Positions 1-32,000 of a stretch of 32,000 bases of DNA are shown here, piece after piece. The stretch comes from Burkholderiales bacterium (GTDB lineage: Bacteria > Pseudomonadota > Gammaproteobacteria > Burkholderiales > Burkholderiaceae_D), in contig CANGAW010000015.1 of NCBI GenBank assembly GCA_947451925.1, forward strand, positions 13,625 through 45,624. The letters run 5' to 3'. A program made the translations under genes and the position numbers. Positions within the stretch are counted from its first letter, which is position 1. The number at the start of each line of letters is the position of its first letter. A model generated the notes under the pieces. The model saw only the letters and a program-made list of their open reading frames with translations, was not told where the DNA came from and ran no database searches.

Positions 1-304
1 GACCTGGCCAGATTGGGCAGACTTCACCCGCGGCCTGATCGCAGACAGTAATGACGAAATGCATAGGCGGCGCATCAGGTCCGGCGAATTCATCCCAGCT
101 TTTGCTGCGCAAACCAGCAACCGGAAAACCGGCCTTTTCAAGGCAGCTGATGGACAAAGGATTGACCGAACCACGCGGATAGCTGCCAGCGCTGTAGGCA
201 TGAAACCGACCGGCACCCAATTGATTGAACATGGCTTCGGCAAGTATGCTTCTTGCCGAATTACCGGTGCATAAAAACAAGACATTGAATTGTTTGCTAT
301 CCAT
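1..304 (-). CDS. arsC: arsenate reductase, LMW-PTP (thioredoxin-coupled) type; N-terminal part, gene runs off the left edge
   Basis: Not in the ORF track because no stop lies in the window. Manual reverse-strand translation from ATG (304-302): [109 protein letters not shown] is the CX5R(S) P-loop, and VCD..GEVCP is the distal Cys pair. The + ORF 59..274 is its antisense shadow. Confidence 0.8.
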
Positions 305-565
305 CGTTGATCCTTCAGTTTGGTCGGGTTGATTGGCCGCTGGTGCAAGTGCTCAAACAGATGCGGGAAGGTGAGTTGCATCTGCGGGCAGAGCATTATT
401 TCATCATTTCAATAATTATTCAAATATTGTGCAAAAACTTTGGCCGCAATGCTTCCTGTAGCCGTGACCCGGTCGCTAAAATTCAGTGTGCTACTCTCAG
501 CCACCTGCAGGTTGGAGACGCCGGCAGATTTTTTCAAACAGCTGTGATAAATAAAAAATATAAAA

Positions 566-2374
566 ATGAACCAGCCTATTTTCAGGTTAGCGGCAGCATT
601 GTGTCTGCTCTGGATTTCCCTGCTTTCTCAAGTGTTTGCAGGGCAGTTAAGACAAGACGATATAGCGAAGCTTTTTGAAGAACGCTATGTCGTTGGCGAA
701 GTGCAGGCCGGCATGCCGGCTTATCCTTTGTTTGTTAAAAACGCGGCTGCCCCTGACAGCAAACCCGAATTAAAAGCATATGCCTTCGAGACGATTGATT
801 TTTCGTCGGTGCGGGGCTACAGCGGCAAGCCTATCGACTTGCTGGTGGTGATGGATTTGTCGGGCAATTTTTTGAGCGTGCGCCTGATCGAACATAAAGA
901 GCCGATTTTCTTTGACTCCTACGGCACCGCCAAGTTAACGGAATTCGCCGCGCAGTACAGCGGCTTGTCGCTGCAGCACACAATACAAATCCTGACTGCC
1001 AATGATGCGCCTGTGCGCAGCGAACATGCGGCCAGTTTGCGGGGCGTGCACCGCGGGACGATTTCAGAAAAAGCGATTGACCGGACCATTTTGAGTGCGG
1101 CCGCAGCCGTTGCGCTGGCAAAGTTTGCGCCACCTGCAGCAGCTGTCAGCACCGATACCAAATCAGTCGAAACGGAGTCAAAGCCGCCAGCCACAGTCGC
1201 GGAAGATAAGCCAGCGTCTGCTTCCCTGCAAGCGTTAACAACGTCGGGTGAAACACAAAACGCGTCGCTTAAATTATTGGTAAAACCCCCTACGCAGGAA
1301 GACGCGGACAAACAACAGCCGTTAAGCATCGCGTTGAACGACAAGGAAGAGTCCGCCCTTGTCACGGAGGCCAAGATTGAAAATAACGCCCCCTTACCAG
1401 TCACTAGTACGCAAGAACAGAACGCGAGGCTGCATAGCCTGATCGAGCCAGACTGGTCGACTCAGGATTGGGTAAACGTCTGGCAGTCACGCTGGCTCGA
1501 TATTGCGATTTTATTGACGGGTCTGCTTATTTTGAGCGGTGGCTTGATTGCGCAAAAGCGTTTGAGCGTCAATAGCCGGCGATTGCGCATCTTGCGCAGT
1601 CTGTATCTGCTGTTTACATTGGGATTCATAGGCTGGTACGCACAAGGTCAGCTGACCATTGTCAACATTACGGCGGCAGCAGAATCCTTAAGCTCGGGCG
1701 GGAGTTTGAGTTTTTTGATGAATGACCCGATGACGGTCATTTTGTGGGTTTTTGTCGCGGCCACCTTGCTGGTTTGGGGCCGTGGCAGCTTCTGCGGCTG
1801 GCTCTGTCCGTTTGGGGCTTTGCAGGAGCTGATCAGCTTGATTTCCAATGCGGTCGGCCTGCGCCAGCGGCGCTTGCGCACGGCACTCGATGCCAAATTG
1901 AAGTGGGTCAAATACGCTGTACTGGCCACGATTTTGGCTTCGCTTTATATTGCGCCATCCTTTGCACAACGCGCGGTTGAGATCGAACCGTTTAAAACCG
2001 CGATCAGCTTTTATTTCCTGCGCGACTGGCCCTATATGCTGTGGGCCACGTTGTGTCTGGGTTTGAGTGTTTTTGTTTATCGCGGCTATTGTCGTTATAT
2101 CTGCCCTCTGGGTGCGGCGCTGGCGTCGGTCAATTTTCTGCAGCGCTGGTCCTGGATTCCTCGTCGCGACGCATGCGGCACACCCTGTCAGTCTTGTCGT
2201 CATCGTTGCGAATATCAGGCCATTGCCGATACCGGCAAGATTAATTACAGCGAATGTTTTCAGTGTCTTGATTGCGTATCAATTTATCAGGATGATCAGC
2301 GCTGCCTGCCTTTGATACAGCAAAACAAGGTAGCTAAGCGGGTTATTTCTATTCAGGTATTAGAGGAAGCATGA
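566..2374 (+). CDS. NosR/NirI-family membrane Fe-S flavoprotein (FMN-bind-like periplasmic domain, polytopic membrane part, C-terminal ferredoxin-like Cys clusters)
   Basis: 602-aa ORF with signal peptide MNQPIFRLAAALCLLWISLLSQVFA. Several TM segments and two CX3CP motifs (CGWLCPFG, CRYICPLG). C-terminal clusters CGTPCQSCRHRC and CFQCLDCVSIY. Its stop overlaps the next start (ATGA at 2371-2374). Confidence 0.8.
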   Translation: MNQPIFRLAAALCLLWISLLSQVFAGQLRQDDIAKLFEERYVVGEVQAGMPAYPLFVKNAAAPDSKPELKAYAFETIDFSSVRGYSGKPIDLLVVMDLSGNFLSVRLIEHKEPIFFDSYGTAKLTEFAAQYSGLSLQHTIQILTANDAPVRSEHAASLRGVHRGTISEKAIDRTILSAAAAVALAKFAPPAAAVSTDTKSVETESKPPATVAEDKPASASLQALTTSGETQNASLKLLVKPPTQEDADKQQPLSIALNDKEESALVTEAKIENNAPLPVTSTQEQNARLHSLIEPDWSTQDWVNVWQSRWLDIAILLTGLLILSGGLIAQKRLSVNSRRLRILRSLYLLFTLGFIGWYAQGQLTIVNITAAAESLSSGGSLSFLMNDPMTVILWVFVAATLLVWGRGSFCGWLCPFGALQELISLISNAVGLRQRRLRTALDAKLKWVKYAVLATILASLYIAPSFAQRAVEIEPFKTAISFYFLRDWPYMLWATLCLGLSVFVYRGYCRYICPLGAALASVNFLQRWSWIPRRDACGTPCQSCRHRCEYQAIADTGKINYSECFQCLDCVSIYQDDQRCLPLIQQNKVAKRVISIQVLEEA

Positions 2375-3393
2375 TGCAGCGACGTCAGTGTTTACGTTGG
2401 GGATGGGGGCTTTTGGGGGCTGCAGCTTCAGGCCGGATTTTTGCGCAAGCGTCTGCTACGCCTGCGGCAGAAAAATTGATTTGGCGTGAAAGGATGCTGC
2501 TTGGTTTTGGTACCAGCCTGTGGCTCAAGGCCGGGCATGCGAATGCAGATCAGCTGGAAGCTGCGCTCAGTGCTGCGGTTGCGGCGATACGCAGTGTGGA
2601 ACGCCAAATGAGTTTGTTTGACCCTGACAGCGCACTATGTCGTTTGAATGCACAAGGATTTTTAACGCAGCCCGATGCGCAACTGCTGTCCGTTTTGATG
2701 CTGTCGTGCAAGGTGTCTTCGCAAAGCGGCGGTGCTTTTGATGTGAGCATGCAGCCCTTGTGGCAAGTCTGGTCGCAGGCGGCGACCGAAGCCAGAATGC
2801 CCTCACGCCGGGAAGTGCAGCGGGCGCGGCAACAGGTGAACTGGCGAGCGGTAGAAGCAACGCCGTCTATGCTACGGTTGAATAAACAGGGCATGGGCTT
2901 GTCGCTTAACGGCATTGCGCAAGGCTATGCGGCGGATTGTGCGCGAGCCGCTTTGCAATCGCAGGGCATTTTGCATGCGTTAATTGATACGGGTGAAACC
3001 ACGTCGCTGGGACATGCTCCGGATGACAAAGCCTGGAGCTTTGATATTGAAAACGCTGTATCAACACTTCCTGATGCCACGCCTTCTCAAGCACCCTTGC
3101 TGGTTTGTGACGGCCGCGCAATGGCCACTTCATCAGACGCGCACACCGTGTTCAGTGCGGACCATTTGCATCACCATATTTTGAATCCGGACACGGGTTA
3201 TTCGCCAACGCATTGGTCGTCGGTGACGGTGATAGCGCCAAGCTGTGTGTTGGCTGATGCCCTGACCAAGGTGTTTTTCATGTTGCCACCTTCGCAGGTG
3301 TTGTCTGCTGCCCGTCGCTGGCAGGTGGATGTGGTGCTGCAAAATAAAGCGGGGCAGTGGTTTGCCAGTCAACGTGCAAACAATCGAGCCTGA
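2371..3393 (+). CDS. apbE: FAD:protein FMN transferase (ApbE/NosX family), exported
   Basis: 340-aa ORF. N-terminus has an RR-containing signal (MMQRRQCLRWGWGLLGAAASGRIFA). Carries the ApbE-type motif LNGIAQGYAAD and a 4-nt overlap with the NosR-like gene. Confidence 0.85.
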   Translation: MMQRRQCLRWGWGLLGAAASGRIFAQASATPAAEKLIWRERMLLGFGTSLWLKAGHANADQLEAALSAAVAAIRSVERQMSLFDPDSALCRLNAQGFLTQPDAQLLSVLMLSCKVSSQSGGAFDVSMQPLWQVWSQAATEARMPSRREVQRARQQVNWRAVEATPSMLRLNKQGMGLSLNGIAQGYAADCARAALQSQGILHALIDTGETTSLGHAPDDKAWSFDIENAVSTLPDATPSQAPLLVCDGRAMATSSDAHTVFSADHLHHHILNPDTGYSPTHWSSVTVIAPSCVLADALTKVFFMLPPSQVLSAARRWQVDVVLQNKAGQWFASQRANNRA

Positions 3394-3406
3394 AGGAGCC
3401 TTGGAA

Positions 3407-3937
3407 ATGTCGGTTCCTTCCTTAAGTTGGGTTGTTATTTTTTTATTGTTTCTTTGCGTGGAAACAGTTGCATCTGAAAAAACAGCGTTGATTGCACAAC
3501 CGTCAGAGGAAATACTGCGCTATTTAAAGCAAGCCGATAGCAATGTGTACGCCAAAAGAACAGGCCCTTGTACGTTTGAAACGCTGCAAAAATTTCATGG
3601 CGAACTGGCGACTCACCAGCAGGTAACGCTCGATTTTCAGCACGTTGATCAGGTGACCACCGGAAAAACATTGGCACCAAACCGGAACGACACCCAGTAC
3701 AGGGCCATCGCAGAAAAAAGACCGTATGCTGTTTTTTTTCGCAGTCAATCAGGCGGCTCCGTCACCAGCACGCAAACCTGGTTTGAACCCAATCTGTTCA
3801 AGTTGCCCAAGTCCTTCAGCAGCGAAAATGAAGACGCTTTTTTTGTGCAAACAGAAGATGAAATGGAAAATCTGAAAACCGTGATGGCCGTTTTTTCTGC
3901 ACAATGCTCGAAAGAGCAATTTACTAACCAACCCTAA
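3407..3937 (+). CDS. secreted hypothetical protein (about 176 aa)
   Basis: ATG at 3407 is preceded by GAAGGAG (3392-3398). Signal-like N-terminus MSVPSLSWVVIFLLFLCVETVAS. Packed between apbE (stop 3393) and nikR (start 3951). No recognisable family. Confidence 0.6.
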   Translation: MSVPSLSWVVIFLLFLCVETVASEKTALIAQPSEEILRYLKQADSNVYAKRTGPCTFETLQKFHGELATHQQVTLDFQHVDQVTTGKTLAPNRNDTQYRAIAEKRPYAVFFRSQSGGSVTSTQTWFEPNLFKLPKSFSSENEDAFFVQTEDEMENLKTVMAVFSAQCSKEQFTNQP

Positions 3938-3950
3938 TGAAGGGGAAGCG

Positions 3951-4421
3951 ATGGAACGTTTTACGATTTCGCTGGGCGACGAATTGGCAGCAGACTTCGA
4001 CCGGCTGATCGAAGAAACCGGTTATGAAAATCGTTCGGAGGCGGTAAGAGATCTGATCCGGCAGGCGCTTGAAAAATCGCGCATTGAATCGAATAAGTCC
4101 AAACATTGCATTGCAGTGGTCAGCTATGTGTATAACCATCACGAAAAAACGATGGCAGACAGATTAATGCATGCGCAGCATGAACATCACAATATCGTCA
4201 TGTCCACCATGCATGCGCATCTGGATCACGATAATTGTATGGAAGCGGTTTTTTTGAAAGGGCGGGCCGATGCGGTCAGAGAGTTTGCCGGAAATCTTAC
4301 CGCCATGTCTGGCATCCGGCATGGCGCCATGAACCTGATTTCAGCCGATGTCGCGGCCGTAAAACACAGTCACGGGCATGGTCTGCTGCACACCCACACC
4401 CATCTGAAGCCGAAAAATTAA
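3951..4421 (+). CDS. nikR: nickel-responsive transcriptional regulator NikR (ribbon-helix-helix + ACT-like Ni domain)
   Basis: N-terminus MERFTISLGDELAADFDRLIEETGYENRSEAVRDLIR is the CopG/RHH fold. The central HAHLDHDNC supplies the His/His/Cys Ni ligands typical of NikR. His-rich tail HSHGHGLLHTHTH. Confidence 0.85.
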   Translation: MERFTISLGDELAADFDRLIEETGYENRSEAVRDLIRQALEKSRIESNKSKHCIAVVSYVYNHHEKTMADRLMHAQHEHHNIVMSTMHAHLDHDNCMEAVFLKGRADAVREFAGNLTAMSGIRHGAMNLISADVAAVKHSHGHGLLHTHTHLKPKN

Positions 4422-4449
4422 GTCCGGATTTTTCGGTTTGACGATGCAC

Positions 4450-4668
4450 TCAAGCCCGTTTTGCGCGGCGGCTTTTTGCAAAAAATACCAGGTTTGAAGC
4501 GATAGCAAGCAGGAGTAAGCCGATCAGATACGTTGAGTTGACACTCAGGTCTCCATTTTGAAGATGGGTGTGAAACTCAACGCTGCTGTGTGCCGAGGCA
4601 TTGCCGGCAGCAAGCAGAAACAGTGTCTGCACCAGAAAGTGGCGGGCTTTCAAATTTGCGATTTTCAT
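4450..4668 (-). CDS. small exported, C-terminally membrane-anchored protein with His-bearing N-terminus (possible metal-related)
   Basis: 72-aa ORF with signal peptide ending ...GNASA. The mature start is HSSVEFHTH. C-terminal hydrophobic helix followed by KSRRAKRA. Divergent from the TonB receptor gene and shares the NikR-box region with it. Confidence 0.45.
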   Translation of the reverse strand: MKIANLKARHFLVQTLFLLAAGNASAHSSVEFHTHLQNGDLSVNSTYLIGLLLLAIASNLVFFAKSRRAKRA

Positions 4669-4741
4669 TTGTTCTTCATCTTTCTTGATGCGTTATATAG
4701 CTGACTTGCAAGTTAACAGCGTTTTCTTTGTCCGTCAATTT

Positions 4742-4770
4742 TGTATGAAATTAATTAAATCATTCATACA
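4742..4770. promoter_or_regulatory. candidate NikR operator: TGTATGAA-N13-TTCATACA (GTATGA-N15-TCATAC)
   Basis: Perfect 8-bp inverted arms at 4742-4749 and 4763-4770 around an AT-rich spacer. As I recall it, the E. coli NikR operator is GTATGA-N16-TCATAC. The site lies 74 nt upstream of the small gene start (4668) and 167 nt upstream of the receptor start (4937). A TATATT hexamer at 4788-4793 puts the right arm at about the -35 position. Confidence 0.6.
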
Positions 4771-4936
4771 ATCAAAATATTCTCTGCTATATTCGATTCA
4801 CATCTTTTGATGTCACTTTGAAGGATGAAAGATACTGGACCCCGGCCTTCGCCGGGGCAACGAATGAGAGCCAGCTAGCCCCGTAAACGTCATTGCGGCA
4901 CAGGCCGGAACCCCGTGGCTTTTTTGCCTTTAAAAA

Positions 4937-6979
4937 ATGACGATCCTAGTCGCGGCAACACTGTTTTTCCTGACCTTTGGTTTTGTGCTGGCAGACGAGA
5001 TGCCAGCATTACCAACAGTTGAAGTCGTAGCCCGTTACAGTCTTTTTGGCTCCAGTGATTCGGCCAGCGAAGGCGTTGCCGGTCAATTTGAAATCGAGAA
5101 CCGGGTAGCCGGCCATACCGGTGAAGTGCTGGAGCTGGTGCCGGGTCTGATCGTCAGTCAGCATAGCGGCGAAGGCAAAGCGAATCAGTATTTTTTGCGC
5201 GGCTTTAACCTGGACCACGGCAGTGATTTCAAACTCTCAATAGACGGCATGCCAGTCAACCAGCGTAGTCATGCCCACGCTCAGGGATGGGCGGACCTCA
5301 ATTTTTTGATGCCGGAGCTGATCTCCGCTATTCGTTATCGCAAGGGGCCTTATTACGCAGCAGAGGGGGATTTTGCTAATGCCGGCTCGGTCCACATTGA
5401 CTACACCGACAAGCTTGAGCGTGGCATTGCCAGTATCGGTTTTGGGCAAAATGGCTTTTATCGGACTTTGCTGGCCGACTCCCCCCAATTTCATGATGGC
5501 AGACTCTTGTATGCACTGGAGCTGTCGCATTACGATGGCCCCTGGGATCAGCCGGACAACTACCGCAAGTTCAATGGCCTGCTGCGCTATAGCGAAGGGA
5601 GCAAGGCGAACGGCTTCAACATTACTGCGATGGCTTATTCAGGACAGTGGAATGCCACCGACCAGATTCCTTTGAATGAATATAAGGCGGGACAAATAAC
5701 GCGCTGGAGTTCAATGGATACGACGGACGGTGGGTCAGCCAATCGCGCCAGTCTCTCCGGCGAGTGGCGACAGTCCGATGTTATGGGGGCAATGCTGGCG
5801 CAGGCCTATGTCATCAGCAATGCGCTCGACCTGTACTCCAATTTTGAATATGCTCCCGAGAGTCAGTTTAATCAGCGTGACAGTCGGCTAACGACGGGCT
5901 TTAATTTTTCTCGCAGCTGGAGCATGTCTGGTCTGGGCGCAGACGCTACCAACACCTTGGGCGTGCAGGGACAAAACGATCAGATTCACAATTCACTAAA
6001 CAGCACCACAGCGCGCATTCGTCATCCCGGCTGTTTGCTTCCCGGCGCCGTTAATGACACGCAAACTCAGTGCCGTGAAGACCGCATCAGACAAAGCAGC
6101 ATCGCTGTCTATGCGGACAATCATGTCGACTGGAATGGCTGGTTTCGTACGACTGCCGGTTTGCGCGGGGATTATTTTCGCTTCAACAATGTCGGCCTGA
6201 GCGATGCCGCCAACACGGATACGGTGACTGATTTCAGCCTGAGTCCAAAACTCCATATTGTTTTCGGGCCCTGGAATAAAACCGAGTATTACTACAGCAT
6301 GGGTCGTGGCTTTCATTCCAACGATGCCCGTGGCGTGACAATCGGTAGCGGAGTCCGTGCCAACGGTTTAGTGCGCAGCTTTGGACATGAAGCCGGCGTT
6401 CGCAGCGAAATCATCGATGGCTTGCAAACCACCTTCACGCTGTTCCAGTTGGATAATGCATCGGAAATTATTTACATCGGCGACGAAGGCAGAACGCAAG
6501 ATTCAGGTCGCCGCAGCCGTCGCATTGGTGTCGAATTCAACAACGTGTTCAAGGCCAACACCTGGCTGACGATGGATGCCGACCTAGCTTGGACGCGTGC
6601 CCGTTTCCTCGATGCTGCTGCCAGTGGTGATTACATTGAAGGCGCAGTCGAAGGCGTGGCTTCATTGGCCATGATCATGGATAACGGTGGGCCCTATAGT
6701 GGCTCGCTGCAATTGCGCTATTTCGGACCTCGCCCTCTGACAGAAGACAACTCGATACGGTCTGATGCCACGGTGACCGTCAACGGTAAACTTGGCTATC
6801 GGGTCAGCAGCGATACGAAGCTGGAACTGATTGGTTTTAACCTGTTGAACAGCCAGAACTCGGCAATCGATTATTACAGCGACTCTTATACCTTTGGCGC
6901 AACGAGCAGCTTAAGCGGGCGTGTATTTCACCCGATTGAATCGCGGGCGTTTCGTGTCATGGTGATCAGCCGGTTTTGA
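4937..6979 (+). CDS. TonB-dependent outer-membrane receptor (candidate nickel/metal-chelate uptake)
   Basis: 680-aa ORF with a signal peptide. Plug-domain-like N-terminus (GEVLELVPGLIVSQHSGEGKANQYFLRGFNLDHGSDF...DGMPVN). Beta-barrel-type composition and a C-terminal aromatic residue (...RVMVISRF). Confidence 0.85.
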   Translation: MTILVAATLFFLTFGFVLADEMPALPTVEVVARYSLFGSSDSASEGVAGQFEIENRVAGHTGEVLELVPGLIVSQHSGEGKANQYFLRGFNLDHGSDFKLSIDGMPVNQRSHAHAQGWADLNFLMPELISAIRYRKGPYYAAEGDFANAGSVHIDYTDKLERGIASIGFGQNGFYRTLLADSPQFHDGRLLYALELSHYDGPWDQPDNYRKFNGLLRYSEGSKANGFNITAMAYSGQWNATDQIPLNEYKAGQITRWSSMDTTDGGSANRASLSGEWRQSDVMGAMLAQAYVISNALDLYSNFEYAPESQFNQRDSRLTTGFNFSRSWSMSGLGADATNTLGVQGQNDQIHNSLNSTTARIRHPGCLLPGAVNDTQTQCREDRIRQSSIAVYADNHVDWNGWFRTTAGLRGDYFRFNNVGLSDAANTDTVTDFSLSPKLHIVFGPWNKTEYYYSMGRGFHSNDARGVTIGSGVRANGLVRSFGHEAGVRSEIIDGLQTTFTLFQLDNASEIIYIGDEGRTQDSGRRSRRIGVEFNNVFKANTWLTMDADLAWTRARFLDAAASGDYIEGAVEGVASLAMIMDNGGPYSGSLQLRYFGPRPLTEDNSIRSDATVTVNGKLGYRVSSDTKLELIGFNLLNSQNSAIDYYSDSYTFGATSSLSGRVFHPIESRAFRVMVISRF

Positions 6980-7048
6980 TTTGAGCAATGCCGCATGTAT
7001 ACAGAATGATATAATTTTCATATTATTTCAAATAAAAAAATCCCGCAA

Positions 7049-8425
7049 ATGTATTCTAATAAACGCTTTATCGTCAGTGCATCGGCGCTGGTTTTTGCCA
7101 TTATCGTAATGTGGGCAGGTGCCAGTGTCTACGTGGGCAAGCGACTCGAATCCGAGTTTCAGAAGGTCGTTCAGGCGTCGGTGCAGTCGCATTCTTACCG
7201 CCTGCGCAATTTGAAGCACCAAGTCGGCATGTTTGCTTCTTCCGGTCAGGCCGATCTGGCACTGATCGACGAGTGCGGTGCCATTGGCAGTGCGCCTGAA
7301 TATTTCAAGGCCAGACTCAGCTACAAGCTGTCGCATCTGATCTTGCCAACTTCACTGGCCCGCATCGAATGGTCGCTTGAACCATCCGGTGAAGCGAAGG
7401 CTGATTTCGAAAAGCTTTTTAACGGCCAGGCCAGATTAGAAGGCAGGGGAAAAATTGGCATAACCGGTACGCTGCAGTCGGACATGAGTCTGCCTGAAAT
7501 CAAATGGGGGCAGCGCGGGACTGTAGTGTCAGTTTCGCCGTCGGCCGGCACCATCACGATTGGTAAAGGCGCGCTGGATGTGGACTGGAAAACAGCAAAA
7601 ATCACCGGCCGCGGCCATGGCTCCGCGATGCAACTAGATGGTTTGGGTATGCAGGTGGGGCTAAGCAATGTGCAGCGCGGTTTGGGTAGCGTGACGCTCA
7701 CCGTAGACAAGATTGCTACTTCGCTGGGCAGCGCCGAAGGCATACAGCTGGCGACCGAAGTGCTGGAGCAGGGCGATCATCTCAATATGACGATGACGCC
7801 CAGTATCAAATCCTTGAGTGGCGGCGGCAAGGACTTCAAGGACCTGATGCTCCAGATTGCCGTCAATGGTTTGCATGGCAAGAGCATTGAATATTTGCTT
7901 AATTTGTCGCAGACATCCTGCAATTTCCATAACCTCACCAAAAAGGAAGCGGAGCAAATGCGCGACAGTGTGCGCACCTTGCTGTTCGAAGGCTTCTCAG
8001 CTGGCATTCAAAAAATTGGTGGCACAGTCGATGGCGATACGCTTGATGCCAGGCTGATGGTTGAACTGGTCAAGACGACTGGTACCGAGTTCAAACTGGT
8101 CTCGGTGCTCAAGTCCCGTGGCCAGCTGACATTATTGGGTAAAGATAATCAGGATACGCAGCAAGACCATAAAAATTCGCTGGTGTCGATGGGCGTGGGT
8201 ACTAAAATTCCCGGCGGCGTCAAGGCTGAGTACGACTATGATGCTGGACTGATGAAATTGAACGGTGCAGTCTTTGATGCAGCACTGCTGGAATCAATCA
8301 TGTCCGGCGTGGATAAAGCGATTAATGCTTTCCTGCGCGGAGAAGTGGCAACCGAATTGGCACCTTCCAGCCCGCCTATGGAAGCGCTGCCTGAAGAAGC
8401 ACAGCAGCCTGAAGTTGAGGCCTGA
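7049..8425 (+). CDS. YdgA-like / DUF945-family membrane-anchored protein
   Basis: 458-aa ORF. N-terminal anchor plus motif (FIVSASALVFAIIVMWAGASVYVGKRLESEFQKVV) resembles the E. coli YdgA N-terminus. Assignment is from memory of that family. Confidence 0.55.
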   Translation: MYSNKRFIVSASALVFAIIVMWAGASVYVGKRLESEFQKVVQASVQSHSYRLRNLKHQVGMFASSGQADLALIDECGAIGSAPEYFKARLSYKLSHLILPTSLARIEWSLEPSGEAKADFEKLFNGQARLEGRGKIGITGTLQSDMSLPEIKWGQRGTVVSVSPSAGTITIGKGALDVDWKTAKITGRGHGSAMQLDGLGMQVGLSNVQRGLGSVTLTVDKIATSLGSAEGIQLATEVLEQGDHLNMTMTPSIKSLSGGGKDFKDLMLQIAVNGLHGKSIEYLLNLSQTSCNFHNLTKKEAEQMRDSVRTLLFEGFSAGIQKIGGTVDGDTLDARLMVELVKTTGTEFKLVSVLKSRGQLTLLGKDNQDTQQDHKNSLVSMGVGTKIPGGVKAEYDYDAGLMKLNGAVFDAALLESIMSGVDKAINAFLRGEVATELAPSSPPMEALPEEAQQPEVEA

Positions 8426-8476
8426 AAACGAAGCGATCGTGCAAAATGATGTCGCATTTATAAAAAGAGCTAAACC

Positions 8477-8848
8477 ATGAAACCCAGCGCATTTCTTATC
8501 GCTTTATTGATCGCACTGCCAGCGCCGCTTGTCTTTGCCAAAGGCCGGGTGCTTGAATGTGCAATTACCAAACTTCCATCGAATGACATTCTGCACAAAG
8601 GACAATGCTATTACTTGCCCCATAAGGGCGGTTCTTTCGCGCTGCTCAAAGCAGAAGGCGAGGGCGCCTTGTATGCTTCTGTCGAGATGGTGACGGTGTA
8701 TGTAATGGGCAGGGATACTGCCGAGGTCACCAGACTGGTCAAAGAGGAAGATGGCGAATCCCGCAATGACACCTGGGGAGAAGCGAAGCGGTCTAAAGCG
8801 GATAGTGCTTGCTGGGAGGGCGCGGAGTTTCGTATTTGTGCCTGGTGA
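8477..8848 (+). CDS. secreted hypothetical protein
   Basis: 123-aa ORF with signal peptide MKPSAFLIALLIALPAPLVFAKG and several Cys residues. No family recognised. Confidence 0.55.
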   Translation: MKPSAFLIALLIALPAPLVFAKGRVLECAITKLPSNDILHKGQCYYLPHKGGSFALLKAEGEGALYASVEMVTVYVMGRDTAEVTRLVKEEDGESRNDTWGEAKRSKADSACWEGAEFRICAW

Positions 8849-8877
8849 GAGTTCACTTCCTTGCGTTTGACTTTGTC

Positions 8878-9411
8878 TTACCCAAGGCAGCCACCCACCA
8901 TGACCGTAATATCCCGCAGCGCATAAAACCATTTTCCCTCAGCGCGCACAACGGCGACCAGACTGGACGTTTCCGCCACTTTAATTCGTACTGAATAAGA
9001 CGGATCGTTATTGGGCAACACATGAAAACCAACACATACCGGGTTGGGGTTCTGGTCTGCCAGCAGTGCGATGAAGTCGGCGTTGGGGATGTGGCTAGTC
9101 AGGCTCACCTGCACATTGGTGCCGTTTTCGGCCAGTTCAGGCGCTTCAATGATGATCTCGTTTTCTTTGGCCAAACTCAATCCGGGAGCGCGGCCGCGTT
9201 CAGTTACCGTTTTCGATGAGTTCGGCGTCGTTGTGTCGCCATTCATCGCAATGACAAATGCTTCGAGACTTTTTGCAGAATAGACTGCACCATTCCAGTC
9301 CGACCCCCAGGACACGCCGGCAAACACCTCAGAGGGTTTCAACAGCCCGCTGGTGAAGGCCAATGCCAGTGCCGAGGCAACGCGCATCACATCTCGTCTG
9401 CTCTGATCCAT
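8878..9411 (-). CDS. SoxY-like sulfur-carrier protein with Tat signal (orphan, no SoxZ nearby)
   Basis: Tat-type N-terminus MDQSRRDVMRVASALALAFTSGLLKPSEVFA. SoxY-like body (IAENGTNVQVSL..., ADQNPNPV..., VRIKVAETSSLVAVV). C-terminal swinging-arm-like ...VMVGGCLG, where canonical SoxY ends in GGCGG. Confidence 0.6.
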   Translation of the reverse strand: MDQSRRDVMRVASALALAFTSGLLKPSEVFAGVSWGSDWNGAVYSAKSLEAFVIAMNGDTTTPNSSKTVTERGRAPGLSLAKENEIIIEAPELAENGTNVQVSLTSHIPNADFIALLADQNPNPVCVGFHVLPNNDPSYSVRIKVAETSSLVAVVRAEGKWFYALRDITVMVGGCLG

Positions 9412-9599
9412 TTGCTATTCCCAGGGTTGAATTTGTCGGCATTGTGCCATAGAAAGGATGCGGATATTGGGAACGATCATTGCGATTGTGGTCGTCAATA
9501 AGAGCTAAAAATTCTGTTTTGAGTGAAGTTTGAATTAATGTAATTTTTGAATTTATATTGAGATTCACGCAGTTTGATTTAACGATCAAATTTGTTTCA

Positions 9600-10649
9600 T
9601 CATGCGCGTGTCAAAACGCGTGGAATGCCAGGCAAAAATTGATAAAAAATACTGGCAATGAGGTTTGCGCCAATCCAGCAAGTAAGTACGCCAGCAATGC
9701 CAACTCGCGAACCAGAAAAATTCCAGTAATCCATTACCGCATTTACGGCAATGCTCAAAGAAAAATGTACTAAAAATAATGCAAATGATTGTTGTCCATT
9801 TATCTTGATGAGCGCTTTTGCGGCGGAAGGAAGTTTTTCAAGCAATTTATCCAGCTCGGGTAATGCCAGCAGCATTAAGCCACTGATTAAAGCAACGGCA
9901 AATCGCCAGTCATGTTGTCGAATAAATGCCTCGTACAGCAGCATGGAGCAAGCCAGTAAAGCGGAAGCAACGGGGATTTTCTTTGAAAATTTTTGCGATG
10001 CATCTAAACGCTGCGCGACCAATGCACCGAATCCGTATGCATAAAAAAACCAGACACACCATTCCGACCAAAAGACATTCAGTGTTCGAAACCAAAGCAC
10101 GGATGCAAAGACGCCACAAGTGAGCAGCAAGGTAAATGCGTTGCGCATTTGAATACGGGCGCAAGCCCACACTAGCAGCGCACAAAACGCATACAACTGA
10201 AAGTCAATGCCGAGGTACCACACGCCGACATTCAGCGATGGCTGCCCGGTAATACCTTGCGCAAATAATAAGTGAGTCAGAGTCTGCAACACAGAGGGCG
10301 CAGCAGGGACAATCGTGTCTTGGGTAAAAGTGCGTGCAATCCATGAAACAGCCATGACTAAAATCAAAGCAAAGGTATACGGCCAGATCAGCCGCACGTA
10401 CCTAATCCAAATTGATTTTAAAAAGTCGTTGAAGCTTAAAATGCGGCAGCCCAGCGAGCTGACTGCCAGATAGCCGCCGATAACAAAAAACGCTTGAACT
10501 GCATATAAACCGTATTCATAAAAAAACCAGGCTAAAGTTGGCGCTGCTATAGCGAATGATTTTGCTAGTGGACCATAAAGTGTTAAGTGATGAAGAACGA
10601 TGATTTGGGAGGCTAATCCCTTAATAAGGCTAATTAGTAGTGAGCTCAT
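9600..10649 (-). CDS. acyltransferase family 3 integral membrane protein
   Basis: 349-aa ORF with about 10 hydrophobic segments. The N-terminal region (...IIVLHHLTLYGPL...AVQAFFVIGGYLA) is typical of the acyltransferase_3 family. Confidence 0.7.
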   Translation of the reverse strand: MSSLLISLIKGLASQIIVLHHLTLYGPLAKSFAIAAPTLAWFFYEYGLYAVQAFFVIGGYLAVSSLGCRILSFNDFLKSIWIRYVRLIWPYTFALILVMAVSWIARTFTQDTIVPAAPSVLQTLTHLLFAQGITGQPSLNVGVWYLGIDFQLYAFCALLVWACARIQMRNAFTLLLTCGVFASVLWFRTLNVFWSEWCVWFFYAYGFGALVAQRLDASQKFSKKIPVASALLACSMLLYEAFIRQHDWRFAVALISGLMLLALPELDKLLEKLPSAAKALIKINGQQSFALFLVHFSLSIAVNAVMDYWNFSGSRVGIAGVLTCWIGANLIASIFYQFLPGIPRVLTRA

Positions 10650-10863
10650 GCTTCTAAAATAAAACGGCGCAATTCAAATACGCAGTGAGTTGTCGTTGAT
10701 TCGCCGTAAGCAAGTATTGCAAACCTCTATAAGACGCCCGATTGGGAAGGCACCCTCAAAATTGCTGTCTATGGACTGTTAGCCATCAAGTTCAAGCTTA
10801 GACTCTCCGATGGCGGTAGTACTTCGTGAAGTTGAAACTACCTTAATATTTTCGCCAAACAGT

Positions 10864-10895
10864 AAAAAGCCCAGCTTTTTGAGCTGGGCTTTTTA
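10864..10895 (-). terminator. hairpin with flanking A/T runs next to the outermost tRNA-Asn 3' copy (probable ancestral tRNA terminator; bidirectional geometry)
   Basis: AAAAAGCCCAGCT-ttttg-AGCTGGGCTTTTT. Confidence 0.55.
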
Positions 10896-10906
10896 CTTAA
10901 ATATTG

Positions 10907-10951
10907 TGGCTCCCTGACCTGGACTCGAACCAGGAACCTGCGGATTAACAG
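10907..10951 (-). repeat. att repeat A: 45-bp copy of the tRNA-Asn 3' half (anticodon loop to CCA), 43/45 identical to the expressed gene
   Basis: tggctccctgacctggactcgaaccaggaacctgcggattaacag, compared with 24716-24760. Homology stops exactly at ...ttaacag. Confidence 0.9.
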
Positions 10952-11021
10952 ACACTTTTCGACTCGCTGGTGCGCAAGCTTACACACATATCCACAGTTC
11001 TACAAATCGCATTCGCGATAG

Positions 11022-11219
11022 TTAAGAATTGCGCTTGGGCAGTCTCACAAGCGGTGCATTGCCACGCGCCCTCGCTGCAACGCCAAGGGCGTGGGCAAGC
11101 TCTCCGGCATCACCTTCCTCAATCACTACAGAAAGACAGGTGGCCATGTCGGTATCGTACTTAAGGTATTCGGCAGGATCAAAATTGGGCAACTCAGTTA
11201 CACGAATTTTTTCAGTCAT
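11022..11219 (-). pseudogene. HigA-family (addiction-module antidote) protein, C-terminally truncated or degenerate, without its toxin partner
   Basis: MTEKIRVTELPNFDPAEYLKYDTDMATCLSVVIEEGDAGELAHALGVAARARG... matches the N-terminal two-thirds of this antitoxin family. The HTH part is replaced by unrelated residues close to att repeat A. Only about 125 bp lie upstream before vapC. Confidence 0.5.
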
Positions 11220-11344
11220 AGTGAGCGGATAACTGGTCGACTCTAGCAGGTGTGCTTAGGCACAGCTCGGCCGGCATACTACAGGGCGACAGCAACTTTG
11301 CGGGTCGCATAGTTTGCTCGTCATATATGTGAGGGAGGAGATGA

Positions 11345-11755
11345 TCAGCGCGGTGGCTCGATCCAGTTTTCTGTCTGCAACGCGGGCACGCGCTCGAATT
11401 CCCTGAGGTTATTCGTCACCAGCACAAGTCCTTCACTGCGCGCATGGGCTGCAATGTGCAGGTCGTTGACTCCGATGGCCTGCCCTTGCGTTTCCAGCGC
11501 GGCACGGATGGATCCATAGTGCTGTGCGGCCCTGGATGTGTAGGGCAGCACTTCCAGGCGGCTGGTGAAGTCATCGATGACGCGCAGGTTGTCTGCCATC
11601 CGCGTGCTCTTTTCTGCACCGTGGTAAAGCTCCGCGAGCGTGATGCTGGAGATGGCCATCCTGTCGGTGTGCTGGTTGAAGGTCTTCAGTACTTCGGCTG
11701 GGCGGCGCTTGATCACGTAGATGACAATGTTCGTGTCGAGCAGGTAGCGGATCAT
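11345..11755 (-). CDS. vapC: PIN-domain toxin VapC
   Basis: MIRYLLDTNIVIYVIKRRP... is a PIN N-terminal acidic motif. 136 aa, with a 4-nt overlap with the upstream antitoxin gene. Confidence 0.85.
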   Translation of the reverse strand: MIRYLLDTNIVIYVIKRRPAEVLKTFNQHTDRMAISSITLAELYHGAEKSTRMADNLRVIDDFTSRLEVLPYTSRAAQHYGSIRAALETQGQAIGVNDLHIAAHARSEGLVLVTNNLREFERVPALQTENWIEPPR

Positions 11756-11988
11756 TCAAAGGATTCCCTCTCGGGTTGCTCCTGGCTGGCGCGCTCCGGC
11801 ATGAAATCGGCGCTGACTTGCGGACCGCCGAGAAAGAAGCTGTCCCAAGAACTGTCCAACGGGGAGATGATGCGCTCGTTGCCGATGGCTCGCACCTGCA
11901 CTCGCTTAACGTTTTCCGGTAAGCGCAGATCGGCAGGCAGGCGCACGGCTTGGGTGCGGTTGTTGATGAAGACGGTGCTGATGGTCAT
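11752..11988 (-). CDS. vapB: AbrB/SpoVT-type antitoxin VapB
   Basis: Start chosen at ATG 11988 (MTISTVFINNRTQAVRLPADLRLP...), with GGAGGT 5 nt upstream (reverse complement of 11993-11998). The longer track ORF, whose start is at 12033, is probably over-extended. Confidence 0.8.
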   Translation of the reverse strand: MTISTVFINNRTQAVRLPADLRLPENVKRVQVRAIGNERIISPLDSSWDSFFLGGPQVSADFMPERASQEQPERESFE

Positions 11989-12095
11989 CCTGACCTCCGG
12001 GTAATAAGTGTATATGGCACGAGTATATGGCACTTAAACGAAGGGTTCAAGTCCTTCATTCCTAGCAGTCTTGGCGATCTATTTGCGAATCAGGC

Positions 12096-12208
12096 TTACG
12101 TCGTCTTGCTAATACCCAGCTTCCTGCAGACCTCGTCAACACTGGTTCTCAGCTCAGCCTGCTTCAAGCCAAAGACGATTTGCTGCTCTGTGGATTTGTT
12201 TTCTTCAT
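12096..12208 (-). pseudogene. IS3-family (IS407-like) transposase OrfA N-terminal fragment, frameshifted
   Basis: Manual translation gives MKKT.. then, in the next frame, TEQQIVFGLKQAELRTSVDEVCRKLGISKTT*. This is the HTH start of IS3 OrfA proteins. No remainder of the IS is present. Confidence 0.6.
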
Positions 12209-12324
12209 CCTTGACCTCGTTTCACATCATGAAAATTGGCCAGAAAATTCTAATTTAAAACGGGACTGTTTTGTGGGGTAGGGTCAATGTTGATAAATTT
12301 TCTTTTTTATCAATATGTTCGAGC

Positions 12325-12422
12325 TATCGACACATTTTGAAAATTTGTCGATAAATTCGGAAAATATCGACAAGTTAGCTTGACAAGGTGATTTCATCGA
12401 CAAAAGGTATATTTATGTCGAA
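12325..12422. promoter_or_regulatory. array of five (A)TCGACA boxes upstream of fic (two of them inverted)
   Basis: TATCGACA at 12325-12332 and TGTCGATA at 12346-12353 form an inverted pair. ATCGACA occurs at 12366-12372 and 12396-12402, and TGTCGAA at 12416-12422. A TTGACA hexamer lies at 12380-12385. Confidence 0.4.
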
Positions 12423-12435
12423 AATTTAGTTAAAA

Positions 12436-13566
12436 ATGAACATTACCGCACCTAGCTGGCAGCCCGACCGTCCATACAACGAACTTCCTCCTTTGCCGCC
12501 GACCCAGGAGCTGGAGACCCGCGCTGTCCTGAAGCAGTGCATTACCGCCCGAGCAGCTCTGGCCGAATTGAAGCAGGCGGCGGGGCTGATTCCCAACAAG
12601 TCTATTTTGATCAGTCTCTTGCCGCTACTGGAGGCGCGTGCCAGTTCGGAAATCGAAAATATCGTCACCACAACGGACGAACTGTTTCGTCATGTCGGCA
12701 ACGAGGCACAGGCTAATCCCGCCACCAAGGAGGCCTTGCGTTATAGCCGTGCACTATTTGATGGATTTCAGGCGCTGAAACAAAGCCCGCTCAATACGCG
12801 TACGGCGGAGCAGGTGTGCACCACGATCAAGGGTGTGGAGATGTCGGTCCGGCGCACACCCGGTACAAAACTGCAAAACGAAGGTACAGGCAAGATCATC
12901 TATACCCCGCCCGAGGGTGAGGCGGTGCTGCGCGAACAGCTAGCCAACTGGGAACGCTACTTGCACAACGAAACGGAACTCGATCCTCTGATTCGCATGG
13001 CAGTCGGCCATTATCAGTTCGAGGCGATCCATCCGTTTACTGACGGCAATGGACGCACAGGGCGGATACTGAACAGCCTGTTCCTGATTGAAGAAGGTTT
13101 GCTAGGTTTGCCCATTCTGTATTTGAGCCGATATATCATCCAGAACAAAGCGGATTATTACCGTCTGCTGTTGCAGGTCACCCGCGAGCAGGATTGGGAG
13201 CCCTGGCTGCTTTACGTTATAAAGGGAGTGGAAAAAACGACGAGTTGGACGACTGCGAAGATTGCGGCAATCCGTGCCCTCTTCGATCATACATCGGAAC
13301 ATCTTCGTACCCAAGCGCCTAAGCTTTACAGCTATGAGTTAGTGAGCCTGTTGTTCGAGCTGCCGTATTGCCGCATCAGTAGCCTGACCGAAACGGGCAT
13401 TGCGAAACGCCAGACGGCTTCGTTGTATCTGAAGCAGTTAGTAGAAATTGGCGTACTCGCCGAAGTTGAGGCCGGCAAGGAAAAGCTCTTCGTCCATCCA
13501 AAGCTTATGCGGATGCTGACTCAGGACAGCAGTGAATTCACTCTCTATGGAAAATCCGTCGAATGA
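12436..13566 (+). CDS. fic: Fic-family protein, class II architecture (N-terminal inhibitory helix, Fic core, C-terminal wHTH-like part); SoFic-type
   Basis: Fic motif [12 protein letters not shown] is encoded at 13030-13065. The N-terminal SSEIEN fits the inhibitory (S/T)xxxE(G/N) motif. 376 aa. Confidence 0.85.
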
Positions 13567-14075
13567 ATGACCGGATCCGGTCAAGCAATCCAAGCATCAA
13601 TATCAGACCACCCGCAACTACACCAACCTGAAAGCTTCTTTTAAGAATCGAGCGCTTGGTTTGTATGACTTTTAGGATTTCACCGCCGAAATCTTTTTTC
13701 CAGAGGATGATTTTCCATTTAAGAGCGATCAAAGAACTTACAAATGCCAATGCGAAGAACGCAAAAGTAACCATCATTGAGTCGCTAGCGAGATTTCATG
13801 TTATTTCAGGAATATTAACAAGCATCCCTTTCGCATCTGTGCTTTGTAAACAGCGCAGTATTCGGCGTTGGGTTAAGACTGAATTTTAGACAGCTATTCC
13901 CTCTTCAGCGCCTTCAACTTCTCGTACAAGGAGTCACGAAACCTCTGCGCATCTTTGGCGTAGTGAAGCCTTCTATGTCAGTTTGGGCAAACGGCAACTG
14001 TGTTCGATGGCGTAGGTGGAACGTTCGTGTTCAGGTCGACAGAGAAGGGGGCATAGCAATTCCGAACCCCAAAGC

Positions 14076-14108
14076 AAAAAGCCCAACCGATGAAGGCTGG
14101 GCTTTTTG
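14076..14108 (-). terminator. hairpin with A/T runs adjacent to att repeat B
   Basis: AAAAAGCCCAACC-gatgaa-GGCTGGGCTTTTTG. Confidence 0.45.
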
Positions 14109-14119
14109 TTTATAACTAG

Positions 14120-14164
14120 TGGCTCCCCGACCTGGACTCGAACCAGGGACCTGCGGATTAACAG
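14120..14164 (-). repeat. att repeat B: 45-bp copy of the tRNA-Asn 3' half, 45/45 identical to 24716-24760
   Basis: tggctccccgacctggactcgaaccagggacctgcggattaacag. It diverges immediately after ...ttaacag. Confidence 0.9.
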
Positions 14165-14263
14165 CGTCGATGGCTGTTAAAAATAACTGTAAAATCAATG
14201 TATTGCGACGATATTTGTCGAGCGTGTAATTGTTCGTGTAATTGAATATCACCGAAATGCGTG

Positions 14264-14869
14264 CTAACTGGACTTGTCTTTCATCGATTTATTAAGTAAC
14301 TGAATTGTATGCTGGAAGTGTTCTGCGGCCGATGTGGTTGCGAGATCCTCAACTGAGAATGCTTTGAGTGAAAATCCATAGGTTTGCCCCTTTTTGCTCC
14401 TGAGTGAAGCGATCTCATATGCTCCTTGAGACGATTTGATTGACTTACGAATCCATATTGGTGCCCCTAGGATTATTTTGCTTCTTACAAAAACGATTCT
14501 GTCCTCTGTCGTATAAAGAATCGTTCCCTCGTTGTTAGGCAATGGATGCAGTTCGTTGCAGAGAAACGGGAACCATCCTTTCCCTTTTTCCGTTAGGATC
14601 CGCTCATCTACACGATTTATATTGTTAGGATCCGTACAAGGGTGTTTAGGCCAAGGAGGGCCCGGGTGATCAAAAAAAACCGTGCCACCATCAGGTGAGC
14701 GATAAAAAAATACATCGGCTTTACAGACGGGGCATTGTGCATTTGGATTGCTGTAGCTTTTTTCTTTGTTCCAATAATCACCGGCATATTTAATGCCTCC
14801 GGGATCATAAAAAACACCACCCCAACCACAATTGCAGTCTGAGGAATGCCCATATCCATTGCAAGTCAT
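14264..14869 (-). CDS. hypothetical protein with Cys/His-rich N-terminal (zinc-ribbon-like) region
   Basis: 201-aa ORF with N-terminus MTCNGYGHSSDCNCGWGG...CPVCKADVFFYRSPDGGTVFFDHPGPPWPKHPC. Same strand as, and 96 bp downstream of, the caspase-like gene. Confidence 0.6.
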   Translation of the reverse strand: MTCNGYGHSSDCNCGWGGVFYDPGGIKYAGDYWNKEKSYSNPNAQCPVCKADVFFYRSPDGGTVFFDHPGPPWPKHPCTDPNNINRVDERILTEKGKGWFPFLCNELHPLPNNEGTILYTTEDRIVFVRSKIILGAPIWIRKSIKSSQGAYEIASLRSKKGQTYGFSLKAFSVEDLATTSAAEHFQHTIQLLNKSMKDKSS

Positions 14870-14965
14870 GCCTATTGTCCTAGTACTATGAATAAGATCT
14901 ACTAAAAAAACTATTCATCGCTATTGGAATAAAAATCATATATTTAAGTGATTTATTGCAATAAA

Positions 14966-15604
14966 TTAGAGTCTGCCTTCTTTGGCTAATCGCCAGTAAT
15001 AACGACCTGCTGCTGTCAATTTACAGCTTTTTGACTGTATTGCTGCATCGTACATATGTTTTGCGTTATTAGGAACAACCAAATGAATCCTGTTGAGTTT
15101 TTGTAGCTTAGAAAATATTTCAATTTTTTCTTTAATGCAAAAATCCGATGTCTCTTCGAATTCTGGTGATAAGTCATAATCTTCCGCAGGCAATGGAAAT
15201 AAGTTAGGTAATTCTCGCAATAGCTTGATGCTAACTGGCGGCTCACATTTTCGTATTGCAATCACCTTTGAAACATGAGCCTTTAAGAGTGGCCTCTGAT
15301 CCCAGGCTCCAAGAGCGGCTTCAACTTTTGCGTATATGGATGGAATTGATATATTGCCAAGGATGTCTGCAGCGCCACCTTCTAGTGAATCAAGTACAAG
15401 AGATGTAAATAAACCACCGCCATCAACTTCGACGGACATCTGATTACCTCGGCTGGCAGTGATAATTGAAATGCCTTCGCGCAGTACGGCCATTTCATTG
15501 TTTAATTCAGGTGCATTACCTAGTAATCCTGAATGACAGCAATCTAGAAGTATTACAATTTCATCTGCTTTTGAGTCGTTGGCCATTTTAAGAACATCTG
15601 CCAT
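14966..15604 (-). CDS. caspase-like (peptidase C14 fold) protein lacking the N-terminal His-bearing half, plus an unknown C-terminal domain
   Basis: The DCCHSG catalytic-Cys motif is at residues 21-26 (15527-15544). It is followed by the typical ...ITASRGNQMSVE...GGGLFTSLVLDSLEGGAAD. An in-frame stop lies 4 codons upstream of the ATG, and GAGG lies 9 nt upstream. No GHG-type His segment occurs in any minus frame upstream. Confidence 0.6.
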   Translation of the reverse strand: MADVLKMANDSKADEIVILLDCCHSGLLGNAPELNNEMAVLREGISIITASRGNQMSVEVDGGGLFTSLVLDSLEGGAADILGNISIPSIYAKVEAALGAWDQRPLLKAHVSKVIAIRKCEPPVSIKLLRELPNLFPLPAEDYDLSPEFEETSDFCIKEKIEIFSKLQKLNRIHLVVPNNAKHMYDAAIQSKSCKLTAAGRYYWRLAKEGRL

Positions 15605-15630
15605 GGTTTGGCTGCCTCAGTCGAGCTCAG

Positions 15631-15918
15631 TTGCTGAAAAACCCATTAGGAAAAATTTTCGAAAAAATGGCAGTGATAGCTGGCGATAAAACTGAGCTTT
15701 GGGCTGTTTCAAAAATACCTGTGCGGCTTGATGGTATGACTCTAGAGCAATTAACCCCTGACGGTTGGATTCCAAGATTGGAATTCAGCATTGATGAAGA
15801 AGATGAGATTTGCTTTGCCGAATATGAGGATGCTGAATTCGAAGACATTATGCTAAACAGCTTTGAAAAGAGAATGGAGCTTTTTAATAATGCAAAGAAT
15901 TTAGCTACAGCTGCTTAA
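15631..15918 (+). CDS. small acidic hypothetical protein (start uncertain: TTG 15631 or ATG 15667)
   Basis: 95-aa ORF with an acidic core (EFSIDEEDEICFAEYEDAEFEDIM). Divergent from the caspase-like gene. Weak RBS. Confidence 0.4.
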   Translation: MLKNPLGKIFEKMAVIAGDKTELWAVSKIPVRLDGMTLEQLTPDGWIPRLEFSIDEEDEICFAEYEDAEFEDIMLNSFEKRMELFNNAKNLATAA

Positions 15919-15945
15919 TGCACTAATTTATTTTTGGAGAAAACA

Positions 15946-16266
15946 ATGAATAAAACCTTCATTAATGTTGCGAATGCGAGAACTACAGTACTCGTGGATT
16001 TTAAGATTGCACCGATAGATAGGCATTTCGAGGAATCGCTAACCCAGCATCTATCGGCTACGGTTGATGTTTCTGGAAATCCTGAGCAAGCTGTGAATGT
16101 GATGAATTCTATTACTCATTACAAAGGGGATATCGATGCAATTCAATATCAATTCGGTAGTACCGAATCCGCTGATCAAGAACTCGACTATGTGGCAGAA
16201 AATATTGAGCGAGAATTCTTGTATTGGTTGGTGAAGATGAATGGTTATGATGCAGTACGCCCTTGA
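15946..16266 (+). CDS. small hypothetical protein
   Basis: ATG at 15946 (MNKTFINVANAR...) is preceded by GGAGAAAACA. The track ORF start at 15934 is a TTG. Confidence 0.5.
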   Translation: MNKTFINVANARTTVLVDFKIAPIDRHFEESLTQHLSATVDVSGNPEQAVNVMNSITHYKGDIDAIQYQFGSTESADQELDYVAENIEREFLYWLVKMNGYDAVRP

Positions 16267-16302
16267 TAATTTGATTTTTTTTCGAATTTGATATTGGTAA
16301 AT

Positions 16303-16869
16303 TCATACCAGCTCAACGGCCCGGCGCAGCATGTCGTCATTGACGTCAATGTAGCGCTGGGTCACAGCAATTGATCTATGTCCTGCAAGGCTTGCTAGAA
16401 CACGAACACCGATACCTTTGCTGGCCAACGTGGTGATAAATGATCTTCGCATGCTGTGGCTACTGGCGCCTGCAACGCCTGCGCGTTTGAACAACCAATG
16501 AAAGTGTTGGGTTAGTACATTGGCAGTGAAGGCGCGTCGTCCCGCTGTGACGAATAGTGGTGTATCAGGTGTTAATGGCTGTCGCATGTCGATATAGTTC
16601 TGTAGTTCAGTTTGAAGTCGTTCAGGTAGGAATACTGTTCTCGCATGATGGCCTTTGGTCTGTGTAGCTGATAATCTTATTTCTGCTCTAACCTTTTGGT
16701 CAGCGTTCGCGATGTCTCTTATGCGAAGGCTGGCAATTTCTCCAACTCGCATGCCTGACCAATAACCCGTTAGCAGCATCAAGCGATTGCGAAGGGCGAA
16801 TTTGCGTGTTGCGATGAATGCGAGTACTTGTTCAAGTTCTGCGGGAGTGAGTGTTTTTGCTTGTGACAT
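16303..16869 (-). CDS. small (188 aa) catalytic-domain-only tyrosine recombinase, FimB/FimE-like in size and layout
   Basis: MRVGEIASLRIRDI (Arg I region), SSHSMRRSFITTLA (HxxR), LAGHRSIAVTQRYIDV (His and the Tyr nucleophile). There is no N-terminal SAM-like arm or core-binding domain. Confidence 0.8.
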   Translation of the reverse strand: MSQAKTLTPAELEQVLAFIATRKFALRNRLMLLTGYWSGMRVGEIASLRIRDIANADQKVRAEIRLSATQTKGHHARTVFLPERLQTELQNYIDMRQPLTPDTPLFVTAGRRAFTANVLTQHFHWLFKRAGVAGASSHSMRRSFITTLASKGIGVRVLASLAGHRSIAVTQRYIDVNDDMLRRAVELV

Positions 16870-16935
16870 TGTGATTTCCTTAAGTAAATAAAACTGCTGC
16901 TTATAGTGTGTTTTCTTTTGCTTAAAAGGTCGACC

Positions 16936-16961
16936 AAAACCCGTGAAGTTGGCGGGTTTTT
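16936..16961. terminator. hairpin flanked by A- and T-runs between the recombinase gene and the ORF-less region
   Basis: AAAACCCG-tgaagttgg-CGGGTTTTT. Confidence 0.4.
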
Positions 16962-16993
16962 ATTTGAGCTTTTATTTCAATGACTTATGCAAT

Positions 16994-17023
16994 CACCAAA
17001 GAAAATGTATATTTCCTTTGGTG
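16994..17023. promoter_or_regulatory. lox/FRT-like palindrome (13-4-13, or 11-8-11 with spacer ATGTATAT), candidate core site for the adjacent recombinase
   Basis: CACCAAAGAAAAT-gtat-ATTTCCTTTGGTG has one arm mismatch and lies 125 bp upstream of the recombinase start codon. Confidence 0.45.
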
Positions 17024-17484
17024 TTTTTAACTGTATATTTTGTAGTCTAAATCCCACAGAATTCAGCGCAAATTTATTGCGAATTTCGTAGGCCGCTAAC
17101 AAAAGCTCAAAGCAGCCCTACAAGCTGTTTGTGCAGTTCCTGCTACCCAATACTCCAGCACTGCTTTAGCTGCTTGTGTGCTTATTTATAGCCCGTGCGT
17201 TCGAGGATGTACGCTTATTGAGGGCGTACTGGGGCATTTGTGGGAAAGCTGAAATCAATCTCTGCTTGATTTTGTTTAGCTCTGTGCTGGTTATGAGAGA
17301 AGCAATGGGAGCGAACCTGCAGTTCGCTAATGATTTCGCAGATCACGTTCGCTTTCGCTCACTTATCTGCTCATCATTGGTTTTTTATATTTTTAGATTT
17401 TTAAATCTCAGAATCATGAAAATCATATAAAGATTAGATTTAATGATTAAGGGTTTATGTATCCTTCGATAGATTCAAGACACA

Positions 17485-17515
17485 CTGAGCCTTAAGCAAC
17501 AGGCTCAGTTTTTTT
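17485..17515 (+). terminator. rho-independent terminator in ORF-less DNA
   Basis: CTGAGCC-ttaagcaaca-GGCTCAG followed by TTTTTTT. No credible CDS lies upstream on the + strand. Confidence 0.6.
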
Positions 17516-18047
17516 GTGGACGATCATTCGATGAGTTCGTAGCCACAGCACTTCGGCACAACCTGAATTCAGGTAAGGGCGGTTTCGCGGTCTCCTTTTA
17601 TGTGCAGCTGATGAAACGCAACCATTGTGAAAGCCGAAGTGCCGACTGTCACTGGTTTGCAAGTTGCCGTGTTAAGCAGGGCTTGCTCGTGACGCACAGG
17701 CGTGTGCCTGCCGTCTTTGTGCTGAATGATTGCTCCTTGCGTTAATCGGCCTGCAACAGCCAACAGCATCCCTGTGGGTTAGTAACGCTAAGTCTCTGCT
17801 ACCTCTCAGAATTTCCGTCCCTGCGAACATGTTTGACCAGGTTTAGGGCGCCAGTTAGCTGAGGGCGCTGCTCATTATCGGTAGTGATGTGTGCCGCAGG
17901 CTTTTCCTCTGGCTTGCGGCTACGTTTATTTATGCATCACCAAAGATCTCGTGAATTTTCCCGACATTTTCATAGGCATTTTCCCGGTCGACCTTTGGCA
18001 TAAATGGTAATAAATTAGTAACTCCAATAACCTAAACAGGAGGAGTT

Positions 18048-18488
18048 ATGTCCGTACTTAATTCGCTAAAACTGGTGGAAAGCCGCAAAAACACTAGACT
18101 TTCGCCTATCGTCCAGCGTCGTTATAAATTAGTTAATAAGTTGCATGAGCAGCTGGAGCTGTGCGAAGCCAGAAAAGCAGGACAGACCTACGCACCTAAG
18201 AAAATCAAGACCATCAAAAATCCAGCAACGGGAGAAAGCACAACCGTAGAAGCTGTGAAGCGGGTCAAAGAGTGGTTCTGGACCAACGATGCTGGCAAAA
18301 TCAACCTTGCTGTGAAATACGGTAGTCAAGTGCTGAGCTTTGCCAAGGGCAAGAACGCAATTGAAGTTGCAACAGCAGATGATTTGATTGCAGCACTTAA
18401 GGCGCTCAAGGACGCAGTTATTGCAGGTGAGCTTGATGCTCAGATTGAAGCCGTAAGTGGAGCGCTGAAAGCGGGGTTCGTTAAATAG
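18048..18488 (+). CDS. hypothetical protein (146 aa), basic N-terminal half
   Basis: Strong RBS AGGAGG 5 nt before the ATG. Clean ORF, no family recognised. Confidence 0.65.
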   Translation: MSVLNSLKLVESRKNTRLSPIVQRRYKLVNKLHEQLELCEARKAGQTYAPKKIKTIKNPATGESTTVEAVKRVKEWFWTNDAGKINLAVKYGSQVLSFAKGKNAIEVATADDLIAALKALKDAVIAGELDAQIEAVSGALKAGFVK

Positions 18489-18508
18489 CCCGCTGAATTT
18501 GAGAAATA

Positions 18509-18554
18509 AAGCAGTTCGCGCGATCTTCGTTATGCATCATCGCGCTTGCTGCTT
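18509..18554 (-). terminator. imperfect hairpin plus T-rich tail downstream of the 262-aa acidic protein gene
   Basis: AAGCAGttcGCGCGAT-14 nt-ATCGCGCttgCTGCTT. On the minus strand it is followed by TTTATTTCTC. Confidence 0.45.
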
Positions 18555-18558
18555 GCTA

Positions 18559-19347
18559 CTATTCGAGTTTCAATTCAAATGGAAGAGGCCGTTCATAGAG
18601 ACTGATATAGCGTCGCAGGTTTTCCAAGATTTTTTCTTTGATCAGTGGAGCATCATCAGTATTTTCCTCAAGATTTTCGCTTTCATCAAGATCTTCCTCA
18701 TTCTCCTCATCTGCGTTCATGCTGAGGTTTTTGAAATTTCCTTCTGTTATTTCTTTCAGTTCATCGCAAATACAATTTGCAGCGTAAGGAAAGCTATCGT
18801 TTGAATCGAAAAATTTCTCTCCATCTGGCGATAGACACCAATGATACATTTCGAAAAGCTTCTCTTGTTGATCAGAAAATTTCAGTAGATGCGCGATTAT
18901 CGCTTGCTCTGGCTCGATTCCTTTGAAGTCAAAATTTTCTAAGCTAAGTTTAATCAGCCAGCTTCCGAGTAATTTTTCAGGAGTATTCTTTTCAAATAAA
19001 AATCTGATAATTTTTTCAAATAAATATTCAGGGTCTTCATATTCGTCAAATGTGAAACATAGATTGCTCAAGACGTCATATATGGGTTTTTGATCATTTA
19101 TGTGATGCATCCCGCAGAGCTGTAACTCATCGTCGAAAACAAAATCTCCGATATACAATCGTTGCTCGACTCCATCTACACTCAAGTGCACAATCAGAAA
19201 TGCCTCATCACGATTAAAAACCAGTCCCGCTCTATACCAGATGCGTTTCATTTCCGAAATTACTTCATCATAGCTTGACGCACTGAAGTAAGCCGACTGG
19301 CCGGATCCTTTATATTGAAAAGATGCCTCCACTTCAAACTGAATCAT
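18559..19347 (-). CDS. acidic hypothetical protein with poly-acidic C-terminal segment
   Basis: Start preferred at ATG 19347 (MIQFEVE...) because GGAG lies 5 nt upstream. The track start at 19359 lacks an RBS. C-terminal NADEENEEDLDESENLEENTDD. Confidence 0.6.
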   Translation of the reverse strand: MIQFEVEASFQYKGSGQSAYFSASSYDEVISEMKRIWYRAGLVFNRDEAFLIVHLSVDGVEQRLYIGDFVFDDELQLCGMHHINDQKPIYDVLSNLCFTFDEYEDPEYLFEKIIRFLFEKNTPEKLLGSWLIKLSLENFDFKGIEPEQAIIAHLLKFSDQQEKLFEMYHWCLSPDGEKFFDSNDSFPYAANCICDELKEITEGNFKNLSMNADEENEEDLDESENLEENTDDAPLIKEKILENLRRYISLYERPLPFELKLE

Positions 19348-19591
19348 TCGAGCTCCCATGTAAAGTTTGTGTAATTGAAATAGAAATCATGTGCAGTTTC
19401 CAGCTTTCCATTCAAGCGTATCAGAACATTCTCAAGGGCGCCGCTGGCGCCCGGTGGCCGGTGCTGGAGGCAATGGCGGCAGTCAGCGGAGCGACAAGCC
19501 GAAGATGACAGCCGTCCGTGACGGCGTGCTTTGGAATTGAGGTGGCCCGACTCTGAAAGCAGTCCGTGACTGCGAGCTTTGGAAGAGGCAG

Positions 19592-19831
19592 GTGTGCGAA
19601 GCACTGATCGATCTGGCGGGGCCGCTGGCCGATGAGCCAGATCGACTTGGATTAAATACTTGTATGAAAATCCATGAGATCACTACAAAACCCAAAGCAC
19701 CGTTAACCCCGGATCAAGCTAAAATCGCGGCATTAAAAGCACAAGCCAAGCGTAGCCAAGATGCAGTAAAGGCAGAGCGGGCACGACAGAAGTTACAGGC
19801 TGGGCAACAAGCTTTGAATCTCATCAAATGA
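19592..19831 (+). CDS. small hypothetical protein (79 aa from GTG 19592, or 55 aa from ATG 19666)
   Basis: AGAGG lies 3 nt before the GTG. The C-terminal half is a Lys/Ala/Gln-rich helix-like stretch. The 5' part overlaps the GC-rich structured islet, so the coding status of that part is uncertain. Confidence 0.3.
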   Translation: MCEALIDLAGPLADEPDRLGLNTCMKIHEITTKPKAPLTPDQAKIAALKAQAKRSQDAVKAERARQKLQAGQQALNLIK

Positions 19832-19848
19832 ATAAAAAATTATTGCTG

Positions 19849-20481
19849 CTATTTTGTAATAGTAAAATTTTTATTTGATATTTTTGCTTTGATTATTACT
19901 ATTTTTGGGTCGATTGTTTTAGCTAAATCTTGAATCTTTTGAGTTGGTATTTCACAGCGGCAACCAAGAATTATCTCTACAGGTCGAATTTCATCGGAAA
20001 ATTCTTGAAAATAATTTCCATTCTCTTTCGTTGATATATCTAATTCGCAAAAAACTCTCCACTCATCCTCATATTTCCAGTTCTTAAATTTTCGTCTAAT
20101 TATTTGATCGAGTGTTTGTTGATTAGGCTTTGCAATTCCTGTAATTTTATCTTTTGGTATGCTAATTAGGTCATCTGAATACTTTACTTTGCAAGGAAGA
20201 TGATTAGTTATCTCAAAACCTAAACAAATTCCTAGATGCTTGTCGCCGTAATGCCCCCATAAGACAGGATTAGACCATCCTGAAGAAAAACAGATTAAGC
20301 CTTTCGTCTCATCGATTTGGTTTTTGAAATTTACTAATGCAGTATGGTCTCTAGGATCAGTTCTATTAACTGCCAGTAATTCGAAAGGATCGTTGAGCTC
20401 GGAAAATCGAGAAATTTTCAATCTTCTCAAAGACAAGTTGGAAATTGCAAAGTGAGCTGACGTGAAATAATAAAGTTTCAT
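19849..20481 (-). CDS. DUF2971-family protein
   Basis: N-terminal MKLYYFTSAHFAISNLSLRRLKISRFSELNDPFE, then ...ICFSSGWSNPVLWGHYGDKHLGICLGF, match my recollection of DUF2971 conserved blocks. The ATG lies 1 nt after the upstream stop (TAAgATG). Confidence 0.65.
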   Translation of the reverse strand: MKLYYFTSAHFAISNLSLRRLKISRFSELNDPFELLAVNRTDPRDHTALVNFKNQIDETKGLICFSSGWSNPVLWGHYGDKHLGICLGFEITNHLPCKVKYSDDLISIPKDKITGIAKPNQQTLDQIIRRKFKNWKYEDEWRVFCELDISTKENGNYFQEFSDEIRPVEIILGCRCEIPTQKIQDLAKTIDPKIVIIKAKISNKNFTITK

Positions 20482-20482
20482 C

Positions 20483-20980
20483 TTAAGCTCTCAGGGCTGC
20501 CAGCGTGACCAACCCATGTAGTTCTTCTATTGCTGACTCAGATCCAATCAACTCAACTTCAATATTGCGACGCCAGGTTTTTATTCTTATCTTGGCTGAT
20601 TTTTGCGTGTTCTTGGCTTGATACTCAACGTCGTACTGTGGAATGGTTTCACCATCAGGTATGGCAGATCTTATGGTCGTATGAAATTCTCGAGCAATAT
20701 CGCCAGATAACTCCCATGCAGATTCAGCAGCTGCCACAGCCAGCTTGTACTGTTTTTGAATGATCGCATTAGTGACTGAGGTTGATAGTCCTTTGGCCTC
20801 AGGTAGTTCATCAGATAAAACCAAGCCTTTTTTAATATCAGCTAATAGCTTTTTATAAAAGTTGATTTTGCCGTGCGCATCCCAACAAAGATCAAATGCG
20901 ATGTTGGCGTAATTTTCAAAGAAGTCTTTGAGTTCATCCTGCGTGGCAGATATTCCGGTCATGGCTCGAGGTCTAGTCAT
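20483..20980 (-). CDS. hypothetical protein (165 aa; alternative start ATG 20962), upstream partner of the DUF2971 gene
   Basis: Clean ORF that begins 17 nt after the integrase stop. Translationally coupled to the DUF2971 gene. No family recognised. Confidence 0.6.
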   Translation of the reverse strand: MTRPRAMTGISATQDELKDFFENYANIAFDLCWDAHGKINFYKKLLADIKKGLVLSDELPEAKGLSTSVTNAIIQKQYKLAVAAAESAWELSGDIAREFHTTIRSAIPDGETIPQYDVEYQAKNTQKSAKIRIKTWRRNIEVELIGSESAIEELHGLVTLAALRA

Positions 20981-20996
20981 TTTCTATGCCTGTCAA

Positions 20997-22388
20997 TTAG
21001 TTGGAATTACTGCCGCGAGTGCGGCGCAGGGCTTCTTGCAACTCACTTGTTGCCGTTGGGTTTTGCATTACCAATGCAAGCGATAGACCGGTGCTGAGTT
21101 CTGCAAAGTGCATGAGGTTGTCATTGGGACTCTGATTCATGATGCGAGTAATTGCAGCTTCATCAGTGCCAGCTTCGCCGCGCCCTGAGAACTTGTCGGC
21201 GTTAAGCAGGGGATTCAAATGATTGTAATGCTTGGCAATCATTGTGGCGCTGGTGCGAACCTGTTGTTGGATTTGCTCAGCAGTTAAGCCTTTGGTGACT
21301 AACTGAGTGATTGCGTAGTGTCTAAGGCTATAAAGAGTACGCTCTTCGCCAGTAATAGTGCAGACCAATAGTTCAGAGTCTTCTAGCAGTTGTTTGAACT
21401 GCTTGGTAAATGTCTCAGGCTGTTTGCCATCACTCATTCTGAATAAGCGCAGCGGATGTTTTTCTTTTAGTACTTCATTCAGAGTTTTGTCTTTGAACTC
21501 AGGAGCTAACTGTCTTAGCTTTTCTAAGTAAAGCCAGCAACTGCGATGAAGTACTGCGCCTTGTTTGGTGTTCTTCTTGGCAGTCTTGCCGTGTTGGATA
21601 TTGGCATACAACACAGGCTCACCTGCGATCTCATGCACTTCAATGTGCCGCCATTCCAATAACTCCATCTCTGTACCTGTACGCATTCCTGTAGTGGCCG
21701 CAAACGGCACATATACAGCCAACAATTCGCGAATCATGCGTGTGCGACCTGCGCGACCACTCTCAACCCAGCTGGGCAAGTAGGCCAGTAGCCGTTCCAT
21801 TTCACTGTGGCTGAAGTCCGGTCGTCTGCCTGCGGCGGGTCCTGTATTTTTGAGAGTGGGGCGTTGACTTGAATTCATGTAGCCGCGCTCAACAGCTAGA
21901 TCAAACACAAGATTCAATGCGGCGTTGTGGTTGGCTTGGGCGCTGTGGCTCAGCTCACGACCAACTTTCTGTCGTCGCCACTCGCAGAAGGCGTTGAAGA
22001 CCTCTTGGGTGATCCCATTGATGTTGTAACTGCCAAAGTAGGGCACAAGATAGCCACGAAGTGCAGACAGATAATCGTTGTTGCTACCGCGTCGGGTTTT
22101 GTCTGCATCTACTTTGGCTTGCAGATCTGCTTGGACTATCTCAGCCACTGCTTTGAAACGTTTGGAGATAACTGCCTGACCATTCTTGGCTAATATGCGA
22201 GCTTCCATCCAGAGTTCTTCCGCAATGGCCTTAGCATCAGCGAGTTCGGTCTTCTTGGTGGCCTTACGAATCCATTTGCCCAGTTGATCCACTTTGTAGT
22301 GCGCTTGCCAGTACTGACTATCGGCTCGGCGAACGAGTCGAATTGCATGTTCTTTAACTACTATGGTTTCGTCGGATTTATGGCGCAC
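20997..22388 (-). CDS. int: tyrosine-type integrase of the tRNA-Asn island (GTG start)
   Basis: 463-aa ORF. Arg I region ATTGMRTGTEMELLEWRHI, then LYSLRHYAITQLV and the Tyr nucleophile region MIAKHYNHL. Oriented like the tRNA. Confidence 0.85.
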   Translation of the reverse strand: MRHKSDETIVVKEHAIRLVRRADSQYWQAHYKVDQLGKWIRKATKKTELADAKAIAEELWMEARILAKNGQAVISKRFKAVAEIVQADLQAKVDADKTRRGSNNDYLSALRGYLVPYFGSYNINGITQEVFNAFCEWRRQKVGRELSHSAQANHNAALNLVFDLAVERGYMNSSQRPTLKNTGPAAGRRPDFSHSEMERLLAYLPSWVESGRAGRTRMIRELLAVYVPFAATTGMRTGTEMELLEWRHIEVHEIAGEPVLYANIQHGKTAKKNTKQGAVLHRSCWLYLEKLRQLAPEFKDKTLNEVLKEKHPLRLFRMSDGKQPETFTKQFKQLLEDSELLVCTITGEERTLYSLRHYAITQLVTKGLTAEQIQQQVRTSATMIAKHYNHLNPLLNADKFSGRGEAGTDEAAITRIMNQSPNDNLMHFAELSTGLSLALVMQNPTATSELQEALRRTRGSNSN

Positions 22389-22457
22389 TAACTAATTTTA
22401 TAAAAAAGTTTTTGTTTGGTCGACCGAATTCTTTGTTCGGGTGTTGGTATAAATTTA

Positions 22458-24329
22458 TCAATCTGGATAATTTGTAATTCGCTTGCAAATGTTATTCATT
22501 AAGCTGGTTATTTTTTCTGACGTATACGAATCAAGATGATCAATTTTTAATTCGTTAGAATTAACTTTTTGCATAAACTTAAGCGCCTGTATAGCTTTGG
22601 ATGCACCGTGTGATTTTGCCCAAGCTGAGTTGGCATTGTTTCCGCTTATTAAGAGAGATTCATCTTCAAGAATAAATTTTTTATAATCTCTATTGGAAAA
22701 TACATCTTCAATTCCGTGGCATTCATTTATCTTGTACATTCTTTGCGAAGCCCAATCGTGATCATCGGCAAACATGTCCCGTTTTATTGAGTTAAATACT
22801 TTGCGCGCACTTGGTTCATCGTCGAGAATAATTATGAATTGCAGCCCCCATCCTAAAAATAGATTCGCGAAATTTTGTACATTAGACGTACCAGTAGCTG
22901 GAAGGTAATTTATTTCAACTGTTTGATTGGTTAATTTATGAAATGCAGTTAAAAAATAAAAACAGCTTAATTCCTCAAGGATGACATTATTTGTACTTTT
23001 AATTGTCGTTTGTCTAGAAAAAGAGGCTCCCATACTTGCGAGAATTGGACTTAGAGTATCTGAAGAGGCCGCGCCCAAGGCATGGGCGCCAATAACCTTT
23101 GTAGGATTTCCTTCTTCTTTTTCATCTCTTTCGACTGCTAATATTCTTTGAAAATGTGTTTCACTAATTAAATTTGGGCTATGAGTAGAATAAATTACGC
23201 CTATTTCATTTTTTATACTTTCAAGAAGCTTCAAGACATCTCTCTGAGCTTTTTCATGCAAATTTGCTCCAGGTTCATCAAGCAAAAATATAAGATTTTT
23301 TTTCTGAATTTGCGAAGAGAAAAGCTGAAGAAAGAAAGAAATAAACCACCGAGTTCCTCTACTTCGTTGTTGCGGATACAGTGGATCGGAACTGTCTGAA
23401 ATCAGAAATTGCAGATATGGCTTCCCTGTTTTTTCATTGCCGGTAGGGTAGTGATGGATAGAGCATTGAATCTCAAGCTTACTATTTGTGCCTATTGTCT
23501 GGCTCCAGAATTTCCGGAATTCTTCAGTTAATTTTTTATTCGCAGATTTAAGAGTCGCCTCTCTAGCTCTCGGATCACTTTTTACTAGATCACTCAAATC
23601 TATTTTTGAAATAACAAGAAAATTCTCGGCAGCATTTTTTCCATCGGAGATGGCAAGCTGATTTTCGTCAGTTATGTCAACAGAGTTGGGTAGTAATCCA
23701 AATTTTTCTTCAAAGAGGACAAAGGTGGGGGCGAGTTTAAACAACTTGTCGCGGATTTTGTCCGATATTTCTTCTACGTTCTGATTTATAGCTTCTGGTG
23801 TTGAGTTGGTTAATTCAGGTGATGGTGATGTATGTTCTTGGCTATCAGCTGAAATTTCTGATATTTCTTTGCTGTTAGCGTTTTTTTGGGCTAATTCAAT
23901 ATTTTCCCTAATTTTTACTATACTTTCAGCTATATTGATATTTTCTATCTCCCAATGAGAGTCATAAATTTTGGGATCTGTTGAATTTTTGTGAAAGCTA
24001 AAATGCCAATTTAATTTATAGTTAATATTTTTAAATTGCTCCAGTAACTGGTTTTTAGTATGACTATCTTCAATCTGTGTTAAAGCCGAACTTAATTCGA
24101 TTTCAGTTAATTCGGTTGTAATGAAGATTTCTGGTAAAGGGTGCCCATGTCTAAGATCGTTATCTGCGATTGATTGGTTTGAGAAAGTTTTTGCCAGTGC
24201 TTCCAAAATTGCAGTTTTGCCGGATTCATTTTGACCAACGATAGCTGTAATGCCGTCCATTGAAAAATAAATTGCTCCTGTGTCAAGGATCGAGCGAAAA
24301 TTTTTTATTTGGAAGCTCAGTGGTCTCAT
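22458..24329 (-). CDS. OLD-family ATP-dependent nuclease-like protein (ABC-type ATPase N-domain + Toprim-like C-domain), class-1 (stand-alone) layout
   Basis: Walker A GQNESGKT. A long helical insertion precedes the signature/Walker B region (RGTRWFISFFL...LIFLLDEPGANLHEKAQ...YSTHSP). C-terminal Toprim-like blocks NVILEELSCFYFL, LPATGTSN and FIIILDDEP. ATG 24329 with a GGAG RBS is preferred over the TTG at 24365. Confidence 0.7.
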   Translation of the reverse strand: MRPLSFQIKNFRSILDTGAIYFSMDGITAIVGQNESGKTAILEALAKTFSNQSIADNDLRHGHPLPEIFITTELTEIELSSALTQIEDSHTKNQLLEQFKNINYKLNWHFSFHKNSTDPKIYDSHWEIENINIAESIVKIRENIELAQKNANSKEISEISADSQEHTSPSPELTNSTPEAINQNVEEISDKIRDKLFKLAPTFVLFEEKFGLLPNSVDITDENQLAISDGKNAAENFLVISKIDLSDLVKSDPRAREATLKSANKKLTEEFRKFWSQTIGTNSKLEIQCSIHHYPTGNEKTGKPYLQFLISDSSDPLYPQQRSRGTRWFISFFLQLFSSQIQKKNLIFLLDEPGANLHEKAQRDVLKLLESIKNEIGVIYSTHSPNLISETHFQRILAVERDEKEEGNPTKVIGAHALGAASSDTLSPILASMGASFSRQTTIKSTNNVILEELSCFYFLTAFHKLTNQTVEINYLPATGTSNVQNFANLFLGWGLQFIIILDDEPSARKVFNSIKRDMFADDHDWASQRMYKINECHGIEDVFSNRDYKKFILEDESLLISGNNANSAWAKSHGASKAIQALKFMQKVNSNELKIDHLDSYTSEKITSLMNNICKRITNYPD

Positions 24330-24398
24330 ATGCTCCACATCCTTTTTTATGTAGACCTTAAGCAATTTACTTAGGGTTGGATTGTTTCATTTAAATAT

Positions 24399-24584
24399 CT
24401 ACTTGATTTGGTGGAATTTTCTTAGATTTATATCATTTGTGCCAATAGCAGGTGCAGCCAAATCAGTTTGGATGCCTACTACATTGACATTGTAGTGTGC
24501 TTGCCAGTACTGACTGTCGGCTCGGCGAACGAGTCGAATCGCATGTTCTTTAACTACTATGGTTTCATCAGATTTCTGGCGCAT
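24399..24584 (-). pseudogene. integrase N-terminal remnant (first about 31 codons homologous to int, then unrelated)
   Basis: MRQKSDETIVVKEHAIRLVRRADSQYWQAHY... compares with MRHKSDETIVVKEHAIRLVRRADSQYWQAHY... of the 463-aa integrase. The DNA repeat 24490-24584 versus 22294-22388 has 7 mismatches in 95 by my alignment. Confidence 0.8.
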
Positions 24585-24660
24585 TCGCCAAGTATATGAT
24601 ACTTAAGGTTTTTAATCAACCTTGAACAAAACGTGCAATAACCGTGTAATTGAAAATCCA

Positions 24661-24696
24661 ACAAAAAAGCACTTGGCTTTTAGGGCGCAAGTGCTT
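24661..24696 (-). terminator. rho-independent terminator of the expressed tRNA-Asn (island-side DNA)
   Basis: Minus strand reads AAGCACTTG-cgccctaaaagc-CAAGTGCTT followed by TTTTTTGT. Confidence 0.6.
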
Positions 24697-24715
24697 GATT
24701 TTCTTACAGATTCTT

Positions 24716-24791
24716 TGGCTCCCCGACCTGGACTCGAACCAGGGACCTGCGGATTAACAGTCCGTCGCTCTACCAACTGAGCTATCAGGGA
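24716..24791 (-). tRNA. tRNA-Asn (anticodon GUU), 76 nt with encoded CCA
   Basis: Sense strand: TCCCTGATAGCTCAGTTGGTAGAGCGACGGACTGTTAATCCGCAGGTCCCTGGTTCGAGTCCAGGTCGGGGAGCCA. Cloverleaf folded by hand: 7-bp acceptor stem (with U5-G68), anticodon loop CUGUUAA, T-arm CCTGG/TTCGAGT/CCAGG. Very similar to E. coli tRNA-Asn. Confidence 0.95.
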
Positions 24792-24802
24792 ACAGAGGAA
24801 AG

Positions 24803-24831
24803 AGTATGACTGAGTTTTACTGATTTGTCAA
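24803..24831 (-). promoter_or_regulatory. sigma70-like promoter for tRNA-Asn
   Basis: Minus strand has TTGACA (24831-24826), a 17-nt spacer and CATACT (24808-24803), 11 nt before the tRNA 5' end. Confidence 0.55.
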
Positions 24832-24875
24832 AATAAACTGCTCTACATCAACACAAAATATTCAGGCAGCGATGC

Positions 24876-26090
24876 TTACAATACCTTTGCGATGGCGTCC
24901 ACCACACGATCGATATTGCGTGAGTTCAGTGCAGCGACACAAATGCGACCGGTGTCGACAGCATAGATAGAAAACTCGTTTTTCAGGCGCTCGACTTGTG
25001 CCTTGGTCAGGCCCGAATACGAAAACATGCCGCGCTGCTGGATCACGAAATCGAAATTGTGCTGGGGTGCTTTTTCTTTCAGTTTGCTGACCAGCGTTTG
25101 ACGCATTTCGCGAATCCGCACGCGCATGCCCGCAAGTTCTTCTTCCCACAACTGACGCAGTTCCGGTGTGGCCAGTGCTGTTGCCACCACTTGGCCGCCA
25201 TGCATAGGAGGGTTGGAATAGTTAGTGCGAATGACGCGCTTTAATTGCGACATCAGCCGTGCGGCTTCTTCTGCATTGACCGCCACAATCGACAGGGCGC
25301 CAACACGTTCGCCGTACAGCGAGAATGATTTTGAAAACGAGTTCGACACAAACAAAGGGCCGCCTGCAGCGGCAAACTGGCGAACCACTTTGCCATCGGC
25401 TTCAATGCCGTCGCCAAAGCCCTGGTAAGCCATGTCGAGGAAAGGGATCAGGCCGCGCTTGGTCACCACGTCAATAACTTGCACCCACTGTGCGTCCGAC
25501 AGATCAGCGCCGGTCGGATTGTGGCAGCACGCATGCAGCAGCACGATGGAGCCGGCTGGCATGGTGTTGAGCGCATCGAGCATGCCGCTGAAATTCACGC
25601 CGCGGGTAGCTGCATCGTAGTACGGGTAGTTGTTGACGACGAAGCCGGCTGATTCAAACAGTGCGCGGTGGTTTTCCCAGCTCGGGTCACTGATATAAAC
25701 CTGTGCATCCGGTGCAAAACGCTTGAGGAAGTCGGCACCCAGTTTCAGCGCGCCAGTGCCGCCAATGGCTTGCGCGGTAATCGCGCGTTTGGAAGTGACG
25801 ACTTCGCTATCAGCGCCGAATACCAGTTCTTGCACGGCCTTGTCGTAGGCAGCCAGGCCTTCGATAGGCAAATAAGTGCGCGGTGCGGCCTTGGCCATCA
25901 ACAGCGCTTCGGATTTTTGTACGCAGTCCAGCAGCGGTACTTTGCCGTTGTCGTCGTAATAGACGCCCACGCCAAGATTAGTTTTGTCAGGATTTTTGTC
26001 TGCGTTGAATGCCTCGGTAATACCAAGGATAGGGTCGCGCGGGGCCATTTCAATGGCAGCAAACAGGGGGGCAGGAAGCGGTGCGTTCAT
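24876..26090 (-). CDS. aspartate/aromatic-amino-acid aminotransferase (AspC/TyrB class I family)
   Basis: Start taken at ATG 26090 ([50 protein letters not shown]...). PLP-Lys motif [14 protein letters not shown]. The 22 extra residues of the track ORF look non-native. Confidence 0.85.
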
Positions 26091-26208
26091 CGTGATACCA
26101 TCAAAAGTTAGCTTGAAAAAGCAATGCACTAGCAATATTTGTAAGAAGACGCGCAATGAATTAGCAGCGCATCAACCAAACCACGCATTTTACCAAAGGT
26201 CAAAACAG

Positions 26209-28302
26209 ATGGCTGAATTATCCCAAGTGGAAAGCCCGCTGGACGCTTCACGGATGGTGACTTTTCCCGATTCCCCGTTTCGTTTGTGCCAGCCCTTTGA
26301 GCCGGCTGGCGATCAGCCGCAGGCGATCGCCAAGCTGGTTGAAGGTATTGAAGACGGCCTGTCCTTCCAGACACTGCTTGGTGTGACCGGCTCCGGCAAG
26401 ACTTTTACCATGGCCAATGTGATTGCCCGCATGGGGCGACCGGCCATTATTTTTGCGCCCAACAAAACCCTGGCCGCGCAGCTGTATAGCGAGTTTCGTG
26501 ATTTCTTCCCGCAAAATGCGGTCGAATATTTCGTCAGTTACTACGACTACTATCAGCCCGAGGCCTATGTGCCGCAGCGTGATTTGTTCATTGAAAAAGA
26601 TTCGGCCATTAATGAACACATCGAACAGATGCGGCTCTCTTGCACCAAGTCGCTGATGGAAAGGCGTGATGTGGTGATCGTTGCCACCGTCTCGGCCATT
26701 TACGGTATTGGTAATCCGAGCGAATACCATCAGATGGTGCTGACCCTGCGCGCCAAAGACAAGCTCTCGCAGCGTGATGTGATTGCGAGGCTGATCCAGA
26801 TGCAATACACCCGTAACGATATTGACTTTGGGCGCGGTACTTTCCGCGTGCGCGGCGACACGCTGGACATTTTTCCGGCTGAGCATGCCGAGCTGGCAGT
26901 GCGGGTGGAATTGTTTGATGACGAAATCGACAGCCTGCAATTATTTGACCCGTTGACCGGGCGCGTGCGGCAAAAAATTCCGCGCTTTACGGTCTACCCG
27001 GGCTCCCACTACGTCACGCCGCGTTCTACGGTGCTGCGCGCCATTGAAAGCATCAAGGTCGAGTTGCGAGAGCGGCTGGAGTTTTTCCGTAAAGAGAACA
27101 AGCTGATCGAAGAACAGCGCATTGAACAGCGCACCCGCTTTGACCTGGAAATGATGCAGGAAATCGGTTTCACCAAAGGTATCGAAAACTACTCGCGGCA
27201 TTTGTCCGGTGCCAAGCCGGGCGAGCCGCCACCAACGCTGGTGGACTATTTGCCGCAAGACGCATTGATGTTTCTCGATGAGTCGCACGTGCTGACCGGA
27301 CAGCTTACCGGTATGTACAACGGCGACCGCGCCCGTAAAACAAACCTGGTGGATTACGGTTTCCGTCTGCCTTCGGCGCTGGACAACCGGCCGCTGCGCT
27401 TTGATGAGTTCGAAGCCAAAATGCGTCAGCTCGTATTTGTATCCGCCACACCGGCTGAATACGAGCGCACCCATTCCGGTCAGGTGGTTGAACAAGTGGT
27501 GCGCCCGACCGGACTGGTTGACCCGATGATTGAGGTTCGTCCCGCCAGCACGCAAGTCGATGACTTGATGGGGGAAATTGCACTGCGGGTCAAACTCAAT
27601 GAACGCGTATTGGTGACCACGCTGACCAAGCGCATGTCGGAACAACTGACCGAATTTTTAAGCGATAACGGCGTCAAGGTACGTTATCTGCATAGCGACA
27701 TTGATACCGTCGAGCGGGTAGAGATTTTGCGCGATTTGCGCCTTGGTGTGTTTGACGTATTAGTCGGCATTAACCTTTTGCGCGAAGGTCTGGATATTCC
27801 TGAGGTATCTTTGGTGGCGATTCTGGATGCGGACAAAGAAGGCTTTTTGCGCTCCGAGCGCAGTCTGATCCAGACCATAGGCCGCGCTGCGCGTAACCTT
27901 AATGGCCGGGCGATTTTATATGGCGACAAGATCACCGAATCAATGAAGCGCGCCATGGGTGAAACCGAGCGCCGTCGCAATAAGCAGCTTGCTTTTAACC
28001 TTGAAAATAACATCACCCCGATTGGTATCAAGAAGCAGATTCGGGAATTGATTGATGGTGTCTACAAGGTGGATGAAGCACGCGCCGAGCTGATGGCCGC
28101 GCAAGAGCAGGCCAAGTATGAGTCCATGAGTCAGAAGCAGGTGAGCAAGGAAATCAAACGCCTGGAAAAACTGATGCAAGACCATGCAAAAAATCTGGAA
28201 TTCGAAAAAGCTGCGCAGATGCGCGATCAGCTGCACTTGTTGAAAGAGCAGTTGTTTGGCGCGCCGGGCGCCGACAATCTGAGTTCAATCACGGGTCTGT
28301 GA
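26209..28302 (+). CDS. uvrB: excinuclease ABC subunit B
   Basis: Start at ATG 26209 ([11 protein letters not shown]...). Walker [10 protein letters not shown], helicase motifs, and the C-terminal UVR domain (...[13 protein letters not shown]). Confidence 0.95.
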
Positions 28303-28303
28303 G

Positions 28304-29080
28304 ATGAGCGTGCCGTCTGTTTTTTTGGAGGCAGTCGCGCTTGCGCATCCTTCGTGGCATCCGGCATTGCGCAGCGGCCTGGCAGCAGTCGCGGCAGCTG
28401 ATCCGCATTATTTGCCATTACTGGCAGCCGATGTTTACCTGCCCACGAACGGGCGCTTGTTTGCCGCCTTTGCCCAGCCGCTTGAGGCGGTGCGCTATGT
28501 ATTGGTGGGTGAGGGGCCTTATCCGCGGCAGGAAAGCGCCACCGGCTTTTGCTTCATGGATGGTGCTGTCGGGCCTCTGTGGTCAGAGCAGGGCTTGTCC
28601 AAGCCAGTTAACCGCGCCACGTCCCTGCGTAACTTCATGAAAATGCTGCTGGTCGCTGACAGGCAGCTTTTGCCGGACGCGACAGGGGCCGGGGCCATGC
28701 TGACGGTGTCGGCAAAGGCGCGGGCAGCGGGCTCGGCTTGCATTCAGACTTTGCCGGATTTGCAGCGCAACTTGATGCGTCACGGTTTTTTGCTGCTCAA
28801 TGCAGCGCTGGTGTTTCGGACAACAGTTGCACCTTTGAAGGACGCAAAAGCCTGGCAGCCCTTGATCGAGGTCGTGCTGGCGGCGTTGGCCAATCGGCAA
28901 GAAACGATGCCGGTACTGGTTTTGTGGGGAAAAATCGCGGCTTGGTTTGATACCTTGCCGGCCGTATCGCATTTTCCCAAGGCTGTGGCAGAGCATCCGT
29001 ACAACCTGTCTTTTATTCTGAATCAGGACATGCAGCGCCTGTTCGGACCGCTGCATTTGCTCCGGCAGGCAGACAACTAG
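28304..29080 (+). CDS. uracil-DNA-glycosylase-superfamily-like protein with atypical motif A
   Basis: VRYVLVGEGPYPRQESATGFCFMD aligns by eye to the UNG motif [24 protein letters not shown]. The start lies 1 nt after the uvrB stop. Confidence 0.5.
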   Translation: MSVPSVFLEAVALAHPSWHPALRSGLAAVAAADPHYLPLLAADVYLPTNGRLFAAFAQPLEAVRYVLVGEGPYPRQESATGFCFMDGAVGPLWSEQGLSKPVNRATSLRNFMKMLLVADRQLLPDATGAGAMLTVSAKARAAGSACIQTLPDLQRNLMRHGFLLLNAALVFRTTVAPLKDAKAWQPLIEVVLAALANRQETMPVLVLWGKIAAWFDTLPAVSHFPKAVAEHPYNLSFILNQDMQRLFGPLHLLRQADN

Positions 29081-29154
29081 CCAGGCGATTGCATAGCGGT
29101 TTGTCTAAAAGTTCCCGTAAATCCGAGTACCTGACGAATCCACTCAAGTTTGCT

Positions 29155-29179
29155 ATACTTGACCAAATTGTTCGGGAAT
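29155..29179. promoter_or_regulatory. candidate type-1 IscR binding site in the isc promoter
   Basis: ATACTTGACCAAATTGTTCGGGAAT closely resembles the E. coli iscR-promoter site as I remember it (ATAGTTGACCAATTTACTCGGGAAT). It lies 46 nt upstream of the iscR start. Confidence 0.5.
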
Positions 29180-29224
29180 CGGTTTCTCGAAACAGACCGC
29201 AGTCAAATTGTTGGAGTGGATCTC

Positions 29225-29701
29225 ATGCGACTGACTACCAAAGGCCGTTTTGCCGTTACTGCCATGATTGATCTGGCGCTGCGCCAGCATCACGGCCCGG
29301 TCACGCTCGCCGGCATCAGCCAGCGGCAGGAAATTTCGCTTTCTTATCTTGAGCAACTGTTTGGCAAATTGCGCCGGCACGAGATTGTTGACTCCGTGCG
29401 CGGGCCGGGTGGTGGTTACAACCTGGCACGCCGGCCGGAAAATATTACCGTTGCCGACATCATCATTGCAGTCGATGAACCGCTGGATGCAACGCAGTGT
29501 GGTGGCCGTGAAAATTGCCATGGCCATGGCGAAGTCGTCGGCACCCGCTGCATGACGCACGACCTGTGGGCAACGCTGAATGCCAAAATGGTTGATTATC
29601 TCGACTCGGTGTCGTTAAAAGATCTGGTTGAACAGCAAACACAAAAAATTATTGAACCGCAACCCATCGTCGTGATGCATCGCTCGCATCAGATTGCCTG
29701 A
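29225..29701 (+). CDS. iscR: Fe-S cluster assembly transcriptional regulator IscR (Rrf2 family)
   Basis: Start at ATG 29225 ([19 protein letters not shown]...). wHTH plus Cys ligands ([11 protein letters not shown]...C). Confidence 0.9.
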
Positions 29702-29721
29702 ATTTATCGGAGCCACAGAAC

Positions 29722-30975
29722 ATGAACGCCCCCCTAGAAAAATCTTTGATTGACACCCTCAGAGCACCGCATTTTCCGGTGTACATGGACTACTCGTCCA
29801 CCACGCCCATCGATCCGCGCGTTGCCGACAAAATGATTCCTTTCCTGCGCGAGCAGTTCGGTAATCCGGCTTCACGCAGCCACATGTATGGCTGGACTGC
29901 AGAAAAAGCGGTGGAAGAAGCCCGTGAACACGTAGCGGCTCTGGTGAATGCCGATTCGCGTGAAATCATCTGGACTTCAGGCGCAACCGAAGGCAATAAC
30001 CTGGCAATCAAAGGGGCTGCGCACTTTTATCAGACCAAGGGCAAGCACATCATCACCGTCAAGACCGAGCACAAGGCTGTGCTCGATACGGTGCGCGAAC
30101 TGGAGCGTCAGGGCTTTGAGGCGACCTATCTGCAACCGCAAGACAATGGCCTGATTACGGTGCAGCAGCTGGCTGAAGCGATTCGTCCTGACACCATTTT
30201 AGTGTCCGTGATGTGGGTCAATAATGAAATTGGCGTCATTCAGCCGATTGATGAAATCGGTGAACTCTGCCGCAGCAAAGGTATTATTTTCCATTCGGAC
30301 GCAGCGCAAGCCACCGGCAAGACGCCAATCGATCTGGAAAAAACCAAGGTCGATCTGGTGACCTTTACGGCCCACAAGTCCTACGGTCCCAAAGGCATTG
30401 GTGCCTTGTATGTGCGTCGCAAACCGCGTGTGCGTCTTGAGGCGCAAATGCATGGCGGCGGTCATGAGCGCGGTCTGCGTTCCGGCACGCTGGCACCGCA
30501 TCAGATCGTTGGCATGGGTGAAGCCTTCCGACTGGCCAAAGAAGAGATGGCCACCGAGACCGTTCGCATTCAGTCGCTGCGCGACCGTCTGGCCAAAGGC
30601 CTGTCGGAAATGGAAGAGGTCTATATCAATGGCGACATGGCGCATCGCGTGCCGCACAACCTCAATGTCAGCTTCAACTATGTCGAAGGCGAATCCCTGA
30701 TCATGGCGATCAAAGATATTGCGGTCTCGTCCGGTTCGGCCTGTACTTCAGCCAGCCTTGAGCCTTCTTATGTGCTGCGGGCCCTGGGCCGCAGCGATGA
30801 GCTTGCGCACAGCTCGATTCGTTTCACCTTCGGTCGCTTTACCACCGTTGAAGATATCGACTTCACGATTGACCTGATCAAGAAAAAAGTCGACAAGCTG
30901 CGTCAACTCTCGCCGCTGTGGGACATGTACAAAGACGGTATCGACATCAGTTCGATCCAATGGGCTGCACACTAA
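29722..30975 (+). CDS. iscS: cysteine desulfurase IscS
   Basis: Active-site loop [24 protein letters not shown]-Lys region [16 protein letters not shown]. Confidence 0.95.
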
Positions 30976-30999
30976 TTTAACGTTTTCAGGAGCATTACC

Positions 31000-31401
31000 A
31001 TGGCTTACTCAGACAAAGTTCTCGACCACTACGAAAATCCGCGCAACGTGGGCGCCTTCACCAAAGGTGACGACACCGTCGGCACCGGCATGGTTGGCGC
31101 ACCGGCTTGCGGCGACGTGATGAAATTGCAAATCAAGGTCGGCGCCGATGGCGTGATCGAAGACGCAAAATTCAAAACCTATGGTTGCGGTTCGGCGATT
31201 GCTTCTTCTTCACTGGTGACCGAATGGGTCAAGGGCAAAACCCTGGAGCAGGCACTGGCAATCAAGAACACGCACATCGCGGAAGAACTGGCCCTGCCAC
31301 CGGTAAAAATTCACTGCTCGATTCTGGCTGAAGACGCGATCAAGGCAGCGGTCGAAGACTATAAGGCCAGGCATGCTGGCGAGACCAAAGAAGCCGCTTA
31401 A
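31000..31401 (+). CDS. iscU: Fe-S cluster scaffold IscU
   Basis: GAPACGDVMKL, YGCGSAIASSS and IHCSILAEDAIKAA. Confidence 0.95.
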   Translation: MAYSDKVLDHYENPRNVGAFTKGDDTVGTGMVGAPACGDVMKLQIKVGADGVIEDAKFKTYGCGSAIASSSLVTEWVKGKTLEQALAIKNTHIAEELALPPVKIHCSILAEDAIKAAVEDYKARHAGETKEAA

Positions 31402-31458
31402 GTAGCTAAACAAACATTAGCAACGTAAGCAACGCAAGCATTATAGAGAGCAACGGCA

Positions 31459-31782
31459 ATGGCAATCACACTCACAGAAAAAGCAGCAAAGCATGTGTCG
31501 CGTTATATAGAAAAGCGCGGCAAGGGCATAGGCTTGCGATTTGGCGTGCGTACCACCGGCTGCTCGGGCTTGGCTTACAAGCTTGAGTACGTCGATGACA
31601 AGGCCGATGAAGACAGCGTGTTCGAGTCCCACGGGATTCAGGTTTTCGTTGACCCGAAAAGTTTGCCTTACATCGATGGTACCGAGCTGGATTTTGCGCG
31701 CGAAGGCTTGAACGAAGGATTTAAATTTTATAATCCGAATGTCAAAAACGAATGCGGTTGTGGTGAAAGCTTCACCATCTGA
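31459..31782 (+). CDS. iscA: Fe-S cluster insertion / A-type carrier IscA
   Basis: [13 protein letters not shown]..., a Cys in ...[11 protein letters not shown], and the C-terminal CGCGESFTI. Confidence 0.9.
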
Positions 31783-31818
31783 TCACGCTGTCATACAGGC
31801 TCTAGCCTGAACTTTTTC

Positions 31819-31850
31819 AAGCCTGTTGCAGTACCGACAGGCTTTTGTTT
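31819..31850 (+). terminator. hairpin plus T-rich tail between iscA and hscB (partial terminator or attenuator)
   Basis: AAGCCTGT-tgcagtaccg-ACAGGCTT then TTGTTTT. Confidence 0.4.
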
Positions 31851-31859
31851 TAGAACATC

Positions 31860-32000
31860 ATGCAAAATCATTTCGCTCTGTTTAACTTGCCGCCGCAATT
31901 TACGCTCGATACGGCGCAGCTCGATGCGGCTTATCGCGAAGTGCAAAATCAGGTGCATCCGGACAAATTCGTCTCCGCACCGGATGCAGAAAAACGCGTC
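31860..32000 (+). CDS. hscB: co-chaperone HscB (J-domain N-terminus; runs off the right edge)
   Basis: Manual translation MQNHFALFNLPPQFTLDTAQLDAAYREVQNQVHPDKFVSAPDAEKRV contains the HPD J-domain motif. Confidence 0.85.
   Translation, partial: MQNHFALFNLPPQFTLDTAQLDAAYREVQNQVHPDKFVSAPDAEKRV

Follow-up and report, generated by a model that had tools for sequence, protein, structure and literature searches.

A 5'-truncated caspase-like gene in a tRNA-Asn island, probably left over from a type IV Thoeris operon

INTRODUCTION

Can an open reading frame that carries only the cysteine-bearing half of a caspase-like domain be a protease gene in its own right? We asked this of a 212-aa ORF in a 32,000-nucleotide stretch of DNA from a Burkholderiales bacterium (the whole stretch is referred to as the window). 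An original prediction, made from the letters of the DNA, had left two readings open: the ORF could be the decayed remnant of a protease-based system, or it could be a genuine half-caspase that works with a partner, the 201-aa Cys-rich protein encoded next to it. Its statements about the sequence of positions 14264-15604 were all confirmed. The 212-aa ORF starts about 20 residues ahead of the motif DCCHSG (its N-terminus reads MADVLKMANDSKADEIVILLDCCHSG, in which D21 opens the motif), an in-frame stop lies four codons 5' of the ATG (GAC TGA GGC AGC CAA ACC ATG), and the 201-aa ORF follows on the same strand, 96 bp downstream. The features of the locus are collected in Table 1.

Table 1. Features of the locus, by position in the window
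Feature	Position (nt)	Strand	Remarks
Distal att repeat	14120..14164	-	perfect 45-nt copy of the tRNA-Asn 3' end; 100% identical to 24716-24760
201-aa gene	14264..14869	-	two Cys/His clusters; pattern conserved in 170 relatives
5'-truncated caspase-like effector gene	14966..15604	-	212 aa, corresponding to family residues 108-319
Truncation junction	15602..15616	-	homology ends at or just 5' of the ATG (Met108); in-frame TGA 4 codons upstream
Pair of small, divergently oriented ORFs (95/83 aa; 110/106 aa)	15631..16266	+	gene calls
Tyrosine recombinase, 188 aa	16303..16869	-	catalytic domain only, intact; PF00589, 3e-27
Island integrase, 463 aa	20997..22388	-	phrog_1 integrase, 5e-26; weak PF00589
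tRNA-Asn(GTT)	24716..24791	-	integration site

RESULTS

The 212-aa ORF aligns with the last two thirds of a caspase-like protein

When 5.8 billion proteins were searched with the 212-aa sequence, 3042 relatives were obtained, most of them by far 319 aa long with PF00656. Among the best 120 of these, 96 are exactly 319 aa long and carry Peptidase_C14 (PF00656), and the 319-aa proteins in this set stem from many phyla. The 212-aa protein shares 65-76% identity with the 319-aa proteins at a query coverage of 100%. When full-length homologs were used as tblastn queries, their residues 108-319 mapped to 15604..14969, and in the alignment the first Met of the 212-aa ORF coincides with an invariant internal methionine of the family, Met108. 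Unlike its full-length relatives, the fragment alone did not match the PF00656 model, and no Pfam family was found in it at E <= 0.1. PADLOC assigned it to 'caspase' with an E-value of 4e-4, and the NCBIfam caspase domain aligned with it over profile positions 110-208 only (E 1.5e-11), with a score of 44 bits that is below the 140-bit cut-off of that model.

The full-length relatives are similar to metacaspases by sequence (E 5e-6), with His84 (in FSGHG) aligned to the metacaspase catalytic His and DCCHSG aligned to the catalytic Cys motif. The fold of an AF2 model of a full-length homolog (pLDDT 76) matched MALT1 and TbMCA2 (E 1e-7). In this model, three predicted strands (2-9, 41-48 and 76-81) and two helices (24-32 and 59-71) precede residue 108; together with the alignment, this means that the missing residues 1-107 comprise strands 1-3, helices 1-2 and the catalytic His84. 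The 212-aa ORF retains helix 3 (108-116), strands 4-5 (122-127 and 152-156), DCCHSG and the complete C-terminal domain (~110 aa, about residues 220-319), with all invariant columns kept. Thus, the likeness to peptidase C14 (metacaspases and the paracaspase MALT1) consists of the DCCHSG motif and of the sequence and predicted fold of the full-length relatives, whereas the fragment in the window keeps only the Cys-bearing half of the domain. What is missing at the N-terminus is thus not just the His but also half of the fold, and these comparisons argue against a working half-caspase.

The full-length relatives are coupled to a TIR gene, as in type IV Thoeris

In type IV Thoeris, a short ThsB-type TIR protein senses the infecting phage and responds by making N7-cADPR. 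This molecule turns on a caspase-like protease with specificity for arginine, which breaks down EF-Tu along with many further cell proteins and so aborts the infection (Rousset et al., bioRxiv 10.1101/2024.10.24.620036). At L001, the homolog locus inspected first, 6 nt separate the end of a 129-aa ThsB_TIR gene from the caspase gene. The same arrangement, a ThsB-type TIR ORF of ~129 aa directly 5' of the caspase gene, was present in 106 of 108 full-length loci. These comprise 36 full-length loci from species-representative genomes and L001, of which 34 have the TIR gene just upstream at a gap of 1-28 nt, and 72 metagenome loci (80 were fetched, and 72 were full-length with room upstream) that all have it, with no exceptions. 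The two TIR-less exceptions among the 36 genome loci are the two most divergent copies, both from Bacteroidota. A homolog on an E. coli IncI plasmid is annotated in the same way, with a 'TIR domain-containing protein' followed 9 nt later by a 'caspase family protein'; complete E. coli genomes contained no DNA match to the region. The survey therefore shows a tight coupling of the 319-aa caspase to the ~129-aa TIR gene.

The catalytic mutants published for the system of Pseudomonas sp. 1-7 are PsTIR E79Q and PsCaspase C129A (bioRxiv 10.1101/2024.10.24.620036). Both positions coincide with those of the present family, E79 with E79 of the 129-aa TIR protein and C129 with the cysteine of DCCHSG, so that the likeness to PsCaspase is one of architecture and residue numbering (E79, C129) and not of alignment. 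Taken with the 65-77% identity to the TIR-caspase family, this supports the view that the 212-aa ORF would be an effector gene of type IV Thoeris (TIR plus caspase-like) of which the 3' two-thirds are left. The ORF also includes the C-terminal domain, in which the ligand binding and the dimer contacts of the caspase have been placed as a published hypothesis (bioRxiv 10.1101/2024.10.24.620036), and which would thus be the proposed N7-cADPR sensor.

The copy in the window differs from type IV Thoeris in two respects. It lacks residues 1-107, with the catalytic His and three core strands, so that instead of a complete His-Cys dyad only the Cys motif is there; and it lacks the adjacent TIR gene (ThsB/TIR_2), in place of which the opposite strand carries a pair of small, unrelated ORFs, hence there is no working system. 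With the His absent, half of the sheet gone and no activating TIR gene in the window, the 212-aa ORF alone cannot be a protease.

The missing 5' part is absent from the window and homology ends at the ATG

We compared the DNA around the start codon with the six closest homolog loci. Identity was 68-75% over the 60 nt after the ATG and 22-31%, i.e. the random level, over the 90 nt before it. This drop places the joint at 15605 +/- a few bases, which is where the original prediction had put the cut. No TIR gene was detected in the 32-kb window by tblastn with the L001 TIR protein (best E 1.6), and a profile HMM of caspase residues 1-107 found nothing in the six frames of the whole window (best E 0.42). 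Both tblastn and the profile HMM thus bore out the statement of the original prediction that the His half is not encoded in any frame upstream. A displaced or inverted N-terminal half within the window was also considered and rejected: tblastn gave weak, frame-inconsistent similarity at 17523-17650 (E about 2), and the HMM gave nothing. Two faint in-frame likenesses 5' of the ATG, GAC-TGA-GG versus GAC-GAG-GG and QAAQVFLKQPKA versus QAVEQLFKDKAD, were ascribed to chance, given the random level of DNA identity in this segment.

The place where the 5' part of the caspase gene and the TIR gene would be is taken by the two small divergent ORFs, for which no family or plasmid match was found; the 110-aa ORF was likewise without a plasmid match. 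The 83-aa product of the ORF next to the joint (15631-15918, plus strand) had no homolog but itself among 5.8 billion proteins, and this ORF may not be a real gene. The recombinase gene beyond them aligns with only the C-terminal half of Xer proteins and could be taken for a truncated gene. We rejected this, as many of its relatives are 185-200 aa long and align with it end to end, forming a large, naturally short family. An 18-nt inverted repeat (15215-15232/16775-16792, 17 of 18 positions complementary) has its arms in the caspase fragment and in the recombinase gene, and ~0.05 such pairs would be expected by chance in the island. Neither this pair nor a 17-nt one (16253/17215) was accepted as a recombinase site, since they lie in coding regions or are expected by chance, and an inversion between the repeats would restore nothing of the caspase gene.

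Because the source of the window is a contig assembled from a metagenome (ENA ERZ27280179, k141_1923966), the junction could be an assembly chimera and the real gene could be full length. The order recombinase, small ORFs, 212-aa ORF and 201-aa gene was found on five contigs from different assemblies, one of which (L048) was assembled independently by Logan from a sequencing run; this makes a misassembly unlikely. In addition, the island around the junction is coherent, with perfect 45-nt att repeats at its two ends. We therefore regard a chimera as extremely improbable.

Other short copies break elsewhere and do not form a family

The original prediction had noted that a truncation would be called into question if the 212-aa form were itself widely conserved with this exact start. 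It is not. Among the best 120 of the 3042 matches, five entries are 212 aa long and one of these is the window itself. Two entries (P0097 and P0067) start 5-21 nt from contig ends and are gene-caller artefacts that pick the conserved Met108. The remaining entries are P0068 and P0060, of which the latter is located mid-contig and has room for no more than 64 codons on its 5' side. Moreover, the window protein is closer to the full-length proteins (76%) than to the other 212-aa entries (<= 68%). Judged by these comparisons, there does not appear to be a conserved 212-aa 'half-caspase' family.

Broken copies of other kinds were recurrent. Three mid-contig metagenome loci lack both the TIR gene and the N-terminus of the caspase, with breakpoints that differ from that of the window: at residue 76 in L124 and at residue 92 in L130 and L132, which have the same sequence, fused behind a Bug/TctC-like gene fragment. 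In these remnants the His of the Cys motif has been lost (DCCYSG in L124, DCCFSG in L130/L132). Three genome loci (L044-L046) are shorter 3' remnants of the caspase gene, L019 has a truncated TIR gene, and L037 and L041 have a frameshifted caspase gene. Truncated, frameshifted or TIR-less copies of the operon were thus met repeatedly among the 119 loci examined, and the view that either reading of the 212-aa ORF would be unusual does not hold for a remnant. Recurrent broken copies of type IV Thoeris represent the typical turnover of defence genes on mobile islands.

The 201-aa neighbour appears to be a separate cargo gene

We next asked whether the 201-aa protein could be the partner of a half-caspase. 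The Cys-rich spacing seen in it by the original prediction is real: C3, H8, C12 and C14, and C46, C49, H76 and C78 are conserved, with C3, C12, C46, C49, H76 and C78 invariant in the family and H8 and C14 nearly so. The corresponding motifs are CNxxxHxxxCxCGWGG and CPxC...GPPWPKHPCT, and the pattern suggests that the protein may bind zinc. The protein has 170 detectable relatives, the C-termini of which are variable, some with Sel1 or cold-shock domains. Searches of Pfam, NCBIfam, PHROGs, PADLOC and PDB sequences gave nothing significant. The AF2 model (pLDDT 80) has a beta-rich C-terminal domain, and Foldseek against PDB and BFVD found no significant match to its fold.

A two-gene system, in which the Cys-only half-caspase is joined by a 201-aa protein that supplies the missing function or the sensing, would fit the position of the two genes, which are intact and 96 bp apart on one strand in the cargo end, and the presence of a candidate defence gene (PDC-S31) on the same island. 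The pairing is nevertheless unique to the locus in the window. The original prediction had suggested asking whether homologs keep the zinc-ribbon-like neighbour, and none of the 46 loci screened for it does: tblastn found no relative of the 201-aa protein near the caspase homologs in any of them, and the genes downstream of the caspase homologs are diverse. Conversely, none of four contexts of 201-aa relatives contains a caspase gene. The closest relative (78% identical, L004) follows a DUF8426/NucS_C gene, two others adjoin type I RM and CBASS genes (L049 and L053), and one stands alone between housekeeping genes (L050). The DNA similarity between the window and L004 starts exactly at the ATG of the 201-aa gene (14870) and continues beyond the stop codon as far as the att repeat, indicating that the 201-aa gene is a module of its own; the caspase part, for its side, is a clean subset of the 319-aa protein. 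Thus, the two-gene reading is largely refuted and we consider it highly unlikely. From these gene contexts and alignments, the 201-aa gene would be a separate, unrelated cargo gene that is adjacent by chance, and not a partner of the caspase. Its uncharacterised family, with RM and CBASS genes as neighbours, could be a candidate for defence screens, possibly as a single-gene system.

The 212-aa ORF is most probably a recent truncation remnant

With no 212-aa family, no linkage to the neighbour and half of the fold missing, the idea of a genuine half-caspase with a partner was not sustained. The other reading, a remnant of a protease-based system, was supported, in the form of a 5'-truncated type IV Thoeris effector gene. 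We think it very probable that the 212-aa ORF is a relic without function, derived from a type IV Thoeris operon, and that its 201-aa neighbour is unrelated. A deletion or replacement in the cargo end of the tRNA-Asn island would have taken away the TIR gene together with codons 1-107 of the protease gene, and the called ORF would then begin at Met108 as the first start codon after the joint.

The state of the fragment bears on when this may have happened. At 97 columns that are >= 95% conserved, the 212-aa ORF has three changes, all of them conservative; intact genes have a mean of 1.1 changes (sd 1.1) at these columns, and 14 of 119 have three or more. This absence of decay implies that the truncation was probably recent. 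An intact close ancestor (>77% identity) of the ORF was not found in the databases. The intact, undecayed 212 codons also count against a remnant, as the remnants in L124 and L130/L132 did decay. So does the position of the joint, which coincides with Met108 within about two codons, with a GAGG 10 nt ahead of it; if the breakpoint fell at random within the 107 codons, such a coincidence would have a chance of roughly 1 in 20.

The same features could be read as signs that the fragment has been retained and is expressed as a decoy, which would soak up N7-cADPR or form dead heterodimers with a full-length caspase. Besides the intact ORF, its undecayed conserved sites and its start at a conserved Met behind a GAGG, this reading can draw on the complete C-terminal domain (about residues 220-319) as the hypothesised site of ligand binding and dimer contacts, on the presence of the allele on several contigs, and on a precedent in phages, which use small sponges against N7-cADPR: TadIV-1 neutralises type IV Thoeris by binding this molecule (Nat Commun 2026, PMC13243611). 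TadIV-1 is relevant to the decoy reading only. It would be alike as a small protein that counters the N7-cADPR signal, a property that is hypothetical for the fragment, and it has no sequence or structural relation to it. If true, the decoy would be a cell- or island-encoded brake on type IV Thoeris that is derived from the effector itself and damps the toxicity or the immunity of the system, benefiting the island or the host.

Several observations speak against expression and retention of such a decoy. No sigma-70-like promoter was predicted on the minus strand 5' of the 212-aa ORF, where the divergent intergenic space is only 26-62 bp. The GAGG that the original prediction had taken for a ribosome-binding site is present 10 nt 5' of the ATG, but as evidence for translation it is weak, because this spacing is among the longest normally seen and because the homologs have GAC GAG GG almost at this position, where it is part of their normal coding sequence (Asp-Glu-Gly). 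Furthermore, there is no conserved short-form family and the other truncations break elsewhere and decay, the dangling half of the caspase sheet would probably lead to misfolding, the window has no intact type IV Thoeris for a decoy to act on, and ligand binding by the C-terminal domain is itself a hypothesis. We therefore consider the decoy unlikely, at a low probability, and return to the truncation remnant as the preferred reading.

The appropriate annotation is thus a 5'-truncated type IV Thoeris caspase effector (pseudogene/remnant), with no new protease or two-gene system. The original prediction had itself named a simple 5' truncation without a conserved partner as the outcome that would remove the novelty, and this is what comparison with the full-length homologs revealed. 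The system behind the remnant is already known, and the 212-aa ORF is an ordinary gene remnant.

The remnant lies at the cargo end of a tRNA-Asn island

The island measures 10.6 kb and is bounded by perfect 45-nt repeats, with a GC content of 36-45% inside as compared to 52-57% outside. On the side of the distal att site, the gene series of the island finishes with the 212-aa remnant and the 201-aa gene. This end is the cargo end, where gain and loss of genes are expected. The locus thereby resembles gene remnants in other tRNA-integrated genomic or defence islands in its distal position in the cargo, low GC content, integrase and att repeat, in the presence of mosaic island pieces such as a duplicated 5' end of the integrase gene, and in the truncated and frameshifted copies of the TIR-caspase operon in other genomes. 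It differs from them in that the ORF in the window is unusually clean and intact and starts exactly at the conserved Met108.

Some further features of the island and its surroundings were observed. A 125-nt direct repeat (22277-22401/24473-24597, 85% identity) represents a copy of the integrase 5' end beside tRNA-Asn. It brackets a gene for a 635-aa AAA_15/AAA_21 ATPase (22458-24365, GC 36%) and looks like a second insertion or the scar of a tandem island. A gene for a 210-aa DUF2971 protein (19849-20481, minus strand) seems to share an operon with the integrase gene and a 165-aa ORF; its product was matched to PDC-S31, one of the candidate defence families of PADLOC (E 8e-28). Rfam gave a strong, full-length match to the Polynucleobacter-1 RNA motif (RF01718) at 17738-17873 on the minus strand, with 84 bits versus a gathering score of 37; this part of the island, between the gene for the short recombinase and a DUF6641 gene, is poor in ORFs over 1.2 kb. 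Just outside the distal att repeat, the segment 11345-13566 encodes a VapC(PIN)/MazE-like toxin-antitoxin pair and a Fic/SoFic-like adenylyltransferase; this patch of uneven GC content may be an older island.

Follow-up and report, generated by a model that had tools for sequence, protein, structure and literature searches.

A conserved palindrome and its adjacent minimal tyrosine recombinase gene as a putative single-site recombination module of bacterial islands

What does a tyrosine recombinase act on when it consists of a catalytic domain alone and lies in an island that already has an integrase of its own? The question is raised by the 32,000-nt stretch of Burkholderiales DNA analyzed here, which we call the window. 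A 188-aa recombinase (mini-TR) sits there in a 10.6-kb island at tRNA-Asn, together with a separate 463-aa integrase for tRNA-Asn integration; the presence of this large island integrase agrees with the original prediction (Table 1). That prediction, made from the letters of the window, held that the second recombinase acts on a palindrome upstream of its own gene, as a switch, a resolution site, or a mini-element. Here, we examine the protein, the palindrome, and their relatives in other genomes, and weigh the functions that the pair could have.

The description of mini-TR as a recombinase reduced to its catalytic domain holds. In a profile search, PF00589 matched residues 6–178 at 95.8 bits, against a gathering threshold of 27.1. 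The protein aligns to residues 99–274 of XerA and residues 109–287 of XerD, which is the catalytic domain alone; its start is thus equivalent to XerA residue 99 or XerD residue 109. All six catalytic residues are kept in this alignment (R41, K72, H138, R141, H164, and Y173). The profile search gave no core-binding domain and no SAM-like domain match in mini-TR. The best NCBIfam matches are Xer models at 84–88 bits, all under their cut-offs (XerA, 88.1 vs. 220; XerC, 84.1 vs. 335; XerD, 83.6 vs. 330), and XerS scores 41.7 against a cut-off of 267. Matches to the integron integrase model (TIGR02249, 61.3 vs. 265 bits) and to the invertase models of the FimB/FimE type (PRK09870, 45 vs. 221 bits, E 9e-12; PRK09871, 25 vs. 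222) also fall under their cut-offs. PADLOC returned no defense-system match for mini-TR or its small neighbors.

This compact form is characteristic of a large family. A protein search returned 3756 homologs, nearly all exactly 188 aa long, and the longer database versions (199–312 aa) are over-called open reading frames that contain no extra domains. Genome matches at 56–76% identity come from freshwater Betaproteobacteria, including Limnohabitans, Polynucleobacter, Methylophilaceae, and some Burkholderia, and are often multicopy. Among 61 genomes of Polynucleobacter, the genus of one of our comparison loci (L035, Polynucleobacter aenigmaticus), 31 carry mini-TR, in up to five copies each. 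The genome of the window itself has a paralog on another contig (C17), which is truncated and has an IS630-like fragment upstream. The nearest plasmid homologs (37% identity), likewise devoid of a core-binding domain, are found on conjugative plasmids of Legionella, which already possess a MOBF relaxase of their own; there they adjoin ParA, ParB, and RepB. Distant homologs also occur on plasmids already having a MOBF or MOBP relaxase, and still more distant ones in lytic phiCbK-like Caulobacter phages; a search of viral contigs found no relatives of mini-TR. Our literature search found no paper describing a site or a role for this protein.

The palindrome, designated S1, reads CACCAAAGAAAAT gtat ATTTCCTTTGGTG. 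Its predicted position and its distance of 125 bp from the mini-TR ATG are both correct, but its arms are not perfect 13-bp repeats: They pair at 12 of 13 positions, the sole mismatch being a G.T on the mini-TR gene strand. The window contains four distinct palindromes of this strength, where 0.275 are expected from composition-matched shuffles. As single-stranded DNA, S1 has a folding energy of −10 kcal/mol (z = −4.8). In the closest relatives (97% amino acid identity), the palindrome pairs at just 10 of 13 positions. The possibility that S1 is an intrinsic terminator was considered and set aside, since neither strand has a T run that is consistent across loci and a terminator scan does not flag it. 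A position-weight model trained on 49 of the related loci finds no full site other than S1, either in the window or across the 3.0-Mb genome. At a threshold of at least 12 bits this genome yields ten hits, of which the top two (33.3 and 30.4 bits) are the two strands of S1 and the next scores 16.6.

Further evidence comes from other loci. An equivalent site lies at the matching upstream distance in 72 of 77 related loci (model score of at least 13 bits, in the interval from −260 to −80), and inspection of the 185 nt upstream of each homolog places a palindrome centered 115–160 nt before the ATG in nearly every case. When the sites are aligned on their centers, positions 4–15 on each side are symmetric, whereas the central six are asymmetric. 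This gives a 12-6-12 geometry across 49 distinct sites, and the family comparison favors it over both a 13-4-13 division and the originally suggested alternative of 11-bp arms around an 8-bp spacer. An AAG/CTT motif at positions 8–10 of both arms is essentially invariant. The outer arm positions 12–15 vary by locus yet stay complementary, natural arm variants being CACCAAAGRAAA in the window and TACCAAATCAAA in Limnohabitans. Across 37 distinct sites, 84.7% of the cells pair between arms, compared with 67.5% after shuffling, a value reached by 0 of 500 shuffles, and 73 cells are changed on both sides, against 29.9 in shuffled sites; these symmetry measures are somewhat inflated, since each site was put in the register that gave the best palindrome within its interval. 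The covariation score of the arms is 0.41, against 0.147 for shuffles, and falls to 0.12 or less when the partner is slid by one to three columns. The strand bias of wobble pairs, which bears on whether the arms are kept as an RNA hairpin or as a DNA site, is mixed and dominated by one related group. Judged by these alignments, the conserved palindrome next to the mini-TR gene is not a product of chance. Homologs that never have such a palindrome nearby had been named as grounds for abandoning the original prediction; with the palindrome present at 72 of the 77 loci, that refutation fails. The sequence comparison instead strongly supports the core idea of a second recombinase acting on a local site beside its own gene, since place, geometry, and symmetry are all kept.

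To which gene does the site belong? In an all-against-all blastn comparison, pairs of loci that are 85–98% identical share only the segment from −140/−160 to +565/+600, which runs from the palindrome to the stop codon. The window and the 88%-identical locus L087 share three separate blocks: one with the integrase and orf165, one with the DUF6641 gene and 62 nt of its upstream DNA, and one from −158 to +558. The DUF6641 gene often accompanies mini-TR in the island backbone, the two being within 6 kb of each other in 57 of 81 loci, and the large-integrase family is that close in 37 of 81; S1 is also present where neither is found within that distance. Because, in pairs at 93–98% identity, the homology spans only the interval between the outer edge of S1 and the stop codon, S1 belongs to the mini-TR gene rather than to its neighbors, and because the site is kept without DUF6641 or integrase nearby, the simplest inference is that mini-TR itself recognizes it. 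Thus, S1 is very probably the cis site of mini-TR, and on this comparison the block of site and gene behaves as a movable module. The predicted mini-element survives to this extent, although the two sites that should flank it were not seen: The conserved block ends at the stop codon, where there is no S-type site. We also considered crossover within the center of S1 with foreign partners. In two pairs of loci (L050/L052 and L056/L077), both arms and the center are conserved but the 30 nt adjoining the site on its left are unrelated, so that homology breaks at the outer edge of the site and such crossover is unsupported, although it could still take place between partners with identical arms.

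Table 1. Positions in the window of mini-TR, its palindrome, and associated features
Feature	Position	Strand	Description
mini-TR gene	16303..16869	−	188-aa open reading frame; tyrosine recombinase, catalytic domain only; PF00589 match
Box 2, inverted half-site copy	16884..16894	−	GTTTTATTTAC; between the −10-like hexamer and the ribosome-binding site
Promoter-like stretch	16905..16935	−	GGTCGACC (16928-16935), 17 nt, CACACT (16905-16910)
Box 1, half-site copy	16910..16921	−	GCAAAAGAAAAC; within the promoter spacer; half-site PWM 14.4; conserved in relatives
GC hairpin, then TTTT	16936..16960	−	ACCCG...CGGGT; −7.5 kcal/mol, z −2.1
Conserved AAGTCATTGA box	16977..16986	−	7 nt from the gene-side S1 arm; in most loci, several genera
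S1, palindromic site	16994..17023		Arms 16994-17005 and 17012-17023; 6-bp asymmetric center 17006-17011
Polynucleobacter-1 RNA motif	17738..17873	−	RF01718; 84.1 bits, E 1.3e-17; in the S2-S1 slot, on the mini-TR strand
S2, degenerate second site	17924..17965	−	GTCGGGAAAAT tcacgag ATCTTTGGTG then GCATAAATAAAC; adjoins the DUF6641 promoter
DUF6641 gene	18048..18488	+	PF20346; phrog_31551; divergent from mini-TR
Large island integrase	20997..22388	−	463 aa; separate enzyme for tRNA-Asn integration
tRNA-Asn	24716..24791		Site of the 10.6-kb island

The 155-bp leader contains further conserved elements between S1 and the gene. The AAGTCATTGA box could be an accessory site or, if mini-TR is a relaxase, the nick region. 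The stem of the GC hairpin changes in a compensatory manner in relatives (CCCGA/TCGGG, GCCCCG/CGGGGC, and CCCTG/CAGGG), and with its TTTT the hairpin resembles a terminator for transcription arriving from upstream; a simple terminator scan does not flag it. The arrangement GGTCGNCC or GGTTGTCC, 17 nt, and CANACT precedes nearly all homologs and also DUF6641 genes. A sigma-70 consensus scan does not call this stretch in the window, and its promoter role is therefore putative. Box 1 and box 2 form an inverted pair of half-sites (AAAGAAAA and TTTTATTT) that brackets this putative promoter, and in Methylophilaceae loci the pair amounts to a weak full-site match near −44. In a Limnohabitans group whose S1 arms read AAATCAAA or AAATGAAA, box 1 reads AAACCAAA. 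The concerted change of box and arms, which represents about one independent event, is suggestive of self-repression by the protein that binds S1.

On the other side of S1, the DNA is variable. S2 shares 17 of 18 nt with the gene-side arm and flank of S1, a direct repeat (17930–17946) that forms the outer arm of S2. With a score of just −5.8 under the full-site model, S2 does not qualify as a competent full site. Equivalents consisting of an arm plus GC(A/T)TAAATA occur in four other loci (L087, L035, L045, and L065). In the window, the slot between S2 and S1 is occupied by the Polynucleobacter-1 RNA; this RNA also lies upstream of the homolog in L019 and is absent in 10 other loci. Elsewhere the slot contains a 203-aa open reading frame (L087), a 1661-aa open reading frame (L073), an integrase (L050), or a small HUH Rep (five loci), and it is nearly empty in L064 and L084, so that the DNA directly to the left of S1 ranges from 0 to 5 kb. 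The DNA just past the mini-TR stop codon is equally variable and contains no S-type site. The variability beside S1 thus does not prove that S1 is its cause. A second full site was found in only 2 of about 80 loci (L050 and L023), and in L050 two full sites with differing centers bracket a single gene.

Taken together, these patterns are best read as a self-contained resolution module, Xer-like or TnpI-like, that also represses its own promoter. We assign this reading a probability of roughly 0.4. Of the roles offered by the original prediction, resolution is therefore the one that we favor by inference. Site and gene would form a single-site recombination module of the island backbone, in which binding, cleavage, and the particular reaction are read from sequence patterns. 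Two mini-TR monomers would bind the two 12-bp arms of S1, and cleavage and strand exchange would occur at the borders of the 6-bp center. Because each island has only one S1, recombination would require two copies in one molecule, as in tandem copies or when the excised island forms a dimer or concatemer. Multimers would thereby be converted to monomers, as with Cre/loxP, TnpI/IRS, and the XerS and XerH systems with gene-adjacent dif sites. In addition, mini-TR would occupy box 1 and box 2, the half-sites bracketing its promoter, and thereby limit its own synthesis.

Several observations point in this direction. The Xer-like catalytic domain is complete, and the upstream site, with its covarying arms, is kept together with the gene. 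One full site per genome, with a second site in so few loci, is the pattern of a resolution site. The extra half-sites between the core site and the gene, where they overlap the promoter, also count in its favor, as they recall the TnpI/IRS arrangement. So does the placement of the Legionella homologs beside ParA/ParB/RepB, which is the usual place of multimer-resolution genes. Other observations count against resolution. The island in the window has no recognizable replication gene from which dimers could originate, although some relatives carry a gene for an HUH Rep or an AAA+ protein. Moreover, classical resolving recombinases have a core-binding domain, which mini-TR lacks. The poorer pairing of the palindrome in the closest relatives is a further point against this reading.

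It is useful to compare mini-TR with known systems that have this task. In its catalytic domain, mini-TR most resembles Xer models and structures, and S1 has counterparts in the single-recombinase Xer modules (XerS/difSL of streptococci, XerH/difH of Helicobacter and Campylobacter, and archaeal XerA/dif): It is dif-like in its inverted arms of about 11–12 bp, its 6-bp center, its single occurrence per replicon, and its location adjoining the recombinase gene. In the XerS and XerH systems, too, the site lies beside the recombinase gene. Unlike the Xer proteins, however, mini-TR has only 188 aa and no core-binding domain, and it scores 88 bits where the Xer model requires 220. Xer systems sit at the chromosome terminus, whereas mini-TR resides on mobile islands, and a genome can carry up to five copies whose sites all differ. 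In the TnpI system of Tn4430 and Tn5401 with its internal resolution site, and in Cre/loxP of phage P1, a palindromic core likewise lies just upstream of one recombinase gene. Both systems combine this gene-adjacent core with half-sites that overlap the promoter, and both reduce multimers. The half-site copies of mini-TR occupy the corresponding place between core and gene, and multimer reduction is its presumed task as well. In contrast, both TnpI (284 aa) and Cre (343 aa) possess DNA-binding domains at the N-terminus and show no sequence kinship with mini-TR beyond the superfamily, and half-sites of the TnpI/Cre type are direct repeats, whereas those of mini-TR are an inverted pair about 17 nt apart. 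A bolder possibility, which we consider rather unlikely, is that the 188-aa catalytic domain alone is a complete, self-sufficient site-specific recombinase for a 30-bp site. Its thousands of variants, which differ in outer-arm and center sequences, would then be mutually orthogonal pairs of enzyme and site, several of them per genome, and one role could be to convert island concatemers, produced by rolling-circle replication or delivered by phage, to single circles for the large integrase.

Most of the features that favor resolution would, however, be expected as well of a relaxase next to its origin of transfer. This relaxase reading, absent from the original prediction, is the main rival to resolution, unlikely in our estimate but serious. 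Under this alternative, mini-TR would be a relaxase of the MOB_M class, of the kind of MobK from pIGRK, MpsA from SGI1, and TcpM from pCW3, and the S1 region would be the oriT of the island: The enzyme would cut a single strand close to the hairpin, after which the island would be transferred to a new cell by a conjugative helper. MobK, MpsA, and TcpM are tyrosine-recombinase-like and lack the customary DNA-binding domains, with an oriT rich in inverted repeats just upstream of the gene (PMC8152469, PMC6414798, PMC9299015), and recombinase-like relaxases that lack core- and arm-binding domains have an inverted-repeat oriT directly upstream (PMC8152469). The layout of mini-TR, a catalytic domain alone with an inverted-repeat cis site directly upstream of its gene, is the same, and its Y173 is close to the catalytic tyrosine of MobK at position 179 (PMC8152469). 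The order of elements also fits, with a palindrome whose arms change in a compensatory manner, followed after 7 nt by the strongly conserved AAGTCATTGA box and further on by the promoter and the gene. MOB_M genes are reported to be common in chromosomes, 96% of them near an integrase (bioRxiv 10.64898/2026.01.13.699239), and mini-TR islands, too, have a separate integrase. In SGI1, a long RNA lies upstream of mpsA and ends at an inverted repeat (PMC9299015), which the Polynucleobacter-1 RNA upstream of S1 echoes. Against this, BLASTP gave no alignment between mini-TR and TcpM, although proven MOB_M members are reportedly unlike each other (PMC9299015). MpsA of SGI1, at about 320 aa, needs a partner, MpsB, and no such partner is seen beside mini-TR. 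There is not one conjugation gene among the 35 recurrent neighbor families of mini-TR, and a search of its own genome found neither a VirB4 nor a coupling protein. Such genes are also rare in its hosts: Among the 61 Polynucleobacter genomes, VirB4 occurs in 2 and a coupling protein in 4, as against mini-TR in 31, although helpers can be transient. This scarcity sets mini-TR islands apart from MOB_M elements. The distant homologs also speak against a relaxase, as they occur on plasmids that already have one and in lytic phages, although neither they nor the preceding points are decisive.

The remaining explanations seem less probable. It is quite unlikely, although conceivable, that S1 is a regulatory or RNA element, either the operator of divergent promoters or the 3′-end hairpin of a transcript from the slot, and that the true substrate of mini-TR lies elsewhere. 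The half-sites that bracket the mini-TR promoter, and the half-site with its TAAATA motif by the promoter of DUF6641 and the RNA, fit a regulatory role; the genes and RNA of the slot all point to S1, and the terminator-like GC hairpin follows it; and compensatory changes in the arms suit a hairpin as well as they suit a site bound by a dimer. However, about 70 bp separate S1 from the −35-like element downstream of it, a long distance for a repressor site, and the invariant AAG/CTT and fixed 6-bp center argue for sequence-specific recognition beyond mere pairing. Furthermore, S1 is kept where the slot is empty or holds unrelated genes, and its own genome offers no other candidate substrate site for mini-TR. 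The more specific notion of a DUF6641 operator was rejected, as S1 is kept in loci without DUF6641. We regard as very unlikely the idea that S1 is an attI-like capture site at which mini-TR inserts or swaps cargo, which would account for the varied DNA to its left, whether RNA gene, open reading frames of 203 and 1661 aa, integrase, HUH Rep, or nothing at all. The degenerate S2, which lies at the opposite end of the slot from S1 both in the window and in relatives, and the single gene between two full sites in L050 would also fit capture. But second full sites are too rare for an integron-like cassette array to be the rule, and one of them differs from the S1 of its own locus, resembles the S1 of other loci, and may mark a second module. 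The two sites in L050 should not recombine with each other because their centers differ. The low score of S2, and the equally variable DNA past the stop codon with no S-type site, argue against capture as well. An invertase of the FimB/FimE type that flips a local promoter segment, the switch of the original prediction, is scarcely credible. Mini-TR is similar to FimB and FimE in its small size and reduced N-terminus and has a weak match to PRK09870, but Xer models score twice as high, which places the protein closer to Xer. There is no invertible segment, and S2 is weak and in direct orientation. S1 is unique, and with no inverted partner for it anywhere in the window or the rest of the genome, a switch of the Fim type is excluded.

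The choice between the resolution module and its main rival has consequences beyond this locus. Should mini-TR be a relaxase, the MOB_M class would extend to freshwater bacteria with streamlined genomes, which would then have to harbor conjugative helpers that have so far escaped detection. Should it be a true recombinase, it would rank with the smallest known and bring with it a ready library of orthogonal sites. In either case, mini-TR is very common, with thousands of relatives and a presence in half of the sampled Polynucleobacter genomes. Its likely site is now defined at base resolution, together with natural variants, and whether the enzyme is a resolvase or a recombinase-like relaxase has become testable.

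The variable DNA directly upstream of the palindrome that is the presumed site of the 188-aa recombinase (hereafter, the slot) carries protein genes in many relatives. In five of them, the slot is filled by a small HUH rolling-circle Rep; it is oriented towards the palindrome and carries the motifs TLT, LH(L/Y)H, and (E/D)Y(M/I)TKE. A conserved ∼150-aa protein, also oriented towards the palindrome, occurs there in 24 loci. It is marked by AVRLY.N.KYGTTYGKG and ATN.DL, has no Pfam or PHROG match, and is not found in the window. The window carries a Polynucleobacter-1 RNA motif, which lies in an ORF-less kilobase with DUF6641, the gene divergent from the recombinase, on one side and the palindrome on the other. 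The same motif is likewise found upstream of the recombinase homolog at locus L019 and was not found in 10 other loci checked. In one Methylophilaceae genome (L050), two full palindromes with different 6-bp centers lie 1142 bp apart in direct orientation, and they enclose only one gene, that of a 344-aa integrase.

The window's own genome encodes a paralog of the recombinase that is truncated beyond residue 159; a fragment of an IS630-like transposase lies immediately upstream of it. This locus is likely a decayed second island. A more distant relative, the 194-aa recombinase of Legionella, is 37% identical to the mini recombinase and likewise has no core-binding domain. It adjoins the ParB-RepB-ParA region on conjugative plasmids of 130–150 kb that also have a MOBF relaxase. 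In the window itself, the stacked islands are bounded by two tRNA-Asn 3′-end repeats, and just ahead of each repeat is a strong GC-cored palindrome (beginning AAAAAGCCCAGC and CAAAAAGCCCAAC, respectively).

Short perfect hairpins of a GTC...GAC-based family occur directly 3′ of the recombinase stop codon in ∼25 loci, examples being TGTCGTGTTnAACACGACA, AGCGTCGCGTAACGCGACGCT, ACCGTCCTGAATCAGGACGGT, and TGTCGGTTTAACCGACA. They are also found between other island genes. Overall, the loci contain 0.155 of these hairpins per kb, compared with 0.0126 per kb for the genome of the window, whose own contig has none. In Polynucleobacter, homology blocks terminate at hairpins of this type.

Coordinates of features in the window, its genome, and related loci
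Feature	Location	Details
194-aa recombinase	L094 (Legionella longbeachae plasmid), 74-658; L091 (pLPP)	
GTC...GAC hairpins	L043-L057, L007, L012-L024, L034-L049, L053, L054, L065-L072	about +566 to +595 from recombinase start
Upstream build of DUF6641 and recombinase genes, respectively	window 17986-17993 and 16928-16935	
Slot HUH Rep	L014:5104-5640; L017:5058-5624; L061:5015-5518; L070:4848-5507; L071:5013-5516	PF23343, 29 bits
∼150-aa slot protein	e.g., L075:1434-1916, L065:5195-5644	
Polynucleobacter-1 RNA motif (RF01718)	window 17738-17873 (-)	recombinase strand; 84 bits
L050 two-palindrome segment	-1297 to -124 from recombinase start	
Recombinase paralog (L002)	own genome contig C17:8436-8945	50% identical
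GC-cored palindromes	window 10863-10895 and 14075-14108	

The recombinase and DUF6641 genes are preceded by a common upstream build, in which a GC hairpin with compensatory changes is followed by a short T run, GGTCGNCC, ∼17 nt, and a CANANT hexamer. The same arrangement is seen in the DUF6641 upstream regions of many loci. This sequence pattern suggests that the recombinase and DUF6641 genes have one island-specific promoter type or regulator in common.

Follow-up and report, generated by a model that had tools for sequence, protein, structure and literature searches.

A tRNA-Asn island of freshwater Burkholderiales with an integrase-linked protein, orf165, and a candidate stand-alone defence gene of the DUF2971 family

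Introduction

Directionality factors or excisionases of tyrosine integrases, such as lambda Xis, P2 Cox, P4 Vis and the AlpA-type proteins, are classically small and basic and contain a helix-turn-helix or winged helix. Among systems built on ADP-ribosylation, DarTG consists of the DNA ADP-ribosyltransferase DarT and the macrodomain antitoxin DarG. A phage defence candidate is listed in PADLOC as PDC-S31, in whose name the 'S' is taken here to stand for a single gene. As for the location of such genes, Rousset et al. reportedly described in 2022 that the defence hotspots of P2-like phages and P4-like satellites are cargo slots between conserved core genes.

Proteins of the family DUF2971 have been described as ADP-ribosyltransferase-like and placed in the HYE clade, close to DarT and AbiGi, with poor conservation of the motif I histidine; in a survey centred on Legionella, about 18% of the DUF2971 proteins were predicted effectors (PMC12522546). 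Moreover, the single DUF2971 gene Aristaios from a Lactococcus plasmid has been validated as an abortive-infection system; its product has an ADP-ribosyltransferase fold and affects phage transcription (PMC11381338, PMC13064643). The initial annotation of the locus studied here had regarded DUF2971 as a domain of no established function, which these descriptions of an ADP-ribosyltransferase-like family (PMC12522546) and of a single-gene abortive-infection system (PMC11381338) supersede. For PDC-S31 itself, neither a published phenotype nor a mechanism was found in the literature searched. In the present locus, a DUF2971 gene follows a small gene, orf165, and an integrase. With a probability of about 0.7, the region is read as the integration module of a 10.5-kb tRNA-Asn island of freshwater Burkholderiales plus one cargo gene, orf165 being the partner of the integrase and DUF2971 a stand-alone defence cargo.

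Results

The locus was analysed in a window of 32,000 nt (the whole stretch of DNA, to which all positions refer), and its three genes all lie on the minus strand:

20997-22388, minus strand: int (int463), tyrosine integrase of 463 aa, island core
20483-20980, minus strand: orf165, integrase-linked core protein of 165 aa, probable accessory factor
19849-20481, minus strand: DUF2971 / PDC-S31 gene, 210 aa, cargo in a variable slot

The co-oriented and compact arrangement noted in the initial annotation was recovered. The integrase stop codon TAA occupies 20999-20997 and the ATG of orf165 lies at 20980, leaving 16 nt between them (the start comes 17 nt after the last stop base), and the orf165 stop codon TAA (20485-20483) is followed by a single G and then by the DUF2971 ATG at 20481 (TAAgATG, a 1-nt gap). 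A consensus scan of the minus strand from int to the DUF2971 stop gave no terminator-like site and no usable promoter-like site, so that an int-orf165-DUF2971 operon is plausible, although the counts of such sites were at or below those of shuffled controls and the scan is taken as no more than weak support for a single operon. The orf165 family was found to be small, with 55 clusters of about 160-170 aa each in an exhaustive profile search of 1.84 billion representatives, and the close family comprised 47 clusters at at least 61% identity. The DUF2971 subfamily is large, with 722 matches, typically of 209-221 aa. Given these numbers of homologs, both orf165 and the DUF2971 gene are real genes and not chance open reading frames.

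The three genes belong to an island at a tRNA-Asn gene, whose borders and further components were the following:

24716..24791, minus strand: tRNA-Asn (GTT), found by ARAGORN and Rfam tRNA
24716-24760: attL core, the 3' 45 nt of tRNA-Asn (repeat family D1; alignment)
14120..14164, no strand assigned: attR, repeating the tRNA-Asn 3' end over 45/45 nt (repeat family D1; alignment)
24399..24584, minus strand: int', truncated copy of the integrase 5' end (ORF list), 131 nt from the tRNA, which is the canonical distance
22458..24365, minus strand: OLD/GajA-like ABC-type ATPase of 635 aa with 36% G+C, second defence-type cargo gene
19592..19831, plus strand: orf79, convergent backbone gene at the far edge of the cargo slot (homologs, DNA alignment)
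18048..18488, plus strand: DUF6641 backbone gene (Pfam PF20346 at 2.9e-12)
17738..17873, minus strand: Polynucleobacter-1 RNA motif, backbone element (Rfam RF01718, 84 bits)
16303..16869, minus strand: rec188, small tyrosine recombinase with the catalytic domain only, backbone gene

Since the repeat at 14120-14164 is exact over 45 nt, int463 was assigned to the 10.5-kb island, which spans about 14165-24715 and has a G+C content of 42%, compared with 52-54% in the host flanks. The description of the DNA as AT-rich therefore stands, with 33% G+C in the DUF2971 gene and 43% in orf165. A further copy of the tRNA-Asn 3' 45 nt was found at 10907-10951, where 43 of the 45 positions match. The truncated int' was recognised from a 125-nt direct repeat (22277-22401 and 24473-24597, 85% identity), and in the identical element L008 it appeared as a tblastn match to int residues 1-37. 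The ATPase gene sits between the tRNA and int, and its product matched Pfam AAA_15 at 9.6e-23 as well as the AriA, Old and GajA models of PADLOC, the similarity to GajA being C-terminal; the initial annotation had correctly placed an OLD-family gene on the far side of the integrase. Beyond the 10.5-kb island, a second island of 3.2 kb was observed, which lacks an integrase and contains Fic and VapBC-like genes.

The backbone recurred in related elements. Homologs of orf79 with 72-80% identity were found in L001, L007, L015, L026, L028-L031 and L048, the DUF6641 gene was kept at 65-97% identity, the Polynucleobacter-1 RNA held an unchanged position in L001, L006, L028, L031 and L048, and rec188, which matched PHROG 216 (integrase) at 6e-40 and Xer-like families in NCBIfam, was kept in L001, L005, L006, L026 and L028. 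Moreover, the window element itself was present in other samples (L008-L010) with 99.8-100% protein identity. The related loci originated from uncultured Burkholderiales genomes and lake metagenomes. As for the variable-region genes of sister elements, including a Rep-like protein of 187 aa, no relatives were detected within the window.

The integrase matched PHROG 1 (integrase) at 5e-26 and, weakly, Pfam Phage_integrase. Homologs of int463 occurred in all related loci with 39-95% identity, and the protein has an unusual but conserved C-terminal tail of about 70 aa (residues 395-463). By tblastn, int463 had no match in the GenBank phage collection and orf165 none in the plasmid collection. Likewise, nothing was found in IMG/VR with orf165 or int463 as single queries; the integrase alignment recovered one locus there, L068.

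Gene context was examined or recomputed for more than 30 orf165 loci. Wherever upstream DNA was present, a full-length orf165 was directly preceded, in the same orientation, by an int463 homolog of 461-463 aa, with gaps of 15-60 nt between the two genes across loci. This was the case for 22 out of 22 full-length orf165 loci of a metagenome scan, and likewise for L001/L002, L005, L006, L007, L016, L017 and the contexts P0253 and P0240. The pairing survives down to 46% identity of the integrase and about 20% identity of orf165, it is present at two target sites (tRNA-Asn and tRNA-Cys), and across loci the identity of one protein correlates with that of the other (r = 0.95, n = 25). The loci of these counts were mostly picked via orf165, and the only one that tests the link in the direction from integrase to orf165 is L068, found via the integrase alone, in which an orf165-family gene follows the integrase with an hhalign probability of 99.96%.

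Two loci, L015 and L049, were remnants with a 5'-truncated orf165 and no integrase upstream, the former being a Burkholderiales genome with the same uvrB-aminotransferase-tRNA-Asn site as the window. Partial orf165 matches were also found in L050-L054, where tblastn detected no integrase match. In tRNA-Cys elements, the int-orf165 pair occurred beside ordinary-looking chromosomal genes, and an attR copy of the tRNA was not found in the DNA examined of this clade, in which the pair by itself may constitute a minimal element. Taken together, orf165 is part of the integration module and is inherited with the integrase as a fixed adjacent pair.

The gene behind orf165 behaved differently. Apart from the window element (L008-L010), a DUF2971 gene followed orf165 in L007 only, an element 73% identical to the window in orf165, 80% in DUF2971 and 85% in int that has the identical 1-nt junction. 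The initial annotation had proposed from this junction that orf165 and DUF2971 act together, and it had named a lack of co-occurrence with DUF2971 elsewhere as one of the refuting results, which is essentially what was observed. In the metagenome scan, a DUF2971 homolog was present in 0 out of 29 orf165 loci, and none of the remaining orf165 contexts contained one except L007. The constant partner of orf165 is the integrase, rather than DUF2971.

In a DNA alignment of five tRNA-Asn elements, the conserved sequence extends to the orf165 stop and resumes at the orf79 3' end, with an unalignable slot in between. The slot contained DUF2971 in the window, DUF2971 and a 170-aa gene in L007, nothing recognisable in L001, a gene for an unknown protein of 126 aa in L028/L029, a ChrR-type cupin in L030, and a UvrD-like helicase (PADLOC Helicase, 8e-34) with a 209-aa protein in L026. 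The integrase-proximal position is thus a cargo hotspot of varying content, as had been suspected. In the tRNA-Cys elements, where no orf79 homolog was detected, the genes downstream of orf165 were a SRAP peptidase (L038), helix-turn-helix proteins or ordinary-looking chromosomal genes. Furthermore, the backbone genes have 43-49% G+C (49% in both int and orf79), while the DUF2971 gene and the OLD-like gene are far lower. Both the variability of the slot and the low G+C content indicate that DUF2971 is hotspot cargo and orf165 backbone; the DUF2971 gene is a separate cargo in a variable slot that extends from the orf165 stop to orf79. Consequently, the tight junction reflects expression of the cargo and not a functional partnership, the cargo presumably having been fused to the end of the int-orf165 operon through the 1-nt gap.

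Regarding the DUF2971 protein, the domain assignment of the initial annotation was upheld by Pfam PF11185 (29.7 bits, the gathering score being 22; E-value 1.7e-6, residues 74-143). Four PDC-S31 models of PADLOC matched the protein with a best E-value of 8e-28; one of them, PDLC04991, aligned over almost the entire protein, residues 1-204 corresponding to positions 1-195 of the 208 in the model. The DUF2971 gene is accordingly a further member of the known candidate family PDC-S31, and the PADLOC check envisaged for the island returned this family for DUF2971 and the above-mentioned models for the 635-aa ATPase. Among 38 subfamily sequences including that of the window, Y137, E138 and E140 (Y137-E138-x-E140) were invariant; LNDPFEL (29-35), W75, H77, R20 and R25 were invariant in the subfamily as well, and G76 and Y78 nearly so. 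As the window protein keeps the conserved residues, including the catalytic ExE glutamates (E138, E140) that are motif III of the HYE clade, it looks enzymatically intact from its sequence. A profile of the DUF2971 subfamily had no match at all among PDB sequences.

The contexts of DUF2971 homologs varied. Eleven loci, of which nine lie outside this element family, had no neighbour in common, and orf165 was absent from all nine. One homolog is preceded by type I restriction-modification genes and a pair of AAA_15/21 ATPases, and another is a lone moron of the P2-like Pseudomonas phage vB_Pae_BR319a, in which genes for tail morphogenesis and the baseplate flank it. In addition, DUF2971 homologs were found on 312 plasmids, Lactococcus not being among the ten most frequent genera of the matches listed. 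The PDC-S31 matches, the presence of Aristaios in the same family (PMC11381338) and the homolog beside restriction-modification genes agree with the earlier view of a defence-type cargo. With the fold assignment taken from the literature, the DUF2971 gene can be regarded as a stand-alone candidate abortive-infection effector, presumably ADP-ribosyltransferase-like. The protein would act alone as an enzyme of the PDC-S31/Aristaios type; with NAD+ as substrate it would modify a nucleic acid or a protein in response to phage infection, and this modification would block phage transcription or replication.

For orf165, the earlier statement that it has no recognisable domain was borne out, as nothing reached the threshold in Pfam, PADLOC, PHROGs or NCBIfam. 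A first AF2 run, whose shallow alignment comprised 30 sequences of at least 61% identity, was discarded for its pLDDT of 57, while a deeper alignment including the distant clade gave a pLDDT of 87 and a pTM of 0.77. The predicted fold starts with a long helical hairpin (residues 8-50 and 67-87), followed by an antiparallel sheet of four strands (99-145) and a helix at the C-terminus (148-164). The fold check that had been planned with AF2 and Foldseek therefore succeeded as to a confident model but not as to a match: no structure of PDB or BFVD was found at E ≤0.001, the top TM-scores being about 0.3, and a profile search against PDB sequences returned nothing meaningful. The protein has a pI of 5.95, with a family median of 6.3 (near-neutral to acidic). 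In the deep alignment F21 and W89 were invariant and P114 nearly so, and no catalytic-looking motif was seen; neither was a helix-turn-helix present in the model or matched as a family in Pfam.

On account of the near-neutral pI, the unmatched fold and the lack of a catalytic-looking motif, orf165 is unlike a classical excisionase: it is adjacent to the integrase, but it is not a small basic DNA-binding protein. As its linkage to the integrase is unbroken while the neighbours turn over, an accessory role in recombination is the best available explanation. Judged by synteny, orf165 probably serves the integrase as an accessory subunit without enzymatic activity of its own, and it might control the directionality or the assembly of the recombination complex.

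Discussion

The reading proposed in the initial annotation, in which orf165 (as sensor, regulator or antitoxin) and DUF2971 (as effector) make up a dedicated defence or toxin-antitoxin module of two genes, has the TAAgATG junction in its favour, as well as the conservation of this junction in L007 at 73% identity of orf165 and 80% of DUF2971 and the fact that ADP-ribosyltransferase toxins like DarT need an antitoxin (PMC12522546). Against these points, none of the 29 scan loci pairs orf165 with DUF2971, nor does any further orf165 context except L007; conversely, nine contexts have a DUF2971 homolog but no orf165. In addition, orf165 contains no macrodomain or other known antitoxin domain, and both Aristaios (PMC11381338) and PDC-S31 are single-gene systems. 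A dedicated module is thus largely refuted by the missing co-occurrence, and we consider it highly improbable. A functional link restricted to particular lineages may exist, the 1-nt junction being conserved in both lineages that carry DUF2971. As to the nature of the cargo itself, DUF2971 could have a role other than anti-phage defence, either as a secreted or host-directed effector, in line with the share of about 18% predicted effectors in the Legionella-centred survey (PMC12522546) and with the lack of a phenotype for the PDC-S31 subfamily in the literature searched, or as a selfish addiction toxin stabilising the island. Such a role is improbable, as the protein is short, of cytosolic type and without a partner gene, an OLD-like gene is located on the same island, homologs occupy a defence island and a phage moron position, and anti-phage activity has been validated for one member of the family (PMC11381338).

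A third possibility concerns orf165, which could be an independent cargo (an anti-defence, exclusion or stability gene) that became fixed beside the integrase and has no role in recombination. The features of a classical directionality factor are indeed absent, no DNA-binding domain was detected, and orf165 evolves faster than the integrase, with 40% identity where the integrase keeps 68%. However, adjacency, orientation and short gap have been kept over a very deep divergence and at two tRNA sites while the rest turns over, and the pair persists in tRNA-Cys elements beside ordinary-looking chromosomal genes, which makes independent cargo rather unlikely. The preferred reading, orf165 as partner of the integrase and DUF2971 as separate defence cargo, can be extended by a more speculative one: orf165 would represent a new structural class among the accessory proteins of integrases, obligately paired with the integrases of 461-463 aa in tRNA islands of freshwater Burkholderiales and in at least one predicted prophage, perhaps docking on the integrase tail of about 70 aa and setting the direction or timing of recombination, and the slot behind it would be dedicated to capturing cargo genes, which would be turned on along with the integrase. 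We hold this extension to be possible but would sooner wager against it than for it.

Several consequences follow for annotation. Where the upstream gene belongs to the backbone of an element, a stop-start junction cannot be taken to indicate that two genes work as a pair, and DUF2971 genes of the PDC-S31/Aristaios type should be annotated as stand-alone defence candidates. Moreover, a cargo hotspot bounded by the stop codons of orf165 and orf79 has been mapped in an uncharacterised island family of uncultured freshwater Burkholderiales, and mining it could yield more defence genes. The integrase-orf165 pair is an uncharacterised and modestly interesting side result. If orf165 is truly a new kind of recombination accessory factor, it would be an addition to the short list of directionality factors; as a small, integrase-linked family with a confident but unmatched predicted fold, it is a question of specialist more than broad appeal.

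Compared with the systems described, the DUF2971 gene is closest to PDC-S31, with which it shares four model matches, the single-gene layout and the lack of a conserved neighbour; PDC-S31 is a candidate only, however, and the window gene appears fused to an integrase operon without an obvious promoter of its own. With Aristaios it has Pfam PF11185 in common, as well as the action as a single gene (proposed here for the window protein) and carriage on a mobile element, the likeness being drawn via the Pfam domain only, since Aristaios has 316 aa and comes from Firmicutes, whereas the window protein has 210 aa and comes from Burkholderiales. DarTG resembles the locus in that DUF2971 is reported to be DarT-like in sequence and of the HYE clade (PMC12522546) and is tightly linked to an upstream gene, but orf165 lacks a macrodomain and is no consistent companion of DUF2971. 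Like the excisionases, orf165 is small, non-catalytic and fixed beside a tyrosine integrase of a tRNA-integrating element, with which it is apparently co-transcribed; in contrast to them, it has 165 aa, a pI of 5.95, no helix-turn-helix or winged helix, and a fold unmatched in PDB and BFVD. Finally, the host element of the slot is a Burkholderiales tRNA island, neither a phage nor a known satellite and without a match among GenBank phages, and part of the cargo of the window family is not defence-like (cupin, SRAP), but in common with the P2/P4 hotspots the slot lies between core genes, orf165 and orf79, and holds varied cargo, some of it defence-like.

Backbone components of the tRNA-Asn island family

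The Polynucleobacter-1 RNA motif was found in the window (Rfam RF01718, 84 bits), where it is divergent from the backbone DUF6641 gene with a spacing of 174 nt. Five sister elements (L001, L006, L028, L031 and L048) presented the motif at a backbone position identical to that of the window and, therefore, the tRNA-Asn island family includes this orphan RNA as a component.

Polynucleobacter-1 motif and small recombinase
Window 17738-17873, - strand: Polynucleobacter-1 motif
L001 10704-10839: Polynucleobacter-1 motif
L006 3974-4117: Polynucleobacter-1 motif
L028 3706-3841: Polynucleobacter-1 motif
L031 4158-4293: Polynucleobacter-1 motif
L048 3174-3284: Polynucleobacter-1 motif
Window 16303-16869, - strand: small tyrosine recombinase (188 aa), catalytic domain only, Xer/integron-integrase-like

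In PMC2864571, Polynucleobacter-1 is listed among RNAs from Burkholderiales and fresh water, with a likely cis-regulatory role. No convincing ORF was found in the ~0.9 kb separating the motif from the small recombinase gene in the window. L001, L005, L006, L026 and L028 share the 188-aa recombinase as a conserved part of their island backbone; this element family thus has two recombinases.

Tandem arrangement and decay of the islands

The 45-nt 3′ end of tRNA-Asn was present in three copies in the window (10907-10951, 14120-14164 and 24716-24760), which indicates that the islands at this tRNA are arranged in tandem. The second island (about 10952-14119) had no integrase and carried the following genes:

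Window 11345-12033: VapBC-like PIN pair
Window 12436-13566: Fic-domain gene

At the same uvrB-aminotransferase-tRNA-Asn site, the Burkholderiales genome locus L015 (5260-6651) is a decayed island copy, in which orf165, the gene directly behind the integrase gene (int), was reduced to its last 75 codons beside a second tRNA-like fragment, with a homolog of the backbone gene orf79 further along. A clade of loci (L035-L042; L036 4375-6498) showed about 40% identity in orf165 and integration adjoining tRNA-Cys; in several of them, ordinary-looking chromosomal genes (TctC, IclR) appeared directly behind int-orf165, and no attR copy was found within the examined locus sequence of this clade. Two readings fit these loci: elements of very small size, or islands that have decayed and left only the int-orf165 pair intact.

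Cargo genes and their acquisition

Both sides of the OLD-like gene were flanked by a 125-nt direct repeat with 85% identity (window 22277-22401 and 24473-24597), comprising 13 nt upstream of the integrase gene and its first 112 nt. Reading from the tRNA, a truncated integrase ORF (int′) was followed by the OLD-like gene and then by the intact int.

Window 24399-24584, - strand: int′, 131 nt from the tRNA (the canonical distance)

The OLD-like cargo looks to have been acquired via recombination of two related elements, rather than by simple insertion. Two further gene pairs were considered:

Window 14264-15604, - strand: gene for a caspase-like protein (212 aa) and gene for a Cys/His-rich unknown protein (201 aa)
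L026 2305-4949, slot behind orf165: UvrD-like helicase gene (672 aa) and overlapping unknown gene (209 aa)

The caspase-like protein matched NCBIfam 'caspase, EACC1-associated type' at 1.5e-11 and PHROG 18397 at 8e-57, the latter covering the C-terminal two thirds of the profile only, and the Cys/His-rich protein was encoded next after it; the two genes may constitute an additional defence-type cargo pair at the far island end. In the sister element L026, whose int was 95% identical to that of the window, the helicase matched PADLOC 'Helicase' at 8e-34; its gene and the 209-aa gene occupy the hotspot that holds DUF2971 in the window and are a candidate defence system of two genes. Finally, a DUF2971 gene with 38% identity was found in the P2-like Pseudomonas phage vB_Pae_BR319a (NC_055793.1 10870-11634), as a single insert with virion-morphogenesis and baseplate-assembly genes on either side, an unusual moron position within the tail gene cluster.
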